The notes beneath the pieces are model-generated. The model was not told where the DNA came from, searched no databases, and saw only the letters and a list, made by a program, of their open reading frames with translations. DNA of 64,000 nucleotides from positions 96,001 to 160,000 of the forward strand of contig JAXSPP010000002.1 of the NCBI GenBank assembly GCA_037927135.1, given 5' to 3'. The position numbers and the translations under genes are program-made. Positions 1-64,000 of this stretch are shown piece after piece (the stretch's first letter is position 1; each line of letters opens with the position of its first letter). The stretch comes from Candidatus Pampinifervens sinense (GTDB lineage Bacteria; Aquificota; Aquificia; Aquificales; Aquificaceae).

Positions 1-437
1 AGCATCCTTTGAAACCCTCCGGAAAGCTCACCAGCCAGCTTTTTTCTGACTTCGGCCAGCTCAGGGAAGAAGCTATAAACCTTTTCTAGCCTATCTTTAA
101 GGCCCTTTCGTTTTACGTAAGCTCCCATAACGAGGTTTTCTTCCACCGTCATATCCAAAAAGAGGTTCTTTGTATCGCTTGCAAGGGCTATTCCAAGCCT
201 TAGTCTTTCATAGGGACTAAGGCTAGAAACTTCTATACCTTTAAATTCTATGCTACCCTTCCATGGTTTTAAGAGCCCAGCTATGGTTTTTAAGAGGGTG
301 CTTTTCCCAGATCCGTTTGAACCGAAAACTACAATTGCCTCCCCATCATAAAGCGTGAGGTTTATCTCACTCAAGACCAACATATCACCATAACCCACAC
401 TCAAATCTTCAACCTTCAAAAGCAAGGTACCTTTCAC
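1..437 (-). CDS. livF: Branched-chain amino acid ABC transporter ATP-binding protein (LivF-like), runs off the window edge
   Basis: Manual translation from GTG at 437: MKGTLLLKVEDLSVGYGDMLVLSEINL...VFGSNGSGKSTL (Walker A); lies downstream of livG; start uncertain (TTG 425 possible). Confidence 0.8.
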   Translation of the reverse strand, partial: MKGTLLLKVEDLSVGYGDMLVLSEINLTLYDGEAIVVFGSNGSGKSTLLKTIAGLLKPWKGSIEFKGIEVSSLSPYERLRLGIALASDTKNLFLDMTVEENLVMGAYVKRKGLKDRLEKVYSFFPELAEVRKKLAGELSGGFQRM

Positions 438-1128
438 CAAGATAGGCCCTCCTGACCTCTTTGTCCTCCATCATTCCCTCTAAGCTACCATGATAGATTA
501 TCTTTCCCTCATGGAGTACAAGCACCCTATCTACGAGCCCAACAAGGGCTTTTATCACATGCTCCACCATGAGTATACTAATACCTTCCTCCTTCAACCC
601 CTTTAAAACACCTTGTATCTCTCTTATAGATGCTGGATTTAGACCTGCAAAGATTTCATCTAGAAGGAGTAGAGAAGGTGAAAGGGCTAACGATCTTGCA
701 AGCTCAAGCCTTTTCCTCTGTGCCAATGAAAGTTCAGAACCTTTCCTATGTCTCAATTCATACAACCCTACCTTTTTTAAAATCTCCTCCACTTTTACAT
801 TACCTTGAATATGGTGGCATACTATCTCCACATTTTCTAAGACCTTTAAATTCCAAAAGGGCTTCGGGATTTGAAAGGTCCTTCCTATTCCAAGCCTTGC
901 CCTCTTGTATGGTGGCAATCTGCTTATATCAATACCTTTAAAGCGTATTTCACCAGAATCTTGCCTCACCAAACCTGATAGAATGTTCAAAAGCGTTGTC
1001 TTTCCAGAACCATTGGGGCCCAAAAGGCCAACAATCTCACCCTTTTTCATACTAAAGCTCACACCTTCTAAAACTCGGTTCCCACCGAAGGACTTCTTTA
1101 CATCTATCACTTCTAAAACCTTTTCCAT
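409..1128 (-). CDS. livG: Branched-chain amino acid ABC transporter ATP-binding protein (LivG-like)
   Basis: GPNGSGKTT Walker A, GIGRTFQIP, LLLLDE Walker B, VEH; start trimmed to MEKVLEV. Confidence 0.85.
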   Translation of the reverse strand: MEKVLEVIDVKKSFGGNRVLEGVSFSMKKGEIVGLLGPNGSGKTTLLNILSGLVRQDSGEIRFKGIDISRLPPYKRARLGIGRTFQIPKPFWNLKVLENVEIVCHHIQGNVKVEEILKKVGLYELRHRKGSELSLAQRKRLELARSLALSPSLLLLDEIFAGLNPASIREIQGVLKGLKEEGISILMVEHVIKALVGLVDRVLVLHEGKIIYHGSLEGMMEDKEVRRAYLGERYLAFEG

Positions 1129-1997
1129 GATATTCCCTTTGGGAAGGTTAGTATAAGTAAAACTATAGCTAAACCAAGGAAAAGTCCGTGAAGCACAAGG
1201 AACCTGCTCCAAAGCATTTCAAAAATAGCTTCAAAGATGAAGGACCAAAGAAGGGGACCATGGACTGGTGAAGATAGGGAGAGGGTGAGTATAAAGAAGG
1301 TTTTTACAGAAAGCATTGGATTGAAGAGGGTAGGAGCATCCACATAGGCGTTCCAGAAGGAAAATACTCCACCAGCTATGCCAAGGAAGAGGGCCATGAT
1401 TACAAAGGCAAGAGATCTGTAAAGCGTAGTGTTTATACCTATACTCATGGCCGTTATCTCATCTTCCCTTATGGCTTTTATTGTCAATCCAAGCCTTGAT
1501 CTTTCAAGGAAAAGGGTAAGCAGAAGTAGGACGGAGAGTAGTATTAGGGATGAATAGTAGGAGATTAGGTTTGAGTCTTTGGGAACGTTGAAGGCTATCC
1601 CCATTGTTCCTCCTGTTATCTCAAGGTTTTGGGCAAGTTCCATAAGACAAAGCTGGAGTGCTAGAGTGGCTATAGCAAAATAGTGGCTTTTTAGCCTCAT
1701 GATTATGGGTGCTACAAGGATGGCCAAAAGGGATGAGGATAGGCCACCAAGTATTAAAGAAAGGGGAAAAGGAAGGTTGTAGCTGTTGTAAAGGATGGAA
1801 AAGGCATAGGCACCAAAGCCAAAGAAGGCTATGCCACCAAAGGCTGGGTAGCCAAGGAAGTAAAAGAGTAAATTATGTGAGTAAGAAAGACAAGCCAAGA
1901 GCATAAAAGAGGTCAAAAGGCGTAGCCAGTAGGGATTTAGTTCAAAGGGCAAAAGTAGGAGAATAAAGATAGGTATGAAGGGGCTAAGCCTTTTCAT
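1113..1997 (-). CDS. livM: Branched-chain amino acid ABC transporter permease (LivM-like)
   Basis: Hydrophobic; RLKSHYFAIATL, ITGGTMG, AIREDEITAMSIGIN motifs. Confidence 0.85.
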   Translation of the reverse strand: MKRLSPFIPIFILLLLPFELNPYWLRLLTSFMLLACLSYSHNLLFYFLGYPAFGGIAFFGFGAYAFSILYNSYNLPFPLSLILGGLSSSLLAILVAPIIMRLKSHYFAIATLALQLCLMELAQNLEITGGTMGIAFNVPKDSNLISYYSSLILLSVLLLLTLFLERSRLGLTIKAIREDEITAMSIGINTTLYRSLAFVIMALFLGIAGGVFSFWNAYVDAPTLFNPMLSVKTFFILTLSLSSPVHGPLLWSFIFEAIFEMLWSRFLVLHGLFLGLAIVLLILTFPKGISWKRF

Positions 1998-2856
1998 GGT
2001 ATTTGATCCCAAAAAGGCCTCTAGGTTTAAAAAGTAAAAAGGCTATTAAAAGCAGTAGTGTGGTCATATCCTTCCACTGTTCTCCCAGATAAAACCCAGA
2101 GAAGACTTCAGACAAAGAAAGGATTAGGCTACCGAAGAAGAGACCACTTGTGCTTCCAAGACCTGCTATTATGCATATCAAAAAGGCCCTTATGGTGAGC
2201 CATCCAGATTCAAAAGGTGTAAAGCCTTGAAGCATGGCGTAAAAACTTCCAGAAAAAAGCGCCAAAGCTGTGGCAATACCCGTGCTTATCATAAAGGCCC
2301 TTTTGGGGTCCACACCACAAAGTTGAGCTCCCACAGCATCTAAAGAAATGGCCCTTATGGCCTTCCCTGTCCATGAGTACTTTAGAAAGATATAGAGTGC
2401 AAGGACAGATAAGAGGGAGAGTAGAAAGACCAAGAGCCTGTTTAACGGTATGATAAGGCTTGCTATGAATAAGGAGGAGCCTTCAAAGGGAAGGCTTATG
2501 GACCTTATGTCCGCTTTGAATATAAGGTTTAAAAGGTTGGTTATTATCACATCAAGGCCAAAAGTAAGCACAAGCACGGTAAAAGGTTCGTAGGACATGA
2601 GCCTGTTTATAAAAAGGGTTTGTAGGAGGACTCCAAAGACAAAGCCAAGGGGGAGCAATAGTGGAGAAAGGAGTAAGGGATCAAGACCCAGTACATACAT
2701 GGTATAAGATATGTATGCACCTAAGATTATGAAGGATCCATAGGCCAGGTTTATTATGCCCGTCACACCCCACATTAGGGAGAAGCCAGAGGATATGAGG
2801 GTATAAAAACCGGAAAGAAGCAAGGCGTCTATAAAAAGTTGAAATACTATCTCCAT
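1984..2856 (-). CDS. livH: Branched-chain amino acid ABC transporter permease (LivH-like)
   Basis: GFSLMWGVTGIINLAYG, GKAIRA...AQLCGVD, LLFKPRGLFG. Confidence 0.85.
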   Translation of the reverse strand: MEIVFQLFIDALLLSGFYTLISSGFSLMWGVTGIINLAYGSFIILGAYISYTMYVLGLDPLLLSPLLLPLGFVFGVLLQTLFINRLMSYEPFTVLVLTFGLDVIITNLLNLIFKADIRSISLPFEGSSLFIASLIIPLNRLLVFLLSLLSVLALYIFLKYSWTGKAIRAISLDAVGAQLCGVDPKRAFMISTGIATALALFSGSFYAMLQGFTPFESGWLTIRAFLICIIAGLGSTSGLFFGSLILSLSEVFSGFYLGEQWKDMTTLLLLIAFLLFKPRGLFGIKYHEKA

Positions 2857-4022
2857 ACAGGCTTAGGGTATACAGGTTCAGCTTCCTTTATAGGGTAAAC
2901 GGTTATTTGGCGACCCTTTTGTATTTGAATTATGGCCATAGGCTTTGTATTTACCTTGCCAGTCTCATCAAAGCCTATAACTCCAAACAAGGTTTCCACC
3001 CTGTTTTTAGCAAGGGCTTCCCTTACCTTGGAAACATCCAAGCTTTTTGCCTTCTCTATAGCCTTTTGGAAGACTATGCCGGCGGCTACTGCACCAGCTA
3101 CATGATACTCTGGATCCTCCTTAAACCTTTCTCTGTATATCTTCACAAACTCCTCAGTGTTTCCAAAGAGTGGATCCTTATACTTTAGAGCTGGGCTCCA
3201 TTGTACAGGTCCAAATATTCCTTCCGCATCCTCTCCCAAGGATTGCACAAAGGCTGGTAGGGCAGGGCCAACAGTTAGGCCTAGAAACTTTGGATTGACT
3301 CTGAACTGCTTTAGTTGCTTAACTAAGAGCACAGAGTCAGCAAAATGGCCTGAACCTATTATTATGTCTGGCTTATGAAGTCTGATCTTTTGAATAAGGC
3401 TTGAGAGGTCTTGAGCTTCTTTTGGATAGCCTTCAAAAAGAACCACCTTTAAACCCTTTCTCTTCGCATGTTCATAAGCACCTTTTGCGGCATCTTCGGC
3501 AAAGATGTCCTTTTCATAAACTATGGCTATGGTCCTTAGATTTTTATCCAAACGTGTGGCAAGCTCCACAAGGTCTTTCCCATAATCTGGTGCAGTAGTA
3601 TACAGACCAAAGACGTTCTTGTAGCCTTTTTTGTATATCTCACTGGAGGCACCACCAGCCTGAACCATAAGGGCACCATACTTTTCCACTATGGGTGCTG
3701 CCGCAAAGACCTGAGCACTTCCATAGGGACCCAGTATAAACTTAACACCATCCTGTATTATAAGCCTCTCTACAAGCCTTGCAGTGGTTGTAGGATCACT
3801 CTGATCATCATAGTAGATGATCTCCACCTTATACCTCTTGTCCCCAACCTTTATGCCACCACCCTCATTCACCTTTTCCTTCCAAAGGTCATAGCCTCTT
3901 TTCAGTAGCTGACCCTCTTTTGCAAGTTTGCCAGTGAGTGATACGGCAGCACCAAACTTTATAACATCCTGAGTCCATGCAAGACTGAAAAGTATTAGGA
4001 GAAAAGCAATCAACCCCCTCAT
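2847..4022 (-). CDS. Amino acid ABC transporter periplasmic substrate-binding protein (LivJ/K family)
   Basis: Signal peptide; GAAVSLTG, YDDQSDP, ILGPYGS; first gene of the liv-type operon; substrate not determinable. Confidence 0.85.
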   Translation of the reverse strand: MRGLIAFLLILFSLAWTQDVIKFGAAVSLTGKLAKEGQLLKRGYDLWKEKVNEGGGIKVGDKRYKVEIIYYDDQSDPTTTARLVERLIIQDGVKFILGPYGSAQVFAAAPIVEKYGALMVQAGGASSEIYKKGYKNVFGLYTTAPDYGKDLVELATRLDKNLRTIAIVYEKDIFAEDAAKGAYEHAKRKGLKVVLFEGYPKEAQDLSSLIQKIRLHKPDIIIGSGHFADSVLLVKQLKQFRVNPKFLGLTVGPALPAFVQSLGEDAEGIFGPVQWSPALKYKDPLFGNTEEFVKIYRERFKEDPEYHVAGAVAAGIVFQKAIEKAKSLDVSKVREALAKNRVETLFGVIGFDETGKVNTKPMAIIQIQKGRQITVYPIKEAEPVYPKPVWR

Positions 4023-4056
4023 AACTTTCAATTTTATCATAATATTGAATATTGTC

Positions 4057-5169
4057 ATGAGGAGGTTTTTTGAAAAGGTTCCAGAACACCTCTGGCGTAG
4101 CTACCAGTGGCAGATTCAAAACAGGATAAAGACAAAGGAAGAGCTAAAAAGATATATAAAGCTTACAAGGGAAGAGGAGGAAGGCATAGATAAGACAAAG
4201 GGACTTTATCCAATGGCCATTACTCCCTACTACCTTTCCCTCATGGACCCAGAGGACCCTCAAGACCCCATAAGGCTACAGGCAGTACCAAGAGCTGTAG
4301 AGGTGGATGAAAGGGTCCAATCTTACGGTGAGCCAGACCCCTTCAGAGAAGAGGGAGACATTCCAGGTCTTACACACCGATACCCCGACAGAGTTCTTTT
4401 TACCCTTACCACCTTTTGTGCAGTGTACTGTAGACACTGTATGAGGAAAAGGATCTTTCAGGAAGGAGAGAGGGCAAGGACAAAGGAAGAGATTGATAGG
4501 TTCATAGAATATCTAAAAAAACACGAGGAAGTAAGAGAAGTGCTTTTATCTGGTGGTGAGCCACTTTCTGTAAGCAACGAGAAGCTAAACTATGTGCTTT
4601 CAAGGATAAGGGAGGTGCCCCATGTGGAGATAATAAGGATAGGAACAAGGCTTCCGGTGTTGGCACCTCAAAGGTTCTTTGATGAGGAGCTTCTAAATAT
4701 CTTAGAAAAGCATTCACCCATATGGATAAACACCCACTTTAACCACCCCAAGGAGATAACGGAGGAGTCTGCAGAGGCCATAGAGAGGCTATTAAGGCAT
4801 GGCATTCCTGTGAACAACCAAACGGTGCTTTTAAAGGGTGTAAACGATGACCCAGAGACAATGCTGAGGCTTTTTAGAGAACTGCTTAGGATAAAGGTGA
4901 GGCCTGTTTATCTCTTTCACTGCGACCCTGTAAAGGGTGCGGTGCATTTTAGAACGAGCTTGGAAAAGGGCCTTGAGATAATGGAGTATTTGAGAGGGAA
5001 GATTTCTGGCATGGGCATACCTACCTATGCGGTAGACCTGCCCGGCGGAAAGGGCAAGGTGCCAATAAGCCCCAATTATATAATCCAAAAGGATGGAGAC
5101 ACATACACCTTTAGAAGCCCCCTTGGTGGTATTGTAGAATACACTATTTCCGATGTGGAAGTATTTTAA
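4057..5169 (+). CDS. KamA/EpmB-family radical SAM lysine 2,3-aminomutase
   Basis: THRYPDRVL, CAVYCRHC radical SAM motif, NTHFNHP, NQTVLLKGVND, PGGKGK. Confidence 0.9.
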   Translation: MRRFFEKVPEHLWRSYQWQIQNRIKTKEELKRYIKLTREEEEGIDKTKGLYPMAITPYYLSLMDPEDPQDPIRLQAVPRAVEVDERVQSYGEPDPFREEGDIPGLTHRYPDRVLFTLTTFCAVYCRHCMRKRIFQEGERARTKEEIDRFIEYLKKHEEVREVLLSGGEPLSVSNEKLNYVLSRIREVPHVEIIRIGTRLPVLAPQRFFDEELLNILEKHSPIWINTHFNHPKEITEESAEAIERLLRHGIPVNNQTVLLKGVNDDPETMLRLFRELLRIKVRPVYLFHCDPVKGAVHFRTSLEKGLEIMEYLRGKISGMGIPTYAVDLPGGKGKVPISPNYIIQKDGDTYTFRSPLGGIVEYTISDVEVF

Positions 5170-5917
5170 GGCTTTGTTTTTATCTTTAATTGATGCACTT
5201 AAAGGAGAGGTGGGCTATCACAGCGCCTCTTTAACCTATCAATTCCTCACGGTAATCGGCTCTCTTGTTATATTACTTGCCTTTTTATCCATGTATTTGC
5301 CCTTCCTTGACCCTATGAAAGTCTATCAATACCTTCAAGGCCTTATCCCTTCTTATGCGGAAGATATACTGAATAAAATACTCCCTGCTTATGAAAAAAA
5401 GGCAACTGGTTCCATCCTTTCTTTGGTACTTGCTTACTACTTTTCTCTATCCTTTGCCAAGTCTTTGAACACAGCCTTTGGGTTTGTTTATGGGAAAAAA
5501 CCTGTAGAAAGGGAAGTTTTCTTTTGGACGGTAATGCCCCTTATGATGGTCTTTTATACCCTTCTTCTTTCTGTGGCCATAGTCCTGCTTACCGTAAGCA
5601 AAGCCCTCCTTGGTGGCATATACTACAGGATTGCGGAGCTATTTAACCTATTTATCATATTCCTTGTGCTTACCATGCTCTATTCCTTGTATTTCAAGCT
5701 TAAGAGAGCTACCCTTATTGCCTCAGGCCTTGTGGCCCTTATGCTCTTTTTCTTGAATAAGGCCTTTTCTCTCATAGTGGTCAAGATGGTTAGCCTTAGC
5801 CCCCTCTATAGCATAATAGGGTCTCCCCTTCTTTTGCTTATGTGGCTCTATTACTCTTTCTTTTGCCTTTTGGTGGGTGTGAGGATCATAGCCAGATTAG
5901 ACCAACTTTTCCAGTAG
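5153..5917 (+). CDS. YihY/BrkB family membrane protein
   Basis: SASLTYQ, SLNTAFG, YSIIGSPLLLLMWLYY; multiple TM segments. Confidence 0.75.
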   Translation: MWKYFKALFLSLIDALKGEVGYHSASLTYQFLTVIGSLVILLAFLSMYLPFLDPMKVYQYLQGLIPSYAEDILNKILPAYEKKATGSILSLVLAYYFSLSFAKSLNTAFGFVYGKKPVEREVFFWTVMPLMMVFYTLLLSVAIVLLTVSKALLGGIYYRIAELFNLFIIFLVLTMLYSLYFKLKRATLIASGLVALMLFFLNKAFSLIVVKMVSLSPLYSIIGSPLLLLMWLYYSFFCLLVGVRIIARLDQLFQ

Positions 5918-6265
5918 ATTGTTGGCTCCGTTTAGCTTCTGGTATGCGCTGGAGATTACATAGTATATCTGCTCGCCTTCCGCTATGGAGAGGTCATAAA
6001 GGGTGATACTGAGGTCCTTTAGCACTTGGTAAAGGGTTGTATATAAGCTTTCATCCAGCTTTTTCTCTGGGTTGGGTATTTCCTTGTAGGTCTTCATTAT
6101 ATAATCGCACATGCCCTTTATACTCTTGGCTATGTTGATTATCTCCGGGTCGTGCGCATACATTTGTATAACTTCCGCATACCTTTCCTCTATCTCCTGG
6201 TAGGTGCTTCTAAAAAGCATATCCTCTAAAAAGAACAGCTCTTTACCCATGGCTAATCCTCTCAT
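5897..6265 (-). CDS. Hypothetical helical protein
   Basis: 122-aa ORF filling the gap between genes; alternative start 6250. Confidence 0.6.
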   Translation of the reverse strand: MRGLAMGKELFFLEDMLFRSTYQEIEERYAEVIQMYAHDPEIINIAKSIKGMCDYIMKTYKEIPNPEKKLDESLYTTLYQVLKDLSITLYDLSIAEGEQIYYVISSAYQKLNGANNLLEKLV

Positions 6266-6292
6266 ATAAATATGGTCTTTTGAGATACATTT

Positions 6293-6745
6293 TCAACTGG
6301 CATGACTGTCCAAAAAGGATAGTATTTCTGACAAGTTATTGGCTTGACGCAGTCCTTCTATGTTATGGGTTTTATAACCGATTATGGGCTTTCCCAAAAT
6401 AAGGGCATAGGCTATTTCTGACAGAGTTCCCCAGTTGCCACCTATGGCTACCACCACATCACCACTGGCTACCACTAATGGATTCCTGTTCCAGCTCATA
6501 CCAGTCCTAATCTTTATATCCACATACGGATTTGCCTCCTCACCTTCGTAGGAAGGAAGGATGCCCACCGTTAGCCCTCCCATCTCCTTTGCACCCTTGC
6601 ACACCGCCTCCATCACACCACCCCTCCCACCGCATACCACCACCCATCCCCTCTTGGCTATCTCTTTGCCAAGCTCATAGGCTATCTTGTATTCCTCTTC
6701 CTCAGGCTTTGCCTTTGAAGAGCCTATAACCGCCACCTGCCTCAT
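6293..6745 (-). CDS. TIGR00725 / LOG-family Rossmann-fold protein
   Basis: VAVIGS, CGGRGGVMEAVCKGA, RN, GGNWGTLSEI. Confidence 0.85.
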   Translation of the reverse strand: MRQVAVIGSSKAKPEEEEYKIAYELGKEIAKRGWVVVCGGRGGVMEAVCKGAKEMGGLTVGILPSYEGEEANPYVDIKIRTGMSWNRNPLVVASGDVVVAIGGNWGTLSEIAYALILGKPIIGYKTHNIEGLRQANNLSEILSFLDSHAS

Positions 6746-6826
6746 GGTTTTTAAGTATATTATGCTAAAACTTTTTGAGACAAATAACCCTTGCCCTTAA
6801 TATGGGCTTGTTCTAAAATTTTAACT

Positions 6827-7231
6827 ATGCCACACTTGACCATTGAGGTATTACAGCTACTGGAAGAGAAGCTTGGAAAGGAGGAAGCTAAAAAGGTAGC
6901 AGAGGCTATTGAACTCGCCTTAGAAAGCATAGAAGAGAAAGCCAAGGATGCGGCACTACAGAAAAAGCTGGAATTAAAGGAAGAGCTTACAAAAGAACTG
7001 GCAACAAAGGTGGACTTGCAAGTATTAAAGGCTGAGCTTGAGGCAAGGATAGAAAAAGAAGTATTAAGGCTAAGGGAAGAGATACTCAAGCTTGACAGGA
7101 AGTTCACCATAATGTTTTTAATACTGCTTTTTGCCATAATCCTTTTAAACAAGAATGCCTTAGAGTTTATAGCAAGGCTTTTGGCCTTATTAAGTGATGC
7201 TTTAGGCCCTAATTTTCTCCTTTTCTGTTAA
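6827..7231 (+). CDS. DUF1640/CCDC90-like coiled-coil protein with C-terminal TM
   Basis: ELATKVDL motif, coiled coil, hydrophobic C-terminus; TTGCCC-17-TAAAAT promoter at 6791-6819; C-terminus possibly frameshifted. Confidence 0.7.
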
Positions 7232-9994
7232 TACCTTCCTCAAATACTGGCCTGTGTAAGAGTCTTCCCTTTGGGCTATCTCCTCCGGTGGTCCCACGGC
7301 CACCACATAGCCACCCCTTTCCCCACCCTCCGGCCCAAGGTCTATGATCCAATCTGCACACTTTATCACATCAAGGTTGTGTTCTATGACCACTACCGTA
7401 TTGCCTCTGTCTACTAGCCTTTGCAGTATGTCTATGAGCTTTTTCACATCGTCCATATGGAGGCCTGTGGTAGGCTCGTCTAAAAGGTAAAGGGTCCTCC
7501 CTGTTTCCTTCTTGGAAAGCTCCCTTGCAAGCTTTATCCTTTGAGCCTCTCCACCAGACAAGGTGGTGGCGGGCTGTCCCAGTTTTATGTATCCAAGGCC
7601 TATGTCCTTTAAAAGTTGTAGCTTCCTCCTTATGGTGGGTATATTTTCAAAGAACTCATAAGCTTCGTCCACGGTCATATCAAGCACATCGGCTATGTTT
7701 TTGCCCTTATAAAGAATGTCAAGGGTTTCTCTGTTGTACCTTTTGCCCTTACACACATCGCAAGGCACATAAACAGGTGGCAAAAAGTGCATCTCTACCC
7801 TTATCACACCCTCACCCTGACAGGCTTCGCACCTTCCACCCTTTACGTTAAAAGAAAACCTTCCTGCGTTGTAGCCTCTTGCCCTTGCCTCTGGAGTTTG
7901 GGCAAAGAGGTCCCTTATGTGGTCAAAGACCTTTGTGTAGGTGGCTGGGTTTGACCTTGGAGTCCTTCCTATGGGAGACTGGTCTATGTTTATGACCCTG
8001 TCAAAATGCTCAAGCCCTTCTATCCTATCAAAGCCTTCCACCTCCGCACTGCCTCCATAGAAAAGGGCCCTGCTATACTCCCAAAGGATATCATATATTA
8101 GCGTGGACTTGCCACTGCCGGAAACTCCTGTGATACACACAAAAAGACCAACTGGAATTTCTACCGTAATATTCTTCAGATTATGCTTCCTTGCTCCAAC
8201 TATCCTTAGCCATCTATCCTTTGGCTTTCTTCTTTTTTCTGGCACAGGTATGGAGAGCCTTCCTGAAAGGTAGGCACCAGTAAGGGACCTTTCATCCCTT
8301 AACATATCCTCCACCCTCCCTTGGAAGACCACCTCACCACCCTTTTTACCCGCCCCCGGACCCATATCTATGACCCAGTCTGCGCTCAGAATAGTCTCTG
8401 GGTCATGCTCCACCACTATGACCGTGTTGCCAAGGTCCCTGAGATCCTTCAAGGTCTTTATAAGCTTTTCTGTGTCCCTTGGATGCAAGCCTATAGACGG
8501 CTCATCAAGAACATACAAAACTCCGGTAAGCTTAGAGCCTATCTGTGTTGCAAGCCTTATGCGTTGCATCTCACCACCGGAAAGGGTGGTGGCACTACGT
8601 GCAAGGTTTAGGTAGTCAAGCCCCACGTTTATAAGAAAGCCAAGCCTATCGGATATCTCCTTTATTAGCCTTTCTGCCACTATAAGGCTTTTGCCCTCAA
8701 GCTTGGAAGGAAGACTATCAAAGAACTCCTTTGCCATCCTTATGGGCATGCGTGCCACATCCCATATGCTCTTTCCATCTATAAGAACCGAAAGGGCCTC
8801 AGGCCTTAGCCTTGCACCACCACACTCAGGGCAGGGCTTTTCCCTTATAAACTCCGATATCTCCTCCCTTAACCTCTCCGACTCCTCTTCCAAAAACCTC
8901 CTCTCCAAGTGTTTTACTATTCCTTCAAAATTCCCACCGTCAAGAGAACCACCATAAAGCAAAAAGCTTTTTATTCCGCTTGGTAGGTCCTGCCATGGCG
9001 TCCTTGGGTCATAACCAAGTTTTCTTAGGATGTTCATTATGGGATACCTAAGGTATTCAAAGAAGGGAGAGTCGGTAATCTTTATAGCATCTACTGCCGG
9101 CTCCTTCTCATCTATCAAAAGCTTTACATCCACTTCCCACTTTACACCTAAGCCCTTGCAGGCTGGGCAAGCACCATAAGGAGAATTAAAAGAAAAGAGC
9201 CTTGGGGAAAGCTCTGGAATGGAAAAGCCATGGTCTGGGCATGTAAGCCTCTCGCTAAAGATCTCCTCCTTTTGAGTTTCCACATCCTCTATCTTTAAAA
9301 GACCCTTTGAAAGCTCAAGGGCCTTCTCTATGGCCGTAAGCAGTCTTGCCCTCTCTTCCTCCTCAAGGGTGAGCCTGTCTACGACCAAGTCTATATTATG
9401 CTTTTTGTTTTTGTCCAAGGGTGGCACTTCCAAAATCCTCATATACTCTCCATCCACCTTTACCCTTGAAAAGCCCATTCTATCAAGCTCTTTAAAAAGT
9501 TCTTTAAACTCACCCTTTTTGCCCCTTACCAAGGGAGAAAGCACGCTTATGCGCTTGCCTTTGTATTTCTCCCACACCTTTTCCAGCATCTCATGGGCCG
9601 AAAGGCCCTCAAGCAACCTTCCACACTCAGGACAATGGGGCTTCCCTATGTTTGCCCAAAGGACCCTCATATAGTCATATATCTCCGTTACAGTGCCAAC
9701 GGTGGAACGTGGGTTTTTTGAAGTGGTCTTTTGGTCTATGGCTATGGCTGGGGAGAGGCCTTCTATTATATCCACATCGGGCTTTTCCATAATGCCCAAA
9801 AATTGCCTTGCGTAGGAGGAGAGGGATTCCACATACCTTCTTTGTCCTTCCGCATAGATGGTATCAAAGGCGAGGGAGGATTTGCCAGAGCCAGAAGGTC
9901 CAGTTATGACCACAAGCTTATTCTTTGGTATATCAAGGTTTATGTTTTTGAGGTTGTGCTGACGGGCACCCCTTATGATGATCTTGTCGTACAT
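7202..9994 (-). CDS. uvrA: Excinuclease ABC subunit A
   Basis: [10 protein letters not shown], two Walker A motifs ([18 protein letters not shown]), zinc fingers, two LSGGE signatures. Confidence 0.98.
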
Positions 9995-10020
9995 CAAGTA
10001 TGTTATAATCTAAGGCAAAG

Positions 10021-10641
10021 ATGGAAAAAATTCAAGAGATAATAAGCAGGCTTGAGAAGGTCTTTCCAGACAAGCTTGAGCTAAACTTTTCAAACCCCCT
10101 TGAACTCCTCGTGGCGGTCATCTTGGCAGCTCAAGAGGCGGACAAAAAGGTAAATGAAGTCACAGAAAGCCTTTTCAAAAAGTATAAAAGCTGTGAGGAC
10201 TACCTTAGGGTTCCTCTGGAAGAACTAGAAAAGGATATAAGCTCCATAAACTACTATAGAAACAAGGCAAAGTATATAAAGTCTGCCTGTCAAAAGATCA
10301 TGGAAGAGTTTGGAGGGAAGGTTCCAGACACCATGGAGGACCTTGTAAAGCTTCCAGGTATAGGAAGAAAAAGCGCCAACATGATTCTTTATAATGCTTT
10401 TAGAAAGAACGAAGGCATAGCAGTAGATAGGCATGTGGCAAGGGTGAGCCAAAGGCTTGGCCTCACTAAAGAAAGCAAGCCAGAGAAGATAGAAAAAGAT
10501 CTCATGGAACAGGTTCCAAGGGAGCTTTGGGGCAAGTTTTCAAACCTTCTCATACTGCTTGGAAGGTATATATGCACGGCTCAAAAGCCAAAGCACTTTG
10601 AATGTCCCTTGTATGACCTCTGTCCCTCCAGGGAGCTATGA
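10021..10641 (+). CDS. nth: Endonuclease III
   Basis: Hh[16 protein letters not shown] catalytic Asp, C-terminal Fe-S motif with one Cys replaced by His. Confidence 0.93.
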
Positions 10642-11471
10642 TAGGTGTAATTGGTGGAAGTGGCCTATACAAGCTTGAGGGCTTTGAGGTAATAGATAAA
10701 ATCACGGTAAGAACACCCTTTGGAGAGCCTTCCTCTCCTGTGGTGGTGGTAAATGTGGCAAGCAAAAGGGTCCTTTTCCTCTCAAGACATGGAGAAGGCC
10801 ACATATACCCTCCCCATCTTGTCCCGTACAGGGCAAACCTCTGGGCCTTTAGGGAATTGGGTGTAAAGAGGGTAATAGCCATATCAGCGGTAGGTGGCAT
10901 AAACAGAAGACTATCACCGGGAGACTTTGTAGTTATAGATGACCTTTTGGACTTTACAAAGAATAGGAAGGACACCTTTTATGAGGGCAAGTTTTCCATG
11001 CCTGTGGCCGGTGAGGACAAGGTAGCAAGGCTTTTAAAAGAGGGTAAGGTGGTCCATATAGACGCCACCCAGCTCTATTGCCCTCAGATGAGAAGGATTA
11101 TGATTGAAGTGCTTGAGGAGCTAAAGCTTCCCTATCATGCCTCCGGCACCTATGCCTGCACGGAAGGCCCAAGGTTTGAAACGCCTGCGGAGATAAGGAT
11201 GATAGAAAGGCTGGGTGGGGATGTGGTGGGTATGACGGGCTATCCTGAGGTGGTCTTGGCCCGTGAGCTTACCATGTGTTATATGAGCCTTTGTGTGGTG
11301 GCAAACCCGGCGGCTGGCATCGCCGGCTACCGCCTAACGAGCGATGAGGTTATAAACCTGATGAAACAAAAGGAAGAGGAGATAGGAAGGGTTCTTATTG
11401 AGTTTTTAATGAAGCTTCCAGAGGAAAGAGACTGTGGATGCGACAAAATTCTAGAGGGTGCAGAGGTTTAA
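10638..11471 (+). CDS. mtnP: S-methyl-5'-thioadenosine phosphorylase
   Basis: [35 protein letters not shown]. Confidence 0.9.
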
Positions 11472-12376
11472 ACAAGAGCTTCTTGCAAGATTCTGTTTAA
11501 CTCTCCTAAAAAGTTCCTAACGGCAGGGCTTTGTGGCCTATCTTTGCTGTAGATAAGATAGAACTTCCTCACAAGAGGGTCCATTCCATCAACCTTTAAA
11601 ACCTTTACCTCTGGAGGCTTAAACCTTTTTAACACATGAGAGGACAAAAAGGAAACAGCCCTAATATTCCTTAAAGCTTCTATAATAACCTCGTTTTTGT
11701 TTGCCACCAAAACTATATTAAGATTACTTACATCTACACCCATGGACCTTAAAAAGTTCTCCACAAACCTCCTTGTTCCAGAGGTTTCTTCTCTGAGAAG
11801 GAAGGGCAATTTTACAAGCTCCTCCAAGCTTATCCTCTTCTTCACACCCGGACCACCAAGAAAGACTATGTTATCCTCCCATACTTCCTTTACCTCAATC
11901 CTTGGGTCCTCATACTTTACACCCACAAAGCCAAAATCCACCTCCCCAGCCTCAACCTTTCTGATGACTATGTAAGAGTCTTCCACCATAAGGTCTATTT
12001 TTGTATTTGGGTTTTTGTTAATATACCTGCTTATAATGTCTGGCAGAAGGTAGCTTCCCGGTATGGAGCTGGCGCCTATCTTTATATGGCCTTTGTAATA
12101 GCCTGAGACAAGCCTTATCTCTTCTATGATGGATTGCTTTAATTCTACCAACCTTTTTGCATAGGGGTATAGCATATGGGCGTTGCTCGTAGGAAGGTAT
12201 CTTTTTCCTTTTTTATAAAAGAGTTTAAGACCTATTGATTTTTCCAAATTATGCATATGAAAGCTTATGGTGGACTGGGAAAGGTGCAAACAATCTGAAC
12301 TTTTGGATATGCTACCTTTTTCATACACGCAACAGAAGATCTCCAAAAGCCTTAGGTCTATGTCTATTGGTTTCAT
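11468..12376 (-). CDS. LysR-family transcriptional regulator (CysL/CmpR-like)
   Basis: N-terminal HTH ([16 protein letters not shown]), [17 protein letters not shown]. Confidence 0.9.
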
Positions 12377-12438
12377 CTTTTGCTAAAAGGTTAGTTGAAA
12401 ACTTATACATTTCAATGAGTCTTCTCATAGCTTTTTGT

Positions 12439-13395
12439 TTATAGATTCACCTTTTCCTCTATCAAAAAGGGCTTTTCCTCTTTTGTTCGGTAGTATATCC
12501 TTACTAAAAGCTCCGCTATTATGCCTGTAGATATTAGCTGTATGCCAGCCAAAGTAAAAAGCACGCTGAGGATAAGCAAGGGCCTTCGGCCTATATCCTC
12601 ATCCATAAAGAGCTTTATAAAGATAAGGTAAAAGAGCATTAAAAGGCCAAGACTCAAAAGCAAAAAGCCAAAGGTTCCAAAGACATACATGGGCTTGTTT
12701 AGGTATTCGTTTAAAAACTTCACCAAGAATATGTCCAGTATGACCCTTATGGTCCTTCCTATACCATACTTGGACCTGCCATAGATCCTCGGATGATGTC
12801 TTACCGGAATTTCCGTTATCTTTGCTCCAAGCCTTTTAGTGAGGGCTGGCAAAAATCTGTGCATATCTCCATAAAGCTCAAGGCTTTTTACTATGTGGGA
12901 CCTATAGGCCTTTAGGGTGCATCCATAATCGTGGAGTTCCACACCTGTAACCTTTGATATGATCCAGTTGGCTATCATGGAAGGAAGCTTCCTTGAGAAG
13001 AAAGGGTCCTTTCTGTCCTTCCTCCAACCGCTTACAATATCGTAGCCTTCTTCCAGCTTTTCTAAAAGCCTTGGTATGTCCTCCGGGTCGTTCTGTAAGT
13101 CCGCATCCATGGTTATGATGACCTCTCCGCTGGCATGCTGAAAGCCAGCATACATGGCAGCAGTCTGCCCATAGTTTTTCCTAAACCTTATGAGTTTTAC
13201 CCTATTGTCCTCCTTGGCTATAGCCACCAACCTTTCCCATGTGCCATCTGTAGAACCATCATCCACAAAGATTATCTCATACTCCCTATCAAAGCCCTTT
13301 AACACTTCCTTTAGCTTTTGATATAAAAGTGGCACATTCTCCTCTTCGTTATAGGCTGGTATGACTATGGAAAGATATACGCCTTCAGACTTCAT
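12439..13395 (-). CDS. GT2 glycosyltransferase (ArnC/GtrB-like polyprenol-phosphate glycosyltransferase)
   Basis: SIVIPAYNEE, VDDGSTD, MDADLQND, two C-terminal TMs. Confidence 0.9.
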   Translation of the reverse strand: MKSEGVYLSIVIPAYNEEENVPLLYQKLKEVLKGFDREYEIIFVDDGSTDGTWERLVAIAKEDNRVKLIRFRKNYGQTAAMYAGFQHASGEVIITMDADLQNDPEDIPRLLEKLEEGYDIVSGWRKDRKDPFFSRKLPSMIANWIISKVTGVELHDYGCTLKAYRSHIVKSLELYGDMHRFLPALTKRLGAKITEIPVRHHPRIYGRSKYGIGRTIRVILDIFLVKFLNEYLNKPMYVFGTFGFLLLSLGLLMLFYLIFIKLFMDEDIGRRPLLILSVLFTLAGIQLISTGIIAELLVRIYYRTKEEKPFLIEEKVNL

Positions 13396-14044
13396 ACCTT
13401 CCCTCGGACCTAAGGATTACATAAATGTGCCTTCCCTTTTCCCTTATGTCTTCCACCCTATAGTCGTAGAAGTTTATCCTATGAAGGTCAGAAAGTTGAA
13501 GATCTTTCTCCGCTATATACCTTAGGGTGTAGGCATAATGCTTGGCTGGGTTCATAACCTTTTTGTCCTTCCTGTAATACTCAAAGCTTACCACCTTTTC
13601 CACATTTGAGAAGTCAAAAAGGGAGAGGTATTCCTTTGAAATGAAAGGAAAGACCACCTTACCCTTTAAAAGCCTTGGGGAAACATTTTTTATATGAGGC
13701 TTCCAAAAGTGAAAGAGACTTTTGCCCTCATAAACATCCTTCCAGCCTATGGGTGCATAGGGCACACAGGCCTTTGGCTTTACAAGCCCATAGATAGGAG
13801 ATAGAACATAGGAGTTCTCATTTATATATTCCATGACCTTTGGAGGCATTACCCACATCTCCAAGCTCTCCCAAAAGGGCCCACCAAACCTTCTATAAAG
13901 TGGCGCAATAAAACCATCTTGAGAAAAGGCCTTTTCCAAAAGCCTTGAGAAAGGCTCAAACTCCAAAAGGCTGTAGCCACTATCACAGTCTCTAAGGTTT
14001 ATCCTGTGCTGTCTTTTGCTGTAAGGCAGTAAGAAAAGGAACAT
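13385..14044 (-). CDS. YaaA/DUF328-like protein
   Basis: LLPYSKRQ, LYRRFGG, LSPIYGLVKP, FWK, SKEY resemble YaaA motifs. Confidence 0.65.
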   Translation of the reverse strand: MFLFLLPYSKRQHRINLRDCDSGYSLLEFEPFSRLLEKAFSQDGFIAPLYRRFGGPFWESLEMWVMPPKVMEYINENSYVLSPIYGLVKPKACVPYAPIGWKDVYEGKSLFHFWKPHIKNVSPRLLKGKVVFPFISKEYLSLFDFSNVEKVVSFEYYRKDKKVMNPAKHYAYTLRYIAEKDLQLSDLHRINFYDYRVEDIREKGRHIYVILRSEGRYEV

Positions 14045-14061
14045 GTCTAAAATTATAAAGC

Positions 14062-14811
14062 ATGAAGCTAAAAAAACATTTAGGACAGCATCTGCTTGTG
14101 GCTCCTGGTGTTTTGGACCGAATAGCTCAGCTTATTGACCCAAGGGAGGGAGAGGTTTTGGTGGAGATAGGTCCAGGAACGGGAAACCTTACAAAAAGGG
14201 TTCTTGCATATCCTTTTAAGGAACTCCACCTTTTGGAGATAGACCAAGATATGGTAAGAAGCTTAAGGGAAAGCATAAAGGACCCAAGGGTAGTTATCCA
14301 TGAGGCGGACGCAGTAAGCTTTGATTTTTGCAGTCTTGGAGAAAATCTCAAGGTTTTTGGAAATTTGCCCTACAATGTGGCAAGCCTCATAGTTGAAAAC
14401 ACCGTCTTTCATCACCGATGCATACCTCAAGCGATCTATATGCTTCAAAAGGAGGTGGCCGAAAAGATACAAAAGGGACCCTCTTGGCTTTCTACCTTTG
14501 TGAGAACCTTTTACAAAGTGGAATACCTTATGAGCATACCAAGTAGGTTTTTCTATCCAAAGCCCAAGGTGCAATCCGGCCTTATAAGGCTTACAAGAAA
14601 GGAAGAGTTGCCAGAGATTGACCTAAAGGACTATAAGAACTTCTTGACAAGGCTATACTCCATGAGAAGGAAGGCTATAAAGCATAAGCTTCCTGAAGAG
14701 GTTTTGCGTGAGCTCTCCATAGATCCACTGTGCAGGGTAGATGCCCTTGATCCAGAGAAGCTCCTTTTGATTTATAATATCCAGCAAAAGGTGAGAGGTG
14801 ATAAGAGATGA
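14062..14811 (+). CDS. rsmA: 16S rRNA m6(2)A dimethyltransferase
   Basis: KKHLGQHLL, EIGPGTG, GNLPYN, QKEVA, F.PKPKVQS. Confidence 0.95.
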   Translation: MKLKKHLGQHLLVAPGVLDRIAQLIDPREGEVLVEIGPGTGNLTKRVLAYPFKELHLLEIDQDMVRSLRESIKDPRVVIHEADAVSFDFCSLGENLKVFGNLPYNVASLIVENTVFHHRCIPQAIYMLQKEVAEKIQKGPSWLSTFVRTFYKVEYLMSIPSRFFYPKPKVQSGLIRLTRKEELPEIDLKDYKNFLTRLYSMRRKAIKHKLPEEVLRELSIDPLCRVDALDPEKLLLIYNIQQKVRGDKR

Positions 14812-15650
14812 TGGACACCTTTTTTATTGAAAGGGATCCTTACGCTCCTATCAGGCATTGCTACCCTATAAGCAACATACTTTACTATGGAAAGAGTGAA
14901 TACCAGGAGATCATGGTTCTGGAATCTCCTCACTTTGGAAGGATCCTTGTCCTTGATGGTGTGGCCCAGTGCGACGAAAGATACGAGTTTATATACCACG
15001 AGTATATGGCCCATGTGCCCCTTTATGCCCATCCAAACCCTGAAAATGTCCTTATAATAGGCGGTGGTGATGGTGGAGTTTTAAGAGAGGTTCTAAAGCA
15101 TCCAGAGGTAAAAAGGGCTGTCCTTGTAGATATAGATAAGGAAGTTATTGAAGTTTCAAAGAGGTTTTTGCCCACTATGGCCTCTGCCTTTGAGGATCCA
15201 AGGGCCATTGTGCTTAACGAGGACGGCTATAAATACATACAAGATTATGAAAACGAGTTTGATGTGATTATAGTGGATTCTACAGACCCTGTGGGTTTTG
15301 CCCATGTGCTAACAACAGAGGAGTTCTTCAGGTATGTCTATAGAGCCCTCAAGGAGGATGGTATCTATGTAGGGCAAACGGAATCTATCCATTACCACCT
15401 TGAAATAGTAAGGAGGATACAAAGGGCTCTTAAAAAGATATTCCCCATAGTGGACCTATACACCGCCGTAATACCCGGCTATGCTGGATACTGGTGGACC
15501 ATGTCCATAGCTTCAAAGAAGTATCCTGTGAGGGAGCCATCAAGGCCTGTAAAGGTTCAGACAAAGCTCTATTCAGAGGATATGCACAGATACGCCTTTT
15601 TGCCCCAAAGCTTCTATGAAAAGCTCATATCGGGAGAATACGTCTTTTAG
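14808..15650 (+). CDS. speE: Polyamine aminopropyltransferase (spermidine synthase)
   Basis: SEYQEI, LDG..Q, YHE, IGGGDGG, DSTDP. Confidence 0.93.
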   Translation: MMDTFFIERDPYAPIRHCYPISNILYYGKSEYQEIMVLESPHFGRILVLDGVAQCDERYEFIYHEYMAHVPLYAHPNPENVLIIGGGDGGVLREVLKHPEVKRAVLVDIDKEVIEVSKRFLPTMASAFEDPRAIVLNEDGYKYIQDYENEFDVIIVDSTDPVGFAHVLTTEEFFRYVYRALKEDGIYVGQTESIHYHLEIVRRIQRALKKIFPIVDLYTAVIPGYAGYWWTMSIASKKYPVREPSRPVKVQTKLYSEDMHRYAFLPQSFYEKLISGEYVF

Positions 15651-16087
15651 TATTTTGCTGTAATATAATCCGCTACAGTGGTAGCCGCAACAGACCTTGG
15701 CTTTACCACAGGTTTTAGTCCTTGGGCTAATACATAGCCTATGGCCTCTTTGAGTATTACGCTGGAGTTGTGTTCTGGGTTTGGGTTTATATCAAGGTGG
15801 ACCTCAAAGGGCCTTTGGCCTACCACCTCCGATATCTCAAGGGCAAGATATACCGCCCTGCTTACCTCCTCTAAAAGCCTCTGTCTGAGGGACCTTATGC
15901 GGGGCACCCTATCCACCTTCCAAAAGATCTTGGCACCCCTGCAGGAGTCTATATGGACCACCACTACGGAGACAAATACAGTGTGGTCTTTTACCTGCCT
16001 TGAATCACAGCCCACATAAACAGCAGTCTTTGGAGATGTATTTTTTATATACTCCTTTACCTCCTCTATATCCTTTATTAGGGGCAT
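15647..16087 (-). CDS. RNase H-like YkuK/DUF458 family protein
   Basis: VYVGCDS, LRQRLLEE, EVHLDIN, VKP..AA..VAD. Confidence 0.8.
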   Translation of the reverse strand: MPLIKDIEEVKEYIKNTSPKTAVYVGCDSRQVKDHTVFVSVVVVHIDSCRGAKIFWKVDRVPRIRSLRQRLLEEVSRAVYLALEISEVVGQRPFEVHLDINPNPEHNSSVILKEAIGYVLAQGLKPVVKPRSVAATTVADYITAKY

Positions 16088-16135
16088 GGGAATATTTTAA
16101 AGCTACTAAGGACCACAAGGATTAAATTAGTTTTT

Positions 16136-16327
16136 GTGGAGGATGTTTTTACGACTTTTCTGTCCTATGTGATTGTAGGCCTTGTCCTTTCTGTTGTATT
16201 TGCCTTACTCCTTATAATATTCTCTCCAGCAATACAAGCCTTTATCGTTCTCCTTACCACCATATACATCTTAATAGTTAAACCTCTTATAAGGCTTATT
16301 GTAAAACCTTTCAGAAAAGTGGTTTAA
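16136..16327 (+). CDS. Small hypothetical two-TM membrane protein
   Basis: 63-aa hydrophobic ORF, GTG start preceded by TAAATT. Confidence 0.5.
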   Translation: MEDVFTTFLSYVIVGLVLSVVFALLLIIFSPAIQAFIVLLTTIYILIVKPLIRLIVKPFRKVV

Positions 16328-16330
16328 AGC

Positions 16331-16428
16331 AGGCTTGGCATAAGAACAACTCCCCTTTTATAAGCATGAATGGAGAGGTCTTAGAAGGAGGGCCATCGGA
16401 AGAGGACTTAAACAAACTCATAGATTAG
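16331..16428 (+). pseudogene. C-terminal remnant of a DsbA/DsbC-like thioredoxin-fold gene
   Basis: Restoring one base near 16355 gives RLGIRTTP(T)FISMNGEVLEGGPSEEDLNKLID*, like the cis-Pro GxxGTPTF motif; no N-terminal part present. Confidence 0.5.
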
Positions 16429-16443
16429 CCTATATTTATCCCT

Positions 16444-16953
16444 ATGAGGACCATAAGCAAAGAACAGCTAAAAGAACTCTACGATAAGGATTTTCCACTG
16501 TGGGTAGAGATTAACTTAGAACTCCTTAGAGAAAAGGCTTATGATTTGGTAGATTGGGAGAATCTCTTAGAGGAGATAGAGGATATGGCAAGGTCAGAAC
16601 TAAGGGCATGCAGGAGCCACCTTGCAAGGATTTTAGAACACCTATACAAGTGGGACCACTTCAGAAGGCTAACAAAAGCTGGAGAAGAAAAAGGAGGACT
16701 TAGCTGGATAATAACTGTAGAGCTTGCAAGGAAAGAAATAGAATACCTTTTTGAGGAGTATCCAAGCCTACGGGCTAAACTACCCAAAGAACTAGAGCTT
16801 GCATGGAAAGAAGCTTCTCTTAGGCTAATGAAGTGGCTTGCAAAGATTGGAGAAGACCCAAAGGACTACCACATTCCAGAAAAATGTCCCTACACCTACG
16901 AAGAGGCTATGACAAGAGATTTAAGAAAGGAGATGGAAAGGCTTAGAGAGTAG
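16444..16953 (+). CDS. DUF29 family protein
   Basis: LYDKDFPLW, DWENLLEEIEDM, LEHLYKW, PSL, PEKCPYT. Confidence 0.88.
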   Translation: MRTISKEQLKELYDKDFPLWVEINLELLREKAYDLVDWENLLEEIEDMARSELRACRSHLARILEHLYKWDHFRRLTKAGEEKGGLSWIITVELARKEIEYLFEEYPSLRAKLPKELELAWKEASLRLMKWLAKIGEDPKDYHIPEKCPYTYEEAMTRDLRKEMERLRE

Positions 16954-16975
16954 TTTCTTCCTCTTTTATATTCCA

Positions 16976-17071
16976 CTTTACATCCCACATAGTTCAGATA
17001 AAACGAGTTCTTTGCGAATGCTCCTTATAAATTGTTCTTATCCTTTACATCCCACACAGTTCAGATAAAAC
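16976..17071 (-). CRISPR. Orphan CRISPR mini-array: two 29-bp repeats and one 38-bp spacer
   Basis: Repeats at 16976-17004 and 17043-17071 (minus strand GTTTTATCTGAACTRTGTGGGATGTAAAG, 1 mismatch); spacer 17005-17042; partial degenerate repeat at 16964-16976; no cas genes in window. Confidence 0.85.
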
Positions 17072-17300
17072 CCAACACCTACCACCTAAAGCTAATATAG
17101 ATAATACACCAATTTTAGGCATCTGTCAAGTAGTTCAAGTGGGGTTATTTTTCCGCGAACCTCCAGTTGGGAATTGAGAATTTTTCGCAAATAGGCTTCT
17201 AAGTCTTGATATATCTTATCCAGAAGGCTATGAACCCAAAAGGTAGGTTCGCGGATGATTAAGAGATGATAAAGTAAGTTTTTGTGTTTTTGTCTCAAAG
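17072..17300 (-). promoter_or_regulatory. CRISPR leader with sigma70 promoter
   Basis: Minus-strand TTGACA (17129-17124)-17 bp-TATTAT (17106-17101) pointing into the array; 11-bp inverted repeat at 17152-17162/17245-17255. Confidence 0.75.
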
Positions 17301-17339
17301 AGTTTTGGCACGCATTGTAGTTATGAGATAATTTTATGC

Positions 17340-18110
17340 ATGCACCCTATCCTTGAAAAGGTAAGGCTATCGGAAGAGGCATGTCTTTTGAAGATAAAGG
17401 CACCACACATAGCCAGTGCAAAGCCAGGGCAGTTTGTTATGGTACAGTACACAGAGCTGTCCGAGCTTATACCCCTTGCCATACTCTCCACCTATGAGGA
17501 GGGCTTTACATGCCTTGTAAAGGCTGTGGGAAGAAGTACCCTTGAACTCATAGAAGAGGCACAGGAGCTAAGATATGTGGCTGGACCTCTCGGAAGGCCC
17601 TTTCCAATAAAGCCCTATGGCAAAGTTGCCTTTTATACACACTCTTGGGGCATCGCACCAGCCCTGATGGTAGCAAGGGCACTAAAGAAGGAGGGAAATC
17701 ATCTTATTCTATTCCACACCTCGGAAGACTTCTACCTTAAGGAGGAAGCCAAAGAGGTCTTTGACGAAGTTTTTCAAGGGAACCCAAAGGCTTTGGATGT
17801 GAACCTGGTGGTCTCTGTGGGTAGCAACAGGCTTTCAAAGGACCTCCTCTCTTTATACCCCCAGACTTCCATAATAAGCATGGTGAACGTGCATATGTTA
17901 GATGCGGTGGGTCTGTGTCTTATTTGCAGGGTTATGGTGGATGGAGAGCAAAGGTTGGCATGTGTGGATGGTCCTTGGTTTGATGCCCATAAGGTAGACT
18001 GGGACAATCTTATAGAGAGAGAAAGGGCTTATGAGGAACAGGAAAGGATAGCCTATGAGGAGTATAGGAAATGGCTTAAAAGGAAGAATTTACAAAACTT
18101 AAGTTTATAA
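17340..18110 (+). CDS. PyrK/NfnA/SudB-family FAD/[2Fe-2S] electron transfer subunit
   Basis: KPGQFVMV, GPLGRPF, MLDAVGLCLICRV, CVDGPWFD. Confidence 0.82.
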   Translation: MHPILEKVRLSEEACLLKIKAPHIASAKPGQFVMVQYTELSELIPLAILSTYEEGFTCLVKAVGRSTLELIEEAQELRYVAGPLGRPFPIKPYGKVAFYTHSWGIAPALMVARALKKEGNHLILFHTSEDFYLKEEAKEVFDEVFQGNPKALDVNLVVSVGSNRLSKDLLSLYPQTSIISMVNVHMLDAVGLCLICRVMVDGEQRLACVDGPWFDAHKVDWDNLIERERAYEEQERIAYEEYRKWLKRKNLQNLSL

Positions 18111-18119
18111 TTTTTGAGC

Positions 18120-19926
<1,807 letters not shown>

Positions 19927-19937
19927 GGCTATCTAAA

Positions 19938-20648
19938 TTATATGCAAACTTTATGCCACTCTTTTAAAAGCTCTACCACCTTTTCCACAGTAGGTTTTTC
20001 TGGCATCTGGCTATCCAGGCCAAGCTCCCTATGGATGAATTCCTTTGTAGTTTTGCCAATGGCTATGATCTTTTTATCCCTCAAAAGCCTTGTGGCTTCT
20101 TCCTTTTGCAAGTTTGCAAGAAGGCCCCTCACAGCCGAAGGGCTGGCAAAAAGTATAACATCTGCCCTTTTTAGCCTATCAATAAGCTCTTCCTTTTCAT
20201 ACAACTTCTCTTTGACCCTATAGACATTTATGGGATATACCTCAAGGCCAAGGGCCTTTAAGCCTTCTATTACCTCATCCCTTCCCACCGCAGACCTTGG
20301 AATAAGCACCCTTCCAGAAAGACCTTCAAAGAGCCTTACAATCTCTTCAGCATAGTAATTTTGGGGCATGGCCCAAACCTTATAGCCCAGCTCTTCCACC
20401 GCCTTCTTTGTTTTTTCACCTACCACCACCACCTTTTCACTACCAAGCTTGTACCTTGAAAGGAACACTCTTGCCGCCCTTGGGCTTTGAAAGACTATAA
20501 AATCAAAGTTTAAAGAAGGGACTTCAAAGTTTAGAACCTCCTCCTCTATCAGAGGGAGTTCAATAACCTCAAAGCCACCCTCTTCAAAAAGGCTTCTATC
20601 CCTTTCTATGTCCTCTAAACTCCTTGTAAGGGCCACCTTAATGGCCAT
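19938..20648 (-). CDS. hemD: Uroporphyrinogen-III synthase
   Basis: ALTR, FQSPRA, VGEKT, VY, FASPSAV, AIGKTT. Confidence 0.88.
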   Translation of the reverse strand: MAIKVALTRSLEDIERDRSLFEEGGFEVIELPLIEEEVLNFEVPSLNFDFIVFQSPRAARVFLSRYKLGSEKVVVVGEKTKKAVEELGYKVWAMPQNYYAEEIVRLFEGLSGRVLIPRSAVGRDEVIEGLKALGLEVYPINVYRVKEKLYEKEELIDRLKRADVILFASPSAVRGLLANLQKEEATRLLRDKKIIAIGKTTKEFIHRELGLDSQMPEKPTVEKVVELLKEWHKVCI

Positions 20649-20665
20649 ACATTTAATTTAAACCA

Positions 20666-20926
20666 TCAATCATCGTACCAATGGGCATACTTCTTCCAAT
20701 GTTTATGCCCCTTCTTTTCTATTATCACCACCCTCCCGTAGGGAATGTAATAATAAACAGGATAAGGCCTTATCACAATCACATCTGGACCTCTGTCCAC
20801 ATAAACTACCCTCTCCTCAGGGCAGAAGTTATAGCCAAGGCTTATACCAAAGTAGATCTTATCACTGGCTAAGCTTACACCACAAAGTCCAAACAATGTA
20901 GTACAAAGGGCTAGAAATCTCCTCAT
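20666..20926 (-). CDS. Small secreted hypothetical protein (Pro/Tyr-rich, His/Lys-rich tail)
   Basis: Signal peptide, GGAGG SD upstream. Confidence 0.65.
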   Translation of the reverse strand: MRRFLALCTTLFGLCGVSLASDKIYFGISLGYNFCPEERVVYVDRGPDVIVIRPYPVYYYIPYGRVVIIEKKGHKHWKKYAHWYDD

Positions 20927-21004
20927 AGCTTACCACCTCCTTTTTTTAAAAGTTTTTTGCCAAAAACATGAATGGATTATGAAAATTTGCCTTAAAATAT
21001 ACCC

Positions 21005-21523
21005 ATGGCCCTTGTGTTGCCATACAAGGATAAAGAACCTCACATTCACCCTTCTGTCTTCCTTGCTGAAAATGCTGTTATCATAGGTGATGTGGAGATA
21101 GGCGAGGACTCATCCGTTTGGTATGGGGCGGTCATAAGGGGCGATGTGAACTATATACGTATAGGAAAGGGGACAAACATCCAAGACAACTCTGTAGTAC
21201 ATGTCACCCATGATACTCACCCTACCATAATAGGTGATTATGTGACCGTTGGTCATAGGGTCATTTTGCACGGTTGCAAGATAGGCAACTATGTGTTGGT
21301 GGGTATGGGTGCGGTGGTGATGGATGGTGTGGAGATAGAGGACTATGTGCTTGTGGGTGCTGGTGCCCTTCTTACACCGGGCAAGAGGTTTCCCTCTGGT
21401 GTTTTAGTGGCAGGCTTTCCTGCCAAGGTGGTTAGGGATCTAAGGGAGGAGGAGATAAGGCTTATAAAAGAATCTGCGGAGAACTACATAAATTACAAGA
21501 ATACCTATCTTAAAACAAAATGA
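21005..21523 (+). CDS. Gamma-class carbonic anhydrase family protein (YrdA-like)
   Basis: Hexapeptide repeats, RGD, NIQDNSVVH, TVGH...LHGC. Confidence 0.92.
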   Translation: MALVLPYKDKEPHIHPSVFLAENAVIIGDVEIGEDSSVWYGAVIRGDVNYIRIGKGTNIQDNSVVHVTHDTHPTIIGDYVTVGHRVILHGCKIGNYVLVGMGAVVMDGVEIEDYVLVGAGALLTPGKRFPSGVLVAGFPAKVVRDLREEEIRLIKESAENYINYKNTYLKTK

Positions 21524-22371
21524 AGGTTATACCGCCGCAGGAGAGGTTTTTCAACTTTGAAGATTCGGAGAAGCTAAAGGAGTTTTTCTTAAAAGCCTGT
21601 GAAGTCTTCAAAGGCTACAGGTTTATCATGCTTCCCTCCCTTGAGATATATAGCGATGAGATCTATGGAGAAAGTCCCTTTATAGTGGGTAGCCTTCAAG
21701 ATGGAAGCATTTTGTGTCTTAGGAGGGATTGGACTGTAAGCCTTGCCCGCTTTTTAAGCCTACAGAGGGACCTTTCCCTTCCCCTTAAGGTCTTCTATTG
21801 GGGAAACGTTTTCTCGCCTGGAGGAAGTTTGGAGAGCTATCAGGTGGGAGTGGAGCTTTTAGGAGATCCTACTGTGGAGGCTGAGGTGGAAGTTCTTCAG
21901 GTCATTGGCGACTACCTCAAGGCCTGTGGTATGGAGGATCTCACCCTTAGCCTGGGACATGTGGCCATAGTGGAGGAGCTACTAAAAAGGTATGGAGAGT
22001 CTTATAGGCAAGCCATACTGGAGAAGAACTTTTCCCTTCTTTCTTCTGTAGAGCCACTGAGGGACCTTTTGCTTGCCAACGGTGGCCCTGAGGTGCTTGA
22101 CTCCTTTGAAAAGAAGTATCCGGAGTTCTCTTCCCATTGTGATAGGCTAAGAGAAGTGGCCAAAAGGCTAAAAGGCTTTAACATCCTCTTTGACCTTTCC
22201 GAAATTAGACCAAAAAGCTACTATACAGGCCTAGTCTTTGAATTTTTCCATCCAAAGGTAGGACAGCCCTTGGCGGGGGGAGGAAGGTACGATGGCCTCT
22301 ATAAGAACCTTGGCAAGGACATATGCGCCTTTGGCGGTGCCATTTACCTTGATCTTCTGTTAGAGGTTTAG
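21520..22371 (+). CDS. hisZ: ATP phosphoribosyltransferase regulatory subunit
   Basis: Short HisRS-like protein: [26 protein letters not shown]; no anticodon-binding domain. Confidence 0.85.
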
Positions 22372-22387
22372 CTTAAAATATTCCTAC

Positions 22388-23965
22388 ATGCCCTACTATA
22401 TATTTGTCACCGGTGGTGTGCTATCCTCTTTGGGAAAAGGTGTGGCCTCAGCCTCCATAGCCTCCCTCCTTGAAGAACAAGGTCTGAAAGTAAACATACA
22501 AAAGCTGGACCCATATCTTAATGTGGACCCTGGCACCATGAGCCCCTACCAGCATGGAGAGGTCTATGTAACAGAGGATGGAGCGGAAACGGACCTTGAC
22601 CTTGGACACTACGAGAGGTTTACAAACAGGTCTATGACAAAGAAGAACAACGTAACGGCTGGTAGGGTCTACTATAACGTGATACAAAGGGAAAGGGAAG
22701 GTGGCTATCTTGGTGCCACAGTGCAGGTCATTCCCCACATAACCGATGAGATAAAAAGGCTCATAAGGGAGGTGGAAGAGGACTGCCATGTGGTCATAGT
22801 GGAGGTGGGAGGAACAGTAGGAGACATAGAAGGCTTGCCCTTTTTGGAGGCTGTGCGCCAGCTTTCCATGGAGGTGGGAAGGGAAAAGGTGCTTTTTGTC
22901 CATATTACCTACGTGCCTTACATAAAGACTGCGGGAGAGCTAAAGACCAAGCCAACCCAACACTCGGTCAAGGAGCTAAGGGCCATAGGCATACAGCCTG
23001 ACATAATCCTCTGCAGGTCTGAGATGGAAATGCCAGAGAGTATAAAGGAAAAGATTGCCCTATTTACCAACGTCAAAAAGTCCGCCGTCATATCAGCACC
23101 AGATGTGGAGTTCATATACGAGGTTCCTTTGGTCTTCAAAAGGCAAGGACTTGACAGGCTCATAGCCCAACACTTTGGCTTTGAATACAAGGAGGTAAAA
23201 AGCAAGTGGGAGGACATAGTTCAAACCTTGAGGTCTGCAGAAAGGGAGGTAAAGATAGCCCTTGTGGGCAAGTATGTGTCTTTGAAGGATTCTTATAAGA
23301 GCGTGGTTGAGGCGCTTATACATGGTGGCATAGCCAACAGGGCAAGGGTGAGGATAATTTGGGTCAATTCAGAGGATTACGATGAGAAGGTTTTGGAAGA
23401 AGCCCATGGCATACTGGTACCCGGTGGCTTTGGAGAGAGAGGTATAAGTGGAAAGATAAAGGCCTTGAGCTATGGAAGAAAGTCAAAAAAGCCTACCTTT
23501 GGCATATGCTTGGGTATGCAACTTATGTGTGTAGAGTTTGCCAGAAATGTACTTGGGCTAAAAGAGGCCAACTCTACCGAGTTTGACCCCTTTACACCCC
23601 ACCCTGTTATAGACCTAATGGAGGAGCAAAAGAACATAAAAAAGCTTGGTGGCACCATGAGGCTTGGGTCTTACCCATGCAAGCTTATAGAGGGCACAAA
23701 GGCAAGAGAAATCTACAAGCAAGAGCTGATATATGAGAGACACAGGCACAGGTATGAATTTAACAACAAATACAGGGAAATCTTTCAAGAGGCTGGCATG
23801 GTCTTTTCTGGCCTTTCACCCGATGGAAGGCTTGTAGAGATAGTGGAACTAAAAGATCATCCTTGGTATATAGGCTGTCAGTTTCATCCAGAGTTCAAAA
23901 GCAAACCCTTTCAACCCCATCCCCTTTTTGTTTCTTTCATCTCCGCCTGCTTACAAGCTCAATGA
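22388..23965 (+). CDS. pyrG: CTP synthase
   Basis: [32 protein letters not shown]. Confidence 0.98.
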
Positions 23966-25082
23966 TCGCTACATCGGGTGGTGAAAAAAGCCTCATGGGA
24001 GGACCTCCTGTGCCTACACCTTTGCTTATATAGATGTAAGATCTTCCAAGCCTATGAAAGCCCCTATCGCTTATAAAAAGCCTTGTTAGAATGAATCTAC
24101 CCACAGGGTAATAGACTCCACCGTGGGTGTGTCCAGAGAGCATAAGGTCAAAGAGCTTTTCGGCTCCTGCTTCTAGCTTTGGCTTGTGCTTCAAGTAGAT
24201 AACAAAGCTTTCCCCTTTTGCCTTTTGAAGAAGTTCCTTGTCCGAAAGCGGGCCTTTACAAGCCCTAAAGAACCTACAGTCATCATCATCTATCCCCACT
24301 AAGCTTATGTTGTAATCCTTAAGATAATACACCTCACCCCTCAAAAGTCTAAAGCCAGCCCTTTTGGTGAAGGCTATGGCTTGGTCTATACCCCTGTAAT
24401 ACTCATGGTTTCCTAAAACGGCATACTTTCCAAGGGGTGGGTCCATCTTAGAGAGGGCATCAGCAAGATAAGCCTTGTTTTGCATGTTTCCATCCACAAG
24501 GTCTCCTGTGGACACAACCATATGGGGCCTCTCCCTTTTATAAACCTCCAGCACAAGCCCTACCTTGTCCATACCCATAAGAGGGCCAAGGTGAAGGTCC
24601 GATATGTGAAGTATTTTTATATGGCCCACATCCTTTGGAAGTTTGACCGTTTCTATAACAAACCTTTCCACCTTTAAGTTAAGGGTTTCATAATAGCTGT
24701 AGGCAGAGAGGCTAAGGGAAAGGAATAAGATAAGGGCTAAGGAAGTCCTTGCAGAGGGTATAGGAAGGGGGTTTATATTGAAAAATCTTTTTGAGATAAA
24801 AACAAAGGCCCTATAAAGGTCAAGGAAAAGGCCAAAAAGGAAAAAGTAAAGAAGAAAGCCCATCCAAAGGAGGCCTATTAAGGCAGTAAGGTGTGCTATG
24901 CTTTGGTCAAGTTTTGCATCCGCATACCTCCAGATAAAGGGGGAGAAAAAGCCCAGTATAAATAAAAAGGCTACGGAAAGCTTTAGGCTTGCACTTTTGA
25001 TAGCAGGCTTTATGATCCTTATGTAAGTATAAAGGTGCATAAGGGCAAAGAAGGATAGAAAGAGTAGAATGAACCATCTCAT
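23937..25082 (-). CDS. Membrane-anchored metallophosphoesterase (YkuE/YaeI-like)
   Basis: N-terminal TMs; SDLH, TGD, GNHE, GHTHGG motifs. Confidence 0.9.
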
Positions 25083-25750
25083 AGGCTTATCTTGTAGCCA
25101 AAGCCCCTCACCGTCTGAATAGCTTTACCTTCCTCACCTAACTTTTCCCTAAGCTTTTTTATATGCACATCCACCGTCCTATCAAAGACATCCCTCTTTA
25201 AGACCTTTTCTATGATGTAATCCCTGCTTACTGGCTTGCCGTAATTCTCAAGAAGGGCTTGAAGGATGAGGAACTCCGTCGGTGTAAGGTCAAGCACCTT
25301 ACTCCCCCTTCTTACCTCCTTCCTTTCAAGGTCTATCTCAAGGCCACCAAGCCTGAATATAGCCTGTCTTTTCTCCTTTCCTGCCCTTCTTAAGACCGCT
25401 TTTACCCTTGCTATAAGCTCCTTAATAGAAAAGGGTTTGGTTATATAATCGTCCGCACCAAGAGAAAAGCCTTTGAGCTTGTCTTGCTCCATATCCCTTG
25501 CTGTTATAAATATAATGGGCACGTATTCTAGCTCAGGGTTGTTTTTTATATGCTGGGCTATCTTAAAACCGTCATAGTCTGGAAGCATCACATCAAGAAG
25601 GATGATGTCTGGGACTTCCAGCTTTAACCTCTCTATGGCACACGTTCCGCGATGACAAACATGAACTTCATACCCCTCCTTTTTAAGATTGTATGCTACA
25701 AGCTCAGCCAAATCCTTATCATCCTCCACCAAAAGCACTTTCAGGCTCAT
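25079..25750 (-). CDS. OmpR/PhoB-family response regulator (PhoB/PhoP-like)
   Basis: VEDD, LLDVMLP, GADDYITKPFS, RTVDVHI, TVRGFGY. Confidence 0.92.
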   Translation of the reverse strand: MSLKVLLVEDDKDLAELVAYNLKKEGYEVHVCHRGTCAIERLKLEVPDIILLDVMLPDYDGFKIAQHIKNNPELEYVPIIFITARDMEQDKLKGFSLGADDYITKPFSIKELIARVKAVLRRAGKEKRQAIFRLGGLEIDLERKEVRRGSKVLDLTPTEFLILQALLENYGKPVSRDYIIEKVLKRDVFDRTVDVHIKKLREKLGEEGKAIQTVRGFGYKISL

Positions 25751-27582
25751 ATCCTTTTAGGCTTTATCCTTAGTGCTACCTCGTCAGGGTTTATCACATC
25801 ACCCACAGATATGAAAATCTCTTCCACCACACCATCAATGGGACTGTGCACTTCATTCTCCATCTTCATGGCTTCTACTACAAAGAGCACATCGCCTTCT
25901 TTTACTTCTTGTCCTACGTTCACCTTTATATTCACCACCTTTCCAGATATGGGAGATGTTATGTCTCCCATGCCCACAGGCCTTGGTCTCTTCGGCTTTA
26001 CCTCTGTGCCCAAAGCCATCTCTCCATAGGCCGTAGGCACCTGCTCCACCTCCCTGAGGGGCTTTAGCATAACCTCCTCCAGCTTCCCATCCAACCTTAT
26101 GAAGAAAGTTCTTCCTTCTGGAGTGGGTTCACCCCTTCCCGCTATCTGCACATGGTACTGCTCACCATGAACAGTGATTATAAACTCCACAGGTATGTTT
26201 TCCTTCTTCTCTTCAATCAGCTCTTCAGGAGGTAGCTTTTCTCCCTTCTCCCTGAATTCAAAGAACTCCTTGGCCACCAAAGGAAAGAGTGCATAAGAAA
26301 GGATATCCTCTTCGCTTTTTGCTCCAGCCCTTATGGCCTCCTCCCTTATGCTTGGTAGTTCTGGCTTTAAAAGGTCCGCTGGCCTTATATGATATATAGG
26401 CTCTTCATCCCCTAATATCTTCCTTATTATCTCCTCCGATATGGGTGCTGGAGGTCTTCCGTATAAGCCCTTTACATAGTCCTTTGTTTCCTTTGTTACC
26501 ACCTTATACCTTTCCCCATGGACCACATTAAGAAAGGCCTGAGAGCCCACTATCTGGCTTGTGGGTGTTACCAAGGGTGGGTAGCCAAGGTCCTCCCTTA
26601 CCCTTACTACTTCTTCTAGCACTTCCGGAAGCTTGTCTTCCATACCCTGTTCCTTTAACTGACTTATAAAGTTGGTTATCATACCACCGGGCACTTGGTG
26701 CAAGAGGACACCTACATCTGGATAGGGTGGTAGTACATCGTACTTTTTGTACTTTTTCCTTATGTTTACAAAAAGGTCTCCAGCCTTTTGGTAGAGCTTT
26801 TCATCTACCTTTATCTCATAGCCGAACTCCCTAAGGGTGTAGATCATGGTCTCACCTGGCGGATGGGAAGTCTGACATGACAGGCTATAAAAGACCGTAT
26901 CTATCATATCTGCACCAGCCTCTATACCCTTTAGCTGGGCCATCTGGGCAAGGCCTGCTGTGGTCTGGGTATGAAGATGAACGGGGTAGTTGGGAAATTC
27001 AGATTTGAGGGCCTTTACCAAGTCATAACATACTTTTGGAGACAAAAGACCTGCTTGGTCCTTTATGGATATTATATCTATGCCCATATCTACAAGCTCT
27101 CTCGCTATGTTCACATAATACTCTATAGTGTGAACGGGGCTTATGGTGTAGGAAAGAACACCCTTGACTATGGCACCTAGCTTTTTCGCCGTTTCTATAG
27201 ACTTTCTCATATTCCTTGTGTCGTTGAGGGCATCAAAGATTCTAAAAACTTCTATGCCGTTGTCATAGGCCCTCTTTATAAACTCCTCCACCACGTCATC
27301 TGGATAGTGTCTGTAGCCTACCACATTCTGGCCCCTTAAGAGCATCTCAAGTCTAGTATTTGGTGCATGCTTTTTAAAGAGTCTGAGCCTCTCCCAAGGG
27401 TCTTCTTTTAAATACCTCAGGCACACATCAAAGGTGGCACCACCCCAAACCTCCAAGGACCAAAAGCCACATTTATCAAGGATCTCTATTATGGGGAGCA
27501 TATCCTCTGTGCGCACCCTTGTGGCAAGCAAAGATTGTATGCCGTCCCTCAAGGACACATCGGTTATAAGAATTTCCCTCAT
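25747..27582 (-). CDS. pycB: Biotin-dependent carboxyltransferase subunit (pyruvate carboxylase B / OadA family)
   Basis: RDGIQSL, GGATFD, KDQAG, HLHTQ, VTPTSQIVG, biotin motif EAMKM; 2-oxoglutarate carboxylase CfiA paralog not excluded. Confidence 0.8.
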   Translation of the reverse strand: MREILITDVSLRDGIQSLLATRVRTEDMLPIIEILDKCGFWSLEVWGGATFDVCLRYLKEDPWERLRLFKKHAPNTRLEMLLRGQNVVGYRHYPDDVVEEFIKRAYDNGIEVFRIFDALNDTRNMRKSIETAKKLGAIVKGVLSYTISPVHTIEYYVNIARELVDMGIDIISIKDQAGLLSPKVCYDLVKALKSEFPNYPVHLHTQTTAGLAQMAQLKGIEAGADMIDTVFYSLSCQTSHPPGETMIYTLREFGYEIKVDEKLYQKAGDLFVNIRKKYKKYDVLPPYPDVGVLLHQVPGGMITNFISQLKEQGMEDKLPEVLEEVVRVREDLGYPPLVTPTSQIVGSQAFLNVVHGERYKVVTKETKDYVKGLYGRPPAPISEEIIRKILGDEEPIYHIRPADLLKPELPSIREEAIRAGAKSEEDILSYALFPLVAKEFFEFREKGEKLPPEELIEEKKENIPVEFIITVHGEQYHVQIAGRGEPTPEGRTFFIRLDGKLEEVMLKPLREVEQVPTAYGEMALGTEVKPKRPRPVGMGDITSPISGKVVNIKVNVGQEVKEGDVLFVVEAMKMENEVHSPIDGVVEEIFISVGDVINPDEVALRIKPKRI

Positions 27583-27591
27583 GAGTGAAAA

Positions 27592-28518
27592 TTATAACAT
27601 TCCAAAGTGGTCAAAGCCTGTAGGTTCAAGGGGCCTATCATCCAGATACACACCCTCACCCTCTTCCACAAAGCCTATATGGGTCATGCTTAAAAAGGGG
27701 TTTATTCTCTCTAAAGGATGGGTAAAAAGAAGCTCATAGTCCTCTCCACCGGAAAGGGCATACTCAAGGGGGTCCTTGCCATGCTTTTTACAAAAGGTTA
27801 AAAGCTCTTTAGATAGGGGTATCTTTTCGGAAAGTAGCCTTAGCCTTACAGAACTAGCTCTAGCAAGTTTTAGAGCATCGGAAGAGAGACCATCGCTTAT
27901 GTCCATGCTGGCCGTAGCATACTTGGATATATGCTTTACAAAATCAATCCTTGCAGTAGGCCTTAGATGTTTTTCTATAAGCCTTAGCTCAAAGTCTTCA
28001 TAGCTTTTCTTATCCATAAGCAGTAGTTCAAGCCCAGCCTTTGAATCTCCAAGGGTTCCAGAAACGAACACTCCATCACCTACCTTTGCTCCCCTCCTCC
28101 CTACAAACCTATCCGCCTTTCCTACCATAAAAACATCAATGCATAGCTTTTCACCCTTGCTCACATTTCCACCTACCACCTCACAGCCGTAAAACTCACA
28201 AGCCCTTTTTATACCAACATAGACCTCCTCTATATACCTTACTTCCATATCAGGTAGCACTAAAGAAACAAGGGCATAAAGGGGTGTTCCACCGTTTGCC
28301 ACCACATCGCTCACATTGACCGATATGGCCTTCCAGCCTATGGTAGATGGTGGATAATTTAGCTTGAAATGCCTGTCTTGTAAAAGCACATCACATGTAA
28401 GTAGCAGTATAGAATCCTTCAATCTTATAGGTGCAGTATCATCTCCTATAACCTGGCTCTGAAGTATATCCTTTAGCCTTTCTATAAGCCCAAACTCACC
28501 TATATGGGATATCTTCAT
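27592..28518 (-). CDS. thiL: Thiamine-monophosphate kinase
   Basis: GEFGLI, IGDD, NVSD, DISDGL, GGEDYELLF. Confidence 0.95.
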   Translation of the reverse strand: MKISHIGEFGLIERLKDILQSQVIGDDTAPIRLKDSILLLTCDVLLQDRHFKLNYPPSTIGWKAISVNVSDVVANGGTPLYALVSLVLPDMEVRYIEEVYVGIKRACEFYGCEVVGGNVSKGEKLCIDVFMVGKADRFVGRRGAKVGDGVFVSGTLGDSKAGLELLLMDKKSYEDFELRLIEKHLRPTARIDFVKHISKYATASMDISDGLSSDALKLARASSVRLRLLSEKIPLSKELLTFCKKHGKDPLEYALSGGEDYELLFTHPLERINPFLSMTHIGFVEEGEGVYLDDRPLEPTGFDHFGML

Positions 28519-28757
28519 TCTGTAAATATCTGACCTTCAATAGGCTGTACCATAACACCCTTCTCTTCAATAAACTTCACAGCCCTTTCAATCTCTTCCG
28601 CATCACCATCTATCTCAACAGTCAGTATTCCCGTATCCTTTGTAACCTTTGCCGTTCTTATATTTACTATCACATCAAAGTTTTTACATACCATGCAAAG
28701 GATGGGCTCCTTTACCTTATCCTCTGGGTATATAAGTTGAAGCCTTATTACATTCAT
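28515..28757 (-). CDS. Stand-alone NIL domain protein
   Basis: EPIL...FDVIVNIRTAKV...GILTVEIDG; overlaps thiL start (ATGA). Confidence 0.75.
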   Translation of the reverse strand: MNVIRLQLIYPEDKVKEPILCMVCKNFDVIVNIRTAKVTKDTGILTVEIDGDAEEIERAVKFIEEKGVMVQPIEGQIFTE

Positions 28758-28770
28758 GGCAATGATTATA

Positions 28771-30018
28771 TCAAACTTTAAGGATGTACTCGGCCTTTTC
28801 AATAGCTTCCTTAGCTATCTGCACCAGTATTTCCCTGTCTATTCCAGTTAATTTTTCCAGGTTTATAACTATATCATTCTTTGTAGGATCTTGTGCTTGC
28901 AAAACCTCAGGAAATTTCTCTTCAATATAAATAGCATGATTTAATATGCTTCTTAACTCAGGATTTTTGCCGGTAAATCCATCTATTATCTCCTGCTTTA
29001 TCCTTATCTCCTTCAAGAAGCTGATCTTATCCACCTTAAGTATCTCGTCTATCAGTGAGAAAAGACCTAGAAGATATGCATCCGATTCATATGGGGGCTT
29101 TATCATCTGTGCTATCCTTTGGGCCACCATAGCCCTTATTAATGATTTTCTCCAAAGCTCTGGATCTTCCACAGACATATAATCGTTCATAGCCAAAACT
29201 AAAAGGAAGTTCTTTAGATTCTTTAGACCTAGCATGGCGCACGCTTGTTCCACACTCCTTATCTCCTTTATAGGAGAATAGTATGCGGAGTTTACAAGCC
29301 TGAGAATCTTGGCCGTCATACCCATGTCGGTGGCTATGACCTCAGCAACCTCCCTTGGGCTTTCGGCTGTGTAAAGCAAAGCTATAAGCTTAAGTAAGGT
29401 GTTTTTAAGATAAGGGGCCGTATGAAACTCTTTCAAAATAAGCGGTTCTTCTAGGTATTTGCCTTGAAATAGATCTCCCACAGATAAAGCCTTTTTATAT
29501 TCCTTTTCGTTCTCTATCTTTGAAACCAAAAGGAGCTTTCCCTTCCCTTTTGCCAAATCAACTACCTTTTGGCTGAGCCTATCTTTGTCCACAGAAACTA
29601 TGTCTACCTTATCAATGAGCTTTGCCATCTTCTCATTTTCTAAAGACCTCTCGTTTATGCTAAACATTACCCCCTGCTCCTTATACCTGTCTATAGCACT
29701 CAACGTTTGCTTGTATACTACCTCTCCAACAGGTATTTGAGGTTCTATTATCTCTATAATGAGCCTTTTAGGATCAAGGGATTCTATAGCCCTGTTGATA
29801 AGGGAGTCAAGGGATACGTTGATCATAATCTTTTTACCCTCGCCTACCCTGTCTATACCCTGTTCAAGGATGATCTCTATGACGATGTAAGTGGCCCTAC
29901 TGTATGGCACCTCTTTGGGGTATTCATAAAAGTTGTCCCTTTTTCTCAAAAAAACCTCAAAGGCAACCTTCCTCCCTTCCTTATTGAATATGGGTTGCTT
30001 TGCTATAAGGAAGCTCAT
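28771..30018 (-). CDS. EAL/HDOD domain signalling protein (YuxH-like, degenerate EAL)
   Basis: AKQPIF...[29 protein letters not shown]. Confidence 0.82.
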
Positions 30019-31270
30019 CCAAAACCTCTCTAAGCTCAGGATATAGTGGAAACTGTTCGCACAGATCTATAACCTCTCTCTTTACCTCCTCTATAACCTT
30101 CTCATCCTTTATGTTATCAAGAACCTTTGCTATAAGCCTTGCTACAAGCCTCATCTCATCCTCTTTCATACCCCTTGTGGTCATAGCGGGTGTGCCTATC
30201 CTTATACCGCTTGCCTTTGTGGGTGGTAGAGGATCAAAAGGAACTGCATTCTTGTTTACCGTAATGTTTGCCTTCCCTAGGGCCTCTTCCGCCTCCTTGC
30301 CAGTAATACCCTTGTTTCTCAGATCAAGCAGTATAATATGGCTGTCCGTTCCACCGGTTACCACCTTAAAACCAAGTCTTAGAAACTCCTCTGCCATGGC
30401 CTTTGCATTTAGAACCACCTGCCTTGCATAGCTTTTAAACTCATCCGTCATAGCCTCTTTAAAGGCCACAGCCTTTGCCGCTATAACGTGCATAAGAGGG
30501 CCACCTTGAATCCCAGGAAACACACTCTTATCTATATCCTTAGCAAACTCCGCCTTACACAGGATAAAGCCACCTCTAGGTCCTCTTAAGGTCTTATGTG
30601 TAGTTGATGTTACAAAGTGGGCATAAGGAACTGGATTGGGGTAAACTCCACCAGCCACAAGGCCCGCATAATGGGCCATATCCACCATAAGGTAAGCTCC
30701 AACGTCCTCTGCTATCTGGGCAAACTTCTCCCAGTCTATAACCCTTGGATAAGCCGAAGCCCCGGCCACTATCATCTTAGGTTTATACTCCTTTGCAAGC
30801 CTCCAAACCTGGTCGTAATCTATGAGCTCTGTCTCCGGATTTAGGCCGTAGTAAAAGGCTTGGTATATTTTGCCGGAGAAGTTGACCTTCGAGCCGTGCG
30901 TAAGATGTCCACCATGGGCAAGGTCCATACCAAGTATCACATCTCCAGGTTTTAAAACCGCCATGTAGACTGCCATGTTGGCTTGAGAGCCCGAATGGGG
31001 CTGAACGTTGGCATGCTCCGCACCATAAATCCTTTTAACCCTTTCTATAGCAAGGCTTTCTGCTATGTCTACAAACTCGCACCCTCCATAGTACCTTTTG
31101 CCCGGAAGACCTTCCGCATACTTATTTGTGAGCACCGAACCTTGAGCCTCCATGACGGCAAGGGAGGTGAAGTTTTCTGAGGCTATAAGCTCAAGATGGT
31201 AGAACTGTCTGCTGTACTCTTGCACTATAGCCTGATAGATTTCTGGATCGGTTTCTTTTAAGTGCCTCAT
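29981..31270 (-). CDS. glyA: Serine hydroxymethyltransferase
   Basis: [31 protein letters not shown]. Confidence 0.98.
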
Positions 31271-31280
31271 GGCTAATATT

Positions 31281-32810
31281 TTACTCCCATTCTATGGTAG
31301 CTGGTGGCTTTGATGATATATCATAAACCACCCTATTTACACCCTTCACCTCGTTTATTATCCTTCTCATCACATGATCAAGGAATTCGTAAGGAAGCCT
31401 TGACCAATCTGCAGTCATTCCATCTGTACTGTCCACCGCCCTCAGCCCTATGACCCTCTCATAGGTCCTCACATCCCCCATAACACCTACGCTCTTTACC
31501 GGCAATAGCACGGCAAAGGCTTGCCATACTTTATCATAAAGCCCCCACCTTTTTAGCTCTTCTATAAATATGCTGTCCGCCTCTCTGAGTATTTCAAGGT
31601 CCTCCTTTTTCACCTCCCCAAGTATCCTTATGGCAAGGCCTGGCCCAGGGAAGGGATGTCTTTTTAGGATACCCTCTGGCACTCCTAGCAACCTCCCCAC
31701 TTGCCTCACCTCATCCTTAAAAAGCTCCCTTAAAGGCTCAAGAAGTTTAAGGTTCATCCTCTCTGGCAGCCCTCCCACGTTATGATGGGTCTTTATCACC
31801 TTTGCACCAGGAATGCCCGCACTTTCTACCACATCGGGATAAAGGGTACCTTGGAGTAAATAATGGGCTCCAACCTTTCTTGCTTCTCTTTCAAAGACTT
31901 CAACAAAGGTATGACCTATTATCCTTCTCTTTTCTTCCGGGTCTTCCACCCCCTTTAACCTTTCTAAAAACAACTCCTCCGCATCTATCCTCTTGAAGGG
32001 CAAGCCCATCTCCTTAAAGTAGCCTTCCACCTCCTCCACCTCTCCCTTCCTCAAAAGCCCATGGTTTACAAAGACACAGTGTAGCTGTTCTCCGATGGCT
32101 CTATAGGTCAGCAAGGCTGACACGGTAGAATCTACACCACCAGAGAGGGCACATATGACCTTCTTTGTTCCTACTTCCCTTCTTATCTCCTCCACCTTCT
32201 CTTCTATAAAGTCCCCCATCCTCCAGTTTTCCTCTGCACCACTTATCTCAAAAAGAAAGTTCCTTATTATCTCCCTCCCATACTGAGTATGGGCCACTTC
32301 AGGATGGAACTGCACACCGTATATGGGCCTCTCCCTGTGTCTTATGACCGCATAGGGTGAATTGTCCGTGTAGGCTAAACTTTCAAAGTCTTCTGGTAGT
32401 TTTGCTGCCTTATCTGCATGGCTCATCCAAACGTCAAACTCCTCGGGCAAACCCTTAAAAATAGGATCCCTTTTGGAAAGCCTTAGCCTTGCCCTACCAT
32501 ACTCCTGCTTTTGAGCCCTTTCTACCAGCCCTCCAAACTGATGCACTATAGCCTGAAGTCCGTAGCATATGCCAAGGATGGGAATGTTCAGAGAATATAT
32601 ATGTGGATCCGGTAATGGTGCACCCTCTTCATACACAGATGCTGGACCGCCAGAAAAGATAAGACAGTATGGGTTTTTCCTTTTAACCTCCTCCCATGTT
32701 ATAAAGTAGGGAACTATCTCACTATAGACTCCCAGCTCCCTTACCCTCCTTGCTATAAGCTGTACATACTGAGATCCAAAGTTTAGTATCAATACAGACC
32801 TTCTTTCCAC
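31281..32810 (-). CDS. guaA: GMP synthase (glutamine-hydrolysing)
   Basis: [34 protein letters not shown]. Confidence 0.98.
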
Positions 32811-32828
32811 CCTTTATAATTATATCCG

Positions 32829-33785
32829 ATGATTGAAGAGCTTGCAAAAGAGCTAAAGGCTAAAGTGGTTCAAACACATACAAGCTGGGTTCTATTGCTA
32901 GAAGAGGTGGTCTATAAGATAAAAAAACCGGTAAACTTTGGGTTTTTAGACTATTCCACTCTGGAAAAGAGGTTGGAAAACTGTAGAAAAGAGATAGAGC
33001 TAAACAAAAGATTGTGCTCCTGGGTTTATATTGATGTGGTGCCTATAAGTTTAAAGGATGGAAAGTATGTGATAGAGGATGACTCTAATCCTGTGGAGTA
33101 TGCGGTAAAGATGAGGAGGATACCGGAGGAGAGGCTGTTAAAGAATATGCTTTCTGTAATATCTAAAGAGGATATAAAGAGGCTTGCCGATCACATAGCC
33201 AGATTTCATCTTAAAGCTGAGAGGAGGGATGAGTTTGGAAGGATTGAGGTCATGAAGTTTAACACCGATGAAAACTTTGCGCAGACGGAGAGGTTTGTGG
33301 GAATAACGATAAGAAAGGAAGACTACGAGTATATAAAGGAGAAGACAAACAGGTTTTATGAAAGGTATGCAAGCCTTTTTGAAAAGCGTATAAAGGATGG
33401 TCGTATAAGGGATGGTCATGGGGACATAAGGCTTGAACATGTAGCCTTTTTAGAGGAGGGTATATGCGTCTTTGATTGCATTGAGTTTAATGAACGCTTC
33501 AGATGTGGTGATATGTTGAACGATATGTGCTTTTTGTCCATGGAGCTAGACCTTATGGGTAGAGAAGACCTCTCAAAGGTTTATGAAGAAGAGTACAAAA
33601 GAGCTACAGAAGATGAAGAGTTTGAAATCTTTTTACCCTTCTTCAAATGCTACAGGGCCTATGTTAGGGGAAAGGTGAACAGCTTCCTTTTAGAGGATCC
33701 TCATTACGCCCAAAAAGAAGAGGCAAAAAATCTAGCACAAAGACTTTTTGAGCTAAGCAGAAGGTATGCTGAAGCCATAGTTTAA
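32829..33785 (+). CDS. Aminoglycoside phosphotransferase-like kinase (no fused AAA domain)
   Basis: QTHTS, YKIKKPVNFGFLDYS, DGHGDIRLEH, FDCIEFN, YRAYVRGKV. Confidence 0.8.
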   Translation: MIEELAKELKAKVVQTHTSWVLLLEEVVYKIKKPVNFGFLDYSTLEKRLENCRKEIELNKRLCSWVYIDVVPISLKDGKYVIEDDSNPVEYAVKMRRIPEERLLKNMLSVISKEDIKRLADHIARFHLKAERRDEFGRIEVMKFNTDENFAQTERFVGITIRKEDYEYIKEKTNRFYERYASLFEKRIKDGRIRDGHGDIRLEHVAFLEEGICVFDCIEFNERFRCGDMLNDMCFLSMELDLMGREDLSKVYEEEYKRATEDEEFEIFLPFFKCYRAYVRGKVNSFLLEDPHYAQKEEAKNLAQRLFELSRRYAEAIV

Positions 33786-34336
33786 TCAAGCCACCTTAAA
33801 GCGATTTCAAAACCCTCTTTGTCCTTTGGCTTCTTTTTCAGCTTGTGCTTTTTATGTCCTTTGCCCTTTGGGAGATCCTCCTCATAGTAAGCTACAAGAA
33901 TCTCATTCCTTGGATCAATCCTTCTTGCCCTCTCAAAGTAAGATAAAGCTTCTTCTTCTCTGCCCATATAGAGCAAACTTATACCTATGGTAGCATACAC
34001 CCTAGCCCTCCATGTGTCATTAGGAGAGTATTTTAGGGCTATCACAAGCCTATCGTAGCACCTTGAATAGTAGCCACACATACCCTCTGCCACACCAAGC
34101 CAATACAGAGCTTCAAAGTTGTTGGGGTCTTTAGCCAGCGCCTTTTCAAACTCCTTTATTGCTTTATCGCAGTGTCCTTTTCTGAGATGCTTTTTCCCGT
34201 TTTCAAGGGCCTTTTCTGAAGCTATGATAAGGCCTGGTGGTCTGGGTGAAGGAGGTGTTTCGCTGATTATAACGGTGCCCTTCTCTGCACAGGAGAGGGC
34301 AAATATGCAAGCTATCATAAGGCTTTTAGCCCTCAT
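33782..34336 (-). CDS. TPR-repeat lipoprotein
   Basis: Lipobox ALSC; TPR repeats (AIKEFEKALAKDPNN, ALSYFERARRIDP). Confidence 0.8.
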   Translation of the reverse strand: MRAKSLMIACIFALSCAEKGTVIISETPPSPRPPGLIIASEKALENGKKHLRKGHCDKAIKEFEKALAKDPNNFEALYWLGVAEGMCGYYSRCYDRLVIALKYSPNDTWRARVYATIGISLLYMGREEEALSYFERARRIDPRNEILVAYYEEDLPKGKGHKKHKLKKKPKDKEGFEIALRWLD

Positions 34337-34871
34337 GGCCTTTATTATACTCCACTTTCTTCCAACCTTTTTCACCTTTAAAATATACATCCTCCACCCT
34401 CCTTATATTTAATCTTCTCAAAGCCTTATACTCTTTAAAATCCTTTAAAAAACTTTCAAGGTGCTCTTTGCTATCAAAATAGATCAAGTCTTTTCCTTCC
34501 CTTGCTACCGCATAATCATCCTCTGGCTTTACGAACCCACCACATACTGGGCATCTTGTCCCTTTGGAAGGAGGTGGTGGAGGCATTATCCTAAATTCTC
34601 TCTGTTCCATAAAGGCATAGAAGGCTATAGAAAGCACTATAAAGAATACGAGGGCATCTATGGCAAAGGATGTGAAAGGTGAGATAAGGTTGCCTAAGTA
34701 TCCAAAAATGGAAAAGAGGATGCCTAAAACCGTTATACCAGCTGTTATAAACACATGCTTTAGGGCTACTCCCTTAAATATAAAGATAAGTATTATAAGA
34801 AAGCTAAACATTTCCAGGAGTCTTGCAACGATTATAAGAAGATGGCCTAGGCTATTTGTGTCTAAGCTCAT
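34326..34871 (-). CDS. Membrane protein with C-terminal YHS/TRASH-like domain
   Basis: Three TMs, poly-Pro linker, CPVCG...YFDSKEHL. Confidence 0.65.
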   Translation of the reverse strand: MSLDTNSLGHLLIIVARLLEMFSFLIILIFIFKGVALKHVFITAGITVLGILFSIFGYLGNLISPFTSFAIDALVFFIVLSIAFYAFMEQREFRIMPPPPPSKGTRCPVCGGFVKPEDDYAVAREGKDLIYFDSKEHLESFLKDFKEYKALRRLNIRRVEDVYFKGEKGWKKVEYNKGHEG

Positions 34872-35049
34872 TGGTAGGATCCTTATCGTATCTCATGTAA
34901 GGCACATTCTTTATATTTTTCAACCTGTTTATAAAGTATTTCCTGTTTTCTTCCGAGAAGATCATACCCAGAAGTCCAGTTAGAAATCCGGCTAGCACTA
35001 CGAGCCCTAATATGATTCCAGTCAGCTTCTTTTTCTGTTCCTGTGTCAT
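34852..35049 (-). CDS. Small single-TM hypothetical protein
   Basis: GGAGG SD, one TM helix, 65 aa. Confidence 0.65.
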   Translation of the reverse strand: MTQEQKKKLTGIILGLVVLAGFLTGLLGMIFSEENRKYFINRLKNIKNVPYMRYDKDPTNELRHK

Positions 35050-35077
35050 ATAATTTTACCTCCATAAAACATATTAT

Positions 35078-35102
35078 AAAAAGGGCTCCCACAAAGGGAG
35101 CC
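35078..35102 (-). terminator. Intrinsic terminator after coxA
   Basis: GGCTCCC-TTTGT-GGGAGCC stem followed by a T-run on the minus strand. Confidence 0.75.
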
Positions 35103-35125
35103 AAGGGAAGAGGTGCACCACCACC

Positions 35126-36775
35126 TTAGATGTGGGTGTGGTACCCCTTGTAATAAGCGTAGGGGTGCCAATCTTCTGGAACTTCCACAGGGAACTTCTT
35201 GAAGTTGGTGGGTCCAACTGGTGTGGTGGTCATGCTCCATTCAAGGGAAGGGGACTTCCAAGGATTGTCCTCTGCCTTTGGACCTTTGAGGCTCTTTATC
35301 CAGTTTATCAGAGAGAGCAGTATAGCAACTGCCATTATCAAGGCTCCAACAGTTTGAATCTGCATGAGCTGTATCCACTCCGGTATAGGTGGATAGTCTG
35401 GATATCTTCTGGGCATACCTTTTGCCATTCCCATATACATCTGGAAGAAGAACATGATGTTTGCGCCTATTAGCATGAGCCAAAAGCTTAGCTTTCCAAG
35501 ACCTTCTGAATACATCCTACCGGTTACCTTTGGATACCAGTAGTAGATTCCGCTAAAAGCTCCAAAGGTTAGTGCCATACCTAGCACATAGTGGAAGTGT
35601 CCCACTACAAAGAGTGAGTCGGATATACCAAGGTCTATGGAAACCATAGCATTGGGAATACCAGTAAGGCCACCTATTAGGAACATGAGTATTCCACCAA
35701 AGGTAAAGAGAAGGGGCGTGTTATACCTTATGGAAGCCTTGTGAAGTGTAGCTACCCAGTTGAATATCTTAATGCCTGTAGGCACAGCCACAAAGAGGGT
35801 TGTATAGGAGAAGATCACTCTTAGCCAATCTGGTACACCTGAAACAAACATGTGGTGAACCCATGTAAAGAAGCCTACCAAGGCTATCGCATATATGGCA
35901 AGCATCATGGAGATGTATCCAAATATGGGCTTTCTTGACATGGTGGATATGACCTCAGAGAACACACCAAAGGCTGGCAGAATCATCACGTACACAACGG
36001 GGTGAGAGTAGAACCAAAGAAGGTGCTGATAAAGAAGTGGATCTCCACCTAGCATTGGGTTGTAAAAGTTGGTGCCAAGATACTTATCTGTGAAAAGTAG
36101 TGCTACAGCACCCATCAAAGATGGAACACCGAAAAGCTGTATGAGGCTTGCAGCCATTATGGCATGTACAAAGAGGTTTAGCTTGGTCCATGTTATACCC
36201 TTTGCCCTCATACTAACTATGGTGGTTATCATGTTCACAGAACCGGCTGTGGAGGAGATGCTATAAAGGAGCACTATTAGTACATATAGGGATGTGGGAC
36301 CTGCATTATCGTTCATAGAATAGGGAGCATAACCTGTCCATAGCATCTTTATCCAGTTTCCAGGTATAAGGGTAAGCAATACCAAAAGGCTTGCACCAAA
36401 GAAAGACCAATAGCTAAAGGCGTTGAGCCTTGGAAAGGCCACATCCCTTGCACCTATCATTAAAGGCACCAAAAAGTTAGCAAAGCCACCAGTCCAAACG
36501 GTTACAGCCCACCAGAGAAGCATTACAGCACCATGTCCTGTAAGTAGGTAGTTATAAAGGTCTGTACCTTCTTGTCCAAAGAGGCTTGGCAATTGGATGC
36601 CAGGCGCAGACTGTTCAAACCTGATAAGAAGACCAAAAAGACCAGCTACGATAAAGAAGACAAGAGCGGTGATAAAGTAGAGCATGCCTATCTTCTTGTG
36701 GTCTGTGGTGAAGATCCACTCCTTTAGCGTGGCACCATACCAGGTGCCAGAGGTAGGCACATGCGCTACAGCCAT
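35126..36775 (-). CDS. coxA: Cytochrome c oxidase subunit I (A2-type)
   Basis: TTDHKKIG, WFYSHPVVY (YS motif), WVHH, HFH, GMPRR; start trimmed to MAVAHV. Confidence 0.96.
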   Translation of the reverse strand: MAVAHVPTSGTWYGATLKEWIFTTDHKKIGMLYFITALVFFIVAGLFGLLIRFEQSAPGIQLPSLFGQEGTDLYNYLLTGHGAVMLLWWAVTVWTGGFANFLVPLMIGARDVAFPRLNAFSYWSFFGASLLVLLTLIPGNWIKMLWTGYAPYSMNDNAGPTSLYVLIVLLYSISSTAGSVNMITTIVSMRAKGITWTKLNLFVHAIMAASLIQLFGVPSLMGAVALLFTDKYLGTNFYNPMLGGDPLLYQHLLWFYSHPVVYVMILPAFGVFSEVISTMSRKPIFGYISMMLAIYAIALVGFFTWVHHMFVSGVPDWLRVIFSYTTLFVAVPTGIKIFNWVATLHKASIRYNTPLLFTFGGILMFLIGGLTGIPNAMVSIDLGISDSLFVVGHFHYVLGMALTFGAFSGIYYWYPKVTGRMYSEGLGKLSFWLMLIGANIMFFFQMYMGMAKGMPRRYPDYPPIPEWIQLMQIQTVGALIMAVAILLSLINWIKSLKGPKAEDNPWKSPSLEWSMTTTPVGPTNFKKFPVEVPEDWHPYAYYKGYHTHI

Positions 36776-36789
36776 GGTCGCACCTCCTT

Positions 36790-37554
36790 TTATTGTTGAA
36801 CTTGTTGTATTGTTTGCTCTGCGGAAGCTTGCTGGCCACCGAGCCATCTGTTGAATTCATCCTCTGGAACAACCTTCAAAACGGTGGCCATCCTTGAATG
36901 CCATGTACCACAGAATTCCCTACAGAATACCCAGTATTCCCCTGGTTTATTAAACTGGAACCACAGCTTTGTTATCCTTCCGGGCACACAGTCTTCTGTT
37001 ACCCTTGCCTCATGGACAAAGAAGGAGTGTATGACATCTCTGGATGTGCAATAAACCTTTACCGGCTTGCCCGCTGGTACATAAACCTTTACCGAGTCAT
37101 CTATCTTGTCGGGCATAAGATAGACGTTCTTTTCGGGATCGGCTACCTGATTGAAGAAGGTGTAAACCTTCTTCCCGTTTGGATACTCTATCTCCCATCC
37201 CCACATAAAGGCTGTAACCTTTAGTTCTAAGGCACCTTCCGGTGCCTTCCTCTGCTTTACAAAGTTTGCAAAGGAATAGGTTCCAAGGAATAGGACTATT
37301 ATGGTAGGTATGACAGTCCAAACCACTTCTATAGCCGTATTGCCTTCAATATGAGCACCTTCCTCATTCTCTCCTGGTTTATAGCGATACTTAATCATAA
37401 AGTAGATGGAAGGTATGGCTACTATAAGGTAGATGGCTACAGCTACCCAGAACCATACGGTTACGGAGTTCTCCCAGTATACCCTTGGATAGATGGTAGC
37501 ATCTTCGGCCATAGCCATACCAACCAAGGAAAGCAAAGCTAACAAGTGTCTCAT
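36790..37554 (-). CDS. coxB: Cytochrome c oxidase subunit II
   Basis: EVVWT, DVIHSF, CuA motif CREFCGTWHSRM. Confidence 0.95.
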   Translation of the reverse strand: MRHLLALLSLVGMAMAEDATIYPRVYWENSVTVWFWVAVAIYLIVAIPSIYFMIKYRYKPGENEEGAHIEGNTAIEVVWTVIPTIIVLFLGTYSFANFVKQRKAPEGALELKVTAFMWGWEIEYPNGKKVYTFFNQVADPEKNVYLMPDKIDDSVKVYVPAGKPVKVYCTSRDVIHSFFVHEARVTEDCVPGRITKLWFQFNKPGEYWVFCREFCGTWHSRMATVLKVVPEDEFNRWLGGQQASAEQTIQQVQQ

Positions 37555-38321
37555 CTTCCTACCTCCTTCTTTTTTCTAGCTATGGCATGAAGTAATGTAA
37601 GGCTTGCAAGCATAAGGCCACCAAAGGCAAAGATAACTGTGGGGTTTAGCCCATACCTTCCTGTGTTTGGGTCATACTTGTAGCACACCAAATAGGCCAC
37701 ATCCACAATGGTATTCTTGGTTATCCTAAAGCTTTCCGCTTCCGCAAGGGCTATACGGAAGTCCCTTTCCTTTGGAGATATGCCATACAGATAGCGGACG
37801 ATCTTTCCATCTGGTGCTATGAATATGACCACGTTCGGATGGACAAAGACCCTATCCTGGCGAGAGTAGAAGAATCTGTAGCCTATAGACTGGGTCAACT
37901 TCCTTATGTCTTCCTCCGACATTATCCCAAAGGTCCATCTTGGATTGTAAACACCAAGCTGTGCTTTAAACCTTTTTATGTCCTCAAAGGTGTCTTGTTT
38001 ATCAAAGGAGAGGACAAGAAGGTTGGCATCCTTTCCTATGTTCTTTGTAGCTTCAAGGGCGGATTTTACTATAAGCGGACATGCGGCATCGCAGGTATAA
38101 TAAGCAAGAATAAGGGCCGTAGGCCTACCCTTTATAAACTCGTACAACCTATAAGATTTCCCATCCTCTGTGGTAAAGGTTATGTCCGCTACCTTATTGC
38201 CCAAGTATTTCTCCTCTTCTATGCGCATTATGTTAGCATCAAACATACTAGGAGTCATTTTGGGTTGAGGTATGGCAAAGGCAGAGGCCCAACACAGGAA
38301 GAGTAGGGCCAAACCCCACAT
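37551..38321 (-). CDS. SCO family copper chaperone
   Basis: YYTCDAACP CxxxC, conserved His (FVHP), located inside the cox operon. Confidence 0.88.
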   Translation of the reverse strand: MWGLALLFLCWASAFAIPQPKMTPSMFDANIMRIEEEKYLGNKVADITFTTEDGKSYRLYEFIKGRPTALILAYYTCDAACPLIVKSALEATKNIGKDANLLVLSFDKQDTFEDIKRFKAQLGVYNPRWTFGIMSEEDIRKLTQSIGYRFFYSRQDRVFVHPNVVIFIAPDGKIVRYLYGISPKERDFRIALAEAESFRITKNTIVDVAYLVCYKYDPNTGRYGLNPTVIFAFGGLMLASLTLLHAIARKKKEVGR

Positions 38322-38324
38322 GGC

Positions 38325-39101
38325 TTAAAACCTACCGTAGGAGCCTACTATGTAGGCTGTTCCAGCCACTAAAAGCCATGCAAGGTCTACAAAGTGCCAG
38401 TAATAGCTAACTGCCCTAGCGGGGGTCTTTTTACCTAAAGCCTTACCACTATTTATAAGAAGTACTAACTGCATTCCAAGGCCTACTAAAACGTGGGATG
38501 CGTGGACTCCTGTAAGGGTATAGAAGCCAGTTCCATACATATTGGCGCTTATGGTAAAGCCTTTCTCCCACAGGTGCATCCACTCCCAGGCGTGTAGTAG
38601 TATAAAGGCTGTTCCCAGGATCATAGTGGCCAAAAGCCATAGCCTATAGCCACCCAAATCTCCCTCTTCAATGCTGTGTTCCGCTTTCCATATGGTAAAG
38701 CTAGAAGCCCAAAGTATTAGGGTTAATACGGCCACAAGCCCAAGGTTCATTCCACCTTCTGGTATCCACTCCCTTACCCAAACATCCGCATGGGTCACCC
38801 TTGCCATCCAAAAGCCTGCAAAAATTGTTCCAAAGATAACAGCTTCTGCAAAAACAAACCACACTATACCCTGGAAACCAAGGCCTTCATCGTGCCCCTT
38901 GGAAAAGTATTCGTTGGCCCATCCGGCTATACCTATGGCGAGTAGCGCAAGGCCTATACCACCGGACAGAACGGCTAAGAACGGAAGCTTCCATGTAAAG
39001 TAGGCTAGTGCTGCTAAAGACAGGAAGAAGGTTGATAAGCCTGTGGGCAGAGCCCAGACGCTAGTCTCATGGTGTGTCGCATGGGTTCCCTCGTGCGCCA
39101 T
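38325..39101 (-). CDS. coxC: Cytochrome c oxidase subunit III
   Basis: FVFAEAVIF, FYTLTGVHASHV, YWHFVD. Confidence 0.93.
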   Translation of the reverse strand: MAHEGTHATHHETSVWALPTGLSTFFLSLAALAYFTWKLPFLAVLSGGIGLALLAIGIAGWANEYFSKGHDEGLGFQGIVWFVFAEAVIFGTIFAGFWMARVTHADVWVREWIPEGGMNLGLVAVLTLILWASSFTIWKAEHSIEEGDLGGYRLWLLATMILGTAFILLHAWEWMHLWEKGFTISANMYGTGFYTLTGVHASHVLVGLGMQLVLLINSGKALGKKTPARAVSYYWHFVDLAWLLVAGTAYIVGSYGRF

Positions 39102-39132
39102 GTTTCACCTCCTTTCTTTTTTGTGCTTACTT

Positions 39133-39209
39133 AAATGATATAAATCATTTTCCTTCGCTTGTCAAGAGTTATCAATTGATAAGGTTTAAAGATTAGAAGG
39201 TTTAAAGAT
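39133..39209 (-). promoter_or_regulatory. cox operon promoter region with palindromes and a direct repeat
   Basis: TTGACA (39165-39160, minus); AAATGAT-N4-ATCATTT 39133-39150; TTATCAATTGATAA 39169-39182; AAGGTTTAAAGAT x2 (39181, 39197). Confidence 0.55.
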
Positions 39210-39250
39210 ATTTAAATCGTTTTATATTTTAAACTGCACACTTTTTTCCT

Positions 39251-39895
39251 TTACTCACAACCTACCACTGGAAGACTAACGGGTGGAAGCCTCACCTCTC
39301 CAAAGGGTGTTTTCACTGGGTTTTCTAACAGCTTTTCTATAAACTTTAGCTTATCTTCAAGGTCTTTTAAGGATACTCCGTATATCTTTGCCAATTCCTC
39401 AAGTTCTGGTGCCTTTCCAAGTCTTTTTGCTATTTCCCTTGCTATGCTATAAACTTTCTTGTCTATATCAGGATAAATGTCCTTTATGTAGGATACTACT
39501 TCGTAAGAATAGACTACTATTCTATGAACCCTTGCCATAGTTTGAATCATCTGTTCTACTGTGCTCTGTTCATACAAGTTTATTCGGCCTTTCCACAGAA
39601 GACCAGCTATTATCTTACCGTTAGATTCCTGTGTATGGTAGATACAAAAACTCTCTGGCACTTCTTCCCATCCATGTTCAAATGCAAAGGCTAGAAAGGC
39701 TCCTATAGCTTCCTCTCTGCTTCGGAATATACCCAGAAGAGAATCAAAATTTTCATCTTCTATCTTGGCCACTACTAGAGAACAATCATCTACCTTTTCT
39801 ATGTAAAACACCGGTGAAAGCTCCTGCCAACTGGCAAAGGGCTCTAAGCTTTTAATGTCCTCAGGTATATCTTTGAATAGCCTTTGTATTTTCAT
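39251..39895 (-). CDS. Hypothetical protein, possibly with a degenerate RNase H-like C-terminal domain
   Basis: 214-aa ORF with AGGAG SD. Confidence 0.6.
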   Translation of the reverse strand: MKIQRLFKDIPEDIKSLEPFASWQELSPVFYIEKVDDCSLVVAKIEDENFDSLLGIFRSREEAIGAFLAFAFEHGWEEVPESFCIYHTQESNGKIIAGLLWKGRINLYEQSTVEQMIQTMARVHRIVVYSYEVVSYIKDIYPDIDKKVYSIAREIAKRLGKAPELEELAKIYGVSLKDLEDKLKFIEKLLENPVKTPFGEVRLPPVSLPVVGCE

Positions 39896-39950
39896 TTGCT
39901 CTCCTTTGTGATATAATTATAAGGCTTAAATCTCATGAGGAGGTGCCATA

Positions 39951-41018
39951 TTGAGTCCCCTTGTAGAAATTGCCAACAGAGCTAGAGAGATAGGAGGTGT
40001 AAGGGTTTACAAAAAGAGTGTGGAGAGAGTTCTTTCTGCCATACTAAGGAGCGGTGATTTTTGGGAGATTGTGGACATGTCAGACCTTCCAGTGCCCGCC
40101 GCTTCAGGTATAGTGAAGGCGCTGGTTGAAAAGGGTCTGGCCTTTATTGATGATGAAGAGAACATAAGGTTGACTCAGAAGGGCTTTGACCTTGTGAGAG
40201 AGCTGGGTATAGAGCCCTATGTGGAGTATGTATGCCAAGCTTGTGAGGGAAGGGGCATACCTTTTTATGCCGACATAGAGTTCTACAGAGAGTTTTTGCA
40301 GATAACCAAGGATAGGCCTAAGGCCATAAGGGATTACGATCAGGGTTCTGTAACGCCAGAGACTACGGTAGCTAGGGTGCTTTTCATGGACTCTAGGGGA
40401 GACTTAAGGAACAAGGATATTATAGTCCTTGGAGCGGAGGATGACCTTACAGGCCTAGCCATAGCCCTTTCAAGGAAGCCAAGGAGCGTGCTTGTGATAG
40501 ATATAGACAAAAGGCTTATAGACTTTGACAACAGGATATTCAAAGAGTTAGGTATAGACAATGCGGAAGCTATAGTATGGGACCTAAGGAATCCTCTACC
40601 TCAGGAGATTTTAGGTCATTATGATGTTTTTGTTTCCGATCCGCCGGAAACCCTTCCGGCCTTCAGGGCCTTCATAGGTAGGGGTATTGCCACATTAAGG
40701 GAAGATGGGGGTGTGGGCTACTTTGGTCTAACCCTTAGAGATTCTTCTGTCTTTCGTTGGAAAGACTTTCAGACGGCACTTACCACAGAGTTTGGAGTGG
40801 TGATAACCGACATCATACAAGACTTCAATGACTATATAACATGGGATTATCATCCGGAAACTAAGGCGGCAGAGATAGCTCCAGTGAGAAGGCACCCCAA
40901 AGGTATATGGTATAGGTCCGCTTGGTACAGGATAGAGGCACTCCCAGGCTTCAAAAGGTGGAATGATCCCATATCGGATGATGTGTTTTACCTTGACGAG
41001 GAGGGTTCTACTACTTGA
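39951..41018 (+). CDS. bpsA: N4-bis(aminopropyl)spermidine synthase (branched-chain polyamine synthase, DUF43)
   Basis: CxxCxGRG, RP...YDQ, GAEDDL, DIDKRL, DPPET, FIGRG; GGAGG SD before TTG. Confidence 0.88.
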   Translation: MSPLVEIANRAREIGGVRVYKKSVERVLSAILRSGDFWEIVDMSDLPVPAASGIVKALVEKGLAFIDDEENIRLTQKGFDLVRELGIEPYVEYVCQACEGRGIPFYADIEFYREFLQITKDRPKAIRDYDQGSVTPETTVARVLFMDSRGDLRNKDIIVLGAEDDLTGLAIALSRKPRSVLVIDIDKRLIDFDNRIFKELGIDNAEAIVWDLRNPLPQEILGHYDVFVSDPPETLPAFRAFIGRGIATLREDGGVGYFGLTLRDSSVFRWKDFQTALTTEFGVVITDIIQDFNDYITWDYHPETKAAEIAPVRRHPKGIWYRSAWYRIEALPGFKRWNDPISDDVFYLDEEGSTT

Positions 41019-41044
41019 CAAAGTATATATACTTACGGTATAAT
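41015..41044 (+). promoter_or_regulatory. Consensus sigma70 promoter for tRNA-Glu/gyrB
   Basis: TTGACA (41015-41020)-18 bp-TATAAT (41039-41044); 14-bp palindrome AAGTATATATACTT in the spacer. Confidence 0.85.
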
Positions 41045-41058
41045 TAAAACTAGGTGAA

Positions 41059-44311
<3,253 letters not shown>

Positions 44312-44312
44312 A

Positions 44313-44981
44313 ATGGGTAAGCTTTATGTGGTGGCCACGCCCATAGGGAACCTAAAGGATATAACCTTGAGGGCCCTTGAGGTGCTAAAGGAGGTAAACT
44401 TTATAGCTTGCGAGGACACAAGGAGGACCCTCATACTTTTGAACCACTACAACATAAAGGACAAAAAGCTAATATCCTATTATGAACCAAAAGAGAGCGT
44501 ACAGGTGCCAAAGGTTTTAAAGCTGCTTGAAAAGGAAGATGTGGCCCTTGTGAGTGATGCTGGCATGCCCTCCATATCGGACCCGGGCTACAAGCTCATA
44601 AGGGCATGTGTAGAAAAGGGTATTCCAGTGGAGGTAATACCCGGTCCGAGCGCAGTGCTTACAGCCCTTGTGGGCTCTGGCCTTCCAACGGACAGGTTTA
44701 CCTTTTTGGGCTTTCTTCCAAGGAAGGGCCTAGAGAAGTTCTTTGAGGAGGTAAAGGTGTATACGGATACCACACTCATAGCCTTTGAGTCTCCCAACAG
44801 GCTTATAAAGAGCCTTCAAGCTATGGAAAAGGTCTATGGTGGGGAAGTACAAGTCTGTATAGCAAGGGAGCTAACAAAGGTCCATGAAGAATATATAAGA
44901 GGCAAGCTAAAGGATGTTTTAGAAGAGCTTCAAAAGAGGCCAGAGATAAAGGGAGAGATAGTTTTACTCTGGAGGCTGTAG
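44313..44981 (+). CDS. rsmI: 16S rRNA C1402 2'-O-methyltransferase
   Basis: VATPIGNLKDIT, CEDTR, SDAGMPSISDPG, ESPNR, RELTKVHEE. Confidence 0.96.
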   Translation: MGKLYVVATPIGNLKDITLRALEVLKEVNFIACEDTRRTLILLNHYNIKDKKLISYYEPKESVQVPKVLKLLEKEDVALVSDAGMPSISDPGYKLIRACVEKGIPVEVIPGPSAVLTALVGSGLPTDRFTFLGFLPRKGLEKFFEEVKVYTDTTLIAFESPNRLIKSLQAMEKVYGGEVQVCIARELTKVHEEYIRGKLKDVLEELQKRPEIKGEIVLLWRL

Positions 44982-44982
44982 G

Positions 44983-46323
44983 ATGATAGACCCTAAGCTT
45001 TTAGAAAAATGGGACAAGGAATACTTTTGGCATCCCTTTACGCAGATGAAGGTATACAGGGAGGAAGAAAACCTCATCTTTGAAAGGGGTGAAGGCGTAT
45101 ACCTTTATGACATAAAGGGGAGGAAGTTCATAGATGCCATATCTTCCCTCTGGTGCAACGTGCACGGACACAACCATCCCAAGCTAAACCAAGCCATAGT
45201 AGAACAACTAAAAAAAGTGGCACATACCACAACCCTTGGAAGCTCCAACGTGCCAGCCATCCTTTTGGCAAAAAGGCTCGTAGAGATATCTCCCAAAGGT
45301 CTTACAAAGGTCTTCTACTCGGAGGATGGTGCGGAGGCTGTGGAGATAGCCATAAAGCTCGCCTATCAGTATTGGAGGAACAAGGGTGAAAAAAGGAAGG
45401 TTTTTATAACCCTTTCGGAAGCCTACCATGGAGACACCCTCGGTGCGGTAAGCCTTGGTGGCATAGAGCTATTCCATGGGACCTACAGAGACCTTCTCTT
45501 TGAAACCATAAAGCTCCCTTCTCCTTACCTCTTTTGTAAGGAAAGGTATGGAAGGCTGTGCGATGAGTGCAAAGAGGAGCTCTTAAGTATTTTGGAAAAT
45601 ATCCTCAAAAGCAGGGATGATATTGTGGCCATAAGCCTTGAGGCTGGCATCCAGGCTGCCGCTGGCATGCTACCCTTCCCAAGGGGCTTTTTAAAGGGTG
45701 TGAGAGAGCTCACACAGAAGTATAAGGTGCTTATGATAGTGGATGAGGTGGCCACAGGCTTTGGAAGGACGGGCACCATGTTTTACTGTGAGCAGGAGGA
45801 AGTTAGCCCAGACTTTATGTGCCTTGGAAAAGGGATAACGGGAGGCTATCTTCCCCTTGCTGCCACACTCACAACGGATGAAGTCTTTAACGCCTTCTTG
45901 GGAGAGTTTGGAGAGCTAAAGCACTTTTATCATGGCCACACTTACACGGGCAACAACTTGGCCTGCGCTGTGGCCCTTGCCAACCTTGAAGTCTTTGAGG
46001 AAGAGAAGACCTTGGAGAAGCTAAAGCCCAAGATAGAACATCTTACAAAGAGGCTGGAGGAGTTTTGGGAGCTTGATCATGTGGGGGATGTACGCCAGCT
46101 TGGCTTTATGGTGGGCATAGAACTGGTAAAGGACAAAAGGACTGGAGAGAAGTTTCCATACGGTGAGAGGACTGGCTTTAAAGTGGCTTACAAGTGCAGA
46201 GAAAGGGGAGTTTTCCTTAGGCCCCTTGGCGATGTGATGGTCTTGATGATGCCCTTGGTGATAGACTTTGACCAGATGGACCATGTGATAGACACCCTAA
46301 AGTGGGCGATAGAGAGCCTCTAA
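44983..46323 (+). CDS. bioA: Adenosylmethionine-8-amino-7-oxononanoate aminotransferase
   Basis: WHPFTQM, YHGDT, DEVATGFGRTG, GKGITGGY, HGHTYTGN, LRPLG. Confidence 0.96.
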   Translation: MIDPKLLEKWDKEYFWHPFTQMKVYREEENLIFERGEGVYLYDIKGRKFIDAISSLWCNVHGHNHPKLNQAIVEQLKKVAHTTTLGSSNVPAILLAKRLVEISPKGLTKVFYSEDGAEAVEIAIKLAYQYWRNKGEKRKVFITLSEAYHGDTLGAVSLGGIELFHGTYRDLLFETIKLPSPYLFCKERYGRLCDECKEELLSILENILKSRDDIVAISLEAGIQAAAGMLPFPRGFLKGVRELTQKYKVLMIVDEVATGFGRTGTMFYCEQEEVSPDFMCLGKGITGGYLPLAATLTTDEVFNAFLGEFGELKHFYHGHTYTGNNLACAVALANLEVFEEEKTLEKLKPKIEHLTKRLEEFWELDHVGDVRQLGFMVGIELVKDKRTGEKFPYGERTGFKVAYKCRERGVFLRPLGDVMVLMMPLVIDFDQMDHVIDTLKWAIESL

Positions 46324-47204
46324 TCGCATGTCTTAAGGAGTTTTATCTCTCTACCATCTTCTAAGCTGAGGTGGGCCTGAAGGCTAGACCTTAGTATATA
46401 TCCAAGGGCCACATGGCCCTTTGGGCTAACAGAGGTGATTATCCCCACCTTCTTTTCACCAGACTTTATCACCTGACCTTCTGAAAGTTCCTCTCCTTCA
46501 AAGAGGGCCAAAACCCTTGCTGGCCTTCCTCTGTAGTAGACTCTTGCTATGGCCTCTTGCCCTACATAACAGCCCTTTGTGAGGCTTATGGCATAATTCA
46601 AAAGACAAGCCTCAAGAGGAGAAAAGCCTTCCTTTAGTTCTTTGCCAAGCCTTGGCACCATCCTCAAAATCCTCTCATGTTCAAAATCCTCTTCTTTTAT
46701 CTCTTCCTCTTCCTTTAAGTTGAGGTTTAAATTCTCTCCGATGATATCATAGCCTTCCTCCCTTAGCCTTATGTCGTTCCTCACCACAAGCACACCATCC
46801 ATCTCTTTCACTTCCCCTTCTTTTAGCTCTACTCCAAAGCTGGAAAGGATAAAGTCTTTTGCGCCTTCACCAAAGATAAAAACATGGTCCATGTCTAATG
46901 CCTCAAAATATACTCTCATGGAGAGCTTTAGCCTGCTGAATTCTTCAAGCACAAAATCCTTGTCCAGCGGTGTATCAAGAAGGTAGCCATTTTCTAGCTT
47001 TAGCACATAAAACTCGCCTATGGGAAAGCCGTTTTGCCTTAGCCAAAGGTTGTATGTCATTGTATGGCTTGCCATGCCCTTTATATCGTTGCTAAGAAGG
47101 TTGTGCAAAAAGGCTGTGTGTTCTTCTGTCATGCCTTTTGGAAGTAGCTTTCCTTCCTTTCCATAGACTCTTATCTTGCTGTTTTTTAACCTAATCCAGT
47201 GCAT
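46320..47204 (-). CDS. ygfZ: YgfZ/GcvT-family folate-binding protein
   Basis: KGCYVGQE signature. Confidence 0.88.
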   Translation of the reverse strand: MHWIRLKNSKIRVYGKEGKLLPKGMTEEHTAFLHNLLSNDIKGMASHTMTYNLWLRQNGFPIGEFYVLKLENGYLLDTPLDKDFVLEEFSRLKLSMRVYFEALDMDHVFIFGEGAKDFILSSFGVELKEGEVKEMDGVLVVRNDIRLREEGYDIIGENLNLNLKEEEEIKEEDFEHERILRMVPRLGKELKEGFSPLEACLLNYAISLTKGCYVGQEAIARVYYRGRPARVLALFEGEELSEGQVIKSGEKKVGIITSVSPKGHVALGYILRSSLQAHLSLEDGREIKLLKTCD

Positions 47205-47336
47205 ATTTAAAGCTTACACAGAAAATTTTTAAAAAGGTATAACATTTGTCATACATTTTTGAAAAACTTTTAAAAGATTTAAACAAGGATGGCAAAAATG
47301 GATATAATTAGGTAAAAACCATCAGGAGGTATGAAC

Positions 47337-49229
47337 ATGGAAGTGAGGGAAGAAGTCCATCTGAAGGTTGAGGAGAAGTACAATCCTCCCAAACACATAT
47401 TGGAGAGGGCATGGATAAAGGACTATGAAAGCCTCTATAAGGAATCTATTAGCGACAGGGAAGGCTTTTGGGCAAAGGTGGCGGAGGAGCTCCATTGGTT
47501 CAAAAAGTGGGACAAGGTCCTTGAGTGGAACTATCCTTATGCCAAATGGTTTGTAAACGGAAAGACCAACATAACATACAACTGCCTAGACAGGCATGTG
47601 AAAAATGGGAAGCGCAATAAAGTAGCATACATATTTGTGGATGAGGACAACAGGGAGAAAAAGATAACCTATGGAGAGCTCCTTGAGCTTGTAAATAGGA
47701 TAGCCAACGGCCTCAAATCTCTTGGTGTAAAGAAGGGTGATAGGGTTTCCATATACATGCCCAATACCATAGAGGCCATAGCGTGCATGCTTGCATGCGC
47801 AAGAATAGGTGCCATACACAGCGTTGTCTTTGCAGGCTTTAGCGAAGGTGCTCTAAGACTTAGGATTGAGGACGCCAAGGCAAAGGTAGTAATTACCGCC
47901 AGCTATACCAAAAGAAGAGGCAAAAAGATAGACCTCTTTGCTACAGCACAGAGAGCCATAGACGGATTGAGCTTTGTAGAAAAGGTTATAGTATGGGACA
48001 GGGATGGAGATGTGCTCAACGGTTCTGGTGGTTTGTTTGTTAGCTTTGATGAGCTTGTCAAAAACAGCTCACCCGAGTGCGAGCCAACGGTTATGGATGC
48101 AGAGGACCCACTCTTTATCCTTTATACCTCTGGAACCACCGGCAAGCCCAAAGGAGTTCTTCACACCACCGGTGGATACATGGTCGGCACTTACTTTACT
48201 ACCAAGATAACCTTTGACCTTCATGAGGATGATATATATTGGTGCACCGCCGATATTGGATGGATAACAGGCCACAGCTATATAGTCTATGGTCCTCTTG
48301 CCTGCGGTGCCACATCCCTTATCACAGAGGGTGCGCCAGACTTTCCAGATCCAGGAAGGTGGTGGAGCTACATAGAAAAGTATAGGGTAAATGTCTTCTA
48401 TACTGCACCTACCGCCATTAGGATGTTTATGAGGTATGGGGAGCAGTGGCCAGCAAAGTACGACCTGTCTTCTTTAAGGATACTTGGCTCTGTAGGAGAG
48501 CCCATAAACCCAGAGGCCTGGCATTGGTACTATAAGCATATAGGAAGGGAGAAGTGCGTTATAGTGGACACTTGGTGGCAAACGGAAACGGGTATGCACA
48601 TGATCACCACCATACCATCTTATCCAGCAAAGCCTGGAAAGGCAGGAAAGCCTTACTTTGGAGTGGAGGTAGCCGTAGTGGACAGCAGTGGAAAAGAGCT
48701 ACCCCCTAACACTATAGGGAACCTTGTGATAAAAACGCCTTGGCCATCCATGCTTAGAACGTGTTGGGGAGAGCCAGAAAGGTACGAGAAGTATTGGAAT
48801 ACCATACCTGGATACTACTTTGCTGGAGACCTTGCAAGCTACGATGAGGAAGGCTACATAATGATACTAGGACGCGCCGACGATGTGCTTAATGTAGCAG
48901 GCCATAGAATAGGCACCATGGAGGTGGAGAGCGCCATAGTGGATCATCCTGCTGTGGCAGAAGCAGCAGTAATTGGAAAGCCACATGAGATAAAGGGAGA
49001 GTCTATTAAGGCCTTTGTGATACTCAAGAAAGGAGTGGAGCCTTCCGAGCATCTAAAGGAGGAGATAAAACAGCATGTGAGGCAGGTGCTTGGTGCTATA
49101 GCTGTGCCAGATGAGATTGAGTTTGTGGAGAAGCTTCCAAAGACAAGAAGTGGTAAGATAATGAGGAGGGTGCTAAAGGCTCAAGAGCTAGGGTTGCCCT
49201 TGGGAGACATATCAACCTTAGAGGATTAA
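47337..49229 (+). CDS. acsA: Acetyl-CoA synthetase
   Basis: YTSGTTGKPKG, ADIGWITGH, DTWWQTE, LPKTRSGKIMRR; start chosen by SD spacing (47331 alternative). Confidence 0.96.
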   Translation: MEVREEVHLKVEEKYNPPKHILERAWIKDYESLYKESISDREGFWAKVAEELHWFKKWDKVLEWNYPYAKWFVNGKTNITYNCLDRHVKNGKRNKVAYIFVDEDNREKKITYGELLELVNRIANGLKSLGVKKGDRVSIYMPNTIEAIACMLACARIGAIHSVVFAGFSEGALRLRIEDAKAKVVITASYTKRRGKKIDLFATAQRAIDGLSFVEKVIVWDRDGDVLNGSGGLFVSFDELVKNSSPECEPTVMDAEDPLFILYTSGTTGKPKGVLHTTGGYMVGTYFTTKITFDLHEDDIYWCTADIGWITGHSYIVYGPLACGATSLITEGAPDFPDPGRWWSYIEKYRVNVFYTAPTAIRMFMRYGEQWPAKYDLSSLRILGSVGEPINPEAWHWYYKHIGREKCVIVDTWWQTETGMHMITTIPSYPAKPGKAGKPYFGVEVAVVDSSGKELPPNTIGNLVIKTPWPSMLRTCWGEPERYEKYWNTIPGYYFAGDLASYDEEGYIMILGRADDVLNVAGHRIGTMEVESAIVDHPAVAEAAVIGKPHEIKGESIKAFVILKKGVEPSEHLKEEIKQHVRQVLGAIAVPDEIEFVEKLPKTRSGKIMRRVLKAQELGLPLGDISTLED

Positions 49230-49609
49230 TCTTCCGGGGCTTGTGCCCCGCCCTCTACCTTTTCCATTCTACACTGGCCGTTGTATATGGCGCCCCTCTC
49301 TATAGCAAGTTCCTCTGTAGTTATATCTCCGTCAACCCTACTTCCCGCCTTCAGTTCTACCCTCTTTGCCCTTATGTTCCCCTCCACCCTTCCATAAACC
49401 ACAACCTCCTCAAGGCTCACATTCCCTTTTATAACACCCTTTTCACCCACAATAAGACCACCCTTTCCTGAAACATTTCCCAATATCTGTCCATCTATCC
49501 TTGTAATACCATCGGACACAGTTATATTCCCTTCAAAGATACAGCCCAAACCTACAAGGGTTTTTATCTCCTGAGCTGAAAGCACAGCATCTTCTTTCCT
49601 CTTAAACAT
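49226..49609 (-). CDS. Bactofilin (polymer-forming cytoskeletal protein, CcmA family)
   Basis: Beta-helix repeats (RIDG..G, VGEKGVIKG, V.GRVEGNI, GAIYNG). Confidence 0.9.
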   Translation of the reverse strand: MFKRKEDAVLSAQEIKTLVGLGCIFEGNITVSDGITRIDGQILGNVSGKGGLIVGEKGVIKGNVSLEEVVVYGRVEGNIRAKRVELKAGSRVDGDITTEELAIERGAIYNGQCRMEKVEGGAQAPED

Positions 49610-49611
49610 GG

Positions 49612-50442
49612 CTATTTCCAGCTTATATAGTCTAAAGGATTTTTTAGCCTTCCTTGATAGAGAACCTCATAGTGAAGGTGTGGTCCTGTGGACCTTCCCG
49701 TAGATCCCACCCTACCTATAACCTCTCCAGCTTTAACCCTTTGACCTTCCTTTACAGATATCTCCGAAAGATGGGCATATAGGGTGGTGTAGCCCGAGGG
49801 GTGGCTTATTATGACCGTTTTACCGTATTCACCAAGACTTCCCGCATATTCCACCGTACCGTCTGCTGTGGCAACCACAGGGCTTCCATAAGGAGCCTCA
49901 ATATCTATACCCGAGTGAAATTCATAACCCCTTCCAAAGGGACTTTTCCTCCAGCCAACGTGTGATGTTATCCTTCCATAAACGGGATAACCCATTGGCA
50001 CGCTTCTTATGGTAGAAAGCAAATACTGACTTCTCTGTTCTAAGAAGTTCAAATAGTAAACATCCTCCACACTTTTCTTGTAAGAGGCTCCACCTACAGC
50101 TATTTGTCTTTCTAGAACACCCCTCTTGGAAAGATGATCTTCTATGGCCAAAAGCTTACTTTCAATGCTTTTTAACCTTTGCCTCATCTGCTCTCTTTCC
50201 CTCTCCAATCTTTCTTTTTCTTCCAAGGCTTTAAGCCTTTCCATCCTTAGCCTCTCTCCTTCTGCCAAAACTTTACCCCTCTCATACGCAAGCTTTAGAT
50301 TAAGAAGATAAGAGATGATGGACAAAAGGAGGAGGAAAAGGACCAAGAGAACTCCAAGCCTTAAATAGGATTTTCTTATCCTGATAGCCCTTGGAGGACT
50401 TCCCTCATGGTGGGCTATTATGATGGTTACATAATCCTTCAC
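49612..50442 (-). CDS. M23 family metallopeptidase with TM and coiled coil
   Basis: HSGID, YAHL, STGRSTGPHLHYE. Confidence 0.92.
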   Translation of the reverse strand: MKDYVTIIIAHHEGSPPRAIRIRKSYLRLGVLLVLFLLLLSIISYLLNLKLAYERGKVLAEGERLRMERLKALEEKERLEREREQMRQRLKSIESKLLAIEDHLSKRGVLERQIAVGGASYKKSVEDVYYLNFLEQRSQYLLSTIRSVPMGYPVYGRITSHVGWRKSPFGRGYEFHSGIDIEAPYGSPVVATADGTVEYAGSLGEYGKTVIISHPSGYTTLYAHLSEISVKEGQRVKAGEVIGRVGSTGRSTGPHLHYEVLYQGRLKNPLDYISWK

Positions 50443-50552
50443 CCTTTGCCCTCCAAAGGGGTTTAGTTTATTATAACACTGTAAAAAATCATATTGAATT
50501 ATTCAGAAGAAGACCAATATTAATAACATCTCAAGCCCATAGAAGGAGGTAG

Positions 50553-51923
<1,371 letters not shown>

Positions 51924-51932
51924 ACTTCCCTC

Positions 51933-51953
51933 TGGGGGCCCTGCCCCCATTTT
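51933..51953 (+). terminator. Intrinsic terminator after thiC
   Basis: TGGGGGC-CCT-GCCCCCA followed by TTTT. Confidence 0.7.
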
Positions 51954-52005
51954 AACCAAATCTTAACCAAAGCTTAAAGAAATCTTAACCTTTCCCTCCT
52001 ATCCT
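51951..52005 (+). promoter_or_regulatory. Pho-box-like promoter 1: four 11-bp direct repeats plus -10
   Basis: TTTAACCAAAT/CTTAACCAAAG/CTTAAAGAAAT/CTTAACCTTTC; TATCCT at 52000-52005; ATG 7 nt later. Confidence 0.75.
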
Positions 52006-52012
52006 TATTTCC

Positions 52013-52759
52013 ATGAGCTTGTTCCTTTTGGAGCTTCATGACGTTAGCCCTCACTACAGGAAGGAGTTTTTAAAAGCCCTAGACCTTCTGGAGGAGGTGG
52101 GCATAGAAAAGTTCTCCCTTTTGGTGGTGCCCTACTTTTGGGAGATGGCCCCCTTAGGTGAGGATAAGGATTTTGTCTCATTTATAAAGAGCCTGCCCGC
52201 AGAGGTGGTGCTTCACGGCTATACACACAAGGGAAGAAAAAGGTTTAAGGATCTTCTTTGGACCGATGGGGAGGGAGAGTTTGGGGGGCTTGATCTGATA
52301 AGCACCTATGAAAAGGTATATTTAGCCCTTGAGCTTATGGACTATTTGGGTCTAAAGACAGAGTTCTTTGTCCCTCCCGCATGGATAGGAAATCCTTACC
52401 TTGAGGATGTGCTGTATTCTTTGGGCTTTAGAGCTGTGGCCTACAGATGGTATATAAAGGATCTTGGCACAGAAAAGATTATAAAGTCGCCTGTGCTCAG
52501 CTTTAGCAACAGATACCTTTTCTCTTGGCTGAGCATAAAGCTTTTGCCAGAGCTTGAAAAGCTATACAAAAGGCACAAGATCTTGAGGCTTGCCATACAT
52601 ATGGCAGACCTAAGGGATGAAAGAAAGACACTCCTTTGGAGGGAAATACTTGGAAGGATAAAAGAAAGAAGGAGGTGTGTAAGCTATGGAGAGCTTTTTG
52701 GCAAAGGCGGACCTTCACCTTCATTCAAAGGCCTCCAACCTGCCGGGAGGGTGGTTTAG
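52013..52759 (+). CDS. DUF2334 / polysaccharide deacetylase-like (CE4 fold) protein
   Basis: LHDVSP, LLVVP, VLHGYTH, EGEF, FVPPAW, RLAIH. Confidence 0.8.
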   Translation: MSLFLLELHDVSPHYRKEFLKALDLLEEVGIEKFSLLVVPYFWEMAPLGEDKDFVSFIKSLPAEVVLHGYTHKGRKRFKDLLWTDGEGEFGGLDLISTYEKVYLALELMDYLGLKTEFFVPPAWIGNPYLEDVLYSLGFRAVAYRWYIKDLGTEKIIKSPVLSFSNRYLFSWLSIKLLPELEKLYKRHKILRLAIHMADLRDERKTLLWREILGRIKERRRCVSYGELFGKGGPSPSFKGLQPAGRVV

Positions 52760-54932
52760 TAGGCTAATAGGCTGTCCTGAGAGCTTTACAGAACCCATGG
52801 AGATATACAGAAGGCTAAAGGAAAGGGGCATGAGCTTTATAACCATAACGGACCACAACACCATTGAGGGAGTGCTGGAGATAGCCCACCTTCCCGAGGT
52901 CTTTATAAGCTGTGAATACACGGTGGAGTTTCCAGAGGACAAAAGGAAGGTGCATGTACTTGTCTATGGCCTGAGTGAAAAGGACCACCAAGAGCTTACA
53001 AGATTAAGGGAAAACATCTTTGACTTTGTGAGATACCTAAAAGAGAGAAGGCTTGCCCACTCCCTTGCCCACCCACTATACTCTGTGGAGAGGTCCAAGG
53101 TGGATAAAGACTTTGTAGAAAAGCTTGTTCTACTTTTTGACAACTGGGAGGTGATAAACGGCACAAGGGGGAAGGATGTGAGGCAGATAGAGGAGGCTAT
53201 AGCGAGGGCCTATGATGGATGGGACAAGATTTATAGGTTGGCCGAAAGGCACAGAATAGAGCCTCAAAGGACAAGGGAGAGGATAAGCTTTACCGCCGGG
53301 TCTGACGACCATGGTGGTATAGACATAGGGAGAACATGGACTGCAGTGGAAGGAGCAAAAAGCAAGGAAGAGTTTTTGAGGGGCCTGTGGGAAGGGAGGA
53401 CAAAGGTGGGGACAGAAGACCTTGGAGAACACAGGCTTTTGAACATGATAGGAAGGGTAGGCTATGACTTTCTAAAAGCTAAAAACTACATTCCTTCCGA
53501 GATAAGGCCAATAACGGATTACATCTTTATGCACTCCGATAGTCCTACCATTGGCTTTCTCATAAGGAGTTTTTTGGGTATAAAGGGGGAAAGAAGCCGT
53601 ATGTTAAAGGAGATTTTAAGGGTATTGCCCTCCTTCGCCCTAGAAAGGTTTATAAAGAGCCCCTCACCGCAAACCTTTGGGGAGCTAGGCCTGTCCCTCA
53701 TGGCTCATGGCCTCCCCGCCTTTTTAAAGTATGCCCAAAAAAGAGAAGAAGAGAAGATAAAAGAGCTTGGAAAGGAGTTTGGAATCGCAAAAACAAAGCC
53801 ACCAAAGGTGGCATACATAACAGATACCTACCACCACATAAACGGCGTTGCAAGAAGCGCTAAGCTCATAAGACAGATAGCCATGGAGGAAGACCTACCC
53901 TTTACAGTCCTTGTATCCAGCTCAGACGTAAGGGAAGAAGAGGGCCTCATAAACCTAAGGCCTATGGTGGAGATTCCCACACCCTTCTATGAGGAGCTTA
54001 AGATGGGCCTTCCCAACTTCCTTGACCTTTTGGACCTCTTAGAAAGAGAAGGCTTTACGCAGGTTCATATAGCTACGCCAGGGCCTTTGGGCCTTTTGGG
54101 CCTTTTGGCAGGAAAGCTCTTGGGCCTTAGAATAACCTTTGCCTTCCACACAGACATACCCACCTACGCAAGGACCTATACGGGAGATCCAGACTTGGAG
54201 GAGATCCTCTGGAAGGCCTTTGTGTTTATAGGAAAGATATCCCATAAGTTCTTTGTGCCTTCTGAATACTACAGGAAGGTGTTTGTAAACAGGGGGCTGA
54301 GCTATGGGAAGATTAGCCTCTTTAGGAGGGGTGTGGACACAGACCTCTTCTCACCAGAAAAAAGGGAAGAGGGCTTTTGGGCAAGGAGGCTTGGCATAAA
54401 GAAACATCAAAGGGTCATACTCTATGTGGGGAGGGTTTCAAAGGAAAAGGGCCTGGACACATTTTTGTATGTGGCAAGGTGCTTCCCGGAGGATGTCTTT
54501 GTGATAGTGGGTGATGGCCCATACAGAAGGGAGATAGAGGCCAAAAGGCCAAAAAATGTACATCTTACCGGCTATATGGTGGGTGAAGAGCTTGCAAAGG
54601 CTTATGCCAGCTCCGATGTCTTTCTCTTCCCTTCCGAGACGGAGACCTACGGACAGGTGGTGCTTGAAGCCATGGCAAGCGGTCTTCCTGTTATAGTTAG
54701 CTCTAAAGGTGCTTCCCATGAGCATGTGCAAGAGGGTGTAAACGGCCTTATAGCCACAAGGCCGGAAGAGTATGTGGAAGCTCTATCTTTGCTCCTTTCT
54801 AACGAAAGCCTAAGAAGAAGCATGGCCCAAGAGGCCCTATACAGCGCCAGAAGGCTTGATCTGAGAAAAAGCTATATAGATTACATGCTTGCTATAGCAG
54901 GCCTTGGGAGGCTTGTGTATGAAGCTGGTTGA
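52686..54932 (+). CDS. PHP phosphoesterase domain fused to GT4 glycosyltransferase
   Basis: N-term DLHLHS, ITDHN, AHP, EVING, GSDDH; C-term DTY..INGV, HIATPGPLG, RGVD, VGRVSKEK, FPSETETYGQVVLEAMASG. Confidence 0.88.
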   Translation: MESFLAKADLHLHSKASNLPGGWFSRLIGCPESFTEPMEIYRRLKERGMSFITITDHNTIEGVLEIAHLPEVFISCEYTVEFPEDKRKVHVLVYGLSEKDHQELTRLRENIFDFVRYLKERRLAHSLAHPLYSVERSKVDKDFVEKLVLLFDNWEVINGTRGKDVRQIEEAIARAYDGWDKIYRLAERHRIEPQRTRERISFTAGSDDHGGIDIGRTWTAVEGAKSKEEFLRGLWEGRTKVGTEDLGEHRLLNMIGRVGYDFLKAKNYIPSEIRPITDYIFMHSDSPTIGFLIRSFLGIKGERSRMLKEILRVLPSFALERFIKSPSPQTFGELGLSLMAHGLPAFLKYAQKREEEKIKELGKEFGIAKTKPPKVAYITDTYHHINGVARSAKLIRQIAMEEDLPFTVLVSSSDVREEEGLINLRPMVEIPTPFYEELKMGLPNFLDLLDLLEREGFTQVHIATPGPLGLLGLLAGKLLGLRITFAFHTDIPTYARTYTGDPDLEEILWKAFVFIGKISHKFFVPSEYYRKVFVNRGLSYGKISLFRRGVDTDLFSPEKREEGFWARRLGIKKHQRVILYVGRVSKEKGLDTFLYVARCFPEDVFVIVGDGPYRREIEAKRPKNVHLTGYMVGEELAKAYASSDVFLFPSETETYGQVVLEAMASGLPVIVSSKGASHEHVQEGVNGLIATRPEEYVEALSLLLSNESLRRSMAQEALYSARRLDLRKSYIDYMLAIAGLGRLVYEAG

Positions 54933-56043
54933 TATAACACCCTATTTTCATAGCAAAAGCGGTGGCATAAAAAGGTACCTTTTGGAAAAGGCCAAGTTTT
55001 TACGGGATAAGGACATAGAACATGTGATCATAATACCTGGCAAGAAAAGGAGGGAATACTACATAGAGTCCTCCAAAGTATATGAACTTCCTTCCTTCCC
55101 CCTTCCCCTCACAGGAGGCTATAGGTTCTTTTCCTCTTTGAGCGAGATAAAAGAGATACTCAAAGAGGAAGGACCAGATGTGGTGGAGCTCGGCGGCACT
55201 TACCAGCCCATTCCCTTCTTAAAGTCGGAAGGCTACCTTCTTAGCGTCTTTTACCACTCGGATGTAAGGACAGATCTTTCCCTTCTTCCTGCGCCAGAAG
55301 GCCTAAAGAGGGCCTTTCTAGAGCATGTCATAAAGAGGAAGCTATCAAAGGCAGACCTCATCATCACCCCGTCAAAAAGACAAGAAGAATTCTTAAGAAG
55401 CTTTGGGCTAGAGAAGGTCTTTACAATAAACTTGGGTGTGGACACAAACATCTTTAACCCAAACAAAAGGGACCCTTACTTTGAAAAGGCCCTTGGCATA
55501 AAAGAAGACAAGTTCAAAATAGTCTATGTGGGAAGACTCTCTCCAGACAAGAATATAGGCCTTTTGCTTGAAGTTTTCCAACATCTTGACCCCACTCTCT
55601 TCCATCTTGTAGTGGTAGGAGACGGACCCCTAAGAAAGAGGGTAGAAAGGCTCTCTAAAAAGCTTCCAAACCTCACCTACTTAGGTTATATAAGCGATGA
55701 GGAGGAGCTTGCCAAGATTTATGCCAGCTGTGATATATTCCTTAGCGCCTCTTTTGGAGAGACCTACGGTCTTTCCTTCCTTGAGGCACAAGCCTGCGGA
55801 TGTCTCCTTGTGGCTTTTGATATGGACCTTGAGACACAACCCTTTAAGGAGTTTTTGGCAAAGGAAAAAAGCCCAGAGGCTCTTTACGATGCCATTGTAA
55901 GGGCCTGCCAATCTTTGAACCTTAGCCTCAAAGAAAGGATAAGATCTTACATAGCGGAAAACTTCTCTTGGAAGGCTACCTTTGAAAGGCTCCTTAGCCT
56001 GTATGAGACTGCCCTTAACCAAATCTTAACAATTTCTACTTAA
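54919..56043 (+). CDS. GT4 glycosyltransferase
   Basis: SGGIKRY, YHSD, LGVD, VGRLSPDKN, ETYGLSFLEAQACG. Confidence 0.88.
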   Translation: MKLVDITPYFHSKSGGIKRYLLEKAKFLRDKDIEHVIIIPGKKRREYYIESSKVYELPSFPLPLTGGYRFFSSLSEIKEILKEEGPDVVELGGTYQPIPFLKSEGYLLSVFYHSDVRTDLSLLPAPEGLKRAFLEHVIKRKLSKADLIITPSKRQEEFLRSFGLEKVFTINLGVDTNIFNPNKRDPYFEKALGIKEDKFKIVYVGRLSPDKNIGLLLEVFQHLDPTLFHLVVVGDGPLRKRVERLSKKLPNLTYLGYISDEEELAKIYASCDIFLSASFGETYGLSFLEAQACGCLLVAFDMDLETQPFKEFLAKEKSPEALYDAIVRACQSLNLSLKERIRSYIAENFSWKATFERLLSLYETALNQILTIST

Positions 56044-56046
56044 ACT
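56014..56046 (+). promoter_or_regulatory. Pho-box-like promoter 2 (inside the 3' end of the GT4 gene)
   Basis: CTTAACCAAAT/CTTAACAATTT; TAAACT at 56041-56046; ATG 7 nt later. Confidence 0.7.
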
Positions 56047-56053
56047 TTTTTCT

Positions 56054-56260
56054 ATGAGGGAGAGGATTGATCTGCTTTTGGAGAAGATTGAGAGGGAGAA
56101 AAGGTCCTACAGCAAGCTTCTCAAAAAGGGTGAAAAGGTAAGAAAAAGGGAGAGGGACACCTTTTTGACGGAAAAGGACAGGACCATCCTTATAGAATCC
56201 TTTGTGGTCGGTGGCCTTATAGAAAACCTGATAACAAAGGCTATAAACAAGCTCTTCTAA
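56054..56260 (+). CDS. Small hypothetical protein (68 aa)
   Basis: ORF directly downstream of promoter 2; charged helix and amphipathic C-terminus. Confidence 0.6.
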   Translation: MRERIDLLLEKIEREKRSYSKLLKKGEKVRKRERDTFLTEKDRTILIESFVVGGLIENLITKAINKLF

Positions 56261-56610
56261 GCCAACCTCTCAATCAGGCTCAAAACCCTCTTATAGTCTC
56301 CGTATACCCTCACCCTACCCTCAAAGATGTATCTAAGCACCCTTGAAGGCTTTTCAACGATCCTCATAAGGTCTCTATAGCTCAAAATTATTCTGTCTTC
56401 CACCTGCGGTGGCTTTGGAGTGTGGCTTATACCCTCTTGGCTTATAAGGAAGTGCTCCATCTGTCCGTTGGGAAGCTCTACCGTTAGAAGTATGGGGCTC
56501 TTTAACTCTCTTAGGGCTTGTCCATGCTCTTCTTGTAGGTGGTGTGCCAACAGCTTTAGCTCTCTAAGGTAGTCTTCAGTATTCGCTTTCAATGCGTATG
56601 ATCCTCTCAT
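56257..56610 (-). CDS. SCP2-like (sterol-carrier fold) protein
   Basis: DRIILSYRDLMRIVE...RYIFEGRVRVYGD resembles the SCP2 C-terminal GxxKxxGD pattern. Confidence 0.6.
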   Translation of the reverse strand: MRGSYALKANTEDYLRELKLLAHHLQEEHGQALRELKSPILLTVELPNGQMEHFLISQEGISHTPKPPQVEDRIILSYRDLMRIVEKPSRVLRYIFEGRVRVYGDYKRVLSLIERLA

Positions 56611-56833
56611 CCCTTGATAGCCTCCCTATTATGTCCTCAAGCACCTCAAAGGCCTTCTCCTCTGTGGAATAGATGCCAAGGACGGCGGGAAGGAGAGGCT
56701 GGCTCATGTAGGCCACCACCTTATAAACCAGCCTCTTTTTCCCTTCCACTTCTATCTTTGCCTCTTCCACCGAAAGGGATATAAGATGAAGGGCATTAAG
56801 ATACCTTCCGCTCCTTGTCCTCAAAAAGTTCAT
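56576..56833 (-). CDS. Hypothetical protein in fez-like operon
   Basis: 85 aa, GGAGG SD, ATGA overlap with upstream gene. Confidence 0.65.
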   Translation of the reverse strand: MNFLRTRSGRYLNALHLISLSVEEAKIEVEGKKRLVYKVVAYMSQPLLPAVLGIYSTEEKAFEVLEDIIGRLSRDERIIRIESEY

Positions 56834-57102
56834 GCCTCTTCCTTCTTTTCCTCTTCCTTTAGGGCCTTTTTGGCACCCTCTACTGCACCTTCCACCGAGT
56901 ATCTGATTACCCTCAGGGCCTTCTCTCCTATCTCCGCCGTGGTCTTTACTATCTCCTTGCTAACCTCCATTACCTTGGATAGGGCTTCTGCTGGCAATTC
57001 TTTTAGGCTTTTCTCCTCGGCCATTCCAAGCTTTTTCTTTAGCTCTTCCAGCTCTGCCTTGATCTTTTCAAGCTCTTGGGCCAAATCCTTCTTTTCTTCC
57101 AT
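56830..57102 (-). CDS. Coiled-coil/amphipathic helical protein in fez-like operon
   Basis: GGAGGTG SD; E/K-rich helices, VEGAVEGAKKAL. Confidence 0.7.
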   Translation of the reverse strand: MEEKKDLAQELEKIKAELEELKKKLGMAEEKSLKELPAEALSKVMEVSKEIVKTTAEIGEKALRVIRYSVEGAVEGAKKALKEEEKKEEA

Positions 57103-57107
57103 GGCTT

Positions 57108-59183
57108 TCACCTCCCTTTGATTGAATATAATCCTAAAAGCAAAGTAGCACCGTTGTTTATAAGGGTTGAGACCGATGGGCCAATAAGCCCAAGGGCAGA
57201 ACCCAAAAGGCCAGCAGTGTTTATAAGGTTGTTCAGTCTATAGACTCTTTTAAGCCTTTCCATAGTCTCTTGGGCTATATCCACCATATCCAGTAGGTGC
57301 CAAAGGCTATCTCCTATAACAATGTCTGCCACCTCTATGGCTATGTCTGTGCCACTCCTTAGAGATATACCCACGTCTGCAGAGGTCAAAGCGGGAGAAT
57401 CGTTCACACCATCACCCACAAAGGCCACAACGCTGCCTTGACTTTTAAGCTTCTCCACCACCTTTGCCTTCTCCGCAGGAAAGACCCTTGCATAAAACTC
57501 CTCTATGCCCAGCTCCCTTGCAATGTAGCTTGCAATGCCTTCGTTGTCTCCAGTGCAAAGCACCACCCTTTTACCCCTCCTTTTTAGCTCAGCCACCACA
57601 TCCTTTGCCTCTTCTCTAAGAGGGTCCCTAAAGGTAAGAAGGCCCACTATCCTTTTGTCTTTTACAAGGTATAGAACGGACTTTGCCTCCGAGTGGAACT
57701 TATCTACAAGGCCTTTTATCTCTTGGCTTATCCTTATCCTTTTGCTCTGCATAAAGCGAGTGCTTCCAAGCATAAACTTCTGTCCCTCAATTTCTCCCTC
57801 AATTCCAAGGCCTATGTGGTATTTGGAGTTTTCCCTTGGCAAAAGTCTGAGGCCCCTTTCCTCCGCCAGCCTAACTATGGCCCTTGCCACAGGGTGGGTG
57901 ATCCTTTGCTCCAAAGAGGCAGAGTAAAGAAGCACCTACTCTTCCGACATTTCTAATCCTACCACATCCTCCACCTTGGGATGGCCCACCGTTAGGGTAC
58001 CCGTCTTGTCCATCACAAAGGTATCCACCTTTGAAAGGATTTCTAGCTTTCCACCGCTCTTTATGAGTATGCCATGGGTTGAGGCCTTGGCTATTCCAGA
58101 CAGCACGTTTAGAGGGGTGGTAAGGTGTATGCCCGTGTGGTAGTCTATTATAAGGGTGGAGGTAAGCCTTCCTATGTTTCCGCTAAGTGTGTAAGACAAG
58201 AGGCCCACTCCTATGGTGGGCAATACCATCCTGTTTGCCCACTCTTCCGCCATCCTTTGCACCCTTATGGGTTCTTTTATGCTCTCTTCTACAATCTTTG
58301 CGATCTTTGCCACAACCGTGTTTTCTCCCACCTCTTCCACTCTTACATAGAGCTTTCCATCCTCCACAAAGGTGCCCGCATAGACCTTGTCTCCCACCTT
58401 TTTATGCACAGGATTTGACTCTCCCGTGAGGCTTGCCTGATTTACCAAGGCATCGCCCTCTTCCACCACGCCGTCCACCGGTATCTTTTCACCCGCATAC
58501 ACTACAATAAGCTCTCCCTTTTTTAGGTCCAGGGCCTTCACCCTTATGGCTTGGCCGTTGCCCACCACAAGCCATGCCATATCCTCCTTGTAAGAGAAAA
58601 GCCTTTCAATCTTTTCATAGGCCTTTCTTTCTACCCTTTCGGAAAGGTAGTCTCCAAGAGCAAGCAAGAAGACCATAGTATGAGCAGAGAGGGGACTTCC
58701 CGTAAGGCTTGCCAACACTATGGCAGAAGAGTCAAGGAAATGGACATCAAGCCTTCTTTCTCTTAGAGAACTTAAAGCCTTGTCAAAGATGGGCTTGGAA
58801 AGAAGTAAGGTCATGCCGGCCAGCAATGGGTTTGGAAGGATGCTTCTAAAAAGGTAAGGGATAAAGCCAAAAGAGGTAAGCACAAGCCACCTTAAAGCTC
58901 CCTTTTCTTCCTTTTGCACCTTTGGCTTTTCCCTTGAGAGGTCCTCAAGGAACATATCCCTTGGCGTGTTTTCTATGTGGTTTAAAAACTCTATTAGGTC
59001 AAAGCTGTCTGGGTCATACTCAAGGGTGAGCCTTCCCGATGCTTTGGAGTATTTTACCCTCTTTACTCCGCCAAACCTTGAAAAGTAGGACCTTAGAGTT
59101 TCTTCCGGATGGTGAAGGTATTGGAAAAGGTAAGAAGTTAGCCTTATCCTTCCCGGCGATAGCCTCTCTATCTTGTAGCTCAT
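57108..59183 (-). pseudogene. FezB-like P1B-type ATPase interrupted by a single in-frame TAG (57936-57938)
   Basis: Two abutting same-frame ORFs; PGRIRL, LTGES, DYHTGIHL, DKTGTLT | THP, TGDN, GDGVND, NNGAT. Confidence 0.85.
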
Positions 59184-59386
59184 TGTCCTTCCGTCTTTTC
59201 TTCCTTTAGCTTTAGCTCAAGGGCCTTTACCATGGCTTCAATCTCTCTTTGAGTCTCCTCAAGCCTCTTCCTTTCCCTTGCCCTGTCAAGCATATAAAGG
59301 GCAAGCACTCCAAGGCCAAAGCCAAGGGCAAAGCTAAAAGGACCAGAACATACCATCCTACCAAGTATGGACCCTATTTGGTTCAT
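59180..59386 (-). CDS. Small GxxxG membrane protein with coiled coil (FezA-like)
   Basis: FALGFGLGVLAL TM; AGGAGGTG SD; ATGA overlap with the ATPase. Confidence 0.7.
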   Translation of the reverse strand: MNQIGSILGRMVCSGPFSFALGFGLGVLALYMLDRARERKRLEETQREIEAMVKALELKLKEEKTEGQ

Positions 59387-59398
59387 CCTTTCACCTCC

Positions 59399-59713
59399 TT
59401 ACAGTCTTTCCTTTATTCTTTGCAATATCTCCTGCTGTTTTTGAAGTATCTCCAGCTTTTTCTCCACCTCAAGCCTGTAGAGGTGCTTGGCCTCTGAAAC
59501 CACATCCTCCCAAAACTCCTTACCCTCCTCCAGATTTCCTGTGAGCCACTGCTGGAAGGCTATAACTTCCTTGGTAGCAGATACAAGTAGTGGCCTTGCA
59601 TCCTTCATTACCTTGCTGAGGACCACAAGGCCCGCAAGGGCACCAAAGCCGTATAGCATCATGTTGGTGGAGAGGCATCCACCTATGGTAGTAGGAAGGC
59701 TAAAATTTAGCAT
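59399..59713 (-). CDS. DUF5132/DUF1490(PacL)-like GxxxG membrane protein
   Basis: FGALAGL TM, ARPLLV, EDVVSEAK; AGGAGGT SD. Confidence 0.7.
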   Translation of the reverse strand: MLNFSLPTTIGGCLSTNMMLYGFGALAGLVVLSKVMKDARPLLVSATKEVIAFQQWLTGNLEEGKEFWEDVVSEAKHLYRLEVEKKLEILQKQQEILQRIKERL

Positions 59714-59726
59714 CACCTTTACCTCC

Positions 59727-60098
59727 TTATAGCTTGGTTTTCAAATAAGGGACCAAAAGCATACTGCAAAGAGCAAAGGAGATAAGGCCCGCACCCCAGC
59801 CAAGGAAGGCAAGGCTCACAACAAGCTTTACTCCAGGATGTTTTAGAAGATGCTGAAGGTAGAAGTGTATATCTTCCTTCTCCAGCCTTTGAACCGGTTT
59901 GTACTTTATGTTCTCAACAAGGTAGTGGAAAAAGCTTCCTTCCTTGAACCTTACAAGGAGGGTCCTCGTGTTCTCTTTGTATTCTACCCCCAAAACCCCC
60001 TCCATCCCGCCCATGCCACGCAAGAAAAGGTCCTTCTCCTCCACGCTTGAAAAATAGAGCCTCGCTTCACCCTTTCTCAGAGATACATACTCAATCAT
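59727..60098 (-). CDS. HMA2-like domain protein with C-terminal GxxxG TM (FezC-like)
   Basis: GEARL...EGVLGVEYKENTRTLLVRF parallels the ATPase N-domain GRIRL...GVKRVKYSKASGRLTLEYD; GWGAG in TM. Confidence 0.65.
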   Translation of the reverse strand: MIEYVSLRKGEARLYFSSVEEKDLFLRGMGGMEGVLGVEYKENTRTLLVRFKEGSFFHYLVENIKYKPVQRLEKEDIHFYLQHLLKHPGVKLVVSLAFLGWGAGLISFALCSMLLVPYLKTKL

Positions 60099-60106
60099 CG
60101 GCAAAC

Positions 60107-60139
60107 ATTTTAGCAAGCTATTGTTAAGATTTGGTTAAG
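60107..60139 (-). promoter_or_regulatory. Pho-box-like promoter 3 for the fez-like operon
   Basis: Minus strand CTTAACCAAAT/CTTAACAATAG then TGc-TAAAAT (60112-60107); ATG 8 nt later. Confidence 0.75.
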
Positions 60140-60174
60140 AAGAGTTGTGTTATAATTACTTAACCTGTGAAGCC

Positions 60175-61035
60175 ATGCCAACGCTCTTTAGAAAGATAAA
60201 GGAGATAAGGAACTACATAAGGTCTGTCAAGTGTGAAAATAAGCATACTATAGGCTTTGTGCCCACCATGGGCTATCTGCACGAAGGCCACAGAGAACTG
60301 ATAAAAAGGTCAAAGATTCAAAATGATATTACCATTGTGAGTATATACGTAAATCCACTTCAGTTCGGTGAAGGTGAAGACTTTGATAGATACCCAAGGG
60401 ACCTAGAAAGGGACATGAGCATATGCGAAGAAGAAGGCGTAGATGTGGTCTTTGCACCCCTTGACGAGGAGATGTACCCAGAAAAGCCCCTCATAAACAT
60501 AGAGATAAAAGGCCTCACAGACATACTGGAGGGAAAGTTTAGACCGGGACACTTTAACGGCGTTTGCACAGTAGTTCTTAAGCTCTTCAACATAATACAG
60601 CCAGACAGGGCCTACTTTGGTGAAAAGGACTACCAACAGCTAAAGGTAGTAGAAAGGCTTGTAAAGGACCTTAGCATCCCCGTAGAGATAGTGCCAGTGC
60701 CTACGGTAAGAGACAAGGATGGCCTTGCCCTTAGCTCAAGGAATACATACCTAAGGCCAGAGGAAAGAGAATCTGCCCTCTCTCTATATAGGTCCTTTTT
60801 GCTTGCGGAAAAGCTCCTTAGAAACGGAAACAAGGATGCCCAGACTCTTAAGGAAGCTATCAGAGAGTTTATAACAAGGCATCCACATGTGAGAAAGATT
60901 GATTATGTGGAGATAACCGATGAGAATCTTAGGCCCGTGCAAGAGGTGAAGGAAGGTGATAGAATACTCCTTGCAGTGTGGGTTGGGAACACAAGGCTCA
61001 TAGACAACTGGAGGATAGGAGATGCAGAACTTTGA
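60175..61035 (+). CDS. panC: Pantoate-beta-alanine ligase
   Basis: [45 protein letters not shown]. Confidence 0.97.
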
Positions 61036-61483
61036 AGGCCTTTTAAAGGCGGAAGGTTTTAGCTTTGGTATAGTTGCCAGCAGGTTCAACCACCTTCTTG
61101 TAGACAGGCTAATAGAGGGTGCCATAGATTGCCTTGTAAGACATGGAGCTTCAAAGGAGAACATCTATCTTGTAAGAGTGCCGGGATCTTGGGAGCTTCC
61201 TCTTGCGGTAAAGGAGCTCATAAACAGAAGAAAGGTGGACGGAGTGGTGGCCCTTGGCGTTCTCATAAGAGGGCAAACCCCCCACTTTGATTACATAGCC
61301 AGTGAGGTGGCAAAGGGTTTGGCCTTGGTAAGCTTGGAGACGGGCAAACCGGTTAGCTTTGGAGTCATAACGGCAGACACCCTTGAACAAGCCATAGAGA
61401 GGGCTGGAACAAAGCAAGGAAACAAGGGCTGGGAAGCAGCCCTTTCTGTTATTGAAATGGTAAATCTTTTGAGAAGCCTTTAA
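61022..61483 (+). CDS. ribH: 6,7-dimethyl-8-ribityllumazine synthase
   Basis: [26 protein letters not shown]. Confidence 0.97.
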
Positions 61484-61902
61484 TGATATACAAACCTCAG
61501 GCAAGGAAGGACGCTTTTTTAGTCCTATATCAGTGGGACATGAAAGGAGAGCCTTTAGAATCCCTTGTAGAGGAATACATAGCTTTAAACCGTATAACTC
61601 TGCAGGACAGAAGAAGGTACATGAGAAAGCTGGTAAGAACCTATATGGAAAACTCGGTAGAAATAGACAAGCTGATTGCAGAGCTTTCAGAAAAATGGGA
61701 CATAGACAGGGTGGGCTTTATAGAGAGAAATATACTTAGAATAGCCTTAGCGGAACTATTATACATATCTTCCAAAAATCACAAACTTATCGTTTCTGAT
61801 TATGTAAAACTTGCTCAAAAGTACGCTGGCAAAAGCTGTGCAAAATTTGTAAATGGAATACTTGGAAGGGTATTAAGAGATAAGTTAGGCATTCAAGATT
61901 AG
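61483..61902 (+). CDS. nusB: Transcription antitermination factor NusB
   Basis: AR..A...LYQ, WDIDR, RNILR, FVNGIL; ribH-nusB synteny. Confidence 0.93.
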   Translation: MIYKPQARKDAFLVLYQWDMKGEPLESLVEEYIALNRITLQDRRRYMRKLVRTYMENSVEIDKLIAELSEKWDIDRVGFIERNILRIALAELLYISSKNHKLIVSDYVKLAQKYAGKSCAKFVNGILGRVLRDKLGIQD

Positions 61903-62096
61903 GTCTTTTCTTCCTCTTTTACCTCTTGGCCTTTCACCTCCTTTACCTTCTCCTCTTCTCCAGAGAGAGCTTTCTTGAAGTTCCTTATGCCCTCGCCCAA
62001 AGCCTTACCTACTTCTGGAAGTCTGCTTGCACCAAATATAAGCAGGACTATAAGCAGAATTATGAGTATTTCAGTAAAGGAAAAATGGGGTATCAT
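61899..62096 (-). CDS. tatA: Twin-arginine translocase TatA
   Basis: [25 protein letters not shown]. Confidence 0.93.
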
Positions 62097-62269
62097 GCCT
62101 GCTCCTTTTTCTCTACCTTCTTTTCCTCCTCTTCTCCAGAGAGGGCCTTTTTGAAGTTCCTTATACCCTCACCAAGGCCTCTGCCAAATTCTGGAAGCTT
62201 GTTTGCTCCAAAGATTATAAGCACCACCAGAAGTATAAGCACCAATTGCCAAGGCAATGGGAAATGCAT
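62093..62269 (-). CDS. tatA: Twin-arginine translocase TatA, second copy (58 aa, absent from ORF track)
   Basis: Manual translation [65 protein letters not shown]. Confidence 0.92.
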
Positions 62270-62305
62270 GTTCCACCTCCTTGTAATAAATTATAGCCCG
62301 CTCCC

Positions 62306-62334
62306 TTGACACAGGCAAGGCTTTGGACTATGAT
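62306..62334 (+). promoter_or_regulatory. sigma70 promoter for the cold-shock gene
   Basis: TTGACA-17 bp-TATGAT. Confidence 0.8.
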
Positions 62335-62341
62335 TATAAAT

Positions 62342-62389
62342 GAGCAAGTAAGGAAAGGGAGGGTTTTTTCCACCTTTCTTGACTTGCTC
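62342..62389 (+). promoter_or_regulatory. Long 5'UTR hairpin of the csp mRNA
   Basis: GAGCAAGT/ACTTGCTC plus AGGAAAGG/CCTTTCTT stems. Confidence 0.6.
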
Positions 62390-62417
62390 CGCAACAACTT
62401 TTAGGAGGTATGGTTCC

Positions 62418-62627
62418 ATGCTTTTCACAGGCACAGTAAAATGGTTTAGCAAGGAAAAGGGTTATGGTTTTATAACCCGCGATGACAATCAGGGAGATGT
62501 GTTCGTTCATTACTCCGCCATACAGCAAAAGGGCTTCAAAACGCTTAAACAGGGACAGAGGGTTCAGTTTGAGATAGAGGAGGATGTAAAAGGACCAAGG
62601 GCAAAGAACGTAAAGGTGATTTCCTAG
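62418..62627 (+). CDS. Cold-shock protein (CspA family)
   Basis: GTVKWF, KGYGFI (RNP1), DVFVHYS (RNP2); AGGAGG SD. Confidence 0.95.
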
Positions 62628-62661
62628 GCGCTGGCCCCCAAGGGGGCTATAATTAATCTTT

Positions 62662-63894
62662 ATGCGCCTTTATGACATCTATAAGGGTAAGGACTATCAT
62701 ATAGTTCCTACTTTAGAGAGGATAGAAAGGGCTGTAGACTACCTTGGCATAAGGCCCTCTTACGTATCCATTCAGGTGGGTGGCACCAACGGGAAGGGTT
62801 CTACCTGCGCTTTCATAAACAGCTTGCTTGAGCACCATGGCTACAAGGTGGGCTGGTTTATCTCTCCCCATCTTTTTGACGAAAGGGAAAGGTGGAGGAT
62901 AAACGGCCAGAAGATAAAAGAAGAAAGGTTAAGTGGGCTGATTGAGGATCTAAAGGAAATATTTGGAAGGTTTGAGCTTACCTACTTTGAGGCATGCACC
63001 CTTTTGGCCCTAAAGTACTTTGAAGAGGAAGGTGTTGATTTTGCGGTCTTTGAAGTAGGCATGGGTGGAAGGTGGGATGCCACAAAGGTATGCATGCCAG
63101 AGGTATGTGTAATTACCAACATACAAAGGGACCATACAAAATGGCTGGGAGCGGACTGTGAAAGTAGGGCTGTGGAAAAGCTAGGAATATACAGAAGGGG
63201 AAAGCCCTTGGTCCTTGGAAGCATGAGATACCCGCTCTATCCTAAGGCCTTAGAACTCTGTCAAGAGGAGGACCTTTATGTGGCTGGCATTGACTTTTTC
63301 TGCTATGGAAAGGTGGAAGGGCTAAGCACCTTTATGGAGTTCTACAAAGATGATTCTATGGAGATAAGAAATGTGGAGCTTGGCCTTTGGGGAAGGTATC
63401 AGGTGGACAATGCCAGCCTCGCCCTAAAGGCTACAGGCCTTTTGATAAAGCTTGAGGAAGGAAAGGTGAGGGAAGCCTTGAAGAACACAAGGTGGGAGGG
63501 GAGGATGGAGATAGTAAGAAGGAGGCCTCTTCTTGTGTTGGATGGGGCCCACAACCCTGATGGTGTGGCAAGGGTTGTAAAGGAGGTAAAAAGACACCTC
63601 GGAGGGCTCACACCTATCTTCACAGCCCTCAAGGACAAGGAATGGGACCTATCTTTAAAATACCTCAGAGAGCTCTCCGACAAGCTATACCTCGTGCCTA
63701 TAAGACATCACAGGATGGAGGACATGCAAAAGGTCTATCTGAAGGCTAAGGAATTGGGCTTTAAAGAGGTTTATCTTCTTGAAGGCTCTGAAGAGGTTTT
63801 TCAGATCCAAGAGGATGTCATAGTCCTTGGGTCCTTGTATTTAGTGGGAGAAGTAAAAGAGGTGCTTGAAAGGACAAGGGCCCATGAAGGTTAA
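62662..63894 (+). CDS. folC: Folylpolyglutamate/dihydrofolate synthase
   Basis: GTNGKGS, SPHL, TYFE, EVGMGGRWDAT, WEGR, LDGAHN, GSLYLVG. Confidence 0.95.
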   Translation: MRLYDIYKGKDYHIVPTLERIERAVDYLGIRPSYVSIQVGGTNGKGSTCAFINSLLEHHGYKVGWFISPHLFDERERWRINGQKIKEERLSGLIEDLKEIFGRFELTYFEACTLLALKYFEEEGVDFAVFEVGMGGRWDATKVCMPEVCVITNIQRDHTKWLGADCESRAVEKLGIYRRGKPLVLGSMRYPLYPKALELCQEEDLYVAGIDFFCYGKVEGLSTFMEFYKDDSMEIRNVELGLWGRYQVDNASLALKATGLLIKLEEGKVREALKNTRWEGRMEIVRRRPLLVLDGAHNPDGVARVVKEVKRHLGGLTPIFTALKDKEWDLSLKYLRELSDKLYLVPIRHHRMEDMQKVYLKAKELGFKEVYLLEGSEEVFQIQEDVIVLGSLYLVGEVKEVLERTRAHEG

Positions 63895-64000
63895 GTTTGT
63901 GGGAAGCTTTAAAAGAGATTTCCCAAAGGATGAAAAGAGACATGTGGTCTTTGCGGGAAGGTCCAACGTGGGCAAATCTTCCCTCATCAACATGGTGGTA
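63884..64000 (+). CDS. engB: Ribosome biogenesis GTPase YihA/YsxC, truncated by window edge
   Basis: MKVKFVGS...VVFAGRSNVGKSSLIN. Confidence 0.88.
   Translation, partial: MKVKFVGSFKRDFPKDEKRHVVFAGRSNVGKSSLINMVV

Follow-up and report, generated by a model that had tools for sequence, protein, structure and literature searches.

Predicted Pho boxes precede a putative glycolipid operon, a small gene and a P1B-type ATPase operon in the Aquificaceae bacterium Candidatus Pampinifervens sinense

The window analysed here is a stretch of 64,000 nucleotides from the genome of Candidatus Pampinifervens sinense. It contains three predicted transcription units, each headed by 11-bp tandem repeats, and a response regulator gene:

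25079..25750, minus strand: orphan OmpR-family response regulator, likely PhoB (NCBIfam, synteny)
51951..51994, plus strand: predicted Pho box 1, four 11-bp units, TTTAACCAAAT CTTAACCAAAG CTTAAAGAAAT CTTAACCTTTC
52000..52005, plus strand: predicted -10 of site 1, TATCCT; ATG at 52013
52013..52759, plus strand: DUF2334 deacetylase-like protein, 248 aa (NCBIfam)
52686..54932, plus strand: PHP-family metallohydrolase fused to a GT4 glycosyltransferase, 748 aa (domain and NCBIfam matches)
54919..56043, plus strand: second GT4, 374 aa (NCBIfam)
56014..56035, plus strand: predicted Pho box 2, two units, CTTAACCAAAT CTTAACAATTT
56041, plus strand: predicted -10 of site 2, TAAACT; ATG at 56054
56054..56260, plus strand: conserved 68-aa protein of no known family with its own predicted Pho promoter (homolog search)
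56257..56610, minus strand: protein with SCP2 lipid-binding fold, 117 aa (PF02036 matches)
56576..56833, minus strand: highly conserved 85-aa protein, predicted PH-like fold (structure model)
56830..57102, minus strand: 90-aa helical, Lys/Glu/Ala-rich protein (sequence)
57108..59183, minus strand: P1B-type ATPase with DYHTG (TM4), NNGAT (TM6) and N-terminal HMA_2-like domain (Pfam, NCBIfam, fold)
57936..57938, minus strand: in-frame TAG in the ATPase gene; Asp or Glu in relatives, GTG directly after
59180..59386, minus strand: 68-aa membrane protein with GxxxG and coiled tail, FezA-like layout (sequence)
59399..59716, minus strand: 105-aa membrane protein, weakly DUF5132/DUF6110-like, candidate PacL/FezA-type scaffold
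59727..60098, minus strand: 123-aa protein with HMA-like N-terminus and C-terminal hydrophobic helices, FezC-like layout (by eye)
60107..60112, minus strand: predicted -10 of site 3, TAAAAT; ATG at 60098
60118..60139, minus strand: predicted Pho box 3, two units, CTTAACCAAAT CTTAACAATAG, heading the seven-gene pump operon

The coordinates given for the three repeat sites in a preliminary description of this DNA were all confirmed. The repeat units share the core CTTAAC and an 11-bp period. The uniform repeat described earlier thus holds as an 11-bp tandem, but the exact sequence CTTAACCAAAT is found in only two of the eight units. As previously described, the -10 hexamer lies 16 nt downstream of the start of the final repeat at all three sites, the ATG follows the -10 after 7, 7 and 8 nt at sites 1, 2 and 3, and no -35 is evident, a sigma-70 scan giving no -35/-10 pair at these sites. 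The repeat-to--10 spacing of site 1 is kept in relatives. Since the ATG lies only 7 nt past the -10 of this site, its mRNA is probably leaderless, and the transcripts from all three window promoters are apparently of this predicted type. Box 2 overlaps the last codons of the second GT4 gene; in relatives such as G024 its counterpart lies beyond the GT4 stop.

Single 11-mers showed no enrichment: with up to 2 mismatches allowed, 22 were found versus 31.4 +/- 5.8 expected. The tandem CTTAAC-N5-CTTAAC, with at most one mismatch, had 17 matches in the 1.55-Mb genome. Five tandem matches were found in the window, all at the three loci, in line with the earlier statement that it holds no other tandem copy. 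A profile built from the eight window units was compared with a null of five order-5 Markov genomes. At a score of at least 20 bits, 16 overlapping scan windows were found in the genome and none in any of the five nulls. At least 14 bits combined with TAnnnT at +16 gave 10 versus none in each null.

This window-only profile retrieved pstS (C3:157109), phoU (C1:178569), phoX (C9:49208) and TonB-exbBD-phoD (C1:315620). In all four, TAnnnT follows the last repeat at 16 nt. The scan suggested earlier as a check of a Pho regulon therefore came out in its favor. The families of the retrieved genes were confirmed, for phoU via a 93%-identical ortholog in G024. In this genome the box precedes pstSCAB; it was also found at pstS in four genera and in front of a phosphate porin. 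Judged by this context, the three window repeats are Pho boxes. Because the same box precedes phosphate uptake and scavenging genes, the three units are likely induced by phosphate starvation, which likely acts via a PhoB-like regulator. A few boxed genes (DUF302, glgA-like, MglAB-EAL) are not obviously linked to phosphate.

Conservation in orthologous loci, the second check suggested, was scored with a profile trained on four sites outside the window and a cut-off of at least 15 bits. The box was present at 28 out of 30 glycosyltransferase operons, 16 out of 25 scored small-gene loci, and 34 out of 38 pump-operon loci (7 of 9 genera). As controls, none of 9 panC and neither of 2 thiC starts had the box, against 15 among 2366 genome tiles. 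Of the 38 pump-operon loci, three lacked the box (G029, G112, G135) and one had a weak copy (G050); at the small gene it was missing in all five scored f3 loci. The box persists although the upstream neighbor of the pump operon varies (panC, CZB gene, thrB-like gene, pst cluster, phosphoesterase).

The regulator proposed in the preliminary description, encoded at 25079-25750, is likely PhoB. Alone among four OmpR-type genes it has PhoB models as top NCBIfam matches, at 225-230 bits and hence below the cut-offs of 270-296. Its ortholog adjoins a kinase-box-pstSCAB arrangement in G030 and pstS in G052. Phosphorylated PhoB would, very probably, bind the repeats, which would stand in for a -35, and activate the leaderless transcripts. 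In cyanobacteria the Pho box consists of CTTAACCT and a 3-bp linker (PMC1906773). This SphR/PhoB box resembles ours in core, 11-bp period and -35-replacing position, and pstSCAB and phosphatases are controlled as in the general Pho regulon. In contrast, two repeats are enough at most Aquificota sites and the 16-nt offset to the -10 is fixed. The Aquificota system further differs in apparently leaderless promoters at three sites and in a PhoB gene that is an orphan in G000, whose PhoR-like kinase is encoded away from it, at C4:128200. In the literature searched, no earlier description of an Aquificota Pho box or core regulon was found. Both are defined here for this deep-branching thermophilic phylum, from hot-spring Aquificaceae.

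The first unit likely makes a phosphorus-free (amino)glycolipid, as judged from its predicted enzymes. The PHP-GT4 fusion is a candidate for a phosphate-removing step plus glycolipid synthase; its residues H7, H9, D52, H53, E73, H86, H121, H125, E151, N154, D203, D204 and H205 are conserved in at least 85% of 120 homologs. The top NCBIfam match of the second GT4 is the GlcNAc-PG synthase model (200 bits, cut-off 480), and the sole match of the DUF2334 protein is the GlcNAc-PG deacetylase model (85.9 bits, cut-off 280). All lipid-enzyme scores are far under the curated cut-offs, and the GpgS/GpgD equivalog cut-offs are not reached. In G055 and G035, Pfam matches place genes for PF13444 GNAT and PF01553 acyltransferases, presumably of ornithine-lipid type, next to the GT or pump operon; by similarity or by eye, the same gene types adjoin it in G052, G113, G112 and G114. 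Both the top matches and these neighbors in distant relatives agree with the lipid remodelling postulated before. The PHP domain would probably strip phosphate from a phospholipid precursor to leave DAG, which the fused GT4 would glycosylate, and the second GT4 and DUF2334 protein would add and deacetylate GlcNAc in analogy to GpgS and GpgD acting on PG. The product may still contain phosphorus, since GpgS acts on a phospholipid.

A known parallel is the Pho-boxed pair PlcP and Agt (PMC4796936), a remodelling pathway marked by MGDG/GADG in low phosphate. Like this pair and the Desulfovibrio Agt (PMC5193443), unit 1 is a Pho-boxed operon with a predicted metallo-phosphoesterase activity and a GT4. 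Unlike PlcP-Agt, it has no separate PlcP beside the GT4, the hydrolase being a PHP domain fused to it, and it adds a second GT4 and a deacetylase. The top models of the latter two correspond to GpgS and GpgD, which make glucosaminyl-PG in Pseudomonas aeruginosa (PMC12713373). In contrast to gpgSDF, the operon lacks a gpgF flippase gene, its scores are far lower than the cut-offs, and its acceptor may be a glycolipid or DAG; the Discussion and other passages of that paper do not mention PhoB or a Pho box. The predicted fused PHP-GT4 route to phosphorus-free lipids in Aquificota bears on hot-spring lipid biomarkers.

The 68-aa protein of the second unit combines a basic helix with a hydrophobic C-terminal helix. 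It has 148 homologs, is found in 34 of 138 genomes of the phylum, and gave no credible match in a Pfam search. It may be an accessory of the phosphate-starvation response.

In the pump operon, PF02036 was matched by 17 of 17 aligned members of the 117-aa protein family (best E 1.4e-7). The model of the 85-aa protein (pLDDT 93.7) has FERM/PTB/PH domains as top VIA matches, at a middling Z of 5-6. Among 26 members of the 105-aa protein family, DUF5132 was matched by 4 (best E 0.0015) and DUF6110 by 1, all below cut-off, and DUF1490 was not found. The 123-aa protein had no significant Pfam match. The ATPase retains DKTGT, TGE, HP and GDGxND, folds as P1B, and has ion pumps as fold-search matches. 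Its N-terminus matches HMA_2 (E 0.003), and the model has a beta0-like strand and GRIRL. A CoBaHMA domain has an HMA fold without CxxC, an extra strand with His and a basic patch; this candidate N-terminus has no CxxC, but also no His at the conserved place. A gene for a CDF (cation-efflux) protein lies within the pump operon in G055 and the four g12 loci. The preliminary description did not mention the in-frame TAG, which divides the ATPase into 415 + 275 aa in this genome. The contig of the probable source run carries this TAG too, and the pump gene is probably a recent pseudogene here.

The operon had been called ferrosome-like with an SCP2-like protein. The layout and the SCP2 protein were confirmed, but the ATPase is not of the FezB type. 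An assignment to FezB/P1B-6 was rejected on TM4, which reads DYHTG and not D[YF]SCA, and on TM6, which has NNGxT and not HNxxT. Where FezB has Ser-Cys-Ala and His, this ATPase carries Asp, His, Thr and Asn. Among the top 120 homologs, 91 have D[YF]HTG and none D[YF]SCA. In a tree of 167 sequences the ATPase falls into a clade of 14 (support 0.999) outside the DYSCA/HN group; with midpoint rooting, and the FezB group recognized by motif, this clade is sister to the FezB/CtpC group. As in fez clusters (bioRxiv 10.1101/2020.01.10.902569), one operon encodes a P1B ATPase with an R-rich N-terminus (GRIRL), GxxxG membrane proteins (GFGLG in the 68-aa, GFGALAG in the 105-aa protein), and an HMA-like protein with C-terminal hydrophobic helices. 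Unlike in fez, a Pho box takes the place of iron control, and SCP2 and PH-like genes are added. FezH, the second fez ATPase, has a TM motif of its own and adjoins FezB; in all loci read the operon holds one ATPase, which may yet correspond to FezH. The likeness to ferrosomes is one of gene layout, the ATPase standing in a separate clade. With PacL-CtpC/G/V effluxosomes (PMC13460109) the operon shares a small single-TM candidate scaffold plus a pump of the P1B-6-like branch, the ATPase keeping the TM5 Asn and the TM6 N-x-x-T. In contrast to these, CPC or APC is absent, Asn replaces the His of H-N-x-[ST], there is no His-rich tail, DUF5132/DUF6110 matches are weak, and the predicted control is by phosphate.

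From gene content, the most likely product of the operon is a cation pump that sits on a membrane scaffold. Its cargo is predicted from motif chemistry, and the SCP2, PH-like, HMA-like and GxxxG proteins would fit lipid handling equally. By a slight preference, the ATPase may export a cation bound by O/N ligands (Ca, Mn, Fe or Mg) as anionic lipid and phosphate ligands vanish, and the GxxxG, DUF5132-like, HMA-like, PH-like and SCP2 proteins may anchor it to the remodelled membrane. The complete scheme, in which a PhoB-like regulator induces three units for lipid replacement and for divalent cation export by a scaffolded P1B pump, we give an even chance. A large uncharacterized P1B branch (DxxTG/NN types, sister to FezB and CtpC) is thereby placed under a known signal. 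The cargo of the pumps and GxxxG scaffolds therefore becomes testable, as does the question whether ferrosome-type clusters answer to phosphate besides iron.

PHP-GT4 is present in 38 of 39 pump genomes, the exception carrying a decayed pump. PhoX nests likewise in PHP-GT4 genomes (31/33) and PhoD largely so (24/29); these counts include kin genomes and are not independent. Since PhoX and PhoD nest in the same way, shared ecology explains the nesting of the pump as well as coupling does, and the functional module of lipid remodelling and pump proposed earlier is no more than a possibility. Moreover, 17 genomes carry PHP-GT4 without the pump, which was deleted or broken repeatedly (G000, G084, G016, G013, G008); lipid swapping can therefore do without it.

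The membrane-bound compartment or ion store proposed earlier found no support in the analysis. A related idea, a ferrosome-like compartment storing a cation-phosphate mineral, primed by starvation and filled on resupply in hosts without polyphosphate kinase, seems unlikely. The layout parallels fezABC (HMA+TM, GxxxG, ATPase), the clade is sister to FezB/CtpC under the midpoint root, ferrosomes hold ferrous phosphate, and in Microcystis the Ca-carbonate marker ccyA is flanked by genes for DUF5132 and CoBaHMA proteins. Searches found no PPK1 in G000 and 67 further genomes of the family, nor PPK2 in G000. However, both FezB signatures are absent, phosphate locked in mineral would be costly when scarce, and PPK1 is absent across the order irrespective of the pump, while G135 has PPK1 as well as the pump.

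There is still less reason to expect that the ATPase was repurposed to flip or extract phospholipid or the newly made glycolipid, SCP2 then serving as carrier while the PH-like and HMA-like domains sense anionic lipids. The constant SCP2, the PH-like model, the Cys-free TM4 motif, the GT operon without flippase gene and the nesting in PHP-GT4 genomes suit it, and CoBaHMA domains have been hypothesized to bind anionic lipids. Against it stand two other PF03706 flippase-type genes in the genome, the CDF transporter that two genera have in the operon, the polar D/H/T/N/N/T set at ion-site positions, the ion-pump fold matches, and the equal nesting of PhoX.

PhoX and PhoD have metal needs. That the pump supplies Ca, Fe or Mn to these exported enzymes of its own regulon is just as improbable, although it shares the Pho box with phoX and phoD and 31 of 39 pump genomes have at least one of them. 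For the related CtpC, a role in Mn-dependent protein metallation is reported. By the searches made, the other 8 pump genomes lack both, 15 genomes have PhoX/PhoD without the pump, and SCP2 is left unexplained.

Compared with the scaffolded cation pump, a broader reading is only tentative: a starvation-induced organelle, sister to ferrosomes, or a lipid-moving machine might bank cation-phosphate or phospholipid in step with aminoglycolipid conversion. If true, its builder in hosts without PPK would be a P1B ATPase free of Cys, together with its SCP2, PH-like and GxxxG partners, and the pump clusters would represent Aquificota within a wider Pho-controlled HMA/DUF5132/P-ATPase class.

Binding of the repeat by another OmpR-family regulator, or a signal other than phosphate such as iron or envelope stress, is highly improbable: three further OmpR-type genes, the sub-threshold PhoB scores and the boxed genes of no obvious phosphate link leave room for it, but the box lies at pstS, phoU, phoX, phoD and the phosphate porin, the regulator ortholog adjoins pst genes in two genomes, and no Fur-like site was found (10-11/19 to a consensus, a weak test). 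Named homologs occur in the cultured bacteria Hydrogenobacter thermophilus, Sulfurihydrogenibium azorense, and Desulfurobacterium atlanticum.

Rechecking of the coordinates placed the three repeat arrays, their -10 hexamers and the start codons of the locus as in the preliminary description. The exact repeat unit given there, CTTAACCAAAT, was found in only 2 of the 8 units, whereas the 11-bp period held, with CTTAAC as core.

51951-51994 (+), box 1, before unit 1
52013-56043 (+), unit 1, GT operon
56014-56035 (+), box 2, before the small gene
56054-56260 (+), small gene, encoding a 68-aa protein
56257-60098 (-), unit 3, seven-gene pump operon
57108-59183, ATPase gene of unit 3, with an in-frame TAG at 57936-57938
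60118-60139 (-), box 3, before unit 3

Single 11-bp units were not enriched (22 observed versus 31.4 expected); only the tandem arrangement is significant. Tandems with at most one mismatch occurred 17 times in the 1.55-Mb genome, and the five in the window were confined to these three loci, as had been noticed before. A half-site profile built from the eight window units gave 16 overlapping windows with at least 20 bits, compared with none in any of five Markov genomes of order 5. TAnnnT stood 16 nt past the last repeat in ten windows with at least 14 bits, again with none in each Markov null. A GC-rich inverted repeat (gggggc...gccccc) at 51930-51950, downstream of thiC and abutting box 1, probably represents the end of the thiC transcript.

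By its context the repeat is a Pho box. Beyond the window, nine loci of this genome (G000) scored at least 17 bits with the profile of the window units. Four of these nine precede pstSCAB, phoU, phoX and a TonB receptor-phoD operon, which bears out the assignment to a Pho regulon.

Pho boxes of G000 outside the window (C, contig)
C3:157109, pstSCAB; PstS-type binding domain confirmed
C1:178569, phoU; PhoU confirmed via the 93%-identical ortholog in the related genome G024
C9:49208, phoX; four repeats; PhoX confirmed in G000
C1:315620, TonB receptor-exbBD-tonB-phoD operon; four repeats; PhoD confirmed in G000
C3:152692-157138, operon for V4R-like, MglB-like, small GTPase, HEAT-like and EAL-GGDEF proteins, running into pstS directly downstream
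C3:72151 (-), DUF302 gene; likewise in G024 and G007 (loci L221, L226)
C2:186304 (+), three-unit box and TATAAT at the right spacing, before a glgA-like gene with GTG start
C4:102884 and C1:22414, doubtful boxes

The GTPase-EAL operon is kept together with its Pho box in several genera (L111, L136, L229) and may represent phosphate-controlled GTPase and c-di-GMP signalling. The box at the glgA-like gene suggests that glycogen could be synthesized in low phosphate. In relatives the box was also located upstream of pstS in three further genera and of a phosphate-selective porin. The strict pattern of box plus -10 hexamer was present in 37 of 61 genomes, including all 24 of the genus, and the reversed control in 2. 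In G003 and G008 (L222, L224) a Pho box also belongs to the gene for a secreted-looking protein of 214-217 aa from an unknown family. According to two studies on Synechocystis, the Pho box there consists of CTTAACCT plus a 3-bp linker (PMC1906773) and iron uptake is known to be under PhoB control (PMC11126600). Fur control of the locus was without support: in a weak test against the E. coli consensus, the best site matched at 10-11 of 19 positions and scored under the background, where 215 sites reach at least 13. In the RNA sequencing run X20, contigs of a related strain covered the locus at a depth of about 5-14, which does not speak for induction; run X22 yielded 0 reads.

A profile trained on four sites outside the window (threshold at least 15 bits) detected the box at orthologous promoters of all three units, in line with the proposed regulon. 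It precedes 28 of 30 DUF2334 starts of unit 1, the 30 being the best among 35 loci. The small gene has it at 16 of 25 starts (one further locus lies at a contig edge), and the pump operon in 34 of 38 loci from 7 of 9 genera (contig ends truncate G012 and G021; G086 and G089 were left out). Control starts had none (panC 0/9, thiC 0/2). Since kin are not independent, these promoter figures are counts rather than tests. The small-gene box was missed in three near-threshold genus members, in G029 and in all five loci of another family (f3), the pump-operon box in G029, G050 (13.8 bits), G112 and G135. With true sites counted in, the background at this threshold amounted to 15 of 2366 tiles for G000 and 24 of 388 for AT-rich loci. 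The pump operon has different upstream neighbours in different genomes while the box is retained, and in G024 the pst, GTPase-EAL, pump and GT operons and the small gene form a single island. Several members of the genus encode a stand-alone CZB zinc-binding protein ahead of the pump operon (L005:157-534; L136; L137), in G011 with its own Pho box. In most loci the gap from the -10 hexamer to the ATG is only about 7-10 nt, which suggests that mRNAs from the boxed promoters may be leaderless.

The gene at 25079-25750, previously named as candidate regulator, was strengthened in this role. Among the four OmpR-type genes of G000 it is the only one with PhoB models as top matches, which stay below cut-off. 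Its ortholog adjoins a histidine kinase gene, a box and pstSCAB in G030 and lies near pstS in G052; boxes are found upstream of the ortholog in G050, G052 and G053. The kinase ortholog of G000 is located at C4:128200. At its end the PhoB-like gene is overlapped by that of a membrane-anchored calcineurin-like metallophosphoesterase (PF00149; 23937-25082, minus strand), a neighbour that the regulator loci read in eight relatives did not show.

Unit 1 encodes a DUF2334 protein, a PHP-GT4 fusion and a second GT4. The best NCBIfam models, all matching well below cut-off, were GlcNAc-PG deacetylase, LTA-anchor/MGlcDAG-type glycosyltransferases and GlcNAc-PG synthase. The PHP metal ligands are kept in at least 85% of 120 homologs. 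In distant genomes the GT or pump operon is adjoined by GNAT (PF13444) and acyltransferase (PF01553) genes, which we take to be of the ornithine-lipid type. GpgS and GpgD of Pseudomonas are reported to yield GlcN-PG (PMC12713373), and PlcP with Agt, under Pho boxes, to yield MGDG and GADG (PMC4796936). In Desulfovibrio, mutation of Agt reportedly leaves the cells devoid of glycolipids when phosphate is low (PMC5193443). In the PlcP-Agt system PlcP pairs with a GT4 behind Pho boxes, whereas unit 1 has a PHP-GT4 fusion. We regard a phosphorus-free glycolipid, probably with an amino sugar, as the rather likely product of unit 1.

The gene order of unit 3 is HMA-like plus TM, DUF5132-like, GxxxG, ATPase, helical, PH-like and SCP2. 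This layout resembles the fez cluster, as the description of the operon as ferrosome-like implied, and also the PacL effluxosome (PMC13460109). The ATPase, however, is not FezB. FezB is defined by D[Y/F]SCA and HNxxT (Grant and Komeili, preprint 10.1101/2020.01.10.902569), and at these places the unit 3 ATPase has DYHTG and NNGAT. Among the 120 top homologs, D[YF]HTG occurred in 91 and D[YF]SCA in none. In a midpoint-rooted FastTree phylogeny of 167 sequences, with groups named by motif, the ATPase fell into a separate clade of 14 (support 0.999), which has DxGTG/NN types as neighbours and lies outside both the DYSCA/HN and the CPC/HN group. CopA and ZntA were the best matches of the modelled intact ATPase from G015 (pLDDT 86.8). 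Our preferred reading of unit 3 is a membrane scaffold bearing a pump whose substrate would be an O/N-liganded divalent cation.

An SCP2 match was found in 17 of 17 members; against solved structures the SCP2 profile reached only E 0.04 at best. The 85-aa protein models well and shows a middling likeness to PH/PTB/FERM domains (Z 5-6). A Foldseek search with the model gave nothing at E<=0.001, and neither the 68-aa nor the 85-aa protein had an informative cluster in the ESM Atlas. In Microcystis, DUF5132 and CoBaHMA genes flank, and are partly co-expressed with, ccyA and a Ca/H exchanger gene (preprint); the CoBaHMA domain has been hypothesised to bind anionic lipids. A CDF transporter gene lies within the operon in G055 and in four loci of the genus g12. 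Canonical Zn CDFs have His at a position of TM2 where operon-encoded transporters (L102:6828-7673; L105:8498-9358) carry Phe or Tyr (DASFM, DAVYM). In g12 (L104-L105, L132-L134) a shortened operon includes genes for a DYNTN ATPase, a CDF transporter and a GNAT protein but lacks SCP2, the PH-like protein and the small gene; it is part of a Pho island that also encodes TonB receptors and a PF04185 phosphoesterase. Outside Aquificota, a metagenome scan yielded mainly FezB and CPC pumps. Of five atypical loci that were inspected, one (L138:6799-10109, DYGTG ATPase) has the same order of DUF5132-like, HMA-like and ATPase genes; by eye, no phosphate genes were noticed nearby.

The claim that the units form one module stood in part. 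The results support one regulon, but for a functional coupling of the units there are only hints, mainly from SCP2 and the repeated physical linkage. In 138 phylum genomes of at least 85% completeness we found the ATPase in 39, PHP-GT4 in 55, the small gene in 34, PhoX in 33 and PhoD in 29. PHP-GT4 accompanied the ATPase in 38 of 39 genomes, the remaining one having a decayed pump, and of the 34 genomes with the small gene, 31 also had the ATPase and all 34 had PHP-GT4. Yet PhoX is likewise nested in PHP-GT4 genomes (31/33), and 17 genomes have this lipid enzyme without the pump. Metallation of PhoX and PhoD by the pump, examined by the same co-occurrence, is kept only as a rival explanation. 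Replacement of polyphosphate by the pump operon also stays only as a rival. PPK1 was found in 19 of the 138 genomes; its absence is order-wide (none of 67 in the own family plus G000, 0/8 in f2, 1/39 in f3; 18/22 in f5) and does not single out pump carriers.

The regulon and the lipid response are of a known kind, and the module with the non-FezB pump is uncharacterised. A literature search that covered neither subscription journals nor bioRxiv supplements brought up no work on a Pho regulon in Aquificota and none on phosphate control of fez-type clusters; the ferrosome supplements may list these ATPases or the motif of FezH.

In G000 the N-terminal part of the ATPase matches an open frame of 426 aa, and the ATPases of 22 relatives comprise 692-723 aa (two further copies are cut by contig ends). 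The TAG stands in place of an Asp or Glu codon of the relatives and is present in a contig from the probable source run, identical over the whole stretch; both observations speak against recoding or an assembly slip, so we regard the TAG as a genuine allele. The site is also spanned by run X2, which is independent and differs at 2 positions in 5.3 kb; as these positions are not shown, X2 does not confirm the TAG. Between G000 and G015 the gene differs in 71 synonymous and 21 non-synonymous codons, indicating that the break is recent. Re-initiation at a GTG adjoining the TAG is possible. The pump has been lost elsewhere as well: no copy was found in G008, that of G084 is decayed, and G016 and G013 have no operon but kept the box, beside which G016 retains a stub of the first gene.
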